In this document: positions 1-64,000 of the stretch, in pieces | Position numbering within the stretch: position 1 is the stretch's first letter | Layout of the letters: each line of letters begins with the position of its first letter | NCBI GenBank assembly: GCA_964505635.1 | Contig: CAZDIP010000001.1 | Coordinates: 116,386 to 180,385 of the forward strand | Direction: 5' to 3' | DNA length: 64,000 bases | DNA from: an uncultured Candidatus Saccharibacteria bacterium | Lineage (GTDB): Bacteria; Patescibacteriota; Doudnabacteria; UBA920 | The notes under the pieces: model-generated | Database searches by the model: none | Told to the model about the DNA's origin: nothing | Seen by the model: the letters and a program-made list of their open reading frames with translations, nothing else | Translations under genes and position numbers: made by a program

Positions 1-30
1 GGCGCGCATGTCCAGAGCAGACTGCGCGCC
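1..30 (-). terminator. GC-rich hairpin (GGCGCGCA-N14-TGCGCGCC) 3' of the minus-strand lytic transglycosylase gene
   Basis: Perfect 8-bp inverted repeat read directly, immediately downstream (minus strand) of the TAG at 36..34. The U-tract would lie outside the window. Confidence 0.3.
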
Positions 31-33
31 TTA

Positions 34-1432
34 CTATTTTATTGCCAATTCCTGGCCGTTGAAATGTTGTATAACTTTGTAAATTTTTTGTAAATAATTG
101 ACTGTTTCTTGCCTTAAGGCGGCTGGTTGTAAAGTATCCAGCTGAGAGTTTATGCCGGCTAATTCGGTTTGGGCTTTAGCAAGCTGGGATTTTAGGCTGT
201 TTTGAGTTTTTTTGTCAGGAGCCTTTTTAATTTTTGCTTTTAAATTTTTTATTTGCGTATTAGCTTTGTTGGCCTGGTCTTTTAGTATCGCAATTTGTCC
301 ATTACGATCTTCATTCCAGGTATCCCCAAAAGCATTGACCGCTCTGGCCACTCTGGTCGTTCCGCCATTGTAAGAAGCCGCGGCATAGTCAAAAACTCGG
401 CCAGAGGCAAAGCCGTAACTCGCCTTGATTCTCACCGCTCCCGCGTAGTCGTCCAGCAGTAAATACATGGCTTTTATAGCATTTCTGTGATCCGACATGC
501 CGTCTACAAAATTTGCTATTAAGTTTAAATCAGCATGTCTTTTAACCAGCGATTCGTAGGTGGAAGGAATAAATTGGGCTATTCCGCGTGCGCCGGCGGA
601 AGAAACGCTGTATTTATAGGTATCGCCTGTATTTAAAGCCAGTAAAATATTTAACTGGTTAATTGTGCCCTGGGCATTATTGTTAACTAGCACTTGCGCG
701 GTGTCTGTATGTTCGGCATAAACCAGTGCTTTTATTAAACTCGGTTTTATGGCTTCGGTGATGGTAAGTCCCGGCACTGCTTGGGAGGGAATATGGCTTA
801 AACTTTGGGCAACGTCTGAAATTACATTATTTAAGTAATTCGCGCCGTAATTTAAAACATCCGAAGAATTGAAATTTGGATTATAAGGCACATATAAAGC
901 ATCATAAATACCGGCTTCAATTTTTGCTTTGTTGCCGCTCTCCGGATTAGTAATTAAATATTTTATTGCAATGACTTGGGCGTTTTCAGGCTTTGTTACT
1001 GAAAACCGGCTATTTACTCCGTTAAACCTGACCAAGCTAACCTCTGTATCACTTTTGGGGAAAGTCATGGTCTTGCCGTTTTGTTTACCCACCACAATTT
1101 TTATGTTGTTAGTGTTGGGGTCTAATACTGCAACAGCAATATCCTTGCTGGTTAAATTGTAGGAAGAAATGGTCTTTGTTGTTTTACCGGTTTTTTTGTT
1201 CTTTACGTTTTTGTAAACCGGAGTTAAACTATAACTCAATTTTATCTGGCTTAATTTTGCTTTTGCTTCCGCAGCGGCGAGGATCAAAGAAGGTGCCGTG
1301 CTCGTGCTTTGCCCTAAAATTAAAGTCGGCGTTGTTGAAGCCTGAACCGAATTTGAAAAATTTATCAGGCCTAGGCCTGATAATAAAGTTGCGCACAAAA
1401 ATAAAAGACAATTTTTTGTTTGTAATTTCATG
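34..1432 (-). CDS. secreted lytic transglycosylase (SLT domain) with C-terminal coiled-coil region
   Basis: Signal-peptide-like N-terminus MKLQTKNCLLFLCATLLSG..VQA. SLT-type motif AEH ... SSAGARGIAQFIPSTYESL. The internal Met at 1432 is preferred over the track start at 1482. Confidence 0.6.
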
Positions 1433-1463
1433 CTATTATTATAACATATCAATTTTTCGTTCC

Positions 1464-2912
1464 ATGACCAATTTAGTAACAAAAAATATATTTTGGCTCA
1501 GCTTTTCCAGAATTTCCGCGTTAGTAATGCTCTTTTTTGCCTATACTCAGTTGTTTAGGTATTTGGGTCCTGAAATCTACGGCCAGTACCAGTTTGTTTT
1601 GTCCTATGTAATGCTTTTTTCCACAGTGGTTGACTTCGGTATTCAGCAGTTTATTCAAAAAAAAATCAGTGAAGAACCGGCTAAAACAAAAAAGTATTTC
1701 CAAGATTTTTTAAATTTTGAAATTTTTGCAGCCGGGTTTTTGTTTGGCGCCTTAATTTTAATTGCTTACTTAAATAGTTACCCGAGGGAAATTTTTTACG
1801 GCATACTTGTGGCGGGTTTTGGTATGTCTATAAATGCATTATGCTATCCCTACTTGGCTGTCATGTCCGCTTTCCAGGATTTAAAAAAAGTAGCGTTAAT
1901 AAATTTTATTAACTCGTTTGTTAACATTACGATAATTTTTTTAGCAATTTGGCTAAAATTTGAAATTGTGTTTTTGGCCGCTATTCAGTTGGTGTTTGGC
2001 GCGGTTGATTTAATCCTGTATAAGGTTTTTACAAAAAAATATTTAAAAAACAACCAACAACCCTACCAGTTTAGAGGTTTTTTTGTGGATATAGTTGGGA
2101 TTTTAAAAAAAGGCTGGCCGTTTGTACTCCTGGTAGGTTTTAGCTCTATTTATAATCGCATAGACATGGTAATTATTTCCCACTTAAAAGGCTTTGAACA
2201 GACAGGTTATTATGCAGCGGCATACAAGCTTTTTGATCTTTTGGCTTTTTTCCCCGCCATAGTTTCGCACGCCTTATACCCCTTTTTTGCCGCCAGCGTT
2301 GCTAAAAATTTATTTTTTGAAATTAAAGAAACTTTGGAAAAATATTTAAGACTTATGTTTTTGCTGGCGTTACCCATGGCAGTCGGCGGAACCTTATTGT
2401 CGGAGGGTTTAATTAAGCTGATTGCCGGACCTGAATATTTATCGGCCGCTCCCGTGTTCGCGATTTTGATTTGGGCAGCGGCTTTGTTATTTATGTATAT
2501 TCCCTTAAACGCCTTTGTCATTTCGCAGTTTACTAAAAAAGCGGCCTTTATAACCGGCGTAAATGTTTTTTTAAATATCGCCGGTAATTTGTTTTTTATG
2601 GGTTATCTGGGTTATGGAATTTGGAGCGCTGCCGTAATGACAATTTTAAGCGAATTATTACAGGGCGCATTTTACTTTTATTTGGTTAAGACTAAGTTAA
2701 ATGGCCTGGTTTTTAAAAAAAATTTTTGGCCTCCTTTTTTCGCTTCAGCGGGAATGGGGGTCATTTTATATTTTTTGAAACCGGCAAATTTAGTATTTGG
2801 TTTGTTAACAGGCGGTTTTACCTACCTAATTCTTTTATTTTTAATGGGCTATATAAAAAAAACGGACATTCTTTTTATTCAGTCTTTTATATCGCTGAAA
2901 AAGCATGACTAA
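1464..2912 (+). CDS. Wzx-like polysaccharide flippase (MOP superfamily membrane protein)
   Basis: About 482 aa, polytopic, hydrophobic. N-terminus MTNLVTKNIFWLSFSRIS is typical of O-unit flippases. The track start at 1176 would overlap the divergent gene, so the ATG at 1464 is used. Confidence 0.55.
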   Translation: MTNLVTKNIFWLSFSRISALVMLFFAYTQLFRYLGPEIYGQYQFVLSYVMLFSTVVDFGIQQFIQKKISEEPAKTKKYFQDFLNFEIFAAGFLFGALILIAYLNSYPREIFYGILVAGFGMSINALCYPYLAVMSAFQDLKKVALINFINSFVNITIIFLAIWLKFEIVFLAAIQLVFGAVDLILYKVFTKKYLKNNQQPYQFRGFFVDIVGILKKGWPFVLLVGFSSIYNRIDMVIISHLKGFEQTGYYAAAYKLFDLLAFFPAIVSHALYPFFAASVAKNLFFEIKETLEKYLRLMFLLALPMAVGGTLLSEGLIKLIAGPEYLSAAPVFAILIWAAALLFMYIPLNAFVISQFTKKAAFITGVNVFLNIAGNLFFMGYLGYGIWSAAVMTILSELLQGAFYFYLVKTKLNGLVFKKNFWPPFFASAGMGVILYFLKPANLVFGLLTGGFTYLILLFLMGYIKKTDILFIQSFISLKKHD

Positions 2913-3336
2913 ACGCAATCTTACCAAAATTATGGTTTTTGGAACATTTGATATTCTGCATAAAGGCCATATAAGTTTTTTTAAACAGGCTAGAAAGCTG
3001 GCAAAAAAACCTTACTTGATTGTAAGCGTGGCGCGCGATAAAAATGTAAAAAAAATTAAAAAACATTCCCCATTTTATTCCGAGGCGCGGAGATTATATA
3101 ATCTAAAAAAGTTAAAATTTGTTGACAAGGTAGTTTTAGGCTCTAAAAGCGGCTATTTAAAACACATATTAAATAACAAGCCTGACATTGTGGCTCTTGG
3201 TTATGACCAAAAAGCTTACACTAAGAATTTGTTTCAAAAGCTTAATAATCAAGGGTTGAAGGTAGTAATTAAAAGACTAAGGCCTTTTAAAGCCCAAATC
3301 TATAAATCTTCGCTTTTTTTAAAAAAAATGTTATAA
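2905..3336 (+). CDS. cytidylyltransferase-like nucleotidyltransferase (TagD/RibL family)
   Basis: FGTFDILHKGH (HxGH nucleotidyltransferase motif). Small Rossmann-like protein within a glycan gene cluster. Confidence 0.55.
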   Translation: MTKRNLTKIMVFGTFDILHKGHISFFKQARKLAKKPYLIVSVARDKNVKKIKKHSPFYSEARRLYNLKKLKFVDKVVLGSKSGYLKHILNNKPDIVALGYDQKAYTKNLFQKLNNQGLKVVIKRLRPFKAQIYKSSLFLKKML

Positions 3337-3354
3337 TTAAAAAAATAGGTATAT

Positions 3355-4014
3355 ATGGAAATAAATAATACAAATAATATCAGCACCCAGACACCAACCA
3401 GCATCCAAACAGAAAACAACAAGCAATTTAAAAGTTTTTGGCCGGTAATAATTATTGCTACTTTATCAGCCTTAGTAGGCGGTTTGGTAGTTTGGAGTGT
3501 GAATAATACAAATTTGGAGCAAGATGCGCTAAGTCTTTTACCCGGAAGTTCTTATTCTAAAGTTCACGAACAGGTAGAGAAAGACAAGGTAACCCAAAAC
3601 CAGACTTACAGTATGCTGGCTGAAGCCGGTGAAATTCAGGCAAAAAATTGGTTGACTTATAAGAATCAAGAGTATGGTTTTAAGTTGAGTTTTCCGCCAA
3701 CATGGGAAGGGTACAAGGTATTCATATCATCGGGAAGCAACGGAGTAGGAGCTCCAACATATTTGAGTTTTTCAATGCCGACAGTAGACAAATTGAGTTT
3801 TGTTGCTAGCCAAACAGAGCAAGTATATGGTTATGCGTCAATTTTTGAAATAACTGTTATAGCTAAAGAGAGGCAGTATCAGGGAACTGGCACTAAAATG
3901 GCCGAAGATAAAGACAATGTTTATTATTATACAGTCAATGGTGTTCCCGGGGATTTAAAAAATATAAATTTTGAAACCCAGAAAATTATTTCTACTTTTG
4001 AATTCATAAAATAA
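3355..4014 (+). CDS. hypothetical membrane-anchored protein
   Basis: ORF with one N-terminal TM segment (FWPVIIIATLSALVGGLVVW). No recognisable motif. Confidence 0.4.
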   Translation: MEINNTNNISTQTPTSIQTENNKQFKSFWPVIIIATLSALVGGLVVWSVNNTNLEQDALSLLPGSSYSKVHEQVEKDKVTQNQTYSMLAEAGEIQAKNWLTYKNQEYGFKLSFPPTWEGYKVFISSGSNGVGAPTYLSFSMPTVDKLSFVASQTEQVYGYASIFEITVIAKERQYQGTGTKMAEDKDNVYYYTVNGVPGDLKNINFETQKIISTFEFIK

Positions 4015-5094
4015 ATGTTAATTGGCATAGAAGCAGAAAGGGCGAATAATCCGGAAAAGACCGGAGTGGAGCATTATGCCAAGCAGCTTATTCTGCATTT
4101 GGCAAAAATTGATTCTGTTAACGAATATGTACTATTCCTCCGGACTAAACCGGAGGAATGGTTTTTTAAGCTGCCAAAGAACTTTAAAGTAAAAATTATA
4201 CCGTTTCCAATTTTTTGGACGCAAATCCGTCTTTCTTTGGAAATGCTATTTAATCCGGTTGACGTGCTGTTCATTCCGGCTTCGGCTTTGCCGTTTATTC
4301 ATCCAAAATGCAGCATTGTAACAATTCACGATGTAGCTTGGAGGTATTTTCCAAAAAGTTTTACTTGGTTTATGCGCAATTTTTTGGAATGGTCAACAAA
4401 ATTTGCGATTAAGAATGCTTCAAATATTATTGCGGTTTCGGAAAGTACCAAGCGGGATTTGGTAAAATTTTATGGAGTGGGAGAAAAAAAGATCACAGTT
4501 ATTCATCATGGTTTTGAAAGCCCGAATGATCAAAAGCTACAAGCTACCAGCTACAAGCTACCAGCTAAGTATATTTTATTCCTTTCTACCATCCAACCAA
4601 GGAAAAATTTACAAGGGCTCATTGAAGCATTTAAGGATTTAAAAACTGAAAATCCAGAAATTTCTCATAAATTAGTTGTTGTGGGAAGGCCTGGATGGAA
4701 ATACCAGAAAATATTAAAATATATTGATAGTTATAAGGATATCGTTCTGTATTTAGGCCATGTTAGCGATAAAGAGCGATTTAGCATACTCTCAAAAGCG
4801 GATTTATTAGTTTTGCCTAGTTTCTACGAGGGTTTTGGCATGCAAATCTTAGAAGCGTTTGAAGCGGGCACGCCGGTTGCGACTTCCAATGTTTCCAGTA
4901 TGCCAGAAGTAGCCAAAGAAGCAGCGATTTATTTTAATCCTCACAACGCAGCAGAAATAAAAAATTCAATTAAGGCGGTATTGTTGGACAAATCACTGGC
5001 CGACCGCCTGAGACAAAAAGGCTGCGAAAGGCTTAAAGAATTTTCCTGGGAAAAGTGCGCCAGCCAGACTTTGGATTTAATTAAGAATTTTTAG
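4015..5094 (+). CDS. glycosyltransferase family 4 (GT-B fold)
   Basis: C-terminal LPSFYEGFGMQILEAFEAG (E-x7-E GT4 motif). Paralogous to the GT4 genes at 23801 and 24922. Confidence 0.7.
   Translation: MLIGIEAERANNPEKTGVEHYAKQLILHLAKIDSVNEYVLFLRTKPEEWFFKLPKNFKVKIIPFPIFWTQIRLSLEMLFNPVDVLFIPASALPFIHPKCSIVTIHDVAWRYFPKSFTWFMRNFLEWSTKFAIKNASNIIAVSESTKRDLVKFYGVGEKKITVIHHGFESPNDQKLQATSYKLPAKYILFLSTIQPRKNLQGLIEAFKDLKTENPEISHKLVVVGRPGWKYQKILKYIDSYKDIVLYLGHVSDKERFSILSKADLLVLPSFYEGFGMQILEAFEAGTPVATSNVSSMPEVAKEAAIYFNPHNAAEIKNSIKAVLLDKSLADRLRQKGCERLKEFSWEKCASQTLDLIKNF
4534..4569 (+). repeat. 14-bp tandem direct repeat (CAAGCTACCAGCTA x2 plus partial copy) inside the GT4 coding sequence
   Basis: Read directly: 4540..4553 and 4554..4567 are identical. 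The unit length is not a multiple of 3. Confidence 0.6.
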
Positions 5095-5095
5095 T

Positions 5096-6385
5096 ATGGA
5101 TTTATTTTTATTTTTCCTATTTATTGCATTAGCTTTTGGTTTTTTTTGCTTTTTTGTCAGGGGGCCTTACAAGCAAAGTCCTTTATGGCTTATGTTTTCA
5201 GCATGGATGTTGGCCTTGGGTGTACCAAGACTTAATTTATCCCGAATTGAACGTCCCGGAAGTTTTGAATTTTGGATTTTGGTTTTTTTGTCATTGGCAA
5301 GTTTTGCTTTCGGGTTTTTTGTTTTTAAAGCCTGGGCTGATAAGTGGAAAATTTGGGCGCAAATTGCCACTTATTTCAATAACGAGATTTCCCTAAAAAC
5401 TTTACGTATTGTTATCTATATTTTGTGCCTAATTTCTTTAGCCGCTCTTTATTTATTTTATGAAAAAGCCGGAAATTTTCCGCTGTTAGATGTTAGTCCC
5501 GACGAGTTTAGATTTGCGGCGGATGAAAAAGTTCCAGGCTTAATTAATTATTCCGCCCAGCTTGCCAGGTTATTTGTGCCTTTATCTTTTTATCTTATTC
5601 TTAAAGAAGGTTTTGTATTTAAAAAACACCTGGATTTAGTTATTATTAATTTGGTTGGGATATTTGCCCTGATTTTGTTTGCTTCAAGAACCCAGATATA
5701 TTTTATTGACCTGTGGGTTATGGCCTTGTATTTATTTATAAGAAAACCAGACTTAAAAAGGGCTTTAAAATTTTATCCGATCTTTTTGTTAATATCAGTC
5801 GTGGTTCTTTCAGCAATTCCTTTAATAAGACAAGCAAAAAGCTATGGTAGCGACTATTTGGCCGACATAACGGAAATTGACAGCAGGAATTTTTCAAGGC
5901 CAGCGAAACTTTTATTGCCAATTTATGTTGGAATTTCGTTTAATATGCAGGCTCTTATGCACGCAGAGGAATATTATCAACATAACCCTTTGCAAAAAGG
6001 CAAGGTCAGCATGCATCCTTTTACTAATATGCTAGGGCTGAAAAATTTAAAACCGGAATTTGATTTGGGCAAAATTTTTAAACCATGGTGGAATACCGGG
6101 ACTTATTTATTTCCCTTCATTCAGGATTTTGGACGGGTGGCGTTTTTTGCGGTGCCGTTTTTGTTCGCCGGTGTTTTTACAATTTTGTGGAAATTTTTAC
6201 AGACAAACGCTAATTTTTTATCCATAAATTTTTATGCTTACGTTTGCTTTTTTATAGTAATGAGTATTTATTTGTCATTTACAGTAAGAGCTGAAATGTA
6301 CATGGATATTTTTTTTATTTTTCTAATTTATTTTCTAACAAAAAAACCAAACACTAGGTTGCTAGATAGTAACCTAGTGAAATAA
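5096..6385 (+). CDS. Wzy-like O-antigen/oligosaccharide polymerase family membrane protein
   Basis: Polytopic membrane protein with no catalytic motif, located between glycosyltransferases. Assignment rests on context and topology only. Confidence 0.4.
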   Translation: MDLFLFFLFIALAFGFFCFFVRGPYKQSPLWLMFSAWMLALGVPRLNLSRIERPGSFEFWILVFLSLASFAFGFFVFKAWADKWKIWAQIATYFNNEISLKTLRIVIYILCLISLAALYLFYEKAGNFPLLDVSPDEFRFAADEKVPGLINYSAQLARLFVPLSFYLILKEGFVFKKHLDLVIINLVGIFALILFASRTQIYFIDLWVMALYLFIRKPDLKRALKFYPIFLLISVVVLSAIPLIRQAKSYGSDYLADITEIDSRNFSRPAKLLLPIYVGISFNMQALMHAEEYYQHNPLQKGKVSMHPFTNMLGLKNLKPEFDLGKIFKPWWNTGTYLFPFIQDFGRVAFFAVPFLFAGVFTILWKFLQTNANFLSINFYAYVCFFIVMSIYLSFTVRAEMYMDIFFIFLIYFLTKKPNTRLLDSNLVK

Positions 6386-6387
6386 AA

Positions 6388-7341
6388 ATGCCTAAAGTTA
6401 CTGTAATTCAAGTGATTTATAATAACCGCAAGTGGATTCCGTCGGTTTTTGACGCGATTTTTAGACAAACTTTTTCAGATTTTAACGTCGTTGCCGTAAT
6501 TGCGGGAAATCAAGGTGGCAGTAAAGAATATATAGCCGAGCATTATCCGCAAACAGAAATAATTGACCCTGGCTATAATATTGGTTTTGCCAAAGGTCAT
6601 AATTTGGTTTTCTCTTCATCAGATTCTGAATATTTCCAATTAGTAAACCCGGACATGATAATGGAGCCGAATTATATTGAGGAAATATTAAAAGCTTTTA
6701 GTGGTGAAAAAGTAGGCGCGGCAACGGGAAAACTATATAAAATAAGCAATGAACAATCAGCAGTAGGCAGAAAGCAGAATGTTCTTGATACTACAGGGGT
6801 GGTTATTAATAAATCCGGACGGGCATATGACAGGGGACAGCATGAGGTTGACAGCGGGCAATACGACAGCCTGGTTAATGTAGATGCGGTTTCAGCGGCT
6901 GGAGCTATGTATAGCGCAGCTGCCTTAAAGGCTACACGCATAACTATAAATGACAGCATTGAATATTTTGACGAAGACTTTCATAGCTATTGGGAAGATG
7001 TGGACTTAGCTTGGCGAATGAAAAACGCGGGGTACAAAAGCGTTTTTGCGCCTAAAGCCGTAGGCTATCACGGCCGCGGCGCAGGATCTTCCAAAGGCGG
7101 GTATATAAAAATTTTTAGCTTTATTAAACACCACAGAACGCTGCCGGAAAGAATAAGGCAGCTAAATTACAAAAACCATATTTTTATGTATATAAAAAAC
7201 TCGCCGTACTTTTACCCCCAGTTTTTTGTAAGAGAGTTTTTTATGATAATCTATATACTACTGTTTGAAATTTCTACGCTAAAAGTTTTGCCCGAAATGT
7301 TTAAAAGTTTAAGTAAAATGTTTAAAAAAAGAAAAGTTTAA
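6388..7341 (+). CDS. glycosyltransferase family 2
   Basis: N-terminal VTVIQVIYNN..(GT2 Rossmann), later DxD-like and CWR-like (DLAWRMKNAGYK) elements. Confidence 0.6.
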   Translation: MPKVTVIQVIYNNRKWIPSVFDAIFRQTFSDFNVVAVIAGNQGGSKEYIAEHYPQTEIIDPGYNIGFAKGHNLVFSSSDSEYFQLVNPDMIMEPNYIEEILKAFSGEKVGAATGKLYKISNEQSAVGRKQNVLDTTGVVINKSGRAYDRGQHEVDSGQYDSLVNVDAVSAAGAMYSAAALKATRITINDSIEYFDEDFHSYWEDVDLAWRMKNAGYKSVFAPKAVGYHGRGAGSSKGGYIKIFSFIKHHRTLPERIRQLNYKNHIFMYIKNSPYFYPQFFVREFFMIIYILLFEISTLKVLPEMFKSLSKMFKKRKV

Positions 7342-7349
7342 AAAATTCT

Positions 7350-7934
7350 ATGCTTGAGTCAAAATATTATGGTGATCCCTCAGAGTTTGATCATCAATAT
7401 AGAAATAAAACCCGCAGTGAATCTTACGAAAACCTGCTTTCTGAAACTTGGCATCTTCCGAGCGGTTCAAGAATATTGGATATAGCATCCGGAGTCGGGG
7501 ATGAGGCGCAATTTTTGAAAGAAAATTATTCCGCAACGGTTTTTCAGACTGACATTTCACCAAACCTTTCAAATTTAGTCAGGCCGGAAAGTAATTTTAT
7601 TTTTGCCGATTTTAACAACCAGCCATTTAGGGCCGAAAGCTTTGATGGGGTGCATTGTAAAGACGCTTTGGTTCATGTGAAATCCAAAAATAGATTTTTA
7701 AACGAAGCTTATAGGGTTTTAAAACCAGGCGGCAGTTTTTTTTTGGTAAGTCAGGAAAATTTTGATTTTATTACGGCATCCGGAATAAGATATTATTTTG
7801 TATCGCCCAAAAATATAGGAGAAAAAGCAGAAAAAATTCATTTCAAAATTGAAGTTTTTGGTGAATGGAAGCCAAAAAAAGGAGAAAAGAACTGGCATAA
7901 TCAAGAAAGATTTTACTATATTTTTAGAAAATGA
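7350..7934 (+). CDS. class I SAM-dependent methyltransferase
   Basis: Motif I ILDIASGVGDEAQFL. Post-I/II motifs VLKPGGSFFLV. Confidence 0.65.
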   Translation: MLESKYYGDPSEFDHQYRNKTRSESYENLLSETWHLPSGSRILDIASGVGDEAQFLKENYSATVFQTDISPNLSNLVRPESNFIFADFNNQPFRAESFDGVHCKDALVHVKSKNRFLNEAYRVLKPGGSFFLVSQENFDFITASGIRYYFVSPKNIGEKAEKIHFKIEVFGEWKPKKGEKNWHNQERFYYIFRK

Positions 7935-8797
7935 ATTTAAGCAAAATTTCCATAATCATACTGTCTTACAATTCTAAAACCGACTTAGAGCGGCTTTTGC
8001 CGAGTATTTTTGCTAGTGAGGGCAGTATTAATTACGAAGTCATTGTGATTGATAATGGTTCAACTGACGGGACATTGGATTGGTTAAAAGCTGCAATCTA
8101 CAAGCTGACAGCTATTGCAAACGCAAATAATGGATTCGCGCACGGGAATAATTTAGGCATTAAAGAGGCGAACGGAAAATATTTGCTTATTCTCAACCCG
8201 GATACCCGCTTAGAAAAAGATACATTAAAAACAATGTACGAGTTTATGGAAGCCTGTCCGCAAGTCGGCATAAGTACTTGCAAGGTCGTGTTACCAAACG
8301 GAAAATTAGACTTAGCTTGCCGCAGAAGGTTTCCCAATCCGTGGAATAGTTTTAAAATGCTATTTTTAAAAAACAATACCGACTATAATTTTATGGATGT
8401 TGATGAAAATCAGTCCATAGAAATTGACGCTTGCATGGGCGCGTTTATGTTTGTAAGGCATTCTGTTTTGGACAAAATTGGCTATTTTGACGAATCTTTT
8501 TTTATGTATGGGGAGGATTTGGACTTATGCTGGCGAGTAAAAGAAGCCGGATATAAAGTTTGGTATAATCCTAAGGTTTTTATTACTCACTTTAAAGGAT
8601 CTTCCTCCCGTAAAATTGCTTTTAAGGCTCTAAAGTGGTTTTATGATTCCATGTGGATTTTTTATAAGAAACACTATTCGGCTAAGTACCCGGTTGTTTT
8701 TAATTGGATTGTGTTTGTCGGCATTTATTCACTGTATACATATAAGTTTATAATCAACTTTTTTAAATTTGAGCCTGAAGTAAGCAGTCGGGGATAA
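7931..8797 (+). CDS. glycosyltransferase family 2
   Basis: ISIIILSYNS...VIVIDNGSTDGT, DLDLCWRVKEAGYK (GT2_2-like). Confidence 0.7.
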   Translation: MNLSKISIIILSYNSKTDLERLLPSIFASEGSINYEVIVIDNGSTDGTLDWLKAAIYKLTAIANANNGFAHGNNLGIKEANGKYLLILNPDTRLEKDTLKTMYEFMEACPQVGISTCKVVLPNGKLDLACRRRFPNPWNSFKMLFLKNNTDYNFMDVDENQSIEIDACMGAFMFVRHSVLDKIGYFDESFFMYGEDLDLCWRVKEAGYKVWYNPKVFITHFKGSSSRKIAFKALKWFYDSMWIFYKKHYSAKYPVVFNWIVFVGIYSLYTYKFIINFFKFEPEVSSRG

Positions 8798-8853
8798 AGC
8801 TTGGAGTTTGTCATAAAAATTGTTATCATACAAAGGTATAATTAACTCAATTT

Positions 8854-10122
8854 ATGGAAAATTCCGATTTTATTCAGACAAATTTAGAACAGGCGCCCAA
8901 ACCTAAATCCAAGTCCAGGTTTGTTTTAATAATTGGCTTTATTTTAGTAGCTTTTTTTGCTTACCAGTTAGGCTTTAAGGCAGGCAGGGAGGGATATGTT
9001 TTTGATCCAAAAAGCTTTAAAGTAATAAACCAGGCCGATCAACCACAAATAGTAGATTACAGCCTGTTGTGGGATGCTCTAAACATTTTAGACACTAAAT
9101 TTATTGACAAGCCGCTTAACCCTCAAAAAGCCCTTTACGGCTCAATAAGAGGAGCCGTTGCTTCTACGGGGGACCCTTACACGGATTTTTTTGAACCTAA
9201 GGCCTTAGAAACTTTTAAAACCGACCTAAAGGGCAGTTTTGACGGAATTGGCGCTGAGGTTTCAAAAAAAGATGGGCTTATCGTGATTGTTGCTCCGTTA
9301 GACGAAAGTCCGGCTAAAAAAGCAGGCTTAAAAGCTCAAGATATAATTTTAAAAGTAAACGGCGAAGATGTATCCGGATGGTCGGTCGAAGAAGCCGTAA
9401 ATAAGATACGAGGACCAAAAGGCAGCGAGGTAACTTTGACAATTTTTAGGCAGGGTGGAGAGAAGCCTTTTGAAGTCACCATTAAAAGGGATGTAATAAG
9501 AATTAAAAGCGTGAAATGGGAATTTAAAACTCAACAGATAAACGGCCAAAATAAAATCATAGCGGTAATTAACTTAACCAAATTTGGGGATGATACCGAA
9601 ACCTTGTTTAAACAAGCTGTTAATGAATTGTTGCGAAAAGGCGTTGATGGAATTGTTTTAGATTTAAGAAATGACCCGGGCGGTTATTTGCAAACCGCAG
9701 TTGAAATTTCTTCTAATTGGCTAAAGAGCGGAACTTTGGTTGTAACAGAAGCAAAAAGCACAGGGGAAAATATTTTATACAAATCGGAAGGCTCTGGCAG
9801 GCTGTATGGCGTACCTACAGTTGTGCTGATTAATGGCGGAAGCGCTTCGGCATCTGAAATTCTCGCCGGAGCTTTACAAGACCATAAAATGGCTAAATTA
9901 GTTGGTGAAAAATCTTTTGGCAAGGGTAGTGTCCAGGAATTGGTAGAATTAAAAGACGGAAGTGCACTTAAAGTTACTGTTGCCAAATGGGTCACGCCGG
10001 GAGGTAAAAATTTAAACAAAGAGGGATTAACTCCCGATATTGAGATAAAAATTTCAGATGAGGATTTAAAAAACAACAAGGATACACAGCTTGAAAAAGC
10101 TTTGGAAGAAGTAATAAAATAG
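8854..10122 (+). CDS. ctpA: carboxyl-terminal processing protease (S41) with PDZ domain
   Basis: N-terminal TM segment. PDZ region (SPAKKAGLKAQDIILKVNGEDV). S41 catalytic region VLINGGSASASEILAG. Confidence 0.75.
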   Translation: MENSDFIQTNLEQAPKPKSKSRFVLIIGFILVAFFAYQLGFKAGREGYVFDPKSFKVINQADQPQIVDYSLLWDALNILDTKFIDKPLNPQKALYGSIRGAVASTGDPYTDFFEPKALETFKTDLKGSFDGIGAEVSKKDGLIVIVAPLDESPAKKAGLKAQDIILKVNGEDVSGWSVEEAVNKIRGPKGSEVTLTIFRQGGEKPFEVTIKRDVIRIKSVKWEFKTQQINGQNKIIAVINLTKFGDDTETLFKQAVNELLRKGVDGIVLDLRNDPGGYLQTAVEISSNWLKSGTLVVTEAKSTGENILYKSEGSGRLYGVPTVVLINGGSASASEILAGALQDHKMAKLVGEKSFGKGSVQELVELKDGSALKVTVAKWVTPGGKNLNKEGLTPDIEIKISDEDLKNNKDTQLEKALEEVIK

Positions 10123-10194
10123 ACCGCAAAAACGCGAATATTTTAAAAGTACTAACAATATCTGTATTATTCGCATAATTGCAGGTTAGTGATT

Positions 10195-12059
10195 CTATGA
10201 AAATTACAGCCCAAGATTTACGAACTAAATACTTAGAATTTTTTAAATCCAAAGGCCACAGTGTTATTCCTTCGGCCTCTTTGGTGCCGGAAGGGGACTC
10301 TTCCGTGCTGTTTACAACCGCAGGCATGCACCCGTTAGTGCCTTATTTGCTTGGCCAGGAACACCCGAACGGAAAACGACTGGCGAATGTTCAAAAATGC
10401 ATTCGCACCGGCGATATAGAAGAAGTAGGCGACTTAACTCACCTTACCTTTTTTGAAATGTGCGGTAATTGGAGTCTTGGCGATTATTTTAAAAAAGAAG
10501 CCATTACCTGGAGTTTTGAGTTTTTAACTGATCCCAAATGGCTCGGGCTGTCTTTAGACAGACTTGCTTTTACCTGCTTTGCCGGCGACGAAGACGCGCC
10601 CCGCGATACCGAAAGCGCGGAGATTTGGAAGTCTTTGGGCGTGCCAGAAAATCGCATTAGCTTTTTGCCCAAAGAAAAAAATTGGTGGATTGCGGGCGAT
10701 ACGGGCCCTTGCGGGCCTGACACGGAAATGCATTATTGGATAGACGACGGAAGACCAGTGCCTGAAAAATATGATGTCAACGAGCCAAGATGGGTGGAAA
10801 TCTGGAACGACGTCTTTATGCAGTTTGAAAAATTACCTGACGGGAAGCTGATAGCTTTAAAAAAACCCAACGTTGACACAGGTCTTGGCCTGGAAAGGGT
10901 TTTAACTGTTTTAAATGGCAGTAATTCGGTTTATGACACAGAGCTGTTTAAGCCCATGTGGGAGGTTTTGGCTTTAGACCAGAAAATAATGACCAATGAC
11001 GAGGTAAAAAAAGCCAGGATAATTTTAGACCACATTCGCGCAAGCGTATTTATAGTCAGCGACGGAGTAGAACCTTCCAACAAAGACCGAGGTTATGTTT
11101 TACGCAAACTTTTAAGAAGGGCTATGGTTATGGGCAGACTTTTAAACTTAAAACACCATTGGCTGGAAGCGCTGATTGGCAAGGTTGTTAGCAGTTACGC
11201 AAGCAACTATCCCGAACTTGTTGAAAAATCTTCAAAAACATATGAGGTGATTTTGGCAGAGCAAAAAAAGTTTGAAATTGCTTTGGAAAAAGGCTTTAAG
11301 GTCTCGGCGAACATGCTGTCAAAAATTGAAAAAGAGCTAAAACCCATGGCGCGGAGGTTAAAACCAGATGGATCTATATGGGACATGGATGAAGAAATTG
11401 TTAATAGATTGGAGAATAATTTAGCTTTTAATTGGTATCAAACGTACTCGGTTCCTCTTGAGTTCATTATTGAAATAGCGAAAGTTAGAGGATTGCCAAT
11501 TAATGAGGAAGTTTTGACTCAAAAATTTTATGAACAATTAAAACAACACCAGGAACTTTCTAGAACCTCATCTGCCGGGCAGTTTAAAGGCGGACTTGCT
11601 TCGCATAGTGAAAAAATAGTCAGGCTGCACACCGCAACCCACCTTTTAAACGCGGCATTGCGGCAGGTGTTAGGCGAAAATGTATGGCAAAAAGGCAGTA
11701 ATATTACCGAGGAAAGAACCAGGTTTGACTTTACCCACGACAAAAAAATGACACCTGAAGAAATAGCAGCGGTGGAAGTTTTAGTCAATGACTGGATTAC
11801 CCGCGACTTAAAAGTAAAGCGCGAAACAATGCCCTTAGAAGAAGCTAGGAAATTAGGCGCCATAGGCGTGTTCGGAGAAAAATATGCCGACACAGTGTCT
11901 ATATATACAGTCTATGATCCAACCAACGATGAAGTTATCTCCAGAGAATTTTGTGGCGGCCCGCACGTTGAGCATACCGGCGTTATTGGCCAATTTAAAA
12001 TACAAAAAGAAGAAGCAAGCAGCGCCGGGGTTAGAAGAATAAAAGCTCTTATTATATGA
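10195..12059 (+). CDS. alaS: alanine--tRNA ligase, short form ending after the editing domain
   Basis: Class II AlaRS N-terminus MKITAQDLRTKYLEFF, TTAGMHP, FFEMCGNWSLGDYFK. Editing-domain HTATHLLNAAL and CGGPHVEHTG. It stops after the editing domain with no C-Ala domain, about 621 aa. The ATG at 10195 is preferred over the track TTG at 10179. Confidence 0.8.
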
Positions 12060-12445
12060 GCGATTTGGGTAAATTTTTAGACTACGATCAACCCTCATAT
12101 TCTGATATGCCGTTTGGAGAAAAATCAGAAAAAAATCCGATTCCATTTTTATTTCAGAATTTTGTAAACGTTACTATTTTATTTAGTAATAATCATTTCG
12201 AAAAAAATCATTTGGCTCAAGTAAACCCTGATGAAGTTAAAATTTTTTATTCTAGATTGATGGACGTATTAAATAAAGCAGAAGATATGATGAAAAAAGG
12301 AAGCCTTGTTCAAACACAGCAAGCGAACATTAATTCTCTTCAAAAATTTAAAGAATTTTTGCAAGCAACAAGCAAGGAAATAGAGTTTAATTTAAATACT
12401 ATCAATAAAATTTTAAAGGAATTTAGAAGAACTTTTAGGCCTTAA
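12056..12445 (+). CDS. hypothetical protein
   Basis: ORF only. It overlaps the alaS stop by 4 nt (ATGA). Confidence 0.3.
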   Translation: MSDLGKFLDYDQPSYSDMPFGEKSEKNPIPFLFQNFVNVTILFSNNHFEKNHLAQVNPDEVKIFYSRLMDVLNKAEDMMKKGSLVQTQQANINSLQKFKEFLQATSKEIEFNLNTINKILKEFRRTFRP

Positions 12446-12450
12446 ATTTA

Positions 12451-13620
12451 ATGAACCTAGAATTTTACAATTGTCCCAAGCCGGAAGAGTTTGACAAAAA
12501 GCTTTTGCCGAAAGAAAAACCTTTGTTTGTAAATTACCAACCGGATTTCGGTTTGCTAAAAAAACTCACGGAAGAATATAAAAACTTTGAAAATATTTTA
12601 ATCGTGGCCCACGGCGGCAGCATAAACCCCCTATTGGGTATTTACAACGCTTTATATTATCAAAGCCAAAAAAAAGTTTATTTTTTAAACACTGTTGACC
12701 CTGACTATATACATAAGCTTAAAACGGAATTAAACCCAAATAATACTTTGGTTGTTTCTATAAGCAAGTCCGGTGAAACCGTGACCCAACTGGAAGAAAC
12801 TTTTGCTTTTGCTAAATATCCAATCTTAGTAGTGACTGGTAAAGCGAGCCCTTTAAGAGCCATGGCAGACAAGATGAAGTGGGCGGTCATTACACATCCT
12901 CCCATTGGAGGACGTTATACTGCTTTAACAGAAGTTAATTTGCTCGGGGCAGCGCTGGCCGGCTTGGATGTAGAAGGTTTATACCAAGGCGGACAAGAAT
13001 TTTACAACCTTTACGAAAAAGAAAATTTGGCCTGGAAAGCGGCTTCGGTTTTTTATCAGCTAGAGCAAAAAGGCTACGCGGATGTGCTAATGCTTTTTTA
13101 TTCGCATTTTTTATTTCCTTCAAGTTTTGGCATAGTACAGTTATGCCACGAAAGTTTTGGAAAAAACGGCAAAGGCCAGAGTTATTTTGCGCACGAAGGT
13201 CCGGAGGTCCAGCATCATACTATGCAAAGGTACTACGGCGGGCAAAAAAATATTGCCGGCTTATTTGTTACAGCGGATAATTTTATAAATTCCCAAGTAA
13301 CTAATTATCCGCCTCAGGCACACAGTACGCAAATTAAGGGCCATCATTTGGCAGACATAGATAAAATTCCTTTAAAGTATGCTATTTTGGCTGAAGCTTC
13401 GGCAAGCATCGAGGATTCAAGAATTAGGGGAATACCGTGTGTCCATATGTCTCTGGATAATTTTTCAGCTCAAGAAATTGGAAAATTTAACGCTTTTTGG
13501 CAATTGTTCGCGGTTTATTCTTCGCTTTTAAGGCAAGTAGACCCGTTTGACCAGCCTGAAGTGGAAAACAGCAAAAAAATTAGTTTTAGTAAAAGATTAC
13601 AGTATAAAGGTTTATTGTAA
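12451..13620 (+). CDS. pgi: glucose-6-phosphate isomerase (short SIS-domain type)
   Basis: SISKSGETVTQLEE (SKSGxTxE) and IGGRYTALTEVNLLGAALAG (GGRYS..SAVG-like). Confidence 0.65.
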   Translation: MNLEFYNCPKPEEFDKKLLPKEKPLFVNYQPDFGLLKKLTEEYKNFENILIVAHGGSINPLLGIYNALYYQSQKKVYFLNTVDPDYIHKLKTELNPNNTLVVSISKSGETVTQLEETFAFAKYPILVVTGKASPLRAMADKMKWAVITHPPIGGRYTALTEVNLLGAALAGLDVEGLYQGGQEFYNLYEKENLAWKAASVFYQLEQKGYADVLMLFYSHFLFPSSFGIVQLCHESFGKNGKGQSYFAHEGPEVQHHTMQRYYGGQKNIAGLFVTADNFINSQVTNYPPQAHSTQIKGHHLADIDKIPLKYAILAEASASIEDSRIRGIPCVHMSLDNFSAQEIGKFNAFWQLFAVYSSLLRQVDPFDQPEVENSKKISFSKRLQYKGLL

Positions 13621-13621
13621 C

Positions 13622-13650
13622 TTGGTATTTCCCCAAATTTCCTGTATAAT
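13622..13650 (+). promoter_or_regulatory. sigma-70-like promoter TTGGTA-N17-TATAAT
   Basis: Read directly at 13622..13627 and 13645..13650, upstream of the ATG at 13668. Confidence 0.5.
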
Positions 13651-13667
13651 AAAGGCAAATTTACAAC

Positions 13668-15314
13668 ATGACCCCTTCTATTTATATAAATTTAGAAGAT
13701 GATGTAGCAAAAGTTGTAGCCAGGATTAAAAGAGAAAAAAACCCTAGCTTAATTTTGGTTTGTCCAAAACGCTGTTTTTTATTTAACGACAGTATCAATT
13801 TAAGATTGTTAAAAAAACAAACAGAGTTACTAAACAAAGAGGTTTTTATTTTAACCATGGACGAACGGGGCCAGATATACGCAAAAGAAGCGGGTTTTGG
13901 TTTGAAATTTTTGCCTCAGAATAAAAAAGCAGCAGGTTTTACGGATATTCAAAGATCTGTAAAACCCTTAGCTGCCACTATTCAACCAGCCGATAAAAAC
14001 ACAAAAAACGGCCAAAAAAAAGAATCTCAGGCCAACAAACTTACTAAAGGAGGCTTTGCGGCGGCCGAGCCCATAAAAACTCAAGCCAAAGATTTAATTT
14101 TTTCAAAAGAGATAGAAACAACCTATGAGGCAAGAAAGAGAAAAATTTCAAATCAAAGAAAAGTTTTTTTTCTTCTTGGTGCTTGTCTTATTACCGCAGC
14201 TGTTTTAATTATCCTGGTTTTACCTAAGGCCGTACTAACAGTTACAGCAAAGTCAGAACCTATCTCCAGGGAATTATCTATCGGCATTTCTGTAACTAAC
14301 GAGTCTGTGGATGTGGCAAGGTTGTCTATGCCGGCAGTTAAAATTTCCGAGAAACTTCAGGTCAGTAGAAAGTTTACAGCCCAAGGTAAAAAAGAAATTG
14401 GCAATAAGGCATCAGGTTTAGTAAGAATATATAATTTTACTAAGCAACCACTAAATTTGAAAGAATCGACAACCAGCTTAATTTTAGGGAACAGAACCTA
14501 TAAATTAGTTAAAGATGCGATGGCCGTCAAGCCTACTATATACAAAAATCAGATTACCAAAGAAGTTGATGAAAGCAGTCTGGACGCGGTTTTTGAAATT
14601 ATTGCCACTGAAGGAGGAGAGTCTTACAATATACCCAGCGGCACAAGAATAGAGGTTACTAACCAGGTTTTCGGCAGCAGGCCTCAATTTTTATATGCAA
14701 AAACTGAAACCCCAATAATAGGAGGAACTTCCCGGTATTTATCTGTTTTGTCTCAGCTGGATTTGGACTTTGCCAGAAATGAACTTGGAAATGATTTAAT
14801 TACAAGACTAAATGAGAATTTAAAATCCAGAGATTTGAGCGTAGTGGAGAAAGCTTATTCTCTTGAAAATATTGAATTTATAACCGACAAGCAGATAGGT
14901 TCGGAAACCCCAAGTTTTACAGCCAATTTAACCGCGGATGTTACAGCGCTAGCTTTTAATTTAAATCAAATGAATGAGTTGGTTTTTGAAAGGGTAAAAC
15001 AAACCGTGCCTGAAAATAAAAAGGTTTTAGGAGGTTTAAGTCAAAACCTTTCTTATAGGCTTAAATCGGTTGACTTGCCAGCAGCTTCGGGGGTTATATT
15101 GGCAAATTATTCCTCCGTCATGGTTTATGAACTTGATTTGTCAGGCTTGAAAGAAAAATTGACCGGAAAAAGCAGGTCCAAGGTTCAGGAAATATTGCTA
15201 TCACGGCCCGAGGTTGAGGCTGTTGAAATGATTTTGGCGCCTTCTTGGCAAAACTCCTTTCCTTTATTAAAGAGCAGAATCGAGATAAAAGAAGAAAATT
15301 TGGAAAAAAATTGA
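13668..15314 (+). CDS. hypothetical membrane-anchored protein (single TM, large C-terminal domain)
   Basis: ORF with one TM segment (VFFLLGACLITAAVLIILVL) about 160 aa in. No recognisable motif. Confidence 0.4.
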   Translation: MTPSIYINLEDDVAKVVARIKREKNPSLILVCPKRCFLFNDSINLRLLKKQTELLNKEVFILTMDERGQIYAKEAGFGLKFLPQNKKAAGFTDIQRSVKPLAATIQPADKNTKNGQKKESQANKLTKGGFAAAEPIKTQAKDLIFSKEIETTYEARKRKISNQRKVFFLLGACLITAAVLIILVLPKAVLTVTAKSEPISRELSIGISVTNESVDVARLSMPAVKISEKLQVSRKFTAQGKKEIGNKASGLVRIYNFTKQPLNLKESTTSLILGNRTYKLVKDAMAVKPTIYKNQITKEVDESSLDAVFEIIATEGGESYNIPSGTRIEVTNQVFGSRPQFLYAKTETPIIGGTSRYLSVLSQLDLDFARNELGNDLITRLNENLKSRDLSVVEKAYSLENIEFITDKQIGSETPSFTANLTADVTALAFNLNQMNELVFERVKQTVPENKKVLGGLSQNLSYRLKSVDLPAASGVILANYSSVMVYELDLSGLKEKLTGKSRSKVQEILLSRPEVEAVEMILAPSWQNSFPLLKSRIEIKEENLEKN

Positions 15315-15379
15315 GTATTAACAAGAGTTAAATAATTTTTTCCTCATTTTTAAGCCAGAAAAATCAACGCAAGTTTGTG

Positions 15380-15407
15380 TTGACAAATTTATTATTTGTG
15401 TTAGAAT
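15380..15407 (+). promoter_or_regulatory. sigma-70-like promoter TTGACA-N16-TAGAAT heading the infA-ribosomal protein operon
   Basis: Read directly: TTGACA 15380..15385, TAGAAT 15402..15407. Confidence 0.5.
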
Positions 15408-15424
15408 TAGCTAGATAATTTATT

Positions 15425-15694
15425 TTGGGTAATAATATTTATACAAGCAATCACGACTTGGGTCAGACAAGCTCAGGAAAAAATAAAGATGTAATCGAAT
15501 TAGAGGGCAAAGTAATAGAAAGTTTGCCTAATGCTGTTTTTCGCGTCCAATTGGATTCTGGTCAGGTAGTTTTGGGTCATTTATCAGGCAAAATGAGGGT
15601 TAATATGATTCGTGTTTTAACTGGCGATAGAGTAATAATAGAAATGACCCCGTACGATTTAACAAAGGGCAGGATTACCCGCCGAATGAGGTAG
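15425..15694 (+). CDS. infA: translation initiation factor IF-1
   Basis: [60 protein letters not shown]. The start is a non-ATG codon: TTG at 15425, or an in-frame TTG further downstream. Confidence 0.8.
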
Positions 15695-15719
15695 TTTATT
15701 AATTTTAAATCTTATACGT

Positions 15720-15833
15720 ATGAAAGTTAGAGCCAGCGTAAAAATAATGTGCAAAAAATGCAAAGTTGTTAAGAGATTTGGGCGAATTTATATTATTTGT
15801 GAGAATCCCAAGCATAAGCAGCGACAGGGCTAA
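15720..15833 (+). CDS. rpmJ: 50S ribosomal protein L36
   Basis: Not in the ORF track (37 aa). Translates to [37 protein letters not shown], with canonical position between infA and rpsM. Confidence 0.85.
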
Positions 15834-15890
15834 TTTAATTATTTAATAAAATCAGCTGGTGCTTTATTTTAAGTTCCACTGCGAAAACAT

Positions 15891-16280
15891 ATGGCTAGAA
15901 TTGCAGGTATCAATATACCGAATGAAAAAAGAATAGAGGCCGCATTACCGTATATTTATGGAGTGGGTTTAACACTTTCAAAAAAAATTTTAGCGGCTAC
16001 CTCAATTAATCCAAATACCCGTACCAAAGATTTGTCTGAGGCAGAACTAAACCGGATAAGGGATTATATAGAAAGAAATTTTAAAGTTGAAGGTGAGTTG
16101 AGGCAGCAGGTGCTTTTGAATATCAAGCGAATGAAGGAAATTCAAAGCTACCGGGGAATCCGACACATACGCGGATTGCCAGTGCGAGGTCAGAGAACTA
16201 AAACCAACTCAAGAACAAGAAGAGGTAACGTAAGAAAAACAGCGGGTTCGGGTCGTAAGGCCGCCGCAGAAAAGACCTAA
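15891..16280 (+). CDS. rpsM: 30S ribosomal protein S13
   Basis: [26 protein letters not shown]. Confidence 0.9.
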
Positions 16281-16298
16281 ACATAACTAACTATTTTC

Positions 16299-16760
16299 AT
16301 GTCTGAAGAAATAACACAGCAAACAAGTACAGATGTAGTAACCGCGGAAAATTCGGCGGTTTCATCTGTTGCGCCAAAAATAAAGGGATCAAAGAAAAAG
16401 AAGACTAAAGTAAAAATTTCCAAAGGTAAAATTTTCGTAAACTCAACGTACAATAATACCATTATTTCAGTTACAGACACAGCAGGTAATGTATTGATCT
16501 GGGGAAGCGCCGGCAAAATTGGTTTTAAGGGCTCAAAAAAATCTACCCCTTATGCCGGACAAAGAACCATGGAAGATGTTTTATTGAGATTGAAAGAAAG
16601 AGGCTTAACAGAGGTTGATGTTTTTATAAAAGGTATTGGTTCAGGCAGGGAGTCTGCCATCAGAGCTTTGCAGGGGTCAGGTCTGAACGTTATTAGTATA
16701 AAAGATCAAACACCTATCCCTCACGGCGGAGTCAGGCCAAAAAAACCGAGACGGGTTTAG
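16299..16760 (+). CDS. rpsK: 30S ribosomal protein S11 with Lys-rich N-terminal extension
   Basis: KIFVNSTYNNTIISVTDTAGNVLIWGSAGKIGFKGSKKSTPYAGQ. Confidence 0.9.
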   Translation: MSEEITQQTSTDVVTAENSAVSSVAPKIKGSKKKKTKVKISKGKIFVNSTYNNTIISVTDTAGNVLIWGSAGKIGFKGSKKSTPYAGQRTMEDVLLRLKERGLTEVDVFIKGIGSGRESAIRALQGSGLNVISIKDQTPIPHGGVRPKKPRRV

Positions 16761-16853
16761 TGAGCTGCAAATTTCAAGGTATCAGGTTGGAAGTTTATAG
16801 AAAGCAATTAAATGACTTGATAACCTTATAACTTTTAACTTGATAATTTATTT

Positions 16854-17462
16854 ATGAGATATACGGGACCAAAAGCGAAAAAAGCAAGAAGATTAGGCTT
16901 GGCTTTTACACCTAAGGAAGCTAGGGTTTTGCAAAAAAGAGCGTATGCACCTGGTCAACACGGTAAAAACCGCGCTAGGCTTTCCGAATACGGTATGCAG
17001 TTAAAGGAAAAGCAAAAAGCAAAATTTGCATACGGAATTTTGGAAAAACAATTTTCTAACTATTTTCAAAAAGCACTAAAACAACCCGGCGTTACTGGCG
17101 ATAATTTACTTAGATTGCTGGAATCTAGGTTAGATAACATTATTTTCAGGTTAGGATTTTCGGAAACTCGGGCTCAGGCCAGACAGATGGTCAATCATGG
17201 GTTTTTTGAAGTAAACGGAAAGAAAGTTGATATACCCTCTTTTTTGGTTAAAGTCGGGGATGTGGTTGCTTTAAGGCAATCTAAGTTAAAATCTAAATTA
17301 GCTGAAAAGCTTAAAGAAAAACTTAAATCTTACAAAAGCGCAGAGTGGTTAGAGTTAAGTTCAGCTAAATTTTCAGGCCGGGTTTTAAGCACACCTGAGC
17401 CAGAAGACATGAAAAACTTAATTAATACTCAACTGATTGTTGAGCATTATAGCCGTACTTAA
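16854..17462 (+). CDS. rpsD: 30S ribosomal protein S4
   Basis: MRYTGPKAKKARRLG and S4 domain. Confidence 0.9.
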   Translation: MRYTGPKAKKARRLGLAFTPKEARVLQKRAYAPGQHGKNRARLSEYGMQLKEKQKAKFAYGILEKQFSNYFQKALKQPGVTGDNLLRLLESRLDNIIFRLGFSETRAQARQMVNHGFFEVNGKKVDIPSFLVKVGDVVALRQSKLKSKLAEKLKEKLKSYKSAEWLELSSAKFSGRVLSTPEPEDMKNLINTQLIVEHYSRT

Positions 17463-17551
17463 AACAAGCTAATAAATAAACTACTTATAACCGATAACCT
17501 AAAGAGGGAGTTATTGGTTATCAATTATCTGTTATAAGTTTTGGAGACAAT

Positions 17552-18490
17552 ATGGAAGCCCTACCCTTGCCCAATCGGGCAAAAGTTAAAGACCTAGGCA
17601 ATAACAAATACAGCCTCACTTTGGAACCCTTATACCCCGGATACGGTGTTACTATTGGTAATGCCATGAGAAGGGTATTGCTTTCATCTATGCCGGGAGC
17701 CGCTGTTACCGCGGTAAAAATAAAATTTGTCGACCACGAATTTTCGACTGTCCCTAATATAAAGGAAGATGTTATTCAAATTATCTTAAATTTAAAACAA
17801 CTTAGAATTAAAAGTTTTAGCTCTGAACCTATTCGTTTGTCAATTAAAGTAAAAGGAGAAAGGGTAGTTACGGCTGCTGATATTAAAACCACCGACCAGG
17901 TTCAAATAATTAACACAAACTTGCCAATTGCGACCATAGACAATAAAAATGGGGAGTTTGAGGCGGATTTAGTGGTCGAACAGGGAAGAGGTTATTTACC
18001 GGTTGAAGCTAGGGAAAACCAGAAGCTGGAAATTGGAATGATTGCTGTAGATGCAATATTTACCCCTATAAAATCAGTTCATTACGAAGTTTCCAATGTT
18101 AGAGTTGGACAGCTGACCAACTTTGATAAGCTGGAAATTATTATGGAGACAGACGGAAGTCTTACGGGCAATGAAGCCGCAGACATCTCGGCTCATATAT
18201 TGGTTGACCATTTTAGTATGTTGTTTGGCGAGGATTTTTCGCAGGAGAATACCGTTGTTACATCACAGGAAATTCCGGTTACGGCTGAAGATATGGCTTC
18301 AGAGAACCCTGTGGAAGCAAATGAAATTAATGACTCAACTTTGTCAACAAGGGCGAAGAATGCGCTGGTCAAAAGTGGAATCACCACAATGAGTGCCTTA
18401 GAAGCTTTATCTAATGAAGAAATATCAGCCCTTCAAGGATTAGGCGAGAAGACAATAAATGAAATTTTTGAGTTTTTAAAAAGACAGTAA
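17552..18490 (+). CDS. rpoA: DNA-directed RNA polymerase subunit alpha
   Basis: Alpha N-terminal domain (LEPLYPGYGVTIGNAMRRVLLSS) and C-terminal domain. Confidence 0.9.
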   Translation: MEALPLPNRAKVKDLGNNKYSLTLEPLYPGYGVTIGNAMRRVLLSSMPGAAVTAVKIKFVDHEFSTVPNIKEDVIQIILNLKQLRIKSFSSEPIRLSIKVKGERVVTAADIKTTDQVQIINTNLPIATIDNKNGEFEADLVVEQGRGYLPVEARENQKLEIGMIAVDAIFTPIKSVHYEVSNVRVGQLTNFDKLEIIMETDGSLTGNEAADISAHILVDHFSMLFGEDFSQENTVVTSQEIPVTAEDMASENPVEANEINDSTLSTRAKNALVKSGITTMSALEALSNEEISALQGLGEKTINEIFEFLKRQ

Positions 18491-18535
18491 TAAAAATCTT
18501 TTCCGCACAAAGTTTGTATATAAAGGAATTCAATC

Positions 18536-18880
18536 ATGCGACATTTAAAGAAGAAAAAATTTGGTAAGGGAAACGATCATAGAAGGAAGTTATTAAGAAC
18601 TTTGGCCTCCTCCCTGTTTTTGTATGAAAAAATTCAGACCACTTATGCTAATGCCAAAGCAGTAAAATCATACGCGGAAAAACTAATTACTAAAGCCAAA
18701 ATAAATACATTGCATAGTCGCAGGCAGCTTTTGGCTTTACTTTCACCCATGGCAGCCAAAAAAGCGATTGAGGTTATAGGCATGAAATATAAGGATAGAA
18801 AAGGCGGATACACCCGATTGACTAAACTAAATAATCCAAAAGCGGGGCAATCTAAAGCCGTGGTGGAATTAGTAGAGTAA
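18536..18880 (+). CDS. rplQ: 50S ribosomal protein L17
   Basis: MRHLKKKKFGKGNDHRRKLLRTLASSLF. Confidence 0.9.
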   Translation: MRHLKKKKFGKGNDHRRKLLRTLASSLFLYEKIQTTYANAKAVKSYAEKLITKAKINTLHSRRQLLALLSPMAAKKAIEVIGMKYKDRKGGYTRLTKLNNPKAGQSKAVVELVE

Positions 18881-18898
18881 TATATTCATTTTTATTAT

Positions 18899-19324
18899 AT
18901 GAAGTCACAAAAAAGTTCATTATCAAAATTAGTTGACAGAAAGTGGTTTGAAATAGACGCTTCCAAAATCTCAATGGGCAGAGTGGCTAGCTTAATAGCC
19001 AATTTGCTTAGAGGCAAAGGAAAAAGGTTTTTTACACCCCATTCTGACATGGGTGATTTTGTGGTTGCAATAAATTGCGAGAAATTGAAATTTTCAGGGA
19101 GGAAGGTCGCGCAAAAAAAATATTTTAGGCATTCAGGCTATTTAGGAGGCTTAAAAATTTCAACTTTAAAAACTGAACTAGACAAACACCCCGAACAGGT
19201 TTTAAAAAGGGCGGTTTATAGTATGCTGGATGAAGTGAAATTCAGAAAAACAATGATTGCCCGGCTAAAATTGGTCAGGGGAGAAAGTCATTCATTTAAG
19301 GTAGATAAGAAAATTATTATATAA
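18899..19324 (+). CDS. rplM: 50S ribosomal protein L13
   Basis: KWFEIDASKISMGRVASLIANLLRGKGK. Confidence 0.9.
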   Translation: MKSQKSSLSKLVDRKWFEIDASKISMGRVASLIANLLRGKGKRFFTPHSDMGDFVVAINCEKLKFSGRKVAQKKYFRHSGYLGGLKISTLKTELDKHPEQVLKRAVYSMLDEVKFRKTMIARLKLVRGESHSFKVDKKIII

Positions 19325-19360
19325 CCCTTTTATGGGTATGTATAGGGCTAATTTCTATAT

Positions 19361-19903
19361 ATGGTAAAAGAACCTACAACTAAAGCGCCAACTAAAGCAA
19401 CAAAAAAACCTAAAAGTCCGACAGTGGCTAAAAAGAGAAGTTCTGAGCCTGGTAGCCATCAGTCAACATCTCAGTCGGTTCATCATAAAATATCCGAAAA
19501 GCCTCCTGTAACTAAAGGCAAGTACATTTTTGCTACTGGTCGGCGCAAAACGGCCATAGCTAATGTGCGATTGTTTTCTGGGCAGTCCGAGAGTCTTGTG
19601 AATAAAATTCCTTTTAAACAGTATTTTGGATATATTTTTCACCAGCACGAAATTTTAAAGCCCTTTGAGCTGACAGGCTTAAAAGGGGATTATTATTTTG
19701 TTGCGAATTTAAATGGTGGAGGCCAGCATGCTCAGGCAGGAGCCCTAAGTCACGGTATTTCTACAGCTTTGGGTAAAATTTCTGAAGAAGTTAGAAAAGT
19801 TTTAAAGAAAAATGGGCTATTAACCCGGGATGATAGAAAGAAAGAAAGAAAGAAACCAGGTCTAAAGCGGGCCCGCAGAAGTCCGCAGTGGGCAAAAAGA
19901 TAG
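19361..19903 (+). CDS. rpsI: 30S ribosomal protein S9 with about 50-aa Lys/Ser/Thr-rich N-terminal extension
   Basis: GRRKTAIANVRLFSG ... GGGQHAQAGALSHGISTAL ... RRSPQWAKR (canonical S9 C-terminus). Confidence 0.9.
   Translation: MVKEPTTKAPTKATKKPKSPTVAKKRSSEPGSHQSTSQSVHHKISEKPPVTKGKYIFATGRRKTAIANVRLFSGQSESLVNKIPFKQYFGYIFHQHEILKPFELTGLKGDYYFVANLNGGGQHAQAGALSHGISTALGKISEEVRKVLKKNGLLTRDDRKKERKKPGLKRARRSPQWAKR
19835..19855 (+). repeat. (AGAA)5 tetranucleotide microsatellite inside rpsI 3' end
   Basis: Read directly. Encodes the RKKERKK segment. Confidence 0.7.
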
Positions 19904-19915
19904 TGTTAAAAATAT

Positions 19916-19948
19916 AAAAACACCTCCAATGTTCGGGGGTGTTTTTAT
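19916..19948 (+). terminator. rho-independent terminator after rpsI
   Basis: AACACCTCC / GGGGGTGTT stem (9 bp with one GU) followed by TTTTT. Confidence 0.5.
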
Positions 19949-20012
19949 ATCCACGTTACTTTTTTGAATTTTTGTCGTATAATTAAGTAAAATAATTAAA
20001 ATAATATATTTT

Positions 20013-20783
20013 ATGAACGAAGTGTTACCCAAATGGCTTGTTTCAGCCTTAGGCAGCCTTTTAATAGTTTTTGTCGCGCTATTAATAGCAGGTAAAGCCA
20101 AAGATTTAAGCGATACTTACAGTAACAAAAACCCGAAGAACACCATGAGCGTTTCAGCTGAAGGTAAAGTTTCCGCAACCCCCGATCTCGCAACTGTTAC
20201 TTTAGGTGTGGTTTCTCAAGGTAAAAACGCAGCTGAAGTTCAGGATCAAAACAGCTCAAAAATTAATAAGATAATTGATTTTGTTAAACAGCAAGGGATA
20301 ACCAAAGACGATATCTCCACTTCACAATTCAATATTTATCCTCGCTACGACTATGTCAGCGGAAAAAACGAAATTAACGGTTATGAGGCAAGGCAGACTA
20401 TTACAATTAAAGTTCGTGGAATAAATCAAGGCACTGAAAAACTTGGAAAAGTAATAGACGGTGCAACTAACAACGGCGCGAATGAGGTTAGCGGAGTGTC
20501 GTTAAGTTTCGAAGATCCTGATAATTTAAGGCAAACGGCAAGACAGAAAGCAATAGAAAAGGCCAAAGAAAAAGCTGAAGAACTGGCGAAATCCGCGGGT
20601 ATTAGACTCGGTAAAGTTGTAAGTGTTTCCGAAAGCAGCGGATACGGCTATCCTGTTCCTATGTACGCTGAAGGTATGGGTGGCGGTTTCGCTTTAGACT
20701 CCGTAAAATCAGCCTCTCCAAATATTGAGCCCGGTAGCCAGGATATTATTGCTCAAATGACAGTGGTATTTGAGGTTAAATAA
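20013..20783 (+). CDS. SIMPL-domain (DUF541) periplasmic protein
   Basis: N-terminal TM. The SIMPL-like pattern is not verified by search. Confidence 0.55.
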   Translation: MNEVLPKWLVSALGSLLIVFVALLIAGKAKDLSDTYSNKNPKNTMSVSAEGKVSATPDLATVTLGVVSQGKNAAEVQDQNSSKINKIIDFVKQQGITKDDISTSQFNIYPRYDYVSGKNEINGYEARQTITIKVRGINQGTEKLGKVIDGATNNGANEVSGVSLSFEDPDNLRQTARQKAIEKAKEKAEELAKSAGIRLGKVVSVSESSGYGYPVPMYAEGMGGGFALDSVKSASPNIEPGSQDIIAQMTVVFEVK

Positions 20784-20792
20784 ATCAGCAAC

Positions 20793-20820
20793 AAAAAAAC
20801 CTTCTTTAAAGGTTTTTTTG
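20793..20820. terminator. bidirectional rho-independent terminator (A-tract, AACCTT-CTTTA-AAGGTT, T-tract)
   Basis: Symmetric hairpin with an A-run on one side and a T-run on the other. Serves the + SIMPL gene and the minus-strand rnpB 3' end. Confidence 0.6.
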
Positions 20821-20822
20821 TT

Positions 20823-21202
20823 GCTCTAAGCAAACTCATAAGCCGAATTCTGTTTACCCAAAATAAATTTTAGGTTTAATAATCATCTATCTGCCGTCGG
20901 TATTACTACCGAGGTCAAGCAGCCTACCAAATTTGGCCTTGCACTCAAGTAAGGATTTAGCCGTTTCACCTCAAATATTTCTATAAGAGATCGCCCTGTC
21001 ATTTTTGACAGGGCGTTTTATTTCTTTCGAAATAAAACGTTTCTGTTCGCACCTCGCGTTTTACAACGGACGGGTGTTACCCGCTACTCTTTTGATAACT
21101 CTATAGAGGTCATCAATAAGTGTTCGGACTTTCCTCCCCATTCATTGTTTGCAAAATTTTGCAGCTTCCAATCAATGGGCGATTATTCGGTTTGCTTAGA
21201 GC
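20823..21202 (-). ncRNA. rnpB: RNase P RNA (bacterial type A-like)
   Basis: On the minus strand: 13-bp P1 helix between 21190..21202 and 20823..20835. P4 5' strand GAGGAAAGUCCGAAC (rc of 21121..21137) and P4 3' strand ACAGAAUUCGGCUUAU (rc of 20839..20854). GGUAGGCUGCUUGA (P15-like, rc of 20905..20918). GGUGCG and a GAAA-tetraloop hairpin. Length is about 380 nt. Confidence 0.85.
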
Positions 21203-21208
21203 TTAAAA

Positions 21209-21237
21209 ATGTTAGCATTTTGATTTGTTTTTGTCAA
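21209..21237 (-). promoter_or_regulatory. rnpB promoter TTGACA-N17-TAACAT (minus strand)
   Basis: rc of 21232..21237 = TTGACA and rc of 21209..21214 = TAACAT. The inferred TSS is about 7 nt upstream of the P1 5' strand. Confidence 0.55.
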
Positions 21238-21244
21238 GTAAAAA

Positions 21245-21253
21245 TGGTATAAT
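21245..21253 (+). promoter_or_regulatory. extended -10 element TGGTATAAT upstream of the sugar-transferase gene
   Basis: Read directly, 13 nt upstream of the ATG at 21266. The -35 is unclear. Confidence 0.35.
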
Positions 21254-21265
21254 TTAAATCTAAAT

Positions 21266-22702
21266 ATGAAAAAATCAGAACTTGTTTTTAATTTAATTTC
21301 AATACCTGCTGATATAGTTATGCTTTTTTTAGCAGGCATAATTTCCTTTTATTTAAGGCAAGAAACCACCAATATAGTGGGCCCGATTATTTATCAGTTA
21401 GACCTGAAAGACTTTTTGAATATAAGCTACAAAATTATTGCATCCTTGTCGCTAATTTTCGCATTCTTGGGACTTTATAATTTAAAAGGCACAAGAAAAT
21501 TCACAACGGAACTTGGAAAAATAATTATTGGGGTTTCATTAGGACTTTTGATTATCATATTGCTTTTTTTCTTTAATCAAAGCATTTTTCCTTCAAGGTT
21601 TATTATTTTGGCGACTTGGGCATTGGGTATTATTTTTGTTATATTCGGCAGACTGGTCATTAAATTTGTTCAGCGCTGGTATTTTTTAAAAGGCGTGGGG
21701 CTGCACAAGCTCGCAATCATTAGTGGTGACAATCCTCTCGCAAAAGCTGTGGATGCGGTTTATACCAAAAAACAATATGGGTATGAAGTTGTCGGCAGGT
21801 TTAAATATGACAGTGATGTGACTTTGAAATTAGAGGAGTTGTTTAAAAATAGCCGGCTGGATGAAATTTTACAGACTGATTACTTGTTATCTGATGAACA
21901 AAATTTAAGTTTGGTTGAATTTGCCCGTGCCAAGGGTTTAAGTTTCAGTTTTGTTCCAAATCTTTTTGAAGTTCAGCGCAATGCCATAGAAATTTATAAT
22001 GATTCGGGAATCCCTGTCATAGCTTTGAAAAATACTCCTTTGGACGGGTGGGGTAAGGTAGCAAAAAGAATTTTTGATGTTTTTTCCAGCACGATCTGTT
22101 TAATTTTAACCTTGCCATTATTTATATTTATTTCTTTTGCGATTAAAATTAACAGCCCCGGCAGAGTTATTTATGCCTCGCCACGGGGCGGCAAGGGCAA
22201 TAATTTTCAATTTTATAAATTTAGAAGCATGTTTAGTCATTTAAGCGTAGGCAGTAATTATGGGGGCGAGGGGGCTGAAAAAATCAGACAAGAGCTTTGG
22301 AAAAAAAATGACAGGGGGGGAGAAAATTCTCCCTTTTTGAAAATTAAGAAAGACCCCCGCGTAACCAGTGTAGGCAGGTTTTTACGCAAAACTAAATTAG
22401 ATGAAATACCCCAATTTTGGAATGTTTTAAAGGGTGATATGAGTATGGTTGGGCCAAGAGCACATGTCTTAGACGAAGTACAGCGCTATAAAGACAGGTA
22501 TCCTAGAATGTTCAGTATTAAACCGGGTATTTTTGGTTTTTCTCAAGTTGCCCAGCTAAGCTGGCCAGACTTGCCGTTTGAAGAAGAAATTAGATTAAAT
22601 ATTTTTTATATTGAAAATTGGTCTCTGTGGCTGGATATAAAGATTTTAACCAAGAGTTTTGTTTTATTATTTTTTGGAAAAAAAAATTTGGAAGATTACT
22701 AA
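21266..22702 (+). CDS. polyprenyl-phosphate sugar phosphotransferase (bacterial sugar transferase family, WbaP/PglC-like)
   Basis: N-terminal TM helices. C-terminal domain KRIFDVFSSTICLILTLPLFIFISFAIK, YKFRSM, DEIPQFWNVLKGDMSMVGPRA. Confidence 0.75.
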   Translation: MKKSELVFNLISIPADIVMLFLAGIISFYLRQETTNIVGPIIYQLDLKDFLNISYKIIASLSLIFAFLGLYNLKGTRKFTTELGKIIIGVSLGLLIIILLFFFNQSIFPSRFIILATWALGIIFVIFGRLVIKFVQRWYFLKGVGLHKLAIISGDNPLAKAVDAVYTKKQYGYEVVGRFKYDSDVTLKLEELFKNSRLDEILQTDYLLSDEQNLSLVEFARAKGLSFSFVPNLFEVQRNAIEIYNDSGIPVIALKNTPLDGWGKVAKRIFDVFSSTICLILTLPLFIFISFAIKINSPGRVIYASPRGGKGNNFQFYKFRSMFSHLSVGSNYGGEGAEKIRQELWKKNDRGGENSPFLKIKKDPRVTSVGRFLRKTKLDEIPQFWNVLKGDMSMVGPRAHVLDEVQRYKDRYPRMFSIKPGIFGFSQVAQLSWPDLPFEEEIRLNIFYIENWSLWLDIKILTKSFVLLFFGKKNLEDY

Positions 22703-22736
22703 AGAACGCCCTATTTATGAGTGAACATTTAAAAGG

Positions 22737-23804
22737 ATGAAAGTAGCAATAATACATGACAGTTTTACTCAAATGGGGGGTGCTGAGCGAGTAGTGGAGA
22801 ATTTACACGAGCTTTTTCCAAATGCCCCGGTTTTTACTTTGGTTTTTGACAAAAAGTTTGCCAAAAAGTATGAAGATTGGGATATACGAACCTCTTCTTT
22901 GCAGGTTTTATACTATATTTTTGGCAAATTTCAATATTTGTTACCGTGGATGGTTTGGGGTGTCAATCAATTAAATTTTAACGAGTATGATGTTGTAATT
23001 TCCTCGTCTTCCGGATTTGTAAAAAATATCCAGGTTTCAAAAAATACCAAACATATTTGTTACTGTCATACGCCACCTAGATTTTTGTGGATAGATAACG
23101 AATATGTGAACCATGAGGTTCCTTTTCCTATCCGCCCGCTTGCAAGGTATATATTATTCAAAATGCGCAAATGGGATTTAAATGGTTCAAAGCGCGTAAG
23201 TTTATTTATTGCCAACTCCAAAGAAGTTCAAAAGAGGATTAAAGATATTTATGAAAGGAATAGCGAAGTTGTTTACCCGGGGGTTGACACTGAATTTTGG
23301 CGGCCAACCAGATCTAAAAGTGATTACTTTTTAATAGCAGGCCGTTTACAGACTCATAAGAATAACGAGTTGGCAGTGGAAATTTTTAATAGTTTAGAGA
23401 TACCTCTGCATATTATCGGTACAGGCAGGCAGGAAAAATACTTGAAATCTTTGGCTAAACCCAACATTACTTTTTTAGGAGCTGTGGATGACAATAAATT
23501 GCGTGACGAATATAGCGGGGCCTTGGGTTTTATTTACCCTCAGGTGGAAGATTTTGGCCTTATGCCGCTTGAAGCCGCGGCTTGCGGTACGGCAACCATT
23601 GCTTTAAATAAGGGTGGCGCTCTGGAAACAGTTCTGCCCGGAGTTACTGGGGAATTCTTTAACCATAAAGATGAATTAAAGCAGATTATTTTAAACTGGC
23701 AAGCTAAAAAATATTTACCCGCGAACCTTCATAGACAGGCCTTAAATTTTAGCAAGGACAAGTTTAAGGAAAAATTATCAAAACTTTTGGAAAATATCTT
23801 ATGA
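22737..23804 (+). CDS. glycosyltransferase family 4
   Basis: GT-B fold. LMPLEAAACGTATIALNKGG in the C-terminal half. Confidence 0.6.
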   Translation: MKVAIIHDSFTQMGGAERVVENLHELFPNAPVFTLVFDKKFAKKYEDWDIRTSSLQVLYYIFGKFQYLLPWMVWGVNQLNFNEYDVVISSSSGFVKNIQVSKNTKHICYCHTPPRFLWIDNEYVNHEVPFPIRPLARYILFKMRKWDLNGSKRVSLFIANSKEVQKRIKDIYERNSEVVYPGVDTEFWRPTRSKSDYFLIAGRLQTHKNNELAVEIFNSLEIPLHIIGTGRQEKYLKSLAKPNITFLGAVDDNKLRDEYSGALGFIYPQVEDFGLMPLEAAACGTATIALNKGGALETVLPGVTGEFFNHKDELKQIILNWQAKKYLPANLHRQALNFSKDKFKEKLSKLLENIL

Positions 23805-24934
23805 AAATTGCTATTGATTTAAGGAGCCTATCAAGCGGAAGTGTGAGCGGTGTAGAAAACTACACCCTGAATTTGCTTGACTATCTTTTAAAAATTGACC
23901 GTGAAAATACCTACGTCTTATTCTTCAATTCTTTTTTTAAAGTTAAGTTGCCCGAATTTGGTTATGTTAATGCTAAAGTTAAGTTTACCCGCTGGCCGAA
24001 CAAACTTTTAAATTTTTTATTTAAATTCAGATTAATTTCTTTAGAAAAACTTATTGGGAATTTTGATGTTTTGTTTATGCCTAATTTAAACCAATTCAAT
24101 ATAAACACTGGGGCTAAACTAGCTTTAACCGTACACGATTTATCTCCTTTGGTTACTCCTGAATTTTATGATTTTAAAAGAAGAGTTTGGCATTATTTTT
24201 TAAACTATGAAAAAGCTTTTAATAGAGCCGATGTGATTTTTGCAGTTTCGGAATATACTAAAAATGATCTACTTAAACTTTTTAGTGTAAAAAAAGATAA
24301 AATTAAAGTTATATATCCGGGCATAGACCAAAAAATCTTTAATACGCAAATACCTGTTTCTACATTACGTGATGTACGAAATAAATACAGTCTCCCCGGA
24401 GATTATATTTTATTTTTAAACACGATTGAGCCTCGTAAAAATTTGAGCAATCTAATAAAAGCTTTTGAAAATGTTTCAGAACCTTATTATTTAGTTATTG
24501 CTGGTAAGAAGGGTTGGAAATATTCACAGCTATTTAAAGAAGTTAAGAATAGCCGAAAAAATTTTAGAATTAAATATTTGGGATATTTGCCGGAAGAGGA
24601 CAAGCCCGCAGTTATCAAACTTGCGAAAATGCTGGTTTATCCTTCTTTCTACGAGGGTTTTGGCTTCCAGCCTTTAGAGGCTTTATTTTGCGGAACCCCC
24701 GCTATTGTATCCAACGTAACTTCTTTGCCTGAAATTGTTGGTAAGGCCGGGTATTTAGTAAACCCATATAATATCTCAGAAATTCAAAAATCTATAGAAG
24801 CCTTAATTAAAAACGAGGGTTCAGAAAATGATGTGCAAATGGATGTCAAAAATTTAAACCTAAAAGAAAAGTATGATTGGCAACTTACCGCCAAACAGAC
24901 CCTTAACGAAATTAAATTGATATGTCAAAAATAG
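23801..24934 (+). CDS. glycosyltransferase family 4 (paralog of 4015 and 24922)
   Basis: YPSFYEGFGFQPLEALFCGTP. N-terminus MKIAIDLRSL resembles MLIGIEAERA and MSKIGIDLRMV of the paralogs. Confidence 0.7.
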   Translation: MKIAIDLRSLSSGSVSGVENYTLNLLDYLLKIDRENTYVLFFNSFFKVKLPEFGYVNAKVKFTRWPNKLLNFLFKFRLISLEKLIGNFDVLFMPNLNQFNINTGAKLALTVHDLSPLVTPEFYDFKRRVWHYFLNYEKAFNRADVIFAVSEYTKNDLLKLFSVKKDKIKVIYPGIDQKIFNTQIPVSTLRDVRNKYSLPGDYILFLNTIEPRKNLSNLIKAFENVSEPYYLVIAGKKGWKYSQLFKEVKNSRKNFRIKYLGYLPEEDKPAVIKLAKMLVYPSFYEGFGFQPLEALFCGTPAIVSNVTSLPEIVGKAGYLVNPYNISEIQKSIEALIKNEGSENDVQMDVKNLNLKEKYDWQLTAKQTLNEIKLICQK

Positions 24935-26052
24935 GTATTGATTTACGAATGGTGACTGAGGGGCAAAGCGGCATTAGCCGATATTCTTTAGAATTATCCA
25001 GGCATTTAGTAGGACTTGATTCCGGCCACCAATATACTTTGTTTTTTAATCAAGCAGGAGAAAAAATTGTTACAAAGTGTTTTAGCGGCCAGCCAAATGT
25101 AATTTTAGTAATGGCCAATGTGAGGCATTATTCTTTTGCCGAGCAGGCCGGGTTTGTCAGGATGCTTAATAAGCACAACCTGGATTTAATGCATTTTACT
25201 AACTTCAATGTGCCTATCATGTATAAAAAGCCTTATGTTGTAACAATCCATGATGTTGTACACCATAAAATCAGCGGGCAAAAAAAAGTAAGATTTTTTA
25301 AGTTTTTGGCCTACAAAAAAATTATTTCTACAGCTGTAAAAAATTCCAGAGCCATAATCACAGTTTCTCAATTTTCAAAAAGTGATATAATAAAAACCTT
25401 TAAAATTCCTGCTAGAAAAGTTGAAGTGATTCACGAAGGAGCTAGTTTAAATACTGATTTTACGGAAGAGGATGTTAATAAAATAAAAAATAAGTATCTT
25501 TTAAACAAGCCTTATTTTCTGTTTGTCGGGGTTCTTGAAAGGAAAAAAAATATAATAAATTTAACTCGCGGTTTTGACAAATTTTTGGAAAATTTTAATC
25601 TTGATATGGATTTGGTTATTGCGGGTCCAGCCGATAAGCATTACCCGGAAATTAGACATAAAGCACAGGATATAAGTAATAAAAACAGGCTTGTTTTTAC
25701 TGATTTTGTAGAAGACCGCGATTTAGGCGCGCTTTATAAAGGCGCTTTTGCTTTTGTCTCCGCCTCGTTACATGAAGGGTTCGGTTTACCCGGAGTGGAA
25801 GCTATGCGCTTTGGGCTGCCTTTGATTGTCTCTAATTTAGATGTTTTTAATGAAGTATACGATAACGCAGCAGTTTATTTTGATCCTCAAAACCCAGAGG
25901 ATATAGCAGAAAAACTTTTTTTGCTCGCCAACGACCATAAATATTACGAAGAACTTTCCAAAAAAAGCTTGATAAGGGCTAAGTTTTTTAACTGGCCGGA
26001 ATGCGCACAAAAAACTTTAAATTTGTACAACCAAATAACGGTTATTGAATAA
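24922..26052 (+). CDS. glycosyltransferase family 4
   Basis: SASLHEGFGLPGVEAMRFGLP. Confidence 0.7.
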   Translation: MSKIGIDLRMVTEGQSGISRYSLELSRHLVGLDSGHQYTLFFNQAGEKIVTKCFSGQPNVILVMANVRHYSFAEQAGFVRMLNKHNLDLMHFTNFNVPIMYKKPYVVTIHDVVHHKISGQKKVRFFKFLAYKKIISTAVKNSRAIITVSQFSKSDIIKTFKIPARKVEVIHEGASLNTDFTEEDVNKIKNKYLLNKPYFLFVGVLERKKNIINLTRGFDKFLENFNLDMDLVIAGPADKHYPEIRHKAQDISNKNRLVFTDFVEDRDLGALYKGAFAFVSASLHEGFGLPGVEAMRFGLPLIVSNLDVFNEVYDNAAVYFDPQNPEDIAEKLFLLANDHKYYEELSKKSLIRAKFFNWPECAQKTLNLYNQITVIE

Positions 26053-26054
26053 TT

Positions 26055-27143
26055 ATGAAAATTTTACTAGTCGGCGGAGGTAGTGGAGGCAGCGTTTCCC
26101 CGCTACTTGCTGTTGCTGAAAAAATCAAACAAAAACAGCCGGGAAGTTTGTTTTTGTTTGTCGGCGGATTCAAAGGGCCGGAGAGGGAAATGGCGGAAAA
26201 AGCCGGTATGCCGTTTGTTAAAATTCCGGCAGGTAAGTTGCGCAGGTACTTTAGTTTAAAAAATTTATTTGCGCCTTTTTTAACACTGGTTGGTTTTATT
26301 TTAGCCATAAAAATATTAAAGCAATTTAAACCCCGATGTGTTTTTGGTACCGGCAGTTTCTTACAAGTCCCCGTAATTTGGGCGGCCTGGTTTCTAAAAA
26401 TACCCAGTGTAATCCACCAGCAAGATATAATCCCGAGTTTGGCTAACAAATTATGCCAGTGGCCGGCAAAAAAAATTACTGTTACGTTTGAACAGTCAGC
26501 AAAAGATTTTAGTTCCGGCCTCGGACTTTTTTACAGTAAACTTGAAAATAAAGCGGTTCTAACCGGAAATCCTTTTAGGCACAATTTAGAAGGTTTTACG
26601 CGTGAATCAGGGCTTAGGCATTTTGGACTTTCGCCGGATTTTCCCACGTTATTAGTTTTAGGCGGTGGAACAGGCGCGGAATTTTTAAATAAACTTGTTG
26701 AAAAAAGTCTTGGTGATTTAATTAAATACGTGCAAATTATACATTCAACCGGCAGAGGAAAAATAACTCGCACGCAAATTTATAACAGGTACAAGCGCTA
26801 TGAGTTCATTTCAGAAATGGGGCAGGCATTTGCAGCGTCGGATTTTGTGCTCAGCCGGGCCGGACTTTCTACAATAACAGAACTTTCCAACTTACAAAAA
26901 GTCAGCATTTTGGTTCCGATACCTAAAACACACCAAGAAATTAACGCCTTGCTATTAATGGAAAAAAAATGCGCATTGGTTGTTCCGCAAAAAGCTTTGA
27001 ACACAGAAACTTTTGTACGGCTTATCCGTAAGCTTATTTTTGAGAACCAGCTACAAAAAAATTTACAAAAAAACATTGGAAAAATCATGCCTAAAAACTC
27101 AGCCGAAAAAATTTCTGATATTATTATTAAACTAGCAAACTAA
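26055..27143 (+). CDS. murG: undecaprenyldiphospho-muramoylpentapeptide beta-N-acetylglucosaminyltransferase
   Basis: MKILLVGGGSGGSVSPLLAVA (G-loop) and C-terminal RAGLSTITEL ... QEINALLL (GT28). Confidence 0.7.
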   Translation: MKILLVGGGSGGSVSPLLAVAEKIKQKQPGSLFLFVGGFKGPEREMAEKAGMPFVKIPAGKLRRYFSLKNLFAPFLTLVGFILAIKILKQFKPRCVFGTGSFLQVPVIWAAWFLKIPSVIHQQDIIPSLANKLCQWPAKKITVTFEQSAKDFSSGLGLFYSKLENKAVLTGNPFRHNLEGFTRESGLRHFGLSPDFPTLLVLGGGTGAEFLNKLVEKSLGDLIKYVQIIHSTGRGKITRTQIYNRYKRYEFISEMGQAFAASDFVLSRAGLSTITELSNLQKVSILVPIPKTHQEINALLLMEKKCALVVPQKALNTETFVRLIRKLIFENQLQKNLQKNIGKIMPKNSAEKISDIIIKLAN

Positions 27144-28087
27144 TGGTTAAAGATAGGCCTACTTTAGGACTCGCTTTAAGTGGAAGCGGTAACCGAACCG
27201 CATTTTATATTGGATTTTTGGAATATCTCAAAACTCAGGAAATTCAAATACACTACATAACGGCTATGTCAGGGGGTTCTTTGGCAGCTGCCGCCTTTGC
27301 GTGCGGAAGCCTGGATCAATTAAAAAATATCACCTTAAACTTAAACAGTAAAAATATAAAAAAATATTTTGTGAAAGCAAGCGGCCACGGCGGACTTTAC
27401 AGCTTAGATATTGTGGAAGAAGAAATGCGAAATTTAACCCAGGGCAAAAATTTTGAGGATGTAAGGCCTATTATGACCTTTATTGGAGTTGATGTTGAGT
27501 CGGGTGAGTTGTTGGAAATGTGTATGGGAGATATTGCGCGAGCAGCTAGAGTTTCGTGTACTTTACCGGGGATTTTTGAACCCGTTAAATGGGGTAATAA
27601 AACTTTAGTCGATGGAGGTTTGCTTTCTCAGGTCCCAACAGCTTCCTTGAAAAAATTCCAGCCTGATGTGACAATTGGCATTAATATGCGAGGCACAAAG
27701 CACATTTTTACCGAACGGCAAATCTCACTAAAAAAAATCTTTAATTTTATAAAGAAAATTTTGTTTTTAGACGAAATCGGATTGTTTGTGAACGGAGTAG
27801 GAACAGGACTTTTTGGATCTGACCTCAATAAAGAAAAAGAGTTGAGTATTTTTAGTATATTGGGCAAAAGTATGGATTTGGCCATAAAGGCAAACCAAAA
27901 TGCTGAAACAGAAAAAATTGAGTGTGACTTGCTTATTACCCCAAATATTCCCAAACTAAAACGCTCTGAATTGTCGGAAGAAAGTATGATATATTATTAT
28001 GAATTAGGTATGAAAACAGCTAAAGACTATCTGCCAAAAATTTCAAAATTGTTGGAGAAAGGAAAAATCTATGAAAAACAGCTCTGA
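27143..28087 (+). CDS. patatin-like phospholipase
   Basis: Oxyanion-hole region LALSGSGNRTAFYIG. Nucleophile elbow AMSGGS. Catalytic-dyad region LVDGGLLSQVP. Confidence 0.55.
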   Translation: MVKDRPTLGLALSGSGNRTAFYIGFLEYLKTQEIQIHYITAMSGGSLAAAAFACGSLDQLKNITLNLNSKNIKKYFVKASGHGGLYSLDIVEEEMRNLTQGKNFEDVRPIMTFIGVDVESGELLEMCMGDIARAARVSCTLPGIFEPVKWGNKTLVDGGLLSQVPTASLKKFQPDVTIGINMRGTKHIFTERQISLKKIFNFIKKILFLDEIGLFVNGVGTGLFGSDLNKEKELSIFSILGKSMDLAIKANQNAETEKIECDLLITPNIPKLKRSELSEESMIYYYELGMKTAKDYLPKISKLLEKGKIYEKQL

Positions 28088-29528
28088 ATTAAATAATTTA
28101 CTAGAAGGCGTCGAAAAAGTTTACTTTGTCGGAATTGGCGGTATCGCCATGTCAGCTGCTGCTAACTTAGCTAAACTTACTGGTTTGGAAGTTTTGGGCA
28201 GCGATAGCAAAACCGTCTATGACCCGGCAAAGGGAGTCTTAGATGAAAATCAAATCGCATATAAGGTAGGTTACGATGAAAAAAATGTAGCAAAAAATCC
28301 AGCTGATTTATATGTTCTTTCGGCAGGCGAAGGCTTAGAAAACCCGGAAGTCAAATATATTGTTGAAAAAAACTGGGTGAGAACAGGTTTAGCTGAATTT
28401 TTATTTAATTTAAGCAGGCAGAAACTCCGTGTAGTTATTGCCGGTACTCACGGTAAATCCACCACAGCGGCATTTTTGGGCCACATGCTAAAGAATCTTG
28501 ACGACTCTTCATTTATGGCTGGCGCCGTGCTCCAGAATTACCAAAGTAATTTTTATTTAGGAGAGGGTAATTATTTTATTTTTGAGGGCGATGAATATAA
28601 AGAACAATTTGACGACCCAAGCCCGAAATTTCATTATTACAAGCCGGATATTTTAGTTTTGACAAATTTGGAATATGATCACCCCGATCTTTTTGAAAGT
28701 TTCGATATTTTGGAAAATGAATTTAGGCAACTTATAGCCAACATGCCTGAAGACGGCCTTATAATTTATAACGGCGACGACGCAAATTTAACCAAGCTTG
28801 TCCATGAGTCAAACGTTTCAAGCGCAAGTTTTGGCGTAGAGAATGAGGCAGATTTTAAAATTGAAAACATCCAATACGGCCAATATACCAAATTCAGCCT
28901 TTATAATAAATTTTCAAAAAATCTATCCGCCCAGTTGGGCCAGCAGCTGGAAGAATACCAAATTCAGCTGCCCGGTAAACTAAATGTTTACAATGCTTTG
29001 GCGGTTGTCTCTACTTTAAGGGCCTTAGGCTTTCAGCCCGACCAGATTGCTTTGGATTTATTAACCTATGCCGGTGTTAAACGCAGGTTTGAAGTGGTAG
29101 GAGTAAAAAACGGCGTTACTATTATTGACGACTACGCGCATCACCCAACAGCGGTTATGGAAACGCTAAAGGCTGCCAAGTTAAAGTACCCTAATTCTAA
29201 ACTCTGGGCAGTGTTTGAACCCCACACTTTTAGCCGAACCCAGGCTACCTTGCCGGAATTGATTAAGGCTTTTGAGTCCGCTGATGAAGTTTTGATCTCA
29301 GAAATTTACCCGGCCAGGGAAAAAATTTCCAATGCGCCTATATCATCAACCGACATAATAAAAGAAATGGTTAATAAAAAACATAAAACCAAAGATACCG
29401 TCCGTCTTGTCCCTGACAAACAGGCAGCTCTAGATATTTTAAAAAAGGAAACTAAAGAAGGTGATGTAATAGTTGTTATGGCCGTAGGAGACTTTAACCT
29501 TTTAGCTTATAATTTAATACAGCAATAA
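28071..29528 (+). CDS. murC: UDP-N-acetylmuramate--L-alanine ligase (MurC/Mpl family Mur ligase)
   Basis: VYFVGIGGIAMSAAANLAKLTGLEVLGSD. ATP-binding VIAGTHGKSTTAAFL. Confidence 0.65.
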   Translation: MKNSSELNNLLEGVEKVYFVGIGGIAMSAAANLAKLTGLEVLGSDSKTVYDPAKGVLDENQIAYKVGYDEKNVAKNPADLYVLSAGEGLENPEVKYIVEKNWVRTGLAEFLFNLSRQKLRVVIAGTHGKSTTAAFLGHMLKNLDDSSFMAGAVLQNYQSNFYLGEGNYFIFEGDEYKEQFDDPSPKFHYYKPDILVLTNLEYDHPDLFESFDILENEFRQLIANMPEDGLIIYNGDDANLTKLVHESNVSSASFGVENEADFKIENIQYGQYTKFSLYNKFSKNLSAQLGQQLEEYQIQLPGKLNVYNALAVVSTLRALGFQPDQIALDLLTYAGVKRRFEVVGVKNGVTIIDDYAHHPTAVMETLKAAKLKYPNSKLWAVFEPHTFSRTQATLPELIKAFESADEVLISEIYPAREKISNAPISSTDIIKEMVNKKHKTKDTVRLVPDKQAALDILKKETKEGDVIVVMAVGDFNLLAYNLIQQ

Positions 29529-30368
29529 ATGCACCCGGTTATTAGACATTTAAAATCTCGTAAAAACAAAGCAATGCCATTTTGCGATCGAAGAAAAATT
29601 GCGCTAGTTAATTTCGGCGGTTTTATGAGTGGTGTAAGAAATGCCGGTGCTATGGTTGCTTTATTGGAAATGGGCTACGGAAAATCGTTTGATTCTATTT
29701 ACACCATATCCAGCGGATTTTTTAATGCATTAAGTTTTTTATCAGGTGACGGACAAAAAAATATAAGCGTGTATTATGAGAATCTTATCTCAAAAAATTT
29801 TTTTAACCCCCTTAGGCTATACAAATTAATTGACTCTGATTATTTAGTGAATATTCTTAATAAAGCTAAAAAAGTTAACATTGAAAATATTTTAGAACAA
29901 AAAACCGAGTTATTTTTAAGAGTAAGAAACCTAGGCAAAAATCGCGATGAATATTTAGAAGTACATAAATTTAAAAAGCCTTCTTTTAAAAAACTTTTTA
30001 AACTCGCTGCATCGGCTCCATATTTATCGCCAGGTTATGTAAGATTAAGACTAAATAATTATAAGGATCCACAAATGACCGAACTTCAAACAATCGAGCA
30101 TGTCAACTATGTTTTAAATTCCAAGGCCACCGATATTTTGATATTATATAATGAAAAATCCCAATATCTTTACGCAAAAAAACATGTGCCGGCTATTAAT
30201 AGTGACAGAATCTTTAATATTTATCCGTTGCAAAGCAGTATATTAGATAGGGTGGAAACTAGCCCAAAAAAATTAATGGTCAGCGCCGCGAGCATGGGAC
30301 GCTTATGTAAAAAGGCTTTTGGGCTAAGAAGCTCAATAAAACTTTATAAAAGTCCGGATAAAAAATAA
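29529..30368 (+). CDS. hypothetical protein, possibly a degenerate patatin-like fold
   Basis: VNFGGFMSGVRNAG resembles the patatin oxyanion-hole motif. TISSG occupies the GxSxG position but lacks the first Gly. Confidence 0.3.
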   Translation: MHPVIRHLKSRKNKAMPFCDRRKIALVNFGGFMSGVRNAGAMVALLEMGYGKSFDSIYTISSGFFNALSFLSGDGQKNISVYYENLISKNFFNPLRLYKLIDSDYLVNILNKAKKVNIENILEQKTELFLRVRNLGKNRDEYLEVHKFKKPSFKKLFKLAASAPYLSPGYVRLRLNNYKDPQMTELQTIEHVNYVLNSKATDILILYNEKSQYLYAKKHVPAINSDRIFNIYPLQSSILDRVETSPKKLMVSAASMGRLCKKAFGLRSSIKLYKSPDKK

Positions 30369-30406
30369 TGTTTTAATAAAAAATTTTATAATTTAATCGA
30401 TCAAAA

Positions 30407-31093
30407 ATGAATAAAGTAATTATAATTTCCGGAGGCGCCGAGGGTTTAGGCCAGGCTTTGGCCGAAAAACTAAGCAAAAATAACCGGGTGGTTATTTTAG
30501 CCCGCGACGAAAAAAAGGCCAAACAGGCTGCAGAGCAACTTAAATGTGATTATAAATTATGCGACGTGTCTGTTTACAGCCAGGTCGAAAAGGCGGTTTT
30601 GGAAATTATAAAAACTTACAAAAAAATAGATGTGGTTGTAAACAACGCAGGGCTTTGGATAGAAGGGGATTTGGAAAAAAATGACCCAAATCGTATTAAA
30701 GAAGTTATAAACTCTAATACCTTAGGCACCATTTTTTTAACCCGGGCTGTTTTGCCACACTTTAAAAAACGAAAAAGCGGGGCAATTATAAACGTAATTT
30801 CCCGTGCCGGGGTGAATTTAAAGCCAGAGCGCTCGGTTTACCAGGCTTCCAAATGGGCGATTACTGGTTTTACCAAATCTTTGGAAATTGAGCTCGCGCC
30901 CTTTAATATACGGGTGTGTGGAATCTACCCGGGCAAAATCAATACAAGCTTGTTTAAAAACGCTGGAGTAAAGAAAAATTTATCTGATTCTTTAAAAGCA
31001 GGGGATGTGGCAAACGCAGTGGAGTTTATGATAAATATTAAGGAAAGTGTAAGAATTCCGCATTTAGAAATAGTAAGTATGAAAAATTTTTAA
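30407..31093 (+). CDS. short-chain dehydrogenase/reductase (SDR)
   Basis: VIIISGGAEGLGQALA (TGxxxGxG-like), NNAG, YQASKWAITGF (YxxxK). Confidence 0.75.
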   Translation: MNKVIIISGGAEGLGQALAEKLSKNNRVVILARDEKKAKQAAEQLKCDYKLCDVSVYSQVEKAVLEIIKTYKKIDVVVNNAGLWIEGDLEKNDPNRIKEVINSNTLGTIFLTRAVLPHFKKRKSGAIINVISRAGVNLKPERSVYQASKWAITGFTKSLEIELAPFNIRVCGIYPGKINTSLFKNAGVKKNLSDSLKAGDVANAVEFMINIKESVRIPHLEIVSMKNF

Positions 31094-31094
31094 T

Positions 31095-31279
31095 AAATTT
31101 GAAGGGCGGGCACATACAGCGTGCCCGCCCAAAGGAGTTAGTCTTTAGAGGTTGCGCGTTCTAGCAACGCGCGTCTCACCTCCCAAGACAGCCCGCGGAT
31201 TTGTAGAAACCGTTGGGCCTCCTCCTTTGTCATGGGCCCGATGTCAATCGGGCCCTCAGCTGGTTTTTCATTTCGCATA
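31095..31279 (-). ncRNA. candidate structured RNA element (GC-rich multi-hairpin region); orientation uncertain
   Basis: About 55 percent GC island in AT-rich DNA. Three perfect hairpins: GGGCGGGCAC/GUGCCCGCCC at 31108..31134, GCGCGTT/AACGCGC at 31155..31173, GGGCCCGAT/ATCGGGCCC at 31234..31255. An enclosing CAAAGGAG / CTCCTTTG pairing spans 31131..31138 and 31222..31229. A minus-strand promoter lies at 31286..31314. Confidence 0.3.
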
Positions 31280-31285
31280 ACTCAT

Positions 31286-31314
31286 ATTTTAACATAAATT
31301 TAGTTATTTGTCAA
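31286..31314 (-). promoter_or_regulatory. consensus-like promoter TTGACA-N17-TAAAAT on the minus strand reading into the GC-rich element
   Basis: rc of 31309..31314 = TTGACA and rc of 31286..31291 = TAAAAT. It overlaps the murB start region. Confidence 0.35.
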
Positions 31315-32423
31315 TGGAAATTAAAGAAAAAATAAACTTAAAACCCTATACCACGTTTAAAATTGGGGGCTTTGCCGAGTACTTTTGCGAAGTTGAAGAC
31401 CAGTTTGATGCTTTAACGGCTTTTGAATTTGCCGCGGAAAAAAAACTTCAGGTATTTATTTTGGGCGGTGGCAGCAACTTGCTTATAAGCGATAAGGGTT
31501 TTGGCGGTTTGGTTGTAAGGGTTATAAATAAAGGCATTGAAATTATTTCAAAAAGCCAGGGTGAAAGCGAATCGGATACAATTTATTTAAAAGTTGCTTC
31601 GGGCGAGAATTGGGATAGCGTAGTTGAGTTCGCGGTTAAAAATAATTGGTGGGGCATGGAAAATTTGTCCCATATTCCCGGCTCTACCGGAGCCATTGCG
31701 GTGCAAAACGTCGGAGCCTACGGACAGGAGGCTAAAAATATTATTGATTCAGTCACGGTGTTTGACACAAAAACCCGGCAAATTTTAAATTTGGCCGCCA
31801 AAGATTGCGGTTTTGAATATAGGAAAAGCATGTTTAACAATTCCCAAAAAGGGCGCTATATAATTTTTTATATTACTTTTAAATTATCCAAGACACCTAA
31901 ACCGCTTTTAGAGTACAAGGATTTAAAAAAAAGTTTTTCCAATACCCAGGCCAAAACCATGCAGTTACTTTCTGAAATAAGACAGGCTGTAATATCTATC
32001 CGCGATAAAAAATTTCCTTTCCCAACACAGGCAAAAAACGGCAATGCCGGTTCATTTTTTAAAAACCTAATTTTAAGTGGTGAAGAGTATTTAGCTTTAA
32101 AAGCAAAGGTTGAAGTAACCAGTGGAAGCGAAGCTTCGCAGCAATTGGAGAATAAAAAATTTAACGAAGGTAATATTATAAAAATTCCAACAGCTTTTTT
32201 AATGGATATTTGCGATTTGAAAAATTTAGAAGAAGGCGGGGCAGCTATCAACCATAACCAACCTTTGGTAATTATCAATAAAAATGGAAAAGCGACAGCT
32301 GAAAATGTTTTAAATTTGGCAAAAAAAGTAAAGAATACCGTTTATAAAAGATTGGGTATAAATATCCACATAGAACCGGAATTACTGGGGTTTTCTCCAG
32401 AAGAATTGAATGGTATAATATGA
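31314..32423 (+). CDS. murB: UDP-N-acetylenolpyruvoylglucosamine reductase, C-terminally extended
   Basis: KPYTTFKIGGFAEYF ... ILGGGSNLLISD (FAD-binding). About 370 aa. The ATG at 31314 is preferred over the track TTG at 31308. Confidence 0.75.
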   Translation: MEIKEKINLKPYTTFKIGGFAEYFCEVEDQFDALTAFEFAAEKKLQVFILGGGSNLLISDKGFGGLVVRVINKGIEIISKSQGESESDTIYLKVASGENWDSVVEFAVKNNWWGMENLSHIPGSTGAIAVQNVGAYGQEAKNIIDSVTVFDTKTRQILNLAAKDCGFEYRKSMFNNSQKGRYIIFYITFKLSKTPKPLLEYKDLKKSFSNTQAKTMQLLSEIRQAVISIRDKKFPFPTQAKNGNAGSFFKNLILSGEEYLALKAKVEVTSGSEASQQLENKKFNEGNIIKIPTAFLMDICDLKNLEEGGAAINHNQPLVIINKNGKATAENVLNLAKKVKNTVYKRLGINIHIEPELLGFSPEELNGII

Positions 32424-32569
32424 GAAGAAAATGAACGCATACCGGCTGGTAGAGTTTTATAGCGAGTCCCAACTAAAGAATAAATAGATTAATTCGCTTA
32501 TACACTCCTCTGAATGCAGACATCGTCCGTTACCTGATTCAATATAAGTTTAATATTAATACAAAATCC

Positions 32570-32893
32570 GTGAACATAAATATAAAGGCCACCAATACTA
32601 CTTTGACACCGGCAATTAGGCAAACAATAGAAGACAAAATTCAAGTTTTAGATAAATTCGTCAAAGCTGAGCACAAAATTCGGGTTGAATTGGAGGTTTT
32701 AAAAAAACATCACAAGGGCCTGGTGCACAGAGCGGAAATTGATATTCAGCCGGGAGGCTACTACGCCGACAGTCTGGGTGTGGACTTTTATGCGGCTTTG
32801 GATTTGGTTTTGCCAAAAATCAGGGAACAACTGGCTAAAAAGAAAGACAAAGAGGTGAGTATGCGCAGGCGAGCCGCAAGGAAGAGTATTTGA
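32570..32893 (+). CDS. hpf: ribosome hibernation promoting factor (RaiA/HPF, S30AE family)
   Basis: NINIKATNTTLTPAIRQTIEDKI ... VHRAEIDI. GTG start. Confidence 0.75.
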   Translation: MNINIKATNTTLTPAIRQTIEDKIQVLDKFVKAEHKIRVELEVLKKHHKGLVHRAEIDIQPGGYYADSLGVDFYAALDLVLPKIREQLAKKKDKEVSMRRRAARKSI

Positions 32894-33006
32894 CAATAAA
32901 AAAAATTACTTTATACTTGTACTATGTTAAGTTTCGGATTAAATTTAAATAATTCCTGGCCTTGGTTTTGCGTCACTTCGCAAAGCCGTGGTTTTAAAGT
33001 ACTTAC

Positions 33007-33022
33007 TTAATTACGTAATTAA
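33007..33022. promoter_or_regulatory. perfect 16-bp palindrome TTAATTACGTAATTAA
   Basis: Read directly, flanked by ACTTAC direct repeats. It lies upstream of the GC-rich gene. Confidence 0.4.
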
Positions 33023-33030
33023 TTACTTAC

Positions 33031-33058
33031 CCACCTTCTTTGCGAAGGTGGTTTTTTT
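33031..33058 (+). terminator. rho-independent terminator CCACCTTC-TTTGC-GAAGGTGG + T7
   Basis: 8-bp stem followed by TTTTTTT, read directly. Confidence 0.65.
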
Positions 33059-33066
33059 GTGCGGTT

Positions 33067-33101
33067 TAATAACTAATCTTACTTTATCAGGTTAGTTATT
33101 A
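33067..33101. promoter_or_regulatory. inverted repeat TAATAACTAA-N15-TTAGTTATTA (candidate operator) upstream of the GC-rich gene
   Basis: Perfect 10-bp arms, read directly, 30 to 65 nt upstream of the ATG at 33134. Confidence 0.4.
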
Positions 33102-33133
33102 GCCCACACATTAGGGCTATACTTATAGGAGGC

Positions 33134-33946
33134 TTGATGGGGACAAGAAGCTCGCAAGAACTATACAGGCTTTGCAACCTCGTTTTTCCTGTCTCTGAAC
33201 TTTTGCCCGAAATCCCAGATTGGGTAAAACGGGCGATTGGCCAGAGATTGACACGCGATAAAATAACCCTGGTTTCGGCAGTTTGTCCTGACTACGAAAT
33301 CAAGAACGGTAAATTCACTTACAAGGCCATGGGTCGTGATGCGCCACACACAGCGCTTCAGCACCTCAAATTAATGAAGGGTGCATGTGACGCATTGGAA
33401 AGTTTGGGTGTAGAGGTGGATTACCAGATGACACTGGCCGATACGGAGCTTGACCTGCCTTTAGTGGTAAATAACCTCGCCGGAGGAAGCAAGGACATTT
33501 TTCTTGAGAAGTGCCAGGAAAGTTGCAGAGTTCTTGAGCGACAAGCCGAGAGACTCGGAGTTCGGCTGCTGGGATGCAGGCGCTTTACGGAAGCATTCAG
33601 CAACTGGTACTGTGTTTACGAACGTGCCCGGCAGGTCCTGGAGGCGGAGATGTCGAATTCCTGGGCGCTCAAGCACGAATTAAACATCAGTTCACAAAGC
33701 CGCCTGCCACTTTACAAAGCCATGGCCGGACAGCAGGTTGGCCTGGATTACTGCCGTGAAATGGTAGTGCGCCAGTGGGCGCAATACATGACTTGGGGTG
33801 AATGTGCCGAAGGTTTGTACGGGTCTGGTTTGGTAATGATTAACCATTCAACACCCAACTTGGGCAAGGTTAACTATCCCAAATTTCGGGCTGGGAAACA
33901 ACGAATACCCATTCTGAAACTCAACATCTCTACCATGCCCGAATAG
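33134..33946 (+). CDS. hypothetical protein encoded by a GC-rich (about 50 percent GC) island; family not recognised
   Basis: 270-aa ORF with a strong SD (TAGGAGG, 5 nt before ATG), its own terminator, and compositionally foreign codon usage (CTG, CGC, GCC rich). Nine Cys. No recognisable catalytic motif. Confidence 0.5.
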   Translation: MMGTRSSQELYRLCNLVFPVSELLPEIPDWVKRAIGQRLTRDKITLVSAVCPDYEIKNGKFTYKAMGRDAPHTALQHLKLMKGACDALESLGVEVDYQMTLADTELDLPLVVNNLAGGSKDIFLEKCQESCRVLERQAERLGVRLLGCRRFTEAFSNWYCVYERARQVLEAEMSNSWALKHELNISSQSRLPLYKAMAGQQVGLDYCREMVVRQWAQYMTWGECAEGLYGSGLVMINHSTPNLGKVNYPKFRAGKQRIPILKLNISTMPE

Positions 33947-33966
33947 GTGAGCAACTTGTAAACGCG

Positions 33967-33999
33967 CGGCTCTCTGCAAAGGGAGCCGTGAAATTTTTG
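33967..33999 (+). terminator. terminator hairpin CGGCTCTC-TGCAAA-GGGAGCCG followed by T-rich tract
   Basis: 8-bp stem with one GU, then TGAAATTTTTGTT. Confidence 0.5.
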
Positions 34000-34017
34000 T
34001 TATAATTAAGTAAATTT

Positions 34018-34665
34018 ATGAAAAATATTTTTTTAATCACGAGTGCCCCCATAATAAATGCCATACACCCCTATGGCCTATATGACTCGTATAGTTTGGT
34101 TTCTCAAGACAAGTTATTTGCACCTTTAGCAAGTAAAGCAAAAAAATTACTTTTCTTTAAAAAAAAGAAAATTTTAAAAGAGCGGGTAAGCAAAATTTTC
34201 AGCGCTGAAAAAGGTCAGACGCTTGAAACAGCTAAACTTTTAAAAACTAAAGGCGTTAAAATTTTTCCTACCAAGGCCTTAAAAAATATAACATTTTCCA
34301 TGGAATCCTGTATTTCAAAAAATACCTTTATGTCTTTAGGTACTAAAGAAGCGCTTAAAGTTGCAAGGAAACAATTCGTAATTCAATTATTTAACAATAA
34401 TCTGGGTGAGTCAATGGATTCAGTTATTTTGCGCTCAAAAATTTTAATAAATATTATGAAAAAGGAAAATAAAAACTCACTTTTTATTGGCCATAGTTTT
34501 TTTATAAAAATCTTTGAAATATTTTTAACCGACCCGAAAGCCCTTTTAAATCAACGTAAATTTGTTAATCGCTTTAATGCCGCAAATAAGCCATTCAACC
34601 CTCTTGAAGGACTAAAGATTGAATTTATCAATGGTTCAATTAGGGTTTTCAAATACAGGCTTTAA
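34018..34665 (+). CDS. hypothetical protein
   Basis: AT-rich ORF. LFIGHSFFIKIF might hint at a histidine-phosphatase-like fold, but this is not supported further. Confidence 0.35.
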   Translation: MKNIFLITSAPIINAIHPYGLYDSYSLVSQDKLFAPLASKAKKLLFFKKKKILKERVSKIFSAEKGQTLETAKLLKTKGVKIFPTKALKNITFSMESCISKNTFMSLGTKEALKVARKQFVIQLFNNNLGESMDSVILRSKILINIMKKENKNSLFIGHSFFIKIFEIFLTDPKALLNQRKFVNRFNAANKPFNPLEGLKIEFINGSIRVFKYRL

Positions 34666-34698
34666 TGCTATAATCAGCTAGTATTTATTGAATTTATT

Positions 34699-37392
34699 AT
34701 GTCTTTTTTAAGCAAATTATTCGGTGAAAAGTCAGCCTGGGATAAATATTTTTCCGAACTTGGCTATGTCAATTCGGCAAAAACGGAAATAGCAGGTTTA
34801 TCGCAAGAACAAATTAAGCAAGAAATCGCCGGTTTTAAATCCGACGTGTCGGTTTTAGAAAATAAAGAAGAAATAGCAAAAAAACTTAAAGAAATCAGGC
34901 CTAGAGTTTTTGCATTAGTCAGAGAGGCGGGCAAGCGTGTTTTAAATCAAACTCACTACGACGTGCAAATAGTTGGCGGACTTTCCTTATCTGACAACAA
35001 AATTGCGGAAATGAAAACCGGTGAGGGAAAAACCCTGACTGCCACATTGCCCCTGGTTTTGTTTGCTTTAGCCGGGAAAGGTTCGCATTTAGTTACGGTT
35101 AACGACTATTTGGCTCGGTGGCAGGCCTCCTTAATGGGCCCCTTGTTTCATTATCTGGGACTTTCAGTGGCTTCCATTCAGCACGAAGCTTCGTTTTTGT
35201 ATGACCCTGACTATAAACCGGATGAAGAAGAAATCAAGAAGGTGGAAAGCCGGACAGAGGGGCTGATTATGGACGTAAAACATATGCGTCCGGTTAGCAG
35301 AAAAGAAGCTTACGCGACTGATATTACTTATGGCACAAATAACGAGTTTGGTTTTGATTATTTGCGCGACAACATGGTCCAGCATTTTAGCCAAATGGTT
35401 CAGCGCGACCTATTTTTTGCCATTGTGGACGAAGTTGACTCAATTTTGATAGACGAAGCCCGCACCCCGTTAATAATAAGCGCGCCGGATACTGAGCCCA
35501 CCAGTAAGTATTATGATTTTGCCAAGTTAGTTGAAAGACTGGAAGAAAAAAATGACTATACGGTAGACGAAAAACACAAAGCCGCTTCTTTAAATGACGA
35601 AGGTATAAGCAAAATTGAAGAAATATTAAAGGTCCCTAATATTTACGATACGTCTAAAGGGGTTACCACTATCCACCATATAGAACAAGCTCTTCGGGCA
35701 AAAACTTTGTTTAAAAAAGACCGCGACTACGTGGTTAGAGATGGCGAAATAATTATTGTAGACGAATTTACCGGCAGACTTATGTTTGGACGCCGTTATA
35801 GCGAAGGACTTCACCAAGCTATAGAAGCCAAAGAAAACGTTAAGATCCAGCAGGAAAGTAAAACTCTGGCAACTATTACCTTCCAGAACCTTTTTAGGCT
35901 CTACATGTTTTTATCCGGCATGACAGGCACGGCTAAAACTGAGGAGGAGGAATTTTTTAAGATTTATCGCCTCACGGTTGAGCAGATACCTACGAACAAG
36001 CCCATGGTCAGAAAAGACGCTTCCGATATGGTGTACAAAACCGAAGAGGCAAAATTTATAGCTATAGCCAGGGAAGTAAAAGAGCGGAACAAAGCCGGCC
36101 AGCCGGTTTTAATTGGCACGGTGTCCATTGCAAAAAATGAAATGCTGGCCGAGGTTTTAAAAAAAGAAGGCGTACAGTTTGAAATTTTAAATGCTAAAAA
36201 CCACGAACGAGAAGCGCATATTATCTCCCAGGCAGGCCGTTTTAAAGCGGTTACATTGGCAACCAATATTGCGGGCCGCGGCGTGGACATCCTGCTCGGC
36301 GGCAATCCTGTTAGCGCTGAAGAGGCCGAAGCTGTAAAACAGGCCGGCGGACTCCATATTTTAGGTACCGAAAGGCATGAGTCCAGGCGCATAGACAACC
36401 AACTTAGGGGCCGCAGCGGCCGCCAGGGCGACCCTGGCAGCAGCCAATTTTTTGTTTCCATGGAAGACGACTTAATGCGTCTGTTTGGCGGTGAACGCAT
36501 GAAATCTTTAATGGACACTCTGGGCCTGCCTGACGACCAGCCAATAGAAGCAGGTCTCGTTTCTAAGTCAATTGAGCAAGCGCAAAAGAAAATAGAAGGA
36601 CTGAACTTTGATACCCGCAAACACGTATTGGAATTTGATGATGTGTTAAACCACCAACGTAATATAATATATAAAATACGCAGGCGTTATTTGCCGGGTT
36701 ACCCGAAAGAAAAAATAGAAGAGCAAAAAAATCTAAAACAGGAGTTTTTGGATTTGATAAAAACCGAATTTGCAGAACTTGTATCGTTGCATTTAAATGC
36801 TATTGACGAAAAGGGAAATACGACGGAAGACTGGGACAATTTAATAAAAATTTTGGGCACAATTTTGCCAATGGACACTGAATTTGTTAATTCCATAAAA
36901 GAAGAGGCAAAAAACTCGGGCAGCAAAGAATTTGCAGTGATTGATGCGCTTAACCAGAAGGCGGAAAAGTTGTTGGAAGACAAAGAAAAACAAATGGGGC
37001 AGGAAATTTTTGACGGGGCAATGCGTTTTGTCGCCCTGCAGTCCCTAGACACCCTGTGGATGGAACACCTAGACACCATGGACCACTTGCGCGACTCTGT
37101 GAGGCTTAGGGGTTACGGGCAAAGGGATCCTTTAGTAGAATACAAAAAGGAAGGGTTTTTAATGTTCCAGAACCTGGTAAAAGAAATGAACAAGCAGATG
37201 GTTTATACCATTTTCCATATTAACGTTCAAAAAGCCCCGGAGGTGCAGGAGCAAAAAAACCTGATTACCAACCAGCCGCAGGCTTCAAATCATTCTGAAG
37301 CCTCGAGTGACCCCAAATTCCAAAATATAGGCCGCAACGACCCTTGCCCGTGCGGCAGCGGAAAAAAATATAAGAAGTGTCATGGTAAATAA
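34699..37392 (+). CDS. secA: preprotein translocase ATPase SecA
   Basis: MKTGEGKTLTATLP (Walker A), DEVDSILIDEARTPLIIS, C-terminal zinc finger CPCGSGKKYKKCHG. Confidence 0.95.
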   Translation: MSFLSKLFGEKSAWDKYFSELGYVNSAKTEIAGLSQEQIKQEIAGFKSDVSVLENKEEIAKKLKEIRPRVFALVREAGKRVLNQTHYDVQIVGGLSLSDNKIAEMKTGEGKTLTATLPLVLFALAGKGSHLVTVNDYLARWQASLMGPLFHYLGLSVASIQHEASFLYDPDYKPDEEEIKKVESRTEGLIMDVKHMRPVSRKEAYATDITYGTNNEFGFDYLRDNMVQHFSQMVQRDLFFAIVDEVDSILIDEARTPLIISAPDTEPTSKYYDFAKLVERLEEKNDYTVDEKHKAASLNDEGISKIEEILKVPNIYDTSKGVTTIHHIEQALRAKTLFKKDRDYVVRDGEIIIVDEFTGRLMFGRRYSEGLHQAIEAKENVKIQQESKTLATITFQNLFRLYMFLSGMTGTAKTEEEEFFKIYRLTVEQIPTNKPMVRKDASDMVYKTEEAKFIAIAREVKERNKAGQPVLIGTVSIAKNEMLAEVLKKEGVQFEILNAKNHEREAHIISQAGRFKAVTLATNIAGRGVDILLGGNPVSAEEAEAVKQAGGLHILGTERHESRRIDNQLRGRSGRQGDPGSSQFFVSMEDDLMRLFGGERMKSLMDTLGLPDDQPIEAGLVSKSIEQAQKKIEGLNFDTRKHVLEFDDVLNHQRNIIYKIRRRYLPGYPKEKIEEQKNLKQEFLDLIKTEFAELVSLHLNAIDEKGNTTEDWDNLIKILGTILPMDTEFVNSIKEEAKNSGSKEFAVIDALNQKAEKLLEDKEKQMGQEIFDGAMRFVALQSLDTLWMEHLDTMDHLRDSVRLRGYGQRDPLVEYKKEGFLMFQNLVKEMNKQMVYTIFHINVQKAPEVQEQKNLITNQPQASNHSEASSDPKFQNIGRNDPCPCGSGKKYKKCHGK

Positions 37393-37831
37393 AGAACGGT
37401 TCAAACTAATCCCCGAAGTGCATTTAGTCCTTGTGCATGATGAAAAAATTTTGCTATCCCGAAGATTTAAGACAGGATATGAAGATGGAAATTACAGTAT
37501 GATTGCCGGACATGCAGACGGGGGAGAAACAATGCGAGAGGCAGTTGCACGAGAGGCATTGGAAGAGGGAGGTATTATCGTAAACCCGCAAGAACTTAAA
37601 CACCTGCTGACCATGCACCGCTGGTGCGGCGACCATGAACGAATAGCTTTTTTCTTTAAAGCAGAGAGGTGGCAAGGCGACATCCGCAATATGGAGCCTG
37701 GTAAATGTGACGACCTGCAATGGTTCCCGTTAAGTAAATTGCCAGATAATACCGTGTCCTACATTAGTAAAGCCATTGACTGCTGTATGAGCGGACAAAA
37801 TTACTGTGAATTTGGGTGGGGTAGTAAATAA
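37382..37831 (+). CDS. NUDIX hydrolase
   Basis: NUDIX box GHADGGETMREAVAREALEEGGI. Overlaps the secA stop by 11 nt. The coding DNA is noticeably more GC-rich than its neighbours. Confidence 0.7.
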   Translation: MVNKERFKLIPEVHLVLVHDEKILLSRRFKTGYEDGNYSMIAGHADGGETMREAVAREALEEGGIIVNPQELKHLLTMHRWCGDHERIAFFFKAERWQGDIRNMEPGKCDDLQWFPLSKLPDNTVSYISKAIDCCMSGQNYCEFGWGSK

Positions 37832-37842
37832 ATATTTTATAT

Positions 37843-38475
37843 ATGACGGACAGTAAAAAAACAACTCACCTAAAACTTGCGAGTTTTATTTACGAAACCG
37901 GGATACACAGCAAAACCCCCCGTTCGGGTTTTTGGCTTTTGGGCAGCGGTAGCCAGTCCGTAGCTGAACATTTATTCCACACGGCCATGATAGCGTATGC
38001 CCTGGCTAATTTGTACCCAAAGGCCGATATAGGAAAAATAGTCTTAATGGCTTTATTGCATGACATAGGCGAAGGCAGAACCTCCGACCACAATTATATG
38101 CACCAACGCTACGGCAGGCTTTCGGAAAGCGAGGCGGTTAAAGACTTGTCGCAAAGCGTGCCTTTCGGAAAAGAAATTTTAAACCTTTATACTGAAGAGC
38201 AGGCCAAAGTCACTTTAGAAGCGAAAATTGTCAAAGATGCCGACATTTTAGAGTGGATCTCAACGTTAAGAGTAGAAGAAATAAAAGGCAACAGCAAAGC
38301 CAAAGAGTGGATTAATATAGCAAAAAAGGGGTTAAAAACCAAGGAAGGTAAAAGTCTATGCAAGAGTTTAATAAAAATGCACCCGGATGAATGGTGGTTT
38401 AACAAAAAAGATCCTTGGTTTGTTCACCGCAAAGCCAAAGATAGGGAGTGGCAAAAAAAATATGGAAAAAAGTAA
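37843..38475 (+). CDS. HD-domain phosphohydrolase (YfbR-like 5'-deoxynucleotidase family)
   Basis: AEHLFHTAMIAYALA ... ALLHDIGEGRTSD (H..HD metal motif). Confidence 0.7.
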   Translation: MTDSKKTTHLKLASFIYETGIHSKTPRSGFWLLGSGSQSVAEHLFHTAMIAYALANLYPKADIGKIVLMALLHDIGEGRTSDHNYMHQRYGRLSESEAVKDLSQSVPFGKEILNLYTEEQAKVTLEAKIVKDADILEWISTLRVEEIKGNSKAKEWINIAKKGLKTKEGKSLCKSLIKMHPDEWWFNKKDPWFVHRKAKDREWQKKYGKK

Positions 38476-38962
38476 GTTTATTATTTGTAAAGACATTCAC
38501 AATAAAGAGTATAAAATTAGTACAGCTAAAATTGAATTCAGGCCAAGCGTATACGCGGTAATTGTAAAAAACAGCAGTGTACTTTTAGTGCCACAATGGG
38601 ATGGCTACGATTTTCCCGGAGGGGGAATGCACAAAACCGAATCAATAAAACAGGCTTTTAAAAGGGAAGTCTGGGAGGAAACAGGACTTAATGCGGAAAT
38701 AGGGGCATTACTTCTCTGTGACAATGATTTTTTTTATTCTCGCTCACAAAAACAAGGATACAATACCATTTTAATGTATTTTTCAGTAAAAAATTTCTTT
38801 GGAAAAGTAACTGATGCTAATTTTGACTCCCATGAAAAAACTTACGCAAAAAAAGCAGAATGGATTAAACTTAATAATATTAAAAGATTAAAATTTTATA
38901 ACGCTATAAACAGCGTGGAATTAATAAGAAAGGCGGAAAAAACCTATGGCAAGCGATTTTAA
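38462..38962 (+). CDS. NUDIX hydrolase (second copy)
   Basis: NUDIX box GGGMHKTESIKQAFKREVWEETGL. The internal ATG at 38462 overlaps the HD gene by 14 nt. The track start at 38387 is rejected. Confidence 0.65.
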   Translation: MEKSKFIICKDIHNKEYKISTAKIEFRPSVYAVIVKNSSVLLVPQWDGYDFPGGGMHKTESIKQAFKREVWEETGLNAEIGALLLCDNDFFYSRSQKQGYNTILMYFSVKNFFGKVTDANFDSHEKTYAKKAEWIKLNNIKRLKFYNAINSVELIRKAEKTYGKRF

Positions 38963-39209
38963 ACATAAGCAGCCAACCAAAACCGAAATGGCTTTATACG
39001 AATTAGCAAGCCATATGCAGGTAATGGACCGTAATTTGGTTACTAACTCGGCTTTTGTAGCCATATTGGCCATGCTTTCAAAAACTGACCCTAAAACCAT
39101 TGCTGAATATTTAACAACAAAACGCCAGGAAGTCCAGGATTTCAGCAAAAAAATAAACGAAGCTATAGACGAAATGGAAAAATCAGCTAAGCAGGAAATT
39201 AAGGCTTAA
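38946..39209 (+). CDS. hypothetical small helical protein
   Basis: 87-aa ORF translationally coupled between NUDIX and CYTH genes (overlap upstream, abutting downstream). Confidence 0.3.
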   Translation: MASDFKHKQPTKTEMALYELASHMQVMDRNLVTNSAFVAILAMLSKTDPKTIAEYLTTKRQEVQDFSKKINEAIDEMEKSAKQEIKA

Positions 39210-39811
39210 TGCAAGTTAACCAAACCGGCAAAGAAATTGAAGTCAGATTCTTAGAAATTAACCAACAGGAAATCATATCCAGGCTGGCTTTTTTAGGTTT
39301 TGAAGATAAAGGAGAAGATTTTTTTACAGAAATAATTTTTTATGACGCGGCGGGCAAATGGATTGAGGAAAGGAAAATAATCACCCGGTATGTGAGGCTG
39401 CGAAAAAATAACCAAAAAACTATCCTAACTTATAAAATGCACAGGCAAGATATACCGACAACCGAAGCTCGGGAGATTGAGTTTGAAGTTTCCGACATTT
39501 TGGCCGCTTCCGAACTTTTGGAAATTTTAGGTCTTAAGGCCTTCAGGAAACAGGAAAAAAAACGGCATAAATTTACAAAAGGAGATGTTACTGTTGATAT
39601 AGATACATGGCCACGGGTGCCGACTTATCTGGAAATTGAAGCCCCCACTGAAGAACATTTAAAAAACACGGCGTCGGATTTAGGTTTTGGGTGGGATAAA
39701 GCTGTTTATGAGAACGCCGGAAACCTAATTGAAAAATATTACGATTTAATGGTAAGTAAAATGAGTGTGTATACTTTTTCAGAAATAACTTACAGGGATA
39801 AAGGTGATTAA
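39209..39811 (+). CDS. CYTH-domain protein (CyaB/thiamine-triphosphatase-like triphosphate tunnel metalloenzyme)
   Basis: N-terminal EIEVRFLEI (ExExK-like CYTH signature). Later acidic strands EIEFEV, YLEIEAP. Confidence 0.55.
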   Translation: MQVNQTGKEIEVRFLEINQQEIISRLAFLGFEDKGEDFFTEIIFYDAAGKWIEERKIITRYVRLRKNNQKTILTYKMHRQDIPTTEAREIEFEVSDILAASELLEILGLKAFRKQEKKRHKFTKGDVTVDIDTWPRVPTYLEIEAPTEEHLKNTASDLGFGWDKAVYENAGNLIEKYYDLMVSKMSVYTFSEITYRDKGD

Positions 39812-40361
39812 TTCTAAAAGAACAACATTTGTTACTGGAAATAAAATAAAAGCCGATTACATGGCTGAGTTTTTAGGCATGCCAATTAATCATACTAGTT
39901 TAGAGTTGGACGAAATCCAGTCCTTGGATTTAAAAAAAATAGTTGAGCACAAGCTTAGACAAGCCTACAGGCTTTTAAATCGGCCGGTTGTGGTAGAAGA
40001 CGTTTCTTTGGAATTTAAAGCTTTAGGAGGGCTGCCCGGCCCTTTTATAAAATTTTTTGTTGAAAAAGTGCCTTTTAAAATTTTGTGTTCCTCAGTTCCA
40101 AACTCAAACAGACAGGCCGCAGCCAAGTGCGTAATCGGATTTTACGACGGGGTACAGATAAAATTATTTGAGGGTGGCGTGCAGGGTAAAATTGCAAAGA
40201 AGCCCCAAGGCGCCGGGGGTTTTGGCTGGGATAAAATATTCATACCCAAGGGCTACAAAGTAACCAGGGCAGCGCTTTCTAAAAAAGATGATAAAAAAAC
40301 TTATTTAAAAATAAAGCCTTTGAAAAGGTTAAAAAAATTTTTAGAGGATTATGAAAAATAA
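39804..40361 (+). CDS. non-canonical purine NTP pyrophosphatase (Ham1/RdgB/ITPase family)
   Basis: TFVTGNKIKADY ... VVVEDVSLEFKALGGLPGPFIKFF. Confidence 0.75.
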   Translation: MINSKRTTFVTGNKIKADYMAEFLGMPINHTSLELDEIQSLDLKKIVEHKLRQAYRLLNRPVVVEDVSLEFKALGGLPGPFIKFFVEKVPFKILCSSVPNSNRQAAAKCVIGFYDGVQIKLFEGGVQGKIAKKPQGAGGFGWDKIFIPKGYKVTRAALSKKDDKKTYLKIKPLKRLKKFLEDYEK

Positions 40362-42897
40362 AATCAGACTTCCGCATCATATAAAACCTGAAAATTACCG
40401 CCTACTTATTAAACCCGATCTGGATGGATTTACTTTTGAAGGTGAAGAGGCAATAGATTTAAAAGTTGAGAAAGCGGTTTTTAGCATTACCTTGCATTCA
40501 AAAGATTTGAAAATCTGGGATGTAAACTATATACACAAAAGCCAAAAACAGCATGCAAAAAAAGTTGAATATAACTTAAAGGCCGAAACAGCTACGTTGT
40601 TTTTCTCAAGCAGAATAACTGCCGGTATAGGACAGTTATCTTTAAAATTCCGAGGGATTTTAAATGACAAAATGAGGGGGTTTTACAGAAGCAAGTACTC
40701 TCATGGTGGGCAGGAAAAATATTTGGCCACAACCCAATTTGAAGCCACAGATGCACGCCGCGCCTTTCCGTGCTTCGATGAGCCAGCCCACAAGGCCAGC
40801 TTTGACGTTACCATAATGACACCAAAAGGCTTAACAGTTATCTCAAATACGATAGAATCTTCAATTTCAGAACACCATTCGGGTTATCAATTGGTAAAAT
40901 TTGAGCCAACTCCTAAAATGTCCACTTATTTATTAGCGTTCATTGTCGGTGATTTTGAATTTTTAGAGAGTAAAACAAAACGCGGGGTTAAAGTCAGAGT
41001 ATTTGTTACCCCTGGTAAAAAACATCAGGCAAAATTCGCACTAAAGACCGCGATAAAGGCTTTGGAATTTTATGAAAAATATTTTAATATAAACTACCCG
41101 CTACCGGTCTTGGACATGATAGCCATCCCTGATTTTAACAGCGCGGCTATGGAAAACTGGGGTGCTATCACTTATCGGGAATCAGCAATTTTGGTAGATG
41201 AAAAAAATTCATCCTTAAGCAACAAGCAGTGGGTAGCGATTGTTATAGCCCACGAAATTGCCCACCAGTGGTTTGGTAATTTGGTTACCATGGAATGGTG
41301 GACCCACTTATGGCTTAACGAGGGGTTTGCTTCATATATGGAATACCTGTGCGTGGACAAATTGTTCCCCAAATGGAAAATTTGGCAACAGTACGTGGCA
41401 GAAAGGTTTAACACCGCTATGGAATTAGACGCGCTTTCTAACACCCACCCTATAGAAGTTGAGGTGCATCACCCGGAAGAAATAAGCGAAATTTTTGACG
41501 CGGTCAGCTACGCTAAAGGCTCGGTAGTTATACGCATGCTGGCCGAATATTTGGGAGAAAGGCAATTTAGGGATGGTTTAAGGTACTATTTAAAAAAACA
41601 CTCTTACCAAAATACCTCCACTATCCACTTGTGGGAAGCCTTTGAAAAGGTTTCCAAAAAACCTGTCACTAAAATCATGAGGGGATGGACTGAATATCCC
41701 GGATACCCTTTAATTGAAGTTAAAGAACAAAACAATAATGTAGTCTTAAATCAGCTAAGATATTTTTCCAGCTCTCTTTCTAAAACAAATAATAAAATCC
41801 AGGGTTGGAAAATACCTTTAACCTATTGCTTTGGCGGAAAAAAAACTGCGAAAATTTTATTTGAAGGCAAATCAGTTAGCTTGCCGTACCCCAAAAAAAC
41901 CTGGTTAAAACTGAATTATGGAGAAACCGGCTTGTTTAGAGTAAATTACCCGGCAGCTTTTAGCAAAAAATTTTATTATCCTATAAAAAACAAGGTCTTA
42001 AAAGCCCCAGACCGCCTGGGAATAATTAGGGATGCTTTCGCATTGGCTGAGTCAGGCAAAAAGTCAACAATTGAGGCTTTAGAACTGGCTGAACAATATC
42101 AAAACGAGGCTGATTACAATGTTTGGGTTATTTTAGCTACCGGTCTTTATGCTGTAGAAGGAATTATGAGAAATACAAAAAGCTATAAAGAATATAAAAA
42201 ATTCTGTTTAAATCTGTTTGAGCAGATTTTAAAAAAAACCAAATTAAAAGCTAAAAAAGGCGAGGATAGCTCTCAAACTTTTTTAAGGAGCCTGATTTTG
42301 CAACAAGCTATCAGATGGGAGCACGGCCCGACAATTGCAAAACTTAGAGGTTTGTTCAAGAATAAGCCGGCAATTAATGTAAATTTAAGATCTGTTGTTT
42401 ACTATGCAGCCGCTAAATTTGGGGATATAAAAACCCATAATAAATTTGTTGAGCTTTATATAAAAGAGCCTCTACAGGCTGAAAAAGACCGTTTAGCCCG
42501 GGCATTAACTCTGTTTTCGGATCCTCATTTGCTTAAAAAAACTTTGGATTTTGCGTTTAGTGAACACGTTAAGGATCAGGATGCTCCCTTTATTTTAGCC
42601 GCGGTTCTAAAAAATCCGGCTGGAGCTGACTTAGGTTTAGATTACGCCTTTAAAAATTGGTCTAAACTTTTAAATAAATATTCTGCCGGCCTCAGCATGA
42701 TTTCTAGAATTGTGGGGGCAATGGATAATTTTTATTCCGAAAATAAAGCAAATGAAATTGAAAACTTTTTTATAAAACACAAAACCCCGGGCGCAACAAG
42801 GGCGGTTAAGCAAACTTTGGAAAAAATCAGATCCCAGGCTAGCTGGCTAAAACGCGATGGAGAAAAACTGGAAAAATATTTGGAAAACAATGTTTAA
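40351..42897 (+). CDS. pepN: M1-family aminopeptidase N
   Basis: GAMEN-type AAMENWG. Zinc site VIAHEIAHQWFGNLVTMEWWTHLWLNEGFASY. Confidence 0.85.
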   Translation: MKNKIRLPHHIKPENYRLLIKPDLDGFTFEGEEAIDLKVEKAVFSITLHSKDLKIWDVNYIHKSQKQHAKKVEYNLKAETATLFFSSRITAGIGQLSLKFRGILNDKMRGFYRSKYSHGGQEKYLATTQFEATDARRAFPCFDEPAHKASFDVTIMTPKGLTVISNTIESSISEHHSGYQLVKFEPTPKMSTYLLAFIVGDFEFLESKTKRGVKVRVFVTPGKKHQAKFALKTAIKALEFYEKYFNINYPLPVLDMIAIPDFNSAAMENWGAITYRESAILVDEKNSSLSNKQWVAIVIAHEIAHQWFGNLVTMEWWTHLWLNEGFASYMEYLCVDKLFPKWKIWQQYVAERFNTAMELDALSNTHPIEVEVHHPEEISEIFDAVSYAKGSVVIRMLAEYLGERQFRDGLRYYLKKHSYQNTSTIHLWEAFEKVSKKPVTKIMRGWTEYPGYPLIEVKEQNNNVVLNQLRYFSSSLSKTNNKIQGWKIPLTYCFGGKKTAKILFEGKSVSLPYPKKTWLKLNYGETGLFRVNYPAAFSKKFYYPIKNKVLKAPDRLGIIRDAFALAESGKKSTIEALELAEQYQNEADYNVWVILATGLYAVEGIMRNTKSYKEYKKFCLNLFEQILKKTKLKAKKGEDSSQTFLRSLILQQAIRWEHGPTIAKLRGLFKNKPAINVNLRSVVYYAAAKFGDIKTHNKFVELYIKEPLQAEKDRLARALTLFSDPHLLKKTLDFAFSEHVKDQDAPFILAAVLKNPAGADLGLDYAFKNWSKLLNKYSAGLSMISRIVGAMDNFYSENKANEIENFFIKHKTPGATRAVKQTLEKIRSQASWLKRDGEKLEKYLENNV

Positions 42898-43576
42898 ATT
42901 AAAAAAAGAAAATCTCATTTTAGGCTTTTCCGAAAAAAATAATGGCCAAATGGCAGTCCAAAGCTCTAAAATCTCAAATTTAAATAGCCGCATAAGATTT
43001 TTAAGGAAGGTTTATCCCCAAATAAACAATATAGCCGCTGCCATTCAAACACATTCCAACAGGGTTAAAAACATAAAGACTTCTGTAATCCGGAAAATTT
43101 ATATTAATTATGACGGTCTAATTACCGACAAAAGGGGAGTTTGGTTAACGTTGAGTTTTGCGGACTGTTTTCCGGTTTACTTTTATAACAGCCAAACCAA
43201 AGCTATCGGGATAGCCCATTGCGGTTGGCGGGGCAGCTTGAATACTTTGTTACCCAAATGTTTAAATTTATTAAAGCCAATTAATCACCTAAAAATTTGG
43301 ACAGGTCCGGGAATTCAGAAGTGCCATTTTGAAATAAAAGATGACATTATAAAAAAATTCAAAAAATTTACCGGTTGCATCAAAAATAAAAACTCAAAAT
43401 ACTACGCAGATATTCCAAAAATTATAAAGACTCAATTAATACAATTAGGCGTTCGGAGTGATCAAATTTTCCTTAACAACGAATGCACCTATTGTGAGAA
43501 AAACCTCTATTTCTCTTTCAGGAGGGACCGTCCAAAAAAAGTTCAATCCATGGTAGGTTATATTGGATTAATATAG
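42890..43576 (+). CDS. pgeF: YfiH/PgeF-family (DUF152, Cu-oxidase_4) peptidoglycan editing factor-like protein
   Basis: GIAHCGWRGS motif. The internal ATG at 42890 overlaps the pepN stop by 8 nt. Confidence 0.65.
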   Translation: MFKLKKENLILGFSEKNNGQMAVQSSKISNLNSRIRFLRKVYPQINNIAAAIQTHSNRVKNIKTSVIRKIYINYDGLITDKRGVWLTLSFADCFPVYFYNSQTKAIGIAHCGWRGSLNTLLPKCLNLLKPINHLKIWTGPGIQKCHFEIKDDIIKKFKKFTGCIKNKNSKYYADIPKIIKTQLIQLGVRSDQIFLNNECTYCEKNLYFSFRRDRPKKVQSMVGYIGLI

Positions 43577-43582
43577 TACAAA

Positions 43583-43610
43583 TTGCCAAAAAATCCAGGT
43601 TTGCTATAAT
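43583..43610 (+). promoter_or_regulatory. sigma-70-like promoter TTGCCA-N16-TATAAT upstream of secD
   Basis: Read directly. Confidence 0.45.
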
Positions 43611-43631
43611 ATCTCAAGTTTACTAAATTTT

Positions 43632-45107
43632 ATGAACCAAAAAAACAAGCTTTTTCTTTCTTTGTTCGGAATACTACTATTGGCTTTGGCCTCCGCGTTT
43701 ATTGTTCATCCAAAAGGGAGCAAAATTGACCTAAATAAGCTCAAAATTCCTTACCAACAGGAGTTTAAAATCCATCTGGGCTTGGACTTGCAGGGCGGTA
43801 GTCATTTAGTTTATCAAGCTGATTTTAAAGATATTAAAGAAGGGGATAGAGCCGATGCCCTTAATTCCATCCGTGACACTATTGAAAGAAGGGTTAATAG
43901 CTTCGGCGTATCGGAACCGCTGGTTCAAGTGGCGGGCAACGACAGAATTATTGTTGAGCTGCCCGGCATAAAAGATATTAATCAGGCAATAAAACAGATC
44001 GGACAGACTCCTTATTTGGAATTTAGAGTTATTAATCCCAAAGCCGAGGAAGTAAAGCCAAATGAAAGCGGAGAAGTAACAGTTGACCCTCTTTCTCAAT
44101 GGGACGCCACAGGTCTTTCCGGTAAACAACTAAGCAAGGCTAACGTCGATTTTCAAATCGGCCAGGGCATAAACAACCAGGTAGTGGTTAAGTTGGAATT
44201 TAATAATGATGGAAAAAAGTTATTTTCGGAAATAACCTCGGCTAATATAGGAAAACCCGTGGCTATTATTTTAGACGGTCAGGTTATCAGCGCTCCCACC
44301 GTTCAAAATGCGATCACGGACGGGGTGGCAATTATTACTGGCGACTTTACAACCGAGCAGGCCAAAGAGCTAGCAACCAGGCTTAATAGCGGAGCCTTGC
44401 CGGTACCAATTAAGCTTATTTCTCAACAAAATGTTGGCGCAAGCTTGGGACAGGACTCAATACATAAATCAATTGTTGCTGGCTTAATTGGAATGGCCCT
44501 TATTGCTTTATTTATGGTAACTTATTATCGTTTTCCGGGCTTGCTGGCAGTTTTGGCGCTGCTTATATATGCGCTAGTTTCCTTAGCAATATTTAAAATT
44601 GGAATCTCATTTACTGCCGTGCTTTTAGTTGGTATATTTTTATTCTTAGGCCTCACTGTTAATCCTTGGTTTGGGCTGGCCGGTCTTTTAAGCTATATTT
44701 CACTTATTCTATTGAAGGGTTTGTCCCCTGTAACTCTAACCTTAGCTGGCATAGCGGGATTTATTCTTTCAATCGGGATGGCGGTTGATGCTAACATTTT
44801 AATTTTTGAAAGACTAAAAGAAGAAATAAGACTTGGGAAAGATATTTCAAAGGCAGTTGAAGAAGGGTTTGCAAGAGCCTGGCTTTCTATAAGAGATTCA
44901 AATGTTTCCAGCTTAATTACCACGGCTATACTTTATATGTTCGGCACGCCGGCAATTAAAGGATTTGCCGTGACTTTGGCAATCGGTATCCTTATTTCCA
45001 TGCTAACAGCCATTTATATTACAAAAGTATTTCTTAAGCTATTTGTGGGAAATAACGTCTTAACCCATCCGTGGCTTTTTGGCGCATCGAGATTAAAAAA
45101 GGACTAA
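43632..45107 (+). CDS. secD: protein-export membrane protein SecD
   Basis: LGLDLQGGSHLVY ... C-terminal TM bundle. Confidence 0.85.
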   Translation: MNQKNKLFLSLFGILLLALASAFIVHPKGSKIDLNKLKIPYQQEFKIHLGLDLQGGSHLVYQADFKDIKEGDRADALNSIRDTIERRVNSFGVSEPLVQVAGNDRIIVELPGIKDINQAIKQIGQTPYLEFRVINPKAEEVKPNESGEVTVDPLSQWDATGLSGKQLSKANVDFQIGQGINNQVVVKLEFNNDGKKLFSEITSANIGKPVAIILDGQVISAPTVQNAITDGVAIITGDFTTEQAKELATRLNSGALPVPIKLISQQNVGASLGQDSIHKSIVAGLIGMALIALFMVTYYRFPGLLAVLALLIYALVSLAIFKIGISFTAVLLVGIFLFLGLTVNPWFGLAGLLSYISLILLKGLSPVTLTLAGIAGFILSIGMAVDANILIFERLKEEIRLGKDISKAVEEGFARAWLSIRDSNVSSLITTAILYMFGTPAIKGFAVTLAIGILISMLTAIYITKVFLKLFVGNNVLTHPWLFGASRLKKD

Positions 45108-45126
45108 TTATATATACAAAACAGCT

Positions 45127-46014
45127 ATGTTTAACCTACTCAAATATTCAAAGGTCTGGCTTTCTATTTCAGCTCTAATTGTATTGTTTGGAATTATTTC
45201 TTTATCGGTTTACGGCCTTAATTTAGGTATTGATTTTAAGGGCGGAACCTTAACTGAAATTCAGTTTGTTAATACTTTTGAACAAGAAAAAGTAAAAGAA
45301 GGCGTTATAAAAACAGGGGTGGAAAACTTTCACTTACAGTCTGCGGAAAACAATAAAATAATAATAAAAACCCCGAGTCTTGAAAAAGAAAAGCATGACG
45401 AAATGCTAAACAATATAAAAGCTTCTGCCGGTGAATTTACTGAAAACAAACTTGATTCAATTGGACCCACAATAGGAAGGGAGCTTAAAAGAAATGCTTT
45501 ATATCAGCTTATTTTAGTCTCATTGGGTATTGTCTTATATATAGGCTATGCTTTTAGAAAAGTGCCTAAACCGGTTACTTCTTGGGGCTTTGGCGGAGCC
45601 GCTATTGCGGCTTTGTTGCACGATCTTTTATTTGTGTTAGGTATTTTTTCTATCCTGGGGCATTTTAAAGGGGTGGAGATAGACAGTTTATTTGTTACTG
45701 CCATGTTGACTGTATTAGGCTTTTCTGTCCATGACACCATAGTAGTTTTTGACAGAATAAGAGAAAATTTAAAAATTTATCCGGGGCAAAGTATAGACAG
45801 TGTAGTTAACCACAGCATTACTCAAACAGTAGTCAGATCCTTAAATACCAGTTTAACTGTGCTTTTTGTGTTACTAGCTTTGCTTATGTTCGGTGGTGAA
45901 AGCATAAAATATTTTGTTTTGGCACTGTTTATAGGGATAATTGTTGGGACGTACTCGTCAATTTTTATTGCAAGCCCAGTCTTAATTTATTGGCAAAAGT
46001 ATAAATCAAAGTAA
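45127..46014 (+). CDS. secF: protein-export membrane protein SecF
   Basis: GIDFKGGTLTEIQF and C-terminal TM bundle. Confidence 0.85.
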   Translation: MFNLLKYSKVWLSISALIVLFGIISLSVYGLNLGIDFKGGTLTEIQFVNTFEQEKVKEGVIKTGVENFHLQSAENNKIIIKTPSLEKEKHDEMLNNIKASAGEFTENKLDSIGPTIGRELKRNALYQLILVSLGIVLYIGYAFRKVPKPVTSWGFGGAAIAALLHDLLFVLGIFSILGHFKGVEIDSLFVTAMLTVLGFSVHDTIVVFDRIRENLKIYPGQSIDSVVNHSITQTVVRSLNTSLTVLFVLLALLMFGGESIKYFVLALFIGIIVGTYSSIFIASPVLIYWQKYKSK

Positions 46015-46024
46015 CAAATTTTTT

Positions 46025-46052
46025 AAAAAGCCTCTTAATTAAGAGGCTTTTT
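46025..46052. terminator. perfect palindromic terminator AAAAAGCCTCTT-AATT-AAGAGGCTTTTT
   Basis: Read directly, after secF. Confidence 0.7.
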
Positions 46053-46068
46053 AAATTTATTAGTATAA

Positions 46069-46097
46069 TTGACAAGTTTAAAGCTTTATGCTATACT
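46069..46097 (+). promoter_or_regulatory. sigma-70-like promoter TTGACA-N17-TATACT
   Basis: Read directly. Heads the three-gene module 46137..50330. Confidence 0.5.
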
Positions 46098-46136
46098 AAA
46101 TTAAATTTATTCTTCCTTCGTCACACAGTAAAACAT

Positions 46137-47219
46137 ATGGGAATTTTAGATACAATAATCACCACTAAACAGCAGCAATCTTTAAACGAGTTTGAGCCCT
46201 CTAAAGTAGTAGAGGAGTTGTTTGGAACTTTAAAAGAACGGGATAAGCAAATTCTTCTTTACAGATACGGCCTTTTGGGCAGGCCTGCAAAAACATTGGC
46301 TTCCATTGGGCAAGAACATAATTTAACAAGGGAAAGAGTCAGGCAAATAGAAAAAGACATAATTAAACAACTTAGAAAAACTTCGCTTTCGGCTAAAAAT
46401 TTTGTTTTAACAAAAGATTTTTTATTAAATATTATTGCGGAACACGGAAAAGTCATCGCTGAAGAAAATTTATTTTTATTTTTAAATCTAAAAGAACAAT
46501 CTGAAAAAAACGCTGTAATTTTCTTATTGAGCCTGATTGATGAAATAGAAAATTTCATCCACGAAAATTATAAAAAAGCTTGGGTTCACACTCTTTTTAA
46601 GAACGAAATACTCCATAATTTCGTTAAAGAAAGCAGGTTAATTTTTGAATCTAAAAAAATACCTCTTAGTGCTGAGGAATTCTTAGAACATTTTAGACAG
46701 ACAGATTTTTTTACCCAAAACAAGCAAGATTTAAACGACAAAATTTTGCTAAATTTTTTGGATTTGGCTGTGGAAATAGAAAAGAATGTTTTTGGTTTTT
46801 GGGGTTTGGACTATTGGAAAGAAGTTAAGCCAAAAGACGTGGGCGATAAGGCCTATTTGGTGATGAAATATCACAAAAAACCCGAGCACTATGCTCAAAT
46901 AACCGAAATGATAAATAAGGCGAACTTTGACAGCCGCATAGCTTATAAAGAAACAGTTCACAATGAGTTAATTAAAGATAAACGATTTATTTTAATAGGC
47001 CGGGGTATTTATGCTCTTTCCGAATGGGGATACAAACCCGGCGTAGTAGCAGATGTTATCCGCGAAGTGTTGGCTGAGTCCAAAGAGCCGATGACAAAGG
47101 AAAAAATTATTGAGGAGGTTTTAAAACGAAGAATGGTCAAAAAGAATACTATTTTAGTTGGCTTATCGGATAAAACACAATTTCAAAAAATCGGAAAAAA
47201 TTTGTTTTCCCTGGTTTAA
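46137..47219 (+). CDS. DNA-binding protein with N-terminal sigma-70 region-4-like HTH and C-terminal HARE-HTH-like domain
   Basis: ERDKQILLYRYGLLGRPAKTLASIGQEHNLTRERVRQIEKDIIKQLRK (region 4). C-terminal ILIGRGIYALSEWGYK (GRGxYxL HARE-HTH signature). Confidence 0.5.
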   Translation: MGILDTIITTKQQQSLNEFEPSKVVEELFGTLKERDKQILLYRYGLLGRPAKTLASIGQEHNLTRERVRQIEKDIIKQLRKTSLSAKNFVLTKDFLLNIIAEHGKVIAEENLFLFLNLKEQSEKNAVIFLLSLIDEIENFIHENYKKAWVHTLFKNEILHNFVKESRLIFESKKIPLSAEEFLEHFRQTDFFTQNKQDLNDKILLNFLDLAVEIEKNVFGFWGLDYWKEVKPKDVGDKAYLVMKYHKKPEHYAQITEMINKANFDSRIAYKETVHNELIKDKRFILIGRGIYALSEWGYKPGVVADVIREVLAESKEPMTKEKIIEEVLKRRMVKKNTILVGLSDKTQFQKIGKNLFSLV

Positions 47220-47239
47220 GTCAAAGCAAAAGAAATAAA

Positions 47240-48571
47240 ATGAATCAAACCATAAATATTGTTCCAGATATTTTCGAAATTTTCCGTATTTTCGGCGTTT
47301 TGTTCATTAAAGGCGGTTGGGTTTTGTTCGCCATAATGATAGTTTATTTACTTTGGAGGTCATATTTACATGAAATTCAACATCAATACGTTCATAGCCA
47401 GGAATGGATTTTTTTAAACATAAAAGTTCCCAAAGAAAATCTTGTAAGTACGCTAGCCGTAGAAACCATTTTTACCCAGATGCACGCGCTACACTCAGCA
47501 AAAACTTTTGCCGATAGATTTGTAGAGGGTCAAATTCAGCTTTGGTACAGCCTTGAAGTGGTTAGTTTAGGCGGCAAAGTTTCTTTAATCATGCGTATTC
47601 CGAAAAAAGTTAAAGAGTTAGTGGAAGCAGCTTTTTATTCTCAATATCCGCAAGCTGAAATTGACGAATGCGACGACTATCTCTCTAATTTTAATTACGA
47701 TCCAAACAATCCGGGGGAATACGAAATTTGGGGGACAGAGTGGAAACTCTTGGAATCGGACGTGATTCCTTTAAAAACTTATCGGGATTTTGAACATCCC
47801 GCGGCCGAAGAAAGCATTATTGACCCTCTTTCAAATTTTTTTGAAGCTATGGGAAAAATGGCTCCTTACGAACTTTTTTCTGTGCAAATAATAATTCAGC
47901 CTTTAGGTGATGAGGAATGGAAGCCGAAAGGAGAGGCTAAAATAAAAGATTTGATAGGGGAGGAACCAGTACATGAAGTTTCTTTTACAGGAGCAGCCTT
48001 ATCGCCGCTTTCAAAATTTTCCCAATTTAGTTACAAAAATGCCGTATTGGGAGGAGGACATGGACACGGAACCGAAGAAAATAAGCCTAAAAATAACTGG
48101 CTTAATATGACCGAGGCTGAAAAAGAGCGCGTTACTTTAGTAGAACGAAAAATCAGCAAACCAGGCTATAAAACAAAAATTCGTTTTTTGTATATTGCCC
48201 CTAAAGACTTATTTGATCCGAACAAAAAGAGTTTGGTTATTGGAGCCTATCGTCCATTAGGGTCATCAATGACTAATAAACTTAAGCCTGATGGAAAAAC
48301 TTGGACGGGTGTTGAATACAAATTTTCGAAAAATCTGGAGAAAAGTTATCTAGATTGGTTACTTAATAAAAAGAAAAGGTATATTATAAAAGGCTTTAAA
48401 TCCAGGGAAATTCACATAGGTTCTCCCATGTTTATATTAAATGTTGAAGAAATTGCAACTTTATATCATTTCCCAATAACTACTAAAACTACTACGGTAC
48501 CTTCTGCTATAGAAAAAACCATGGCTCGCAAGGCTCAGCCGCCAACCAACTTACCAATAGCCGAACAATAA
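47240..48571 (+). CDS. hypothetical membrane-anchored protein (single N-terminal TM)
   Basis: ORF with TM segment GVLFIKGGWVLFAIMIVYLLW. No known motif. Confidence 0.4.
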   Translation: MNQTINIVPDIFEIFRIFGVLFIKGGWVLFAIMIVYLLWRSYLHEIQHQYVHSQEWIFLNIKVPKENLVSTLAVETIFTQMHALHSAKTFADRFVEGQIQLWYSLEVVSLGGKVSLIMRIPKKVKELVEAAFYSQYPQAEIDECDDYLSNFNYDPNNPGEYEIWGTEWKLLESDVIPLKTYRDFEHPAAEESIIDPLSNFFEAMGKMAPYELFSVQIIIQPLGDEEWKPKGEAKIKDLIGEEPVHEVSFTGAALSPLSKFSQFSYKNAVLGGGHGHGTEENKPKNNWLNMTEAEKERVTLVERKISKPGYKTKIRFLYIAPKDLFDPNKKSLVIGAYRPLGSSMTNKLKPDGKTWTGVEYKFSKNLEKSYLDWLLNKKKRYIIKGFKSREIHIGSPMFILNVEEIATLYHFPITTKTTTVPSAIEKTMARKAQPPTNLPIAEQ

Positions 48572-48575
48572 AAAC

Positions 48576-50330
48576 ATGGATAACACCGAAAACAAAATTA
48601 CGGTTTTTGCTAAAACAAATTTCCGAAATAAGGAAGTCGCTTTTGGCATAAAAACGGACGATCGCCGCAGGCATATGTACCTGATTGGAAAAACCGGCAT
48701 GGGAAAAACAACCATGATGGAAAACATGGTTATTCAGGATATTCGCAATGGAAACGGGGTAGCCTTTTTAGATCCCCATGGGGATTCTATTCAAAGAATA
48801 CTAAATTCTATTCCTTCCAGCCGAGTTAATGATGTCATCCACTTTAATCCCGCTGATCTGGAATATCCAGTCGCTTTTAACATCTTAGAAGCGGTTGATG
48901 CAAAATATAAGCACTTAGTTGCTAGTGGATTAATGGGTGTGTTTACAAAAATTTGGGCGAATTTGTGGTCAGCAAGAATGGAATATATCTTAAATAATAC
49001 CATCCTAGCTCTTTTAGACAGTCCTGGTAACACGCTTTTAGGTATTACACGCATGTATGTGGATAAAAAATATCGGAAGCGAATTGTTGATAATATTAAA
49101 GACCCGATGGTTAAAGCCTTTTGGGTGGACGAATTTGCCAATTATAACGAAAAGTATAGAACCGAAGCAATTGCCCCGATCCAAAATAAAGTTGGACAAT
49201 TTTTGTCTTCCGGAATCATCAGAAATATTGTTGGCCAGCCTAAAAGTACCATAGATTTAAGGGAAATCATGGACAAAAGAAAAATATTGATTATGGATTT
49301 ATCCAAAGGAAAAGTAGGCGAAGATAATTCTGCTCTATTGGGTGCGATGATAGTAACAAAGCTGCAGTTGGCCGCTATGTCCAGAACCGACATACCCGAA
49401 CACGAAAGGAAAGATTTCTATCTTTATGTGGATGAGTTTCAAAATTTTGCCACCGAAAGCTTTGCGACAATTTTAAGCGAGGCCAGGAAGTATAGATTAA
49501 ACTTGATTGTCGGGCACCAATATATTGCTCAGCTTGAACAAGATAAAAATACTAAGGTTAGGGACGCGATTTTTGGCAACGTTGGATCAATAGTACTTTT
49601 TCGCATAGGAGCAGCTGATGCGGAATTTTTAGAAACTGAGTTTGATCCCATTTTTACGCCAAATGATATGGTTAACCTGCCTAAATACCAGATTATTTTA
49701 AAGCTAATGATTAACGGCGTAGCCAGCGAGCCTTTTTCTGCAATTACTTTACCCCCTAGTCCCGATTATTACACAGGTAATATGGAAAAGGTCATAAAAG
49801 TTTCAAGGGAACGATACTCGAATTCAGTGACAGAAGTTGAAGAAAAAATATCCCGGTGGATGGGGGCTGAATTCCACCAGGAAACCGCGGTGTTGGTTGG
49901 CGATGTTTTGGTATCTCAAAAAACGGGGCAAGATAATCAAACTAAAATTCCCGAGTTTGAAAAGGAAGCTTCCGATGCTGATGACAAAAATTCCAAAGAA
50001 CCAAAAAGAAACGAGGTATTAAAATCTGAGAAAAAACCCCAAAATCCCGTCCAGCACCTAATTCAGGATGAAAAAGATAAAATTAAAAAATCAAAGCATT
50101 CAGTTAGTAAAATAGGACGGGTGAAAAAAGAGAATCCAATTTGGAATACCGTAGCGCAAATTAATCATACAAAAATTAAAGAAATTTTTGAAAAAAAAAT
50201 TCCTGAAAATAATGCACAAACTTCAGTTGTTAACGACAATAAAAAAAATTCAGGCGCTTCGGAAATAAAATTAGGATCTAGCAACCAGCCAACAGTTTTA
50301 GAACCCGGTAAAACTCATCTTATTAACTAA
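48576..50330 (+). CDS. soluble TraG/VirD4/TraD-like (type IV coupling protein family) P-loop ATPase
   Basis: Walker A IGKTGMGKTT. Walker B YLYVDEFQNF followed by ARKYRLNLIVGHQ (TraG-D_C-like). No TM helices. Lys/Glu-rich C-terminal tail. Confidence 0.55.
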   Translation: MDNTENKITVFAKTNFRNKEVAFGIKTDDRRRHMYLIGKTGMGKTTMMENMVIQDIRNGNGVAFLDPHGDSIQRILNSIPSSRVNDVIHFNPADLEYPVAFNILEAVDAKYKHLVASGLMGVFTKIWANLWSARMEYILNNTILALLDSPGNTLLGITRMYVDKKYRKRIVDNIKDPMVKAFWVDEFANYNEKYRTEAIAPIQNKVGQFLSSGIIRNIVGQPKSTIDLREIMDKRKILIMDLSKGKVGEDNSALLGAMIVTKLQLAAMSRTDIPEHERKDFYLYVDEFQNFATESFATILSEARKYRLNLIVGHQYIAQLEQDKNTKVRDAIFGNVGSIVLFRIGAADAEFLETEFDPIFTPNDMVNLPKYQIILKLMINGVASEPFSAITLPPSPDYYTGNMEKVIKVSRERYSNSVTEVEEKISRWMGAEFHQETAVLVGDVLVSQKTGQDNQTKIPEFEKEASDADDKNSKEPKRNEVLKSEKKPQNPVQHLIQDEKDKIKKSKHSVSKIGRVKKENPIWNTVAQINHTKIKEIFEKKIPENNAQTSVVNDNKKNSGASEIKLGSSNQPTVLEPGKTHLIN

Positions 50331-50358
50331 AATTCCCCCGCCTAGGCGGGGGAATTTT
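50331..50358. terminator. perfect palindrome AATTCCCCCGCC-TAG-GCGGGGGAATT, bidirectional terminator
   Basis: Read directly between the convergent ATPase gene (+) and trxA (-). Confidence 0.7.
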
Positions 50359-50360
50359 AG

Positions 50361-50681
50361 TTAAAGATACTTGTCTATTTCTGTTTTAAGTATTTCCTTT
50401 GGAGCAGCTCCGACAATTTCCCCAACAACCTTTCCTGCTTTAAAAATTTTTAAAGTTGGGATACTCATTACCCCATATTGTGAAGCTAAGGCATTGTTTT
50501 CATCTACATTTACCTTACCTATTTTTAACTTTCCCTGGTAATCTTGAGACAATTCTTCAACAATCGGTCCAATAATTTTACATGGACCGCACCAAACTGC
50601 CCAAAAATCCACCAATACCGGCACTTGGGAGTCTAAAACTTCATTTTTAAAATTAGATTCGCTTAATTTAATTGTTGGCAT
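50361..50681 (-). CDS. trxA: thioredoxin
   Basis: VDFWAVWCGPCK active site. Confidence 0.85.
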   Translation of the reverse strand: MPTIKLSESNFKNEVLDSQVPVLVDFWAVWCGPCKIIGPIVEELSQDYQGKLKIGKVNVDENNALASQYGVMSIPTLKIFKAGKVVGEIVGAAPKEILKTEIDKYL

Positions 50682-50801
50682 ATGTGTATTTAAATTAATT
50701 TAGCCTGTTTTATTATATTATCCACATCCATGGTCTTTGTCAATGCTTAAATCAATTATATAATTGTTTATATAAGCACAATAAAAATTTGAATAAAAAA
50801 A

Positions 50802-51758
50802 GTGTTAACACCAAAACAAAATTTTAAACTTGCGGCTTTGGCCACTTTTTTTTTATTTGCCCTGGGCCCGTATTTTTACCCAAAATTTACTAAATTACAA
50901 ATAAAAAAAGAGCCTATCTTAGGCAGCCAACAACCGGCGATTTTGGGGGAGTCCGTCACTTTCACCGAAAATCCGATTTTGGAAAATCCTAAACCCTACA
51001 TTTCGTTTGATTTAGAAAAACTCGCAAAAATAAAAGCAAAAAGTTTTTTAATTTTTAATGAAGATACGGGGGAAGACTTGTTGGAAAAATCTTCGGCAGA
51101 AAAAATGGGAATTGCGAGCTTAACAAAGCTTTTAACGGCTCTTGTGGCATATAATAAATTGAGTTTGACGGAAGAAATTCAAATTACTGCTAAGGATAGA
51201 TTCAGTGTTTACCCCCGTATTGGACTTGAGCCGGGAGATACAGTAACTGGGCTAGATTTAATAAGTGCCATGATTATAAGTTCGGCAAACGATGCCGCAG
51301 TTTCACTGGCGAATCATACAGAAAAATCAACAGGCAGAAAATTTAATGAGTTGATGAATGAGGCGGCAAAAGAGCTGGAAATGAATAATAGCAACTTCAA
51401 CAACCCTTTGGGCTTTGATAGCAAAAATAACTACTCAACCGCTCAGGATTTAAAAAAACTTGTCAAAGCCACTCAAAATTTAGGCTTGTTTAGGCTTTTA
51501 GGAAGAAAAAAAATTTATTCTTTTCAGGACAAATACGCAAGTAAAAAATTTACCGTCAATACGACAAATAAGCTGCTTAGCACGACACAGAATTTGGAAG
51601 CAATAAAAACAGGCTATACAGAAAATAGCCTAGGTTCAATGATTGTGAGGATTGAAGTTAATAATACCAAATATATAATAATTGTTCTTGGAAGTAAAAA
51701 TCGTGAACAAGACGTTTTGCTGCTCCTAAATTTGCTGCAAAATGCTCTTGAATTGTAG
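50802..51758 (+). CDS. D-alanyl-D-alanine carboxypeptidase (PBP5/6-like serine peptidase)
   Basis: SxxK IASLTKLL. SxN SSANDAA. KTG IKTGYTE. N-terminal TM. Confidence 0.75.
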   Translation: MLTPKQNFKLAALATFFLFALGPYFYPKFTKLQIKKEPILGSQQPAILGESVTFTENPILENPKPYISFDLEKLAKIKAKSFLIFNEDTGEDLLEKSSAEKMGIASLTKLLTALVAYNKLSLTEEIQITAKDRFSVYPRIGLEPGDTVTGLDLISAMIISSANDAAVSLANHTEKSTGRKFNELMNEAAKELEMNNSNFNNPLGFDSKNNYSTAQDLKKLVKATQNLGLFRLLGRKKIYSFQDKYASKKFTVNTTNKLLSTTQNLEAIKTGYTENSLGSMIVRIEVNNTKYIIIVLGSKNREQDVLLLLNLLQNALEL

Positions 51759-51808
51759 CCCATTGACCTTAAATATGGTATAATATTGTATATTTTATCA
51801 TTGTATAA

Positions 51809-52846
51809 ATGGAAATAGCCGGATTAACAAAAATTTTTTTATTAACTGTACTAGGTTTTAGTACTGCTTTATTTTTTACACCAATTTTTACAAACTTTTT
51901 ATACAAAAATAGGTTTGGAAAACATATTCGAAACGACGGCACTACGCCAATTTTTTCCAAATTGCATAGCAACAAAGCAGGAACTCCTACAATGGGAGGA
52001 GTACTAATTTGGGGCACATTAACTTTCTTAATTGCTATATTTTGGTTTTTTGGACAAATTTTAAAAATAGATTTTTTTTCTCAGTTAAATTTTTTTTCCA
52101 GAAAAGAAACACTTTTACCACTCGGGGCTCTACTAGGGGCATCTATTGTAGGAGCTGTTGATGATTGGCTTGATGTAAGACAAATGGGCTATAAAGGCAG
52201 AGGGCTAAAATTCAGATACAAAATTTGGCTATACTTATTAGTCGCAGCTATAGGTGCCTGGTGGTTTTATTTTAAACTAGGTTTTGATTACGTATTCATT
52301 CCGTTTTTTGGAAACTTTAATCTAGGATGGCTATTTATTCCATTTTTTATCTTAGTGGTTATTGCGACCAGCTTTTCAGTTAATCAGACTGACGGCTTAG
52401 ACGGTTTAGCCGGAGGAATTTTAATGATTTCGTTTTTTTCCTACGGCTTAATTGCTTTTTTTGAAAGCAAATACGACCTTGCTGCATTTATAGGAGTAAT
52501 TATCGGGGGCTTGCTGGCTTTTTTGTGGTTTAACGTGTATCCCGCTAGATTTATAATGGGGGACACCGGATCAATGGGCTTAGGCGTTCTGTTGGCAGTA
52601 GTGGCATTTTTAACGAATTCTGTTTTATTGCTCATAATAATAGGTTTTATTTTTGTACTTGAGGGTCTTTCTACCACAATTCAAATTTTTTCAAAACATT
52701 TTTTTAAACGCAAGGTTTTTTTGTCAGCCCCAATCCATCACCATTACCAGGCATTGGGATGGCCGGAAACCAAAGTCACCATGCGATTTTGGATAGTTTC
52801 CGCGGTTATGGGCATCTTAGGGATAATAATTTATTTTGCAAGCTAA
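51809..52846 (+). CDS. mraY: phospho-N-acetylmuramoyl-pentapeptide-transferase
   Basis: VNQTDGLDGLAGG and FIMGDTGSMGLG. Confidence 0.85.
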   Translation: MEIAGLTKIFLLTVLGFSTALFFTPIFTNFLYKNRFGKHIRNDGTTPIFSKLHSNKAGTPTMGGVLIWGTLTFLIAIFWFFGQILKIDFFSQLNFFSRKETLLPLGALLGASIVGAVDDWLDVRQMGYKGRGLKFRYKIWLYLLVAAIGAWWFYFKLGFDYVFIPFFGNFNLGWLFIPFFILVVIATSFSVNQTDGLDGLAGGILMISFFSYGLIAFFESKYDLAAFIGVIIGGLLAFLWFNVYPARFIMGDTGSMGLGVLLAVVAFLTNSVLLLIIIGFIFVLEGLSTTIQIFSKHFFKRKVFLSAPIHHHYQALGWPETKVTMRFWIVSAVMGILGIIIYFAS

Positions 52847-52849
52847 TTT

Positions 52850-54412
52850 ATGTACGACATTCTAATCAAAAAAGCAAAGCTAATTGACGGTTCTGGCAGC
52901 CCAGGAAAAATCTGCGACGTGGCTATTGCCAAAAACAAAGTCGTCAACATCGCGGAAAAAATAGAAACCAAGTCAGAATATGTAATCGACGGAACCGGCA
53001 AAGTTTTATCGCCTGGGTTTATAGATATTCAAAATCACAGCGACAGCTATTGGCAAATTTTTGATAATCCCAAACTCCATAGTCTTGTTAGCCAGGGCTT
53101 CACAACAATTTTAATAGGAAATTGCGGCGCTAGCCTGGCTCCGCTTTTGTCAAAAGACGCTTTGTTATCAATCCAAAAATGGCATAGCCTAGGCGGGGTG
53201 AATATTAATTGGCAAACCTTTGCTGAATATATGGGACAGCTTTCCTCTATGGCTTTTGGTTGCAATATTGCAAGCCTTGTTGGATATTCAACTTTAAGGC
53301 GCGGGGTAGTCGGTGACCAGGTCAGATCTCTGGAAAAAGATGAATTTCAAATTTTAAAAAATGCGCTGATTGAAAGCCTAAAAGCCGGCGCCTTTGGCCT
53401 TTCAAGCGGGCTTTCTTATGCTCACGAGATAATAATTAGTGAACTTGAACTATATGAGCTTGCAAAAATTGTAAAAGATTTTAACGGCCTATTTTCAATA
53501 CATTTGCGGAACGAGGGCTCCGAAGTTAACGAGGCGTTAGCCGAAGCTTTAGATATTGCAAAAAACACGGATTTAAATCTAAAAATTTCCCATTTAAAAG
53601 TCAGGAATGAAAAAAATTGGAACAAATTCAATCAGCTGGTTTCTGAGATTGATACGGCTTTTCATAAAGGTACAAATGTACATTTCGACATCTACCCCTA
53701 TGAGTCAATTTGGCAAGTTTTGTATTCATACTTGCCAAAGTGGGCAATAGAGGGAGGAAGAACTTTAATGCTAAAACATTTTGCCGATCCAGTACAAAAA
53801 AATAAAATCTTAACTTATCTAAACAACAGCGGAATTAAATTTAACAAATTAATGGTCGCTTCATCTACTAACCGACTTAATTTCACCGGAAAAACTATTG
53901 GCCAAATTGCAAAAAATATGGAAATTTCCAGCGAACAAGCCGTTTTACACCTGCTGGAAAACGGCGGTAGCGAGGTATTGGTTTTTGAAGATAATTTAAA
54001 CCCCGAGCATATTCAGACGCTTATGTCCCACCCTCTATCATTGATAGCGACTGACGGTGCTGGTTTTTCAGATCAAAATCAAAACCAACTTGTTCACCCC
54101 CGTTGTTTTGGAAGCGCAACTAAATTCATAAAAACAGTTATAAAAAAAGATTTACTAAGCCTTGAGCAAGCAATATACAAACTTACAGGGGGTCCCGCAA
54201 AAAAAATGAGTTTAAAGGACAGGGGTGTTGTAAAAATAGGAAATTACGCTGATTTGGTACTTTTTGATCCGAAAAATATTTCTGACCGCAGCACTTATGA
54301 AAACCCCAACCAATTCAGTGTTGGTTTAGACTGGGTTTTAGTTAATGGCCAGCCGGTAATTAAAGAAGGTTTAACCACGGGGCTTTTACCAGGGACAGTT
54401 ATAAAAAAATGA
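52850..54412 (+). CDS. amidohydrolase-family N-acyl-D-amino-acid deacylase (D-aminoacylase)-like protein
   Basis: N-terminus MYDILIKKAKLIDGSG ... DVAIAKNKVVNI ... PGFIDIQNHSDSY (metal-binding HxH-like region). Confidence 0.6.
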   Translation: MYDILIKKAKLIDGSGSPGKICDVAIAKNKVVNIAEKIETKSEYVIDGTGKVLSPGFIDIQNHSDSYWQIFDNPKLHSLVSQGFTTILIGNCGASLAPLLSKDALLSIQKWHSLGGVNINWQTFAEYMGQLSSMAFGCNIASLVGYSTLRRGVVGDQVRSLEKDEFQILKNALIESLKAGAFGLSSGLSYAHEIIISELELYELAKIVKDFNGLFSIHLRNEGSEVNEALAEALDIAKNTDLNLKISHLKVRNEKNWNKFNQLVSEIDTAFHKGTNVHFDIYPYESIWQVLYSYLPKWAIEGGRTLMLKHFADPVQKNKILTYLNNSGIKFNKLMVASSTNRLNFTGKTIGQIAKNMEISSEQAVLHLLENGGSEVLVFEDNLNPEHIQTLMSHPLSLIATDGAGFSDQNQNQLVHPRCFGSATKFIKTVIKKDLLSLEQAIYKLTGGPAKKMSLKDRGVVKIGNYADLVLFDPKNISDRSTYENPNQFSVGLDWVLVNGQPVIKEGLTTGLLPGTVIKK

Positions 54413-55788
54413 TTATGGAAATTTCTGATTTAAAAAATCAGCTTGTTGGAATTTTTGGCTACGGGCAGGAAGGGCGGGCAATATCAAAATATTTACTGAA
54501 GCACGGAGTAAAACCCGTGCTCTTTGATCAGCGAACCTTCCAGGAATTTGATTTAGTGCTGCAATCAGAAATAAAAAAATCAGGGTTGAATTTTATATTT
54601 GGACCAGATGCTTTTTTGGAGGCAAAGGGCTTCGATGTTATATTTAGAAGCCCCGGGGTAAAGTTAAAAAAAATTAAAAGTTGTCTTTCAAAAAAAACAA
54701 TTATTACTAGCCAAACCATATGGTTTTTTAAAAACTGTCCGGCAAAAATAATAGGCGTAACCGGAACAAAAGGCAAAGGAACCACCGCATCGTTAATACA
54801 TAAAATTCTGAAGGCTAATTTCAAAAATACAAAAATAAAAAATTATTTGACCGGGAATATCGGGGAAATTCAGCCTTTTGAAATTTTAGACAAGTTGGAA
54901 GCCGTTGATTATGTTACGTATGAACTTTCCAGTTTTCAACTGCAAGATCTTAAAACAAGCCCTCACATTGGAGTTGTGTTAATGACTACGAGCGATCATT
55001 TGGATTATCATAAAAATCTTCGAGAATACTTAGGAGCGAAATCGGCAATTACCAAATATCAATCTAACAAGGATTTTTCTGTAATTAACCAAGATTTTAA
55101 AAATTCAAAAAATATTGGCAATTTCGGAAGCGGAAAAAAAATTTTTTTTAGCCGGCAAAAACAAATAAATCCAGGGGTATATTTTAATGAAAACAAAATT
55201 TTTGTTAAAAATATTTTAGGTAAAAATTATGAAATATCGGTTGATAACTTGCGATTAAAAGGTTTACATAATATTGAAAATATTTGTGCAGCTACAGCCG
55301 CTGCTTTATGCGCAGGCTGCAAAAAGACAATTATCCAAAGCACTATAAAAAAATATACTGGGTTAAAACACCGGTTGCAACTAGTCTCCATTAAAGGCGG
55401 TATAAGCTATTTTGACGACTCATTTTCCACTAACCCGGATACAACCATAGCAGCGATTAACTCATTTCATGAACCCTTAATTTTAATACTTGGGGGTTCC
55501 AGTAAAAATAGCAGCTTTACAGAATTAGCCCGTACCATAAACAATTCTGCCAACATAAAAGCCATCGTTGCCATAGGCGAAGAGGGTAAAAAAATCACTT
55601 CGCTTATAAAAAGAAATACAATTACAGTCCTAGAAAACGCGTCTTCAATGACAGAAATTTTTAAGCAACTTAGAACTGTTGCAAAAAAAGGAGATGTGGT
55701 TTTATTGAGCCCGGCCTGCGCAAGCTTTGGCATGTTTAAAAATTACAAAGACAGGGGTGAGCAATTTATTTTTCACGCTTCAAGATGA
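54409..55788 (+). CDS. murD: UDP-N-acetylmuramoylalanine--D-glutamate ligase
   Basis: GIFGYGQEGRAISKYL N-terminal Rossmann. IIGVTGTKGKGTTASL. Confidence 0.8.
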   Translation: MIMEISDLKNQLVGIFGYGQEGRAISKYLLKHGVKPVLFDQRTFQEFDLVLQSEIKKSGLNFIFGPDAFLEAKGFDVIFRSPGVKLKKIKSCLSKKTIITSQTIWFFKNCPAKIIGVTGTKGKGTTASLIHKILKANFKNTKIKNYLTGNIGEIQPFEILDKLEAVDYVTYELSSFQLQDLKTSPHIGVVLMTTSDHLDYHKNLREYLGAKSAITKYQSNKDFSVINQDFKNSKNIGNFGSGKKIFFSRQKQINPGVYFNENKIFVKNILGKNYEISVDNLRLKGLHNIENICAATAAALCAGCKKTIIQSTIKKYTGLKHRLQLVSIKGGISYFDDSFSTNPDTTIAAINSFHEPLILILGGSSKNSSFTELARTINNSANIKAIVAIGEEGKKITSLIKRNTITVLENASSMTEIFKQLRTVAKKGDVVLLSPACASFGMFKNYKDRGEQFIFHASR

Positions 55789-56906
55789 CTCATTTTAAAA
55801 AAAGCAAATCTTTTAAAAATACGAGCCTTTCGGTTCAGTTGCTTATTGTTATTGGTTTTTTGCTCAGTTTTGGGCTTGTTGCATTATATTCCGCATCCAC
55901 AGTTGAATCCTATAATAACTTTAAAAACACAACCTACTATGTAAAGCACCAACTTTTATACGGCGTTTTGACTGGATTAGTCGGCATGTATATTGCCAGT
56001 AAAATAGACTATCACCTATGGGAAAAATACCTAAAATATATTTTGCTTGGAAGTATTTTTTTACTAATTTTAGTTAAAATACCCAGTTTGGGTTTTAGCG
56101 CCGGAGGTGCAAGCCGCTGGCTAAATATTGGCCCAATATTTTTTCAGCCCTCAGAATTAGCAAAACTTGCCGTGGTTTTTTATATTGCCTCCTGGATTAA
56201 TAAAAGAAAAAATTCTTTAAATGATTTTTTAACTGGGGTACTGCCGAGTTTAAGCATAATTGCAATTTTTGCAAGCTTGATTTTATGGCAGCCTGACATG
56301 GGTACTACTTTAGTGTTAGTTTTGGTTGCAATTTCCATGTTGTTTGTGGCAGGACTGCCATGGAAGTATTTTTTTTGGACCGTGGTCAGCGGCTGTCTAT
56401 CAATTTACGCTTTAATTCATCTGGCGCCTTACCGAGCCAAAAGACTTACTACTTTTTTAAATCCTGAGCTTGACCCAAAAGGCATAAGCTACCACATTAA
56501 CCAAGCTTTACTGGCAATTGGGGCGGGAGGAGTATGGGGCTACGGGTACGGCCTTTCAAGACAGAAGCATAATTATTTGCCTGAAGTTATGGGCGACTCA
56601 ATTTTTGCAGTCACCGCAGAAGAGCTGGGATATATAAGAGTAATTTTAATTATTTTTCTTTTTATTTATTTTATGTTGTTGGGTATCAAGATAGCTAAAG
56701 AGGCTCCGGATATTTTTGGCAAAATGTTAGCCTTTGGAATAACAGCCTGGTTTAGTTTGCAAGCTTTGATTAACATTGGTGCCATGGTTAATCTAATTCC
56801 ACTTACCGGTATTCCATTGCCCTTTTTTAGCTACGGGGGCTCTGCCATGGTTATAAATCTTTTTGCTATTGGTATCTTATTTAACATCCTCAAACGTTCA
56901 GGTTAA
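55785..56906 (+). CDS. ftsW: SEDS-family peptidoglycan glycosyltransferase FtsW/RodA
   Basis: FQPSELAKLAVVFYIASW and 10-TM profile. Confidence 0.8.
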   Translation: MTHFKKSKSFKNTSLSVQLLIVIGFLLSFGLVALYSASTVESYNNFKNTTYYVKHQLLYGVLTGLVGMYIASKIDYHLWEKYLKYILLGSIFLLILVKIPSLGFSAGGASRWLNIGPIFFQPSELAKLAVVFYIASWINKRKNSLNDFLTGVLPSLSIIAIFASLILWQPDMGTTLVLVLVAISMLFVAGLPWKYFFWTVVSGCLSIYALIHLAPYRAKRLTTFLNPELDPKGISYHINQALLAIGAGGVWGYGYGLSRQKHNYLPEVMGDSIFAVTAEELGYIRVILIIFLFIYFMLLGIKIAKEAPDIFGKMLAFGITAWFSLQALINIGAMVNLIPLTGIPLPFFSYGGSAMVINLFAIGILFNILKRSG

Positions 56907-59059
56907 TGAAAAACTTTAAAATATATATTCATTCACATAAAGCAATTAAACTGCCGGTTAATAAACACGGCTGGTTATTCAAATTTTTTTATAAATTTGG
57001 CTTATTGTTTTTAACGTTGCTTAAATTGCCATTTTTGTTCGCCAAAAATCTTATAAGATTTTTGTTATTTTGTTTTCAGCTAATAAAACAAGAACTCCGC
57101 AAAACTTCAGTCAGCCTTAACAAGCGTAAAAATATTTTTTTTTCAAGGCAATATTTACAAACCCTCCTAATATTCTTGCTTATTTCGGCATTTACTTACA
57201 CCTTAATTTTGGCCGGTAAGATGGCTGCAATAGGCATGGAGACCAAAAATCAGATAGTCAGTTCTTCTTACCAGGGACTACTCATGCTCAATGAGGCCAA
57301 AAATTCCCTGAAAACTCAAAATCTGGAAAAAGCAAATCAAAATTTTACTTCAGCCTACCATAACTTTCAAACTGGCCAAGATAGTTTGTCTAAAATTCAA
57401 AAAAAATTCATCAACCTAACCAACTTGTTACCTCAAACTTCTGATGCAAAAAATATTTTGCAAATTGCTAGTATTGTTGCGCAAAGCGGTAAAGATTTCG
57501 TCAATTTTTACAAACAATCCGAGGCCTTTAAACTTAGTCCCGTAGGAATAACTTCCCCCGACCCAAAAGCCTGGCATAAACTAGACGGCTCGCTAAAAAA
57601 CATAGAAAGTAATTTAACTTTAGCGGTTGAGTTGTCAAAAAAAATAAATCCAAACAACCTGCCGCGGGAATTTTCATTGAACTTTTTGGAATCCCAAAAT
57701 GAACTTTTAATGACGCAAAAAGCCTTTTCAAATTTCTCTAAAATTTTTAAACTTTTTTACATAATAAACACCGACCAACATACAGTACTATTGGTTTTTC
57801 AAAACAATAATGAACTTAGGACCACTGGCGGCTTCTTGGGCACTTTTGGCACAATAAATTTTGATAGGGGACAAATTGTGACTCTTCATATTAGCAGTAT
57901 TTATGACCTTGACGGCCAGTTGCGGGAAAACATAATACCCCCAACCCCGATTTTAAATTTAAACTCAAGATGGTTTTTACGCGATAGCAACTGGTTTGTG
58001 GATTTCGCCCATTCGTCAGAAAAAATAACCCAATTTTATGAAAAGGAAGGCGGGGAAACGCCCGACATGGTCCTGGCCATAACACCCAATGTAATTATGG
58101 ACGTGCTCAAAATTACGGGTCCGATAGAAATGCCAAAATACAACTTAACTCTAACGTCCGAAAATTTTTTGGAGCATATTCAGTTAGCCTCTTCTGTGAA
58201 TTACATAGATATTACACCCGGAAAACCAAAACAAGTATTGGCTGATCTGGTTTTAATTTTAATTCAAAAATTGCAGGACATGCCAAAGGAAAACTGGCCC
58301 ATATTTTTTGAGCTCTTACAAAAAAACCTAAATCAAAAAAATATTTTAGCGTCTTCACGAATCGAAGAAATCCAAGAAATTTTAGAAGAGTTTAACTGGG
58401 CGGGTAGAATAACGCCGACAGACAGGGATTATTTGCAAATTTCGACCAGCAATTTAGGCGGTACAAAATCAGACATTTATATCAAACAAAACGCTGAGCT
58501 TAAAACCTTCATACAGCCTGATGGATCAGTAATTTCTGAACTAGAAATTACGAGGCAGAATACTTTACCAAAGGCAGAAAACACTAAAAACACTAGCTAC
58601 GTTAGAATTTTAGTTCCTTTGGGAAGCAAACTGCTATTTAACACGGGATTTGAATATAAATTTTTGGAAAATCAAAAAAAGGCAGAATACAAAACTGACC
58701 CTGATGTTTACGAATGGGAAAAAGGTATGCTAAAAGACGTTTTAACCGGTACTGTCATAGGTGAAGAAGGCGGCAAAACTTTCTTCGCAAATTGGCAGAA
58801 TTTGGAGGGGGGGGAAACAAAAACAATTAGAATAAGTTATGTTTTGCCTTTTAAATTAAAAAGCACTGATCGTTACAGCCTAATTTTCCAAAAGCAGCCC
58901 GGGGTTGAAGCCTACATCCTAAAATGGCACTTAAATTTTAAAAACCATTCATTGGCATGGCAAAATTTTACCTTTAAAAACCTGGAGACAAATTCGGGAC
59001 TTGTTGATATAATTACCGACAAAGACCAAATATTTGGCATAGTAGCGACAGAAAAGTAA
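56906..59059 (+). CDS. large membrane-anchored hypothetical protein (possibly DUF4012-like)
   Basis: N-terminal TM segments. NNNELRTTGGFLGTFGTINF resembles the DUF4012 core, but this is recalled from memory and not verified. Confidence 0.4.
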   Translation: MKNFKIYIHSHKAIKLPVNKHGWLFKFFYKFGLLFLTLLKLPFLFAKNLIRFLLFCFQLIKQELRKTSVSLNKRKNIFFSRQYLQTLLIFLLISAFTYTLILAGKMAAIGMETKNQIVSSSYQGLLMLNEAKNSLKTQNLEKANQNFTSAYHNFQTGQDSLSKIQKKFINLTNLLPQTSDAKNILQIASIVAQSGKDFVNFYKQSEAFKLSPVGITSPDPKAWHKLDGSLKNIESNLTLAVELSKKINPNNLPREFSLNFLESQNELLMTQKAFSNFSKIFKLFYIINTDQHTVLLVFQNNNELRTTGGFLGTFGTINFDRGQIVTLHISSIYDLDGQLRENIIPPTPILNLNSRWFLRDSNWFVDFAHSSEKITQFYEKEGGETPDMVLAITPNVIMDVLKITGPIEMPKYNLTLTSENFLEHIQLASSVNYIDITPGKPKQVLADLVLILIQKLQDMPKENWPIFFELLQKNLNQKNILASSRIEEIQEILEEFNWAGRITPTDRDYLQISTSNLGGTKSDIYIKQNAELKTFIQPDGSVISELEITRQNTLPKAENTKNTSYVRILVPLGSKLLFNTGFEYKFLENQKKAEYKTDPDVYEWEKGMLKDVLTGTVIGEEGGKTFFANWQNLEGGETKTIRISYVLPFKLKSTDRYSLIFQKQPGVEAYILKWHLNFKNHSLAWQNFTFKNLETNSGLVDIITDKDQIFGIVATEK

Positions 59060-59065
59060 AATTAT

Positions 59066-60676
59066 ATGATTAATAAGCTCCGTGTTTGGGAGGCAAAATT
59101 TTCATTATCCAAAGCCGCTTTCATAGTTGGCTTTTTTGCGCTAACTTCAAGGTTTACCGGCCTAATTCGCGACCGTATGCTGGCCGGACGCTTTGGGGCA
59201 GGCGACACCTTAGACAGTTATTATGCCGCCTTCAGGTTGCCTGATTTTATTTTTAACTTGCTAATTTTGGGCACTCTTTCAGCCGCATTTGTGCCGGTAT
59301 TTACCGAGTGGCTTTATAAAGATAAAAAACATGCAAATAAAATCGCCAACACGGTTTTGAACTTTTCTTTTTTAAGCATGTCGGTTATTTGCGTTATTTT
59401 ATTTTTTAACGTGGAATGGCTGACCAAATTAATGGTCCCGGGTTTCAGCGGACAAAAATTCGCAGACACCGTTAACCTAACCCGCATTTTTTTACTTTCT
59501 CCCGTAATATTTACTTTGTCTAATTTTTTTTCCAGCTTGCTTAATGCCAACAAGCGCTTTTTAGTTTCCAGCTTTGCTCCTATTTTATATAACGGCGGCA
59601 TTATAGTTGGCATTCTTTTTTTGTATCCGCGCTATGGGCTTTTTGGCTTGGGCCTTGGGGTGATTCTAGGCGCCCTTTTACACCTTACCGCCCAAATCCT
59701 AGAAAGCCTTTCAACCGGATATTTTTGGCAACCCAATTTTGACACCGCCGATCCGGCAGTAAAAAAAATTGGCGCACTTTTCTTCCCGCGAATTTTTGGA
59801 ATAGATACATCGCAGCTCAGCCTATTAATTGGCTCAATAGTCGGATCTTATTTAAGTTCCGGTTCAATTGCGATTTTAAATTTGGCCAACAATCTTCAGG
59901 CAGTCCCTACTGGCATTTTCGGGGTATCTACGGCTTTGGCCAGCTTTCCCGTGCTTTCTGAAGATTACGCGAAAAAGGATACTATTGGTTTTGCAGAGAA
60001 TTTTTACCAAAGTTTGATGCAAATTCTATATTTTGTTTTGCCGATTTCAATTCTAATTTTTGTCTTTCGAGCCCATATTGTCCGAGTGGTTTATGGAAGC
60101 GGCGAATTTAATTGGGAAGATACTATTTTAACCTTTCAAACCCTGGGTGTTTTTGCATTTGGCCTGTTTAGCCAGGCAGCCATGCCGCTTTTATCACGAA
60201 CTTTTTATGCCCGCCAAAATACGAAAATTCCCGTAGTCGTAGGAGTGGCGTGCATGGCTTTAAACATTTTTCTTTCTTGGTTACTCGCCCCGTCTTTGGG
60301 AGTAGTGGGAATTGCGGCGGCTTTTTCCAGCGTCAGCATAATTAATGCTCTAATTTTATTTTTCATCCTAAGACATAAGCTCATTAAAAATTTTAACGTT
60401 GAAAAGCTGGGATGGAATTTCGACTCCCGATTATCGGGCTTCATTATTAAACTTATCTTATCTAGTATGGCCGCAGGCTCAACTGGCTACTTGATGTTAA
60501 ACTTGATTGAACCGATTTTAAATACTAAGACAGGTTTTGGAATTTTAATGCAAACAGGGGTTTCAGCAGCTGTCGCAACCTTAATTTTTGGTATTATTAG
60601 CCATTACTTACAAATTGAGCATACTAAAAAAACTATAAATTTCATTTTTAAATACTTAAAAATCTGGTCTTTATAA
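59066..60676 (+). CDS. murJ: lipid II flippase MurJ (MviN)
   Basis: SKAAFIVGFFALTSRFTGLIRDRMLAGRFGAGDTLDSYYAAFRLPDF. Confidence 0.8.
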   Translation: MINKLRVWEAKFSLSKAAFIVGFFALTSRFTGLIRDRMLAGRFGAGDTLDSYYAAFRLPDFIFNLLILGTLSAAFVPVFTEWLYKDKKHANKIANTVLNFSFLSMSVICVILFFNVEWLTKLMVPGFSGQKFADTVNLTRIFLLSPVIFTLSNFFSSLLNANKRFLVSSFAPILYNGGIIVGILFLYPRYGLFGLGLGVILGALLHLTAQILESLSTGYFWQPNFDTADPAVKKIGALFFPRIFGIDTSQLSLLIGSIVGSYLSSGSIAILNLANNLQAVPTGIFGVSTALASFPVLSEDYAKKDTIGFAENFYQSLMQILYFVLPISILIFVFRAHIVRVVYGSGEFNWEDTILTFQTLGVFAFGLFSQAAMPLLSRTFYARQNTKIPVVVGVACMALNIFLSWLLAPSLGVVGIAAAFSSVSIINALILFFILRHKLIKNFNVEKLGWNFDSRLSGFIIKLILSSMAAGSTGYLMLNLIEPILNTKTGFGILMQTGVSAAVATLIFGIISHYLQIEHTKKTINFIFKYLKIWSL

Positions 60677-60704
60677 GTTGACGTTTAACTGCTAAACTAA
60701 ACAA

Positions 60705-62501
60705 ATGACGCAGCAAAAAATTAGAAATTTTTGCATAATTGCCCATATTGACCACGGAAAAAGCACCTTGGCCGACAGGCTTTTGGAAATTACGCATACC
60801 GTACAAAAACGGCAGATGAAAGAACAGCTCCTAGACCAAATGGATTTGGAACGAGAGCGGGGAATTACCATAAAACTACAGCCGGTTAGAATGAACTATG
60901 TCTTGGACGACAACAGCGAATACATTCTAAACCTTATAGATACGCCGGGGCACGTTGATTTTACCTACGAGGTTTCGCGTTCGCTGGCCTGCTGTGAAGG
61001 CGCCATTTTGGTTGTTGACTCTACCCAGGGTATTGAAGCTCAAACATTGGCTAATGTATATCTGGCGCTTGAACACGACCTAACCATAATCCCGGTGGTA
61101 AATAAGATTGATTTGCCAAATTCGGACCGGCAAAAAACCGCGGAAGAACTAAAAAGCGCTTTCGGTTTTACGGACGAAGAAATTTTATATGCCAGCGGCA
61201 AAACCGGCGAAGGCGTTGAAGAAATAATAAAAGAAGTTATAAAACGGGTGCCGCCGCCAAAAGGCGACCCTGCCAAGCCGGTCACTGCTTTAATCTTTGA
61301 TTCAATTTATGACATCCATCGCGGGGTGGTGGCTTATGTAAGAGTTTTTGACGGTGAAATTTTTCCGCGTGAAAAAATTTATATGTTAGCCAGCCAGGCT
61401 CAGGGTGAAAGTTTAGAAGTGGGTTACTTTAAACCAAAAATGGAAAAATCGGCTGAAATTTTAACCGGCGAGGTGGGTTATATTGTTACGGGCTTAAGAG
61501 ATGTAAGCAAAGCCAGGGTAGGAGACACTATAACGCTTTTTGAAGGAAGGCAAACAGCAGCCGCCTTGCCGGGATATAAACAAATTAAACCCATGGTTTA
61601 CGCTACTATTTTTCCGGTTTCCGGCGATGACTACCCTGTCTTGCGCGATGCCATGGACAAGCTAAAGCTGAGCGACGCGGCATTGGAGTACGAACCCATA
61701 AACATCCCCAGCATCGGTTTTGGGTTTAGAACCGGCTTTTTGGGACTTTTGCATATGGACATAGTCCAGGAACGCTTAAGCCGGGAATATAATTTAGATC
61801 TGGTTTTAACCGCCCCTTCCGTAGCTTATCGCGTGGTAAAAACCGACAATACTGAAATGGTAATCCATAACCCGGCTGAACTGCCCGACCCGAGCGTAAT
61901 AAAAGAAATGTATGAACCCTGGATGCTGGTGAATATTTTAACGCCCACGGACTACATAGGTTCCATAATGGAAATAGCCACGCAAAGAAGAGCTATAAGC
62001 AAAGATATAAAATATATTTCCAAAGACAGGGTAGATATGTCTTTTGAGATGCCTTTGGCCAATATAATTTTAGATTTTTACGACAAGCTAAAATCTGTAT
62101 CTTCGGGCTACGCCAGCTTAAACTATGACTTCATACAAGAGCGCGTAGGGGATTTGGCCAAGGTGGATATTTTAGTGGCCGGAGAAAAAGTAGACGCCCT
62201 CTCCGCCATAATGCACCGCTCTTTTGCGGCAGAAGAAGGCAAAGAACTGGTGGCCAAACTTAAAGAATTAATCCCAAGACACCAGTTTGAAATCGCGCTT
62301 CAGGCAGCCATAGGAGGAAAAGTTATTGCCCGCGAAACCATTTCTGCCTTGCGCAAAGACGTGACCGGGTATTTGTATGGCGGTGACGTAACTAGAAAAA
62401 TGAAACTTTTAAATAAACAAAAAAAGGGTAAAAAAAGGATGAAAAAGATTGGGAAGGTAGATATTCCCCAAGAAGCCTTTTTGGCAGTGTTAAAAAAATA
62501 A
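60705..62501 (+). CDS. lepA: elongation factor 4 (LepA)
   Basis: IRNFCIIAHIDHGKSTLADRLLE, DTPGHVDF, NKIDLP. Confidence 0.9.
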   Translation: MTQQKIRNFCIIAHIDHGKSTLADRLLEITHTVQKRQMKEQLLDQMDLERERGITIKLQPVRMNYVLDDNSEYILNLIDTPGHVDFTYEVSRSLACCEGAILVVDSTQGIEAQTLANVYLALEHDLTIIPVVNKIDLPNSDRQKTAEELKSAFGFTDEEILYASGKTGEGVEEIIKEVIKRVPPPKGDPAKPVTALIFDSIYDIHRGVVAYVRVFDGEIFPREKIYMLASQAQGESLEVGYFKPKMEKSAEILTGEVGYIVTGLRDVSKARVGDTITLFEGRQTAAALPGYKQIKPMVYATIFPVSGDDYPVLRDAMDKLKLSDAALEYEPINIPSIGFGFRTGFLGLLHMDIVQERLSREYNLDLVLTAPSVAYRVVKTDNTEMVIHNPAELPDPSVIKEMYEPWMLVNILTPTDYIGSIMEIATQRRAISKDIKYISKDRVDMSFEMPLANIILDFYDKLKSVSSGYASLNYDFIQERVGDLAKVDILVAGEKVDALSAIMHRSFAAEEGKELVAKLKELIPRHQFEIALQAAIGGKVIARETISALRKDVTGYLYGGDVTRKMKLLNKQKKGKKRMKKIGKVDIPQEAFLAVLKK

Positions 62502-62550
62502 CGTCAGCCGTGTAACTTTAAATAAAAGTAATTATATAGAAGCTTTTCTA

Positions 62551-62583
62551 AAAAAATCACGGCCACCGAAAACTCAGTGGCCG
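62551..62583 (-). terminator. rho-independent terminator (CGGCCAC-N10-GTGGCCG then U-tract on minus strand)
   Basis: Read directly. It lies 3' of the minus-strand gene 62609..62896. Confidence 0.55.
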
Positions 62584-62608
62584 CAATGTCGCATACCTGG
62601 GCAGTGTG

Positions 62609-62896
62609 CTAGCTCACAAAATCCCGAGCGAAGATCGCCTGATGCTTAGGTGTCTGCAAATCCTCGCTGAACAACTTGAACTGATCTTCTCCCAACAGGC
62701 GAAGCACTTCGCCGGAGGTTATTTTTGTGGTTTTTACGAGCCCTTCAAGGTCTTCTTTGGGGTCACAATCTCCCGACCCCGATAGAGCCAGGCTGTCCAC
62801 CTGCGCGAGTACCTCGCACATTGGGATCATGGGGTCGTCCCCATAGAGTTCGGGGTGATCTTTAAAAAACTGACTCAGATTTTCCAGGTAAACCAT
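62609..62896 (-). CDS. small hypothetical protein (95 aa) encoded in a GC-rich island
   Basis: Strong SD (AAGGAGAGGG) 5 nt upstream of ATG. Starts MVYLENLSQFFKDHPELYGDDP. Composition is clearly more GC-rich than its flanks. No recognised family. The track start at 62929 is rejected. Confidence 0.45.
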   Translation of the reverse strand: MVYLENLSQFFKDHPELYGDDPMIPMCEVLAQVDSLALSGSGDCDPKEDLEGLVKTTKITSGEVLRLLGEDQFKLFSEDLQTPKHQAIFARDFVS

Positions 62897-62983
62897 GCAT
62901 GCCCTCTCCTTTTTTTTGACTGAAAACAAGTTAGATTAGCATAACACCAGTTATTTGGCAATATTTAAAATTTTAAATTTCCC

Positions 62984-63019
62984 TGTTTTTAAAGGCTCAC
63001 TACGTGTGAGCCTTTAAAA
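62984..63019. other. perfect 10-bp-stem hairpin AAAGGCTCAC-TACGT-GTGAGCCTTT flanked by T- and A-runs within a divergent intergenic region
   Basis: Read directly. Terminator-like, but located between divergently transcribed genes. Confidence 0.4.
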
Positions 63020-63115
63020 TTAACTATATTTAAGCCATATTATTTTCTATGACCCTAAAACATTTTTTGAGTCTATATCTTTACACAATATATTTATAGC
63101 AAGGAGCATGTCATT

Positions 63116-63167
63116 GCGAGCCATAGCGAAGCAATCCAATTAATCTAAGTTCTGCGAGCATCCAATT
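63116..63167 (+). promoter_or_regulatory. direct repeats GCGAGC(+12-nt insert)ATCCAATT and GCGAGCATCCAATT overlapping the -35 region of a TATAAT (63174..63179)
   Basis: Read directly. A candidate regulator-binding site for the + gene at 63273. Confidence 0.35.
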
Positions 63168-63272
63168 TTTTGCTATAATCAAAGCACAAATTTTATTACA
63201 TAAAAAAACCGAAATTATGCACCTATAAACTTATTTCAAAAGCAACATTAATAATCAACTAATATAAACTAA

Positions 63273-63884
63273 ATGGATTACAAACCAATTCTGGCAACAG
63301 TTGCAATTATCATAGGCTTCTTTTCTTACTTTATATACTTTAAAGGAATCTTTTATGGGCAAACCAAGCCTCATGTTTTTAGCTGGCTGGTTTGGGGCAT
63401 AATAAATTCAACCGCGTTTTTTGCTCAACTCGTAAAGGGGGCGGGCGCCGGAGCCTGGATTACGGCAGCCAACGCGTCTTTGTGCCTCGCCGTGGCCTGC
63501 GTGGCTTTGTTCAAGGGAGAAAAAAATATAACTTTTACCGACAAAGTTGCATTTTTTGCAGCTCTTGCCGGGATACTGGCTTGGGCATTGACCAAAAACC
63601 CTCTGACTGCCGTTGTTATTGCCTGCGTTGTGGACATTTTTGCCATATACCCAACTTTCCGAAAATCTTACTTTAAACCCTTTGAAGAAAACGCTCTATC
63701 CTTCAGTATTGACCTTATAAGATTTTTCCTGCAGCTTTTTGCTTTTGAAAGCTTTAATTTAACAACAGCCTTGTTTCCCATAACTATTTTGGTTAATGAC
63801 ACTTCACTGGTAACTATGATTCTAATAAGGCGGGCTATTTTAAAAAATAAAAATTTTAAAAATAAACAAGAGCCCGCGACATAA
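63273..63884 (+). CDS. hypothetical polytopic membrane protein
   Basis: Hydrophobic ORF with a Gly/Ala-rich helix (VKGAGAGAWITAANASLCLAVACVALF). No SD. Divergent from the GC-rich small gene. Confidence 0.4.
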   Translation: MDYKPILATVAIIIGFFSYFIYFKGIFYGQTKPHVFSWLVWGIINSTAFFAQLVKGAGAGAWITAANASLCLAVACVALFKGEKNITFTDKVAFFAALAGILAWALTKNPLTAVVIACVVDIFAIYPTFRKSYFKPFEENALSFSIDLIRFFLQLFAFESFNLTTALFPITILVNDTSLVTMILIRRAILKNKNFKNKQEPAT

Positions 63885-64000
63885 GTAGCGGGCTCAGCGG
63901 AAACTGACAACCTAAAGTGGGCTTAGTAGCCGTCTCCCGGTATTTTGTAACCCCTACTTATTTTTGCAAGAGTTAAAAGGTTGCGGGTGCAGCTTTCTAG

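What the first reader, a model, noticed from the sequence alone, without database searches (positions are those of the whole stretch)
62551..63884. Second GC-rich island: a 95-aa gene divergent from a membrane-protein gene, with repeat-decorated shared control region
Gene 62609..62896 (minus strand) is markedly GC-rich, has a strong SD and its own terminator, and encodes an unrecognised acidic protein (MVYLENLSQFFKDHPELYGDDP...). It is divergently paired with a polytopic membrane protein (63273..63884). The 376-bp intergenic region contains a perfect 10-bp-stem hairpin (62991..63015) and two GCGAGC..ATCCAATT direct repeats abutting a TATAAT. The layout resembles a small regulator or immunity gene plus a membrane effector, or a two-gene toxin or transport module. 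Both islands share a foreign-looking codon bias, so they may have a common donor.
Basis: partly seen in the sequence, partly recalled or inferred. Interest (0 to 1): 0.65.

Follow-up and report, generated by a model that had tools for sequence, protein, structure and literature searches.

The report
Orphan GC-rich small gene, unrelated neighbour
A tiny, probably horizontally acquired gene of unknown function happens to sit beside an ordinary, widespread seven-helix membrane transporter-like gene. The two are not a functional pair, so the finding is mostly ordinary.

Summary
The "island", however, is only the 95-aa gene (62609..62896, minus strand). That gene has 50.7% GC and GC3 0.60, against a window mean of 37.6% GC and GC3 0.355 (z +4.7). 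It is really protein-coding (dN/dS 0.27). It belongs to a family of only five proteins among about 15 billion searched.

In every member it is a self-contained unit with its own promoter-like site, strong Shine-Dalgarno (SD) sequence and terminator, and the neighbours differ between genomes. It is absent downstream of lepA in 80 other lepA loci. It and the other GC-rich gene (33137..33946) are the only genes in the window with a strong SD.

The membrane gene (63273..63884) has host-like composition (40% GC, GC3 0.40). It belongs to an unnamed family found in at least 589 species genomes from the Candidate Phyla Radiation (CPR), DPANN archaea and predatory bacteria. Its confident model is a 7-helix fold resembling PQ-loop, SWEET and KDEL-receptor proteins.

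None of 80 loci carrying the membrane gene holds a homologue of the small gene, so the "two-gene module" reading fails. The hairpin in the intergenic region has the architecture of this genome's gene-end terminators. The function of the small protein remains unknown.

The parts
62556..62587 (-). Intrinsic terminator of the small gene (14-bp stem, 4-nt loop, run of seven T). It lies between the convergent lepA and small-gene stop codons.
   Evidence: -22.2 kcal/mol, z -3.9. The stem core GCGGCCACTG is conserved in L001 at 983..1007.
62609..62896 (-). Small gene encoding a 95-aa acidic protein (pI 4.3) predicted to be all-helical. It has 50.7% GC and GC3 0.60, and its family has only five known members.
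   Evidence: Coding is supported by substitutions per codon position of 9/10/22 and dN/dS 0.27 against L001.
62902..62909 (-). Strong Shine-Dalgarno sequence (GGAGAGGG preceded by an A-run), 5 nt before the ATG.
   Evidence: Read from the sequence. An SD is present in all five family members. Strong SDs at gene starts occur only here and at 33137 in the window.
62933..62961 (-). Putative promoter of the small gene: -35 TTGCCA (62956..62961), a 17-nt spacer, then TGc-TAATCT (62933..62941).
   Evidence: Read from the sequence and conserved in L001 (TTGCCA-16-TATCCT with TG). The window copy falls below the scan tool's threshold, so this is an inference.
62987..63019 (.). Perfect 14-bp palindromic hairpin (TTTTAAAGGCTCAC-TACGT-GTGAGCCTTTAAAA). 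It has the same A-tract/GC-core/T-tract architecture as this genome's gene-end terminators.
   Evidence: Compare 20787..20825, 46022..46055 and 50323..50364, which directly follow stop codons. It is absent from L001.
63110..63137 (+). One copy of a GTCATTGCGAG...GAAGCAATCC element. It contains the first GCGAGC..ATCCAATT copy (63116..63141).
   Evidence: Two inverted copies of the same element type occur in L005.
63154..63167 (+). Second, shorter repeat copy (GCGAGCATCCAATT), lying over the -35/spacer zone of the TGcTATAAT box.
   Evidence: It matches the second half of copy 1 with two single-A deletions (read from the sequence).
63171..63179 (+). Extended -10 box TGcTATAAT, 94 nt upstream of the membrane gene's ATG. 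The resulting leader would be unstructured.
   Evidence: Read from the sequence. Leader fold z +0.58. No Rfam match.
63260..63265 (+). Alternative -10-like box TAATAT, 7 nt before the ATG. It would give a leaderless mRNA, the arrangement suggested for many genes in this window.
   Evidence: Read from the sequence. Across the window, TATAAT boxes lie 6-24 nt before start codons. This is an inference.
63273..63884 (+). Gene for a 203-aa, 7-helix membrane protein of an unnamed, widespread family. The fold resembles PQ-loop, SWEET and KDEL-receptor proteins. Composition is host-like.
   Evidence: (pLDDT 94.8).
63870..63895 (+). Hairpin overlapping the membrane gene's stop codon. It is terminator-like but lacks a T-run.
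   Evidence: -18.7 kcal/mol, z -5.5.

Best explanation
Two unrelated genes lie back to back.

(1) The small gene. The segment at about 62551..62965 (minus strand) is a self-contained single-gene unit: a sigma-70-type promoter, a leader of about 30 nt with a strong SD, a 95-codon ORF and an intrinsic terminator. It encodes a small, acidic, probably all-helical cytoplasmic protein. Two conserved segments (residues 1-33 and 57-93) are joined by a variable acidic linker. An invariant D13-H14-x-E16 ... H85 set of residues is present.

The unit was most likely acquired horizontally from a donor with about 50% GC that uses SD sequences. The recipient would be the common ancestor of this genome and its close relative L001. 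It has since been kept under purifying selection.

Function is not shown. My best guess is a stand-alone binding or inhibitor-type protein, such as an orphan immunity or anti-defence factor, possibly metal-binding. I do not think it regulates the neighbouring gene.

(2) The membrane gene. The gene at 63273..63884 is a resident gene with host composition. It encodes a 7-TM protein with a 3+1+3 PQ-loop/SWEET-like fold. It is probably a small-solute transporter, typical of host-dependent CPR and DPANN organisms and of predatory bacteria.

(3) The intergenic region. The 376-bp AT-rich region is a patchwork rather than a shared operator region. It holds the small gene's promoter, a terminator-type palindrome (possibly lepA's former terminator or the end of a small transcript), one copy of a GTCATTGCGAG..GAAGCAATCC element also seen in a related locus (L005), and the promoter or promoters of the membrane gene.
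For: The small gene is coding:
- Between the window and L001, third codon positions carry 22 of 41 differences, and dN/dS is 0.27.
- The antisense ORF has most of its differences at its own first codon position, so it is not coding (plus coordinate arithmetic).
- There is no Rfam match.

The family is rare:
- Only five proteins were found by three searches of 5.8 billion clusters and 1.84 billion representatives.
- Nothing was found in phage, plasmid, viral-contig, species-genome or metagenome scans.

The unit is self-contained:
- All five members have an SD and a terminator, and three of the four homologues have a promoter-like site by the scan tool (L001, L003, L004). In the window the promoter is inferred only from its similarity to L001's, and the scan found none in L002.
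- Neighbours differ. They are lepA in the window and L001; glpX and transketolase in L002; and a 633-aa secreted-type protein in L003 and L004.

The small gene looks foreign:
- GC3 z is +4.7.
- The gene's GC of about 50% equals the host GC in L002-L004 but exceeds it by 10-13 points in the window and L001.
- A strong SD occurs at only 2 gene starts in 64 kb, both on GC-rich genes.
- The gene is absent downstream of lepA in 80 other lepA loci, including relatives with 77-86% identical LepA C-termini.

The membrane gene is resident and widespread:
- GC3 z is +0.9.
- At least 589 species genomes carry a relative.
- The AF2 model has pLDDT 94.8.
- The top Foldseek PDB hits are cystinosin, the KDEL receptor and AtSWEET13, with TM-scores of 0.40-0.58 normalised to the query.
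- There is a weak internal TM1/TM5 repeat.

The two genes are not paired:
- Small-gene homologues occur in 0 of 80 membrane-gene loci.
- No conserved neighbour exists.

The hairpin matches terminator architecture elsewhere in the window.
Against: - No mobility gene, target-site duplication or empty-site sequence marks an insertion, so horizontal transfer is inferred only from composition, SD use and patchy distribution.
- The copies in the AT-rich hosts have the highest GC3 of the family (0.60-0.63 against 0.48-0.58). Their dS between the window and L001 (0.40) is lower than that of the adjacent lepA fragment (0.77). Both facts would also fit selection on synonymous sites in a native, highly expressed gene.
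- The protein's function is a guess. The AF2 model is unusable (pLDDT 52.8) and its fold search found nothing.
- Promoters are consensus matches only. Transcription units were not measured, so co-regulation through the shared intergenic region cannot be strictly excluded.
- Foldseek E-values for the membrane protein are weak (best 0.023), and no Pfam PQ-loop or MtN3 model matches.
Confidence: 0.6

Rival explanations
1. One reading: the small protein and the membrane protein form a two-gene module (regulator or immunity protein plus membrane effector, or a toxin or transport pair) controlled from the repeat-decorated shared intergenic region.
For: - The genes are divergent, with a long 376-bp intergenic region in a compact genome.
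- A palindrome and two direct repeats lie near an extended -10 box.
Against: - Adjacency is not conserved: 0 of 4 small-gene homologues and 0 of 80 membrane-gene loci show it.
- The two genes differ in composition and in SD use.
- The closest relative, L001, has a different gene in the divergent position.
- There are no hits to defence, toxin-antitoxin or immunity families.
- The palindrome resembles terminators rather than an operator.
Confidence: 0.05
2. The small gene is native to the lineage and was not transferred. Its GC-rich codons and strong SD are kept by selection, for example for high or specially regulated translation in a genome that otherwise initiates translation without an SD.
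For: - The SD is conserved in all five members, even where neighbouring genes lack one (L001, L003).
- GC3 is highest in the AT-rich hosts.
- dS is lower than in the adjacent lepA (0.40 against 0.77).
- The position next to lepA is shared with L001.
Against: - The distribution is extremely patchy, with five proteins among 15 billion.
- The gene is absent at the lepA locus in all 80 other lepA loci examined.
- Other conserved, presumably well-expressed genes in the window reach a GC3 of only about 0.46 (lepA, secA).
Confidence: 0.2
3. The GC-rich segment is a structured non-coding RNA, or carries an antisense gene, and the 95-codon ORF is incidental.
For: - GC-rich patches in AT-rich genomes are often RNA genes.
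- The mRNA folds somewhat better than shuffles (z -2.2, terminator included).
- A 59-75-codon antisense ORF is open in both the window and L001.
Against: - No Rfam match was found at E <= 1.
- The substitution pattern follows the sense frame, 9/10/22.
- Length differences among the five proteins fall in one linker region as in-frame indels, and the N-terminal MV[YF]L[DE]N follows a conserved SD.
- Differences in the antisense ORF peak at its first codon position.
Confidence: 0.03

Closest known systems
Laterally acquired ORFan genes and 'moron'-type cassettes (an autonomous promoter-gene-terminator unit whose composition differs from its surroundings, first described in lambdoid prophages)
   Same: It is a single small gene with its own promoter-like site, SD and terminator. 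Its base composition and translation-initiation signal differ from the flanking genes. Its distribution is patchy and its neighbours differ between genomes.
   Different: It is not in a prophage or on a plasmid, and no phage, plasmid or viral-contig homologue exists. It sits between housekeeping genes (lepA and a transporter-like gene). No mobility signature was found.
PQ-loop / SWEET / KDEL-receptor 7-TM proteins (such as cystinosin and AtSWEET13; Pfam PF04193, PF03083)
   Same: The protein has seven helices with a 3+1+3 layout, and these proteins are the top structural matches. Conserved proline-containing motifs lie at the ends of TM1 and TM5 and align weakly with each other. The size is about 200 aa.
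   Different: No sequence-profile match to PQ-loop or MtN3 models was found. The PQ dipeptide is replaced by P-Y-F...TKPH and P-T-F-R-K...KP-x-E-E. TM-scores are only 0.40-0.58. The substrate is unknown.
Small acidic inhibitor or immunity proteins (barstar, colicin immunity proteins)
   Same: It is about 90-100 aa, acidic and stand-alone, and it has a short P-E-x-Y-G-[DE] motif reminiscent of barstar's PEYYGEN.
   Different: Profile comparison with barstar aligns only 11 residues at probability 1.8%. There is no Pfam Barstar or Colicin_Pyocin hit. No cognate toxin gene lies nearby in any of the five loci.

Membership tests
Two-gene toxin-antitoxin / immunity-effector / regulator-target module | The two genes are adjacent in many genomes | tested here: not met
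   0 of 4 small-gene homologues lie next to a membrane-gene homologue. 0 of 80 membrane-gene loci hold a small-gene homologue.
Two-gene toxin-antitoxin / immunity-effector / regulator-target module | At least one partner matches a known toxin, antitoxin, immunity or defence family | tested here: not met
   Pfam, NCBIfam, PHROGs, PADLOC and PDB sequence searches gave nothing significant.
Two-gene toxin-antitoxin / immunity-effector / regulator-target module | Co-regulation or physical interaction of the two products | not testable with these tools
   This needs RNA-seq, TSS mapping or interaction assays.
Horizontally acquired gene islet (ORFan or moron-like cassette) | Composition and codon usage deviate from the host | tested here: met
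   GC is 50.7% against 37.6%. GC3 is 0.604 against 0.355 +/- 0.053.
Horizontally acquired gene islet (ORFan or moron-like cassette) | Patchy distribution, with absence from the same locus in relatives | tested here: met
   Five family members in total. It is absent from 80 other lepA loci and present only in L001 at this site.
Horizontally acquired gene islet (ORFan or moron-like cassette) | Own promoter and terminator | tested here: met
   Terminators are present in 5 of 5 members. Promoter-like sites are found in L001, L003 and L004 and, by homology, in the window. These are consensus matches only.
Horizontally acquired gene islet (ORFan or moron-like cassette) | Mobility signature (integrase or transposase, att sites or target-site duplication, or prophage context) | tested here: not met
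   None appears in the ORF list or repeat scan. There are no phage, plasmid or viral homologues.
PQ-loop / SWEET-type 7-TM transporters | Seven TM helices in a 3+1+3 fold similar to solved members | tested here: met
   The AF2 model has pLDDT 94.8 with seven helices. The top Foldseek PDB hits are cystinosin, the KDEL receptor and AtSWEET13, with TM-scores up to 0.58 but a best E-value of only 0.023.
PQ-loop / SWEET-type 7-TM transporters | Match to Pfam PQ-loop (PF04193) or MtN3_slv (PF03083), with a PQ motif | tested here: not met
   Neither model matched the window protein at E <= 1, and neither appears among the 25 best-represented of the 49 families that hit the 64 family members; the remaining 24 families were not listed. 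The motifs are P-Y-F..TKPH and P-T-F-R-K.
PQ-loop / SWEET-type 7-TM transporters | Internal duplication of a three-helix bundle | tested here: inconclusive
   hhalign of the N-terminal half against the C-terminal half aligns the ends of TM1 and TM5 at E 0.006 but probability only 6%.
PQ-loop / SWEET-type 7-TM transporters | Solute transport activity | not testable with these tools
   This needs uptake assays.
Barstar-like RNase inhibitors | Profile-level similarity over the domain | tested here: not met
   hhalign gives probability 1.8% over 11 aligned residues.
Known structured RNA families (Rfam 15) | Covariance-model match | tested here: not met
   Only two chance-level hits were found in 62400..64000 at E <= 1.

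The most novel reading that the evidence does not exclude
The small gene defines a new family of autonomous cassettes that depend on an SD for translation and persist in CPR genomes that otherwise start translation without an SD. The conserved SD, the high GC3 and the reduced synonymous divergence would then reflect a special translational or RNA-level control, or a selfish or anti-defence role. The protein would have an invariant D-H-x-E...H site. The second GC-rich, SD-led gene at 33137..33946 would belong to the same imported class.
Probability: 0.12. Interest if true: 0.6.

Novelty: new member of a known kind. Interest (0 to 1): 0.3.

Why it matters
As a claimed two-gene system it does not hold up, so little follows from it.

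Three modest points remain:
- A very rare protein family (five sequences) is real, is under purifying selection, and always travels as a complete transcription unit.
- In this CPR-like genome the only genes with a strong SD are the two GC-rich ones. This gives a simple extra marker for foreign or specially translated genes in SD-poor lineages.
- The neighbouring 7-TM protein belongs to a large family with no Pfam or NCBIfam match here. Among the labelled genomes returned, CPR, DPANN and predatory-bacterium MAGs are prominent. It would be a reasonable candidate for a scavenging transporter in host-dependent microbes.

Tried and rejected
- **Structure of the small protein.** The AF2 model was built on a five-sequence alignment and reached only pLDDT 52.8. 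Foldseek against the PDB returned four chance hits. This line is unusable.
- **Sequence and profile searches for the small protein.** Pfam, NCBIfam, PHROGs, PADLOC and PDB gave nothing significant.
- **P0125.** This 1267-aa tandem-repeat protein hit the small protein at E 5.6e-6, but only on a 23-residue stretch of a repeated unit. I judged it spurious.
- **Acyl-carrier-protein idea.** The D34-S35-L36 motif is not conserved in the homologues and there is no PP-binding hit. Rejected.
- **Barstar idea.** Rejected.
- **Helix-turn-helix reading of the C-terminal SGEVxRxLGEE segment.** There is no Pfam support, and the residue after the Gly is acidic rather than hydrophobic. Not pursued.
- **Antisense ORF (62606..62785 +).** Rejected from the codon-position pattern.
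- **Riboswitch in the membrane gene's leader.** Rejected: fold z +0.58 and no Rfam hit.
- **Target-site duplication.** The 3' end of lepA (62478..62495) resembles 62952..62969 at 78% identity (family D2). The sequence is AT-rich, the match is not mirrored in L001, and it is probably chance.
- **Scans for more small-gene loci.** Genome, metagenome and viral contig scans found none.
- **Exact look-ups of the window's own proteins.** None was on record, so the region beyond base 64000 and the organism's name were not obtained.
- **Literature.** Searches for the repeat element and for PQ-loop proteins in Patescibacteria found nothing relevant.
Full report
**Observation.** All listed features are present at the stated coordinates.

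- The minus-strand ORF at 62609..62896 encodes the quoted 95-aa protein.
- Its GC is 50.7% against 37.6% for the window. Its GC3 is 0.604 against 0.355 +/- 0.053 for 53 window genes (z +4.7). Only 0.6% of 95-codon windows from those genes reach that GC3.
- It has an SD (GGAGAGGG, 62902..62909).
- It has a canonical terminator at 62556..62587.
- The intergenic region is 376 bp at 29% GC.
- The hairpin is real and longer than described: a perfect 14-bp stem at 62987..63019.
- The two GCGAGC..ATCCAATT copies (63116..63141, 63154..63167) and the TGcTATAAT box (63171..63179) are there.

One part fails. The membrane gene is not GC-rich: it has 40.2% GC and GC3 0.402, z +0.9. The GC-rich island is therefore about 380 bp and holds one gene.

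**The small gene is a real protein-coding gene.** The nearest homologue (P0002, 82% identity, locus L001) differs at 9, 10 and 22 sites in codon positions 1, 2 and 3. dN/dS is 0.27. An antisense ORF is open in both genomes, but its differences peak at its own first codon position, so it is not coding. Rfam gives nothing.

**The family is tiny.** A word-indexed search of 5.8 billion clusters, a full HMMER pass over 1.84 billion representatives and a profile search together found five proteins of 87-98 aa. No relatives turned up in species genomes, JGI metagenome contigs, viral contigs, phages or plasmids.

The alignment shows two conserved blocks: MV[YF]L[DE]N..FF.DH.E..G..P and SGEV...LG...F..F..DL..P.H..I..R. 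They are joined by a variable acidic linker that carries in-frame indels. The proteins are acidic, with pI 4.3-5.6. No family library or PDB sequence matches. The AF2 model is poor (pLDDT 52.8) and its fold search is empty.

**Every family member is a stand-alone unit.** All five have an SD (AGGAGG-like) and an intrinsic terminator. L001, L003 and L004 have promoter-like sites by the scan tool. The window copy shares L001's TTGCCA-16/17-TGcTA..CT arrangement.

Neighbours differ between genomes:
- In the window and L001 the gene is convergent with lepA.
- In L001 the divergent neighbour is a different gene, not the membrane gene.
- In L002 it lies alone on its strand between glpX and transketolase.
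- In L003 and L004 it follows a 633-aa secreted-type protein, and L003 has an extra 23S_rRNA_IVP gene inserted there.

**Foreignness.**

- The gene's GC of about 50% matches the host contigs in L002-L004 (46-50%) but exceeds them in the window (37.5%) and L001 (41%).
- Among 80 further lepA loci from metagenomes, none has the small gene downstream. These include relatives with 77-86% identical LepA C-termini.
- Independently, the host barely uses SD sequences. Only 5 of 54 gene starts have any SD-like tetramer. The only strong SDs at true gene starts belong to this gene and to the other GC-rich gene at 33137..33946.
- Many host genes instead have a TATAAT box 6-24 nt before the start codon, which implies leaderless or very short-leader mRNAs.

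A common donor cannot be shown. The codon-usage fit to island 1 is a GC3 effect. Island 1 has no homologue in any fetched locus, and its protein is also unrecognised.

Two facts keep the native-gene rival alive:
- The SD is conserved even in SD-poor hosts.
- dS between the window and L001 is lower for the small gene (0.40) than for the adjacent lepA fragment (0.77).

**The membrane gene.** Its family has 130 hits in the word-indexed protein search and relatives in at least 589 species-representative genomes. These include Doudnabacteria and Magasanikbacteria (65-68% identity), many other CPR groups, DPANN archaea, Micavibrio, Bdellovibrionales and others.

No Pfam or NCBIfam model matches the window protein, and across the 64 aligned members Pfam gave only scattered weak hits to unrelated models. 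With a 64-sequence alignment, AF2 gives pLDDT 94.8 and seven helices. The best PDB matches are cystinosin, the KDEL receptor and AtSWEET13, with TM-scores of 0.40-0.58 and weak E-values. The conserved motifs at the ends of TM1 (PYF..G.TKPH) and TM5 (PTFRKSY.KP.EE) align weakly with each other. I read it as a PQ-loop/SWEET-like 3+1+3 transporter. It resembles that kind in fold but is not a demonstrable member by sequence.

**Pairing test.** A profile of the small protein finds no ORF in any of the 80 membrane-gene loci. Clustering all flanking ORFs shows no recurrent neighbour of the membrane gene; the best is 7 of 80 loci. In the closest relatives the membrane gene directly follows other genes, without the long AT-rich spacer or the repeats. 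The module hypothesis is therefore not supported.

**Intergenic features.** The 14-bp palindrome has the same A-tract/GC-core/T-tract design as the palindromes that immediately follow stop codons at 20787, 46022 and 50323. It is absent from L001. I take it to be a terminator. It may be lepA's former terminator, now separated from lepA by the inserted cassette. Alternatively it may be the end of a short minus-strand transcript starting near 63080, where a promoter-like site (ATGACA-16-TATATT) scores 10 of 12. Both readings are inferences.

The first repeat copy is part of a GTCATTGCGAG..GAAGCAATCC element. Two inverted copies of this element type occur in a related contig (L005). The second copy is a shortened version lying over the -35 zone of the TGcTATAAT box. 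Whether the repeats bind a regulator cannot be tested here. The 94-nt leader that this box would produce is unstructured. A TAATAT box 7 nt before the ATG offers a leaderless alternative that fits the pattern across the window.

**Verdict.** The interpretation as a module is not supported, while the foreign look of the small gene is supported. The item is a new member of a familiar kind: a laterally acquired ORFan cassette lying next to an unrelated resident gene. Interest is low to moderate.

Noticed in passing
whole window (gene starts listed): Host genes almost never have a Shine-Dalgarno sequence: 5 of 54 have any SD-like tetramer. Many first genes of operons have a perfect TATAAT 6-24 nt before the ATG, which suggests leaderless or very short-leader mRNAs. 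The only strong SDs at gene starts belong to the two GC-rich genes.
   Followed up: partly
window 33137..33946 (+): This is the other GC-rich gene (269 aa, GC3 0.55, SD AGGAGG 4 nt before the ATG). It has no Pfam, NCBIfam or PDB match and no homologue in any fetched locus.
   Followed up: partly
window 63110..63137; L005 2017..2110: A GTCATTGCGAG...GAAGCAATCC element occurs once in the window. In L005 two copies lie in inverted orientation and form a large hairpin. On the opposite strand it reads ..DCFAMARND.., a peptide-like motif I recall (from memory only) from many spurious ORFs in environmental genomes. It is probably a widespread intergenic repeat.
   Followed up: partly
window 20787..20825, 46022..46055, 50323..50364: Long perfect palindromes (15-19 bp stems; A-tract, GC core, T-tract) lie right after stop codons. 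They appear to be this genome's usual bidirectional terminators.
   Followed up: no
window 62609..62896 vs L001 671..964; lepA 3' end vs L001 1046..1507: Synonymous divergence of the small gene (dS 0.40) is about half that of the adjacent lepA fragment (0.77). This is unexplained. It could reflect synonymous-site constraint, a later exchange between the lineages, or small-sample noise.
   Followed up: no
window 63273..63884; loci L005-L084: The 7-TM family has no Pfam or NCBIfam model. It occurs in at least 589 species genomes, and CPR bacteria, DPANN archaea, Micavibrio and Bdellovibrionales are prominent among the labelled genomes returned, that is, host-dependent or predatory organisms (enrichment was not tested). 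Invariant residues are Y22, P33, G58, G60, D90, K131, P136 and E139.
   Followed up: partly
window 63114..62985 (-): A promoter-like site (ATGACA-16-TATATT, 10 of 12 matches) points towards the 14-bp palindrome. It could give a transcript of about 100 nt with two hairpins (fold z -5.9). This is a candidate small RNA with no Rfam match.
   Followed up: partly
L003 4102..4815 vs L004: A 23S_rRNA_IVP-family gene is inserted between the 633-aa gene and the small gene in L003 but is absent at the same place in the related L004.
   Followed up: no
L091 about 4600..4720: In this lepA relative a stop codon is followed about 60 nt later by a second stretch encoding the usual LepA C-terminal peptide (..IPQEAFLAVLKK). 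This may be a frameshift, an assembly error or a duplicated end.
   Followed up: no
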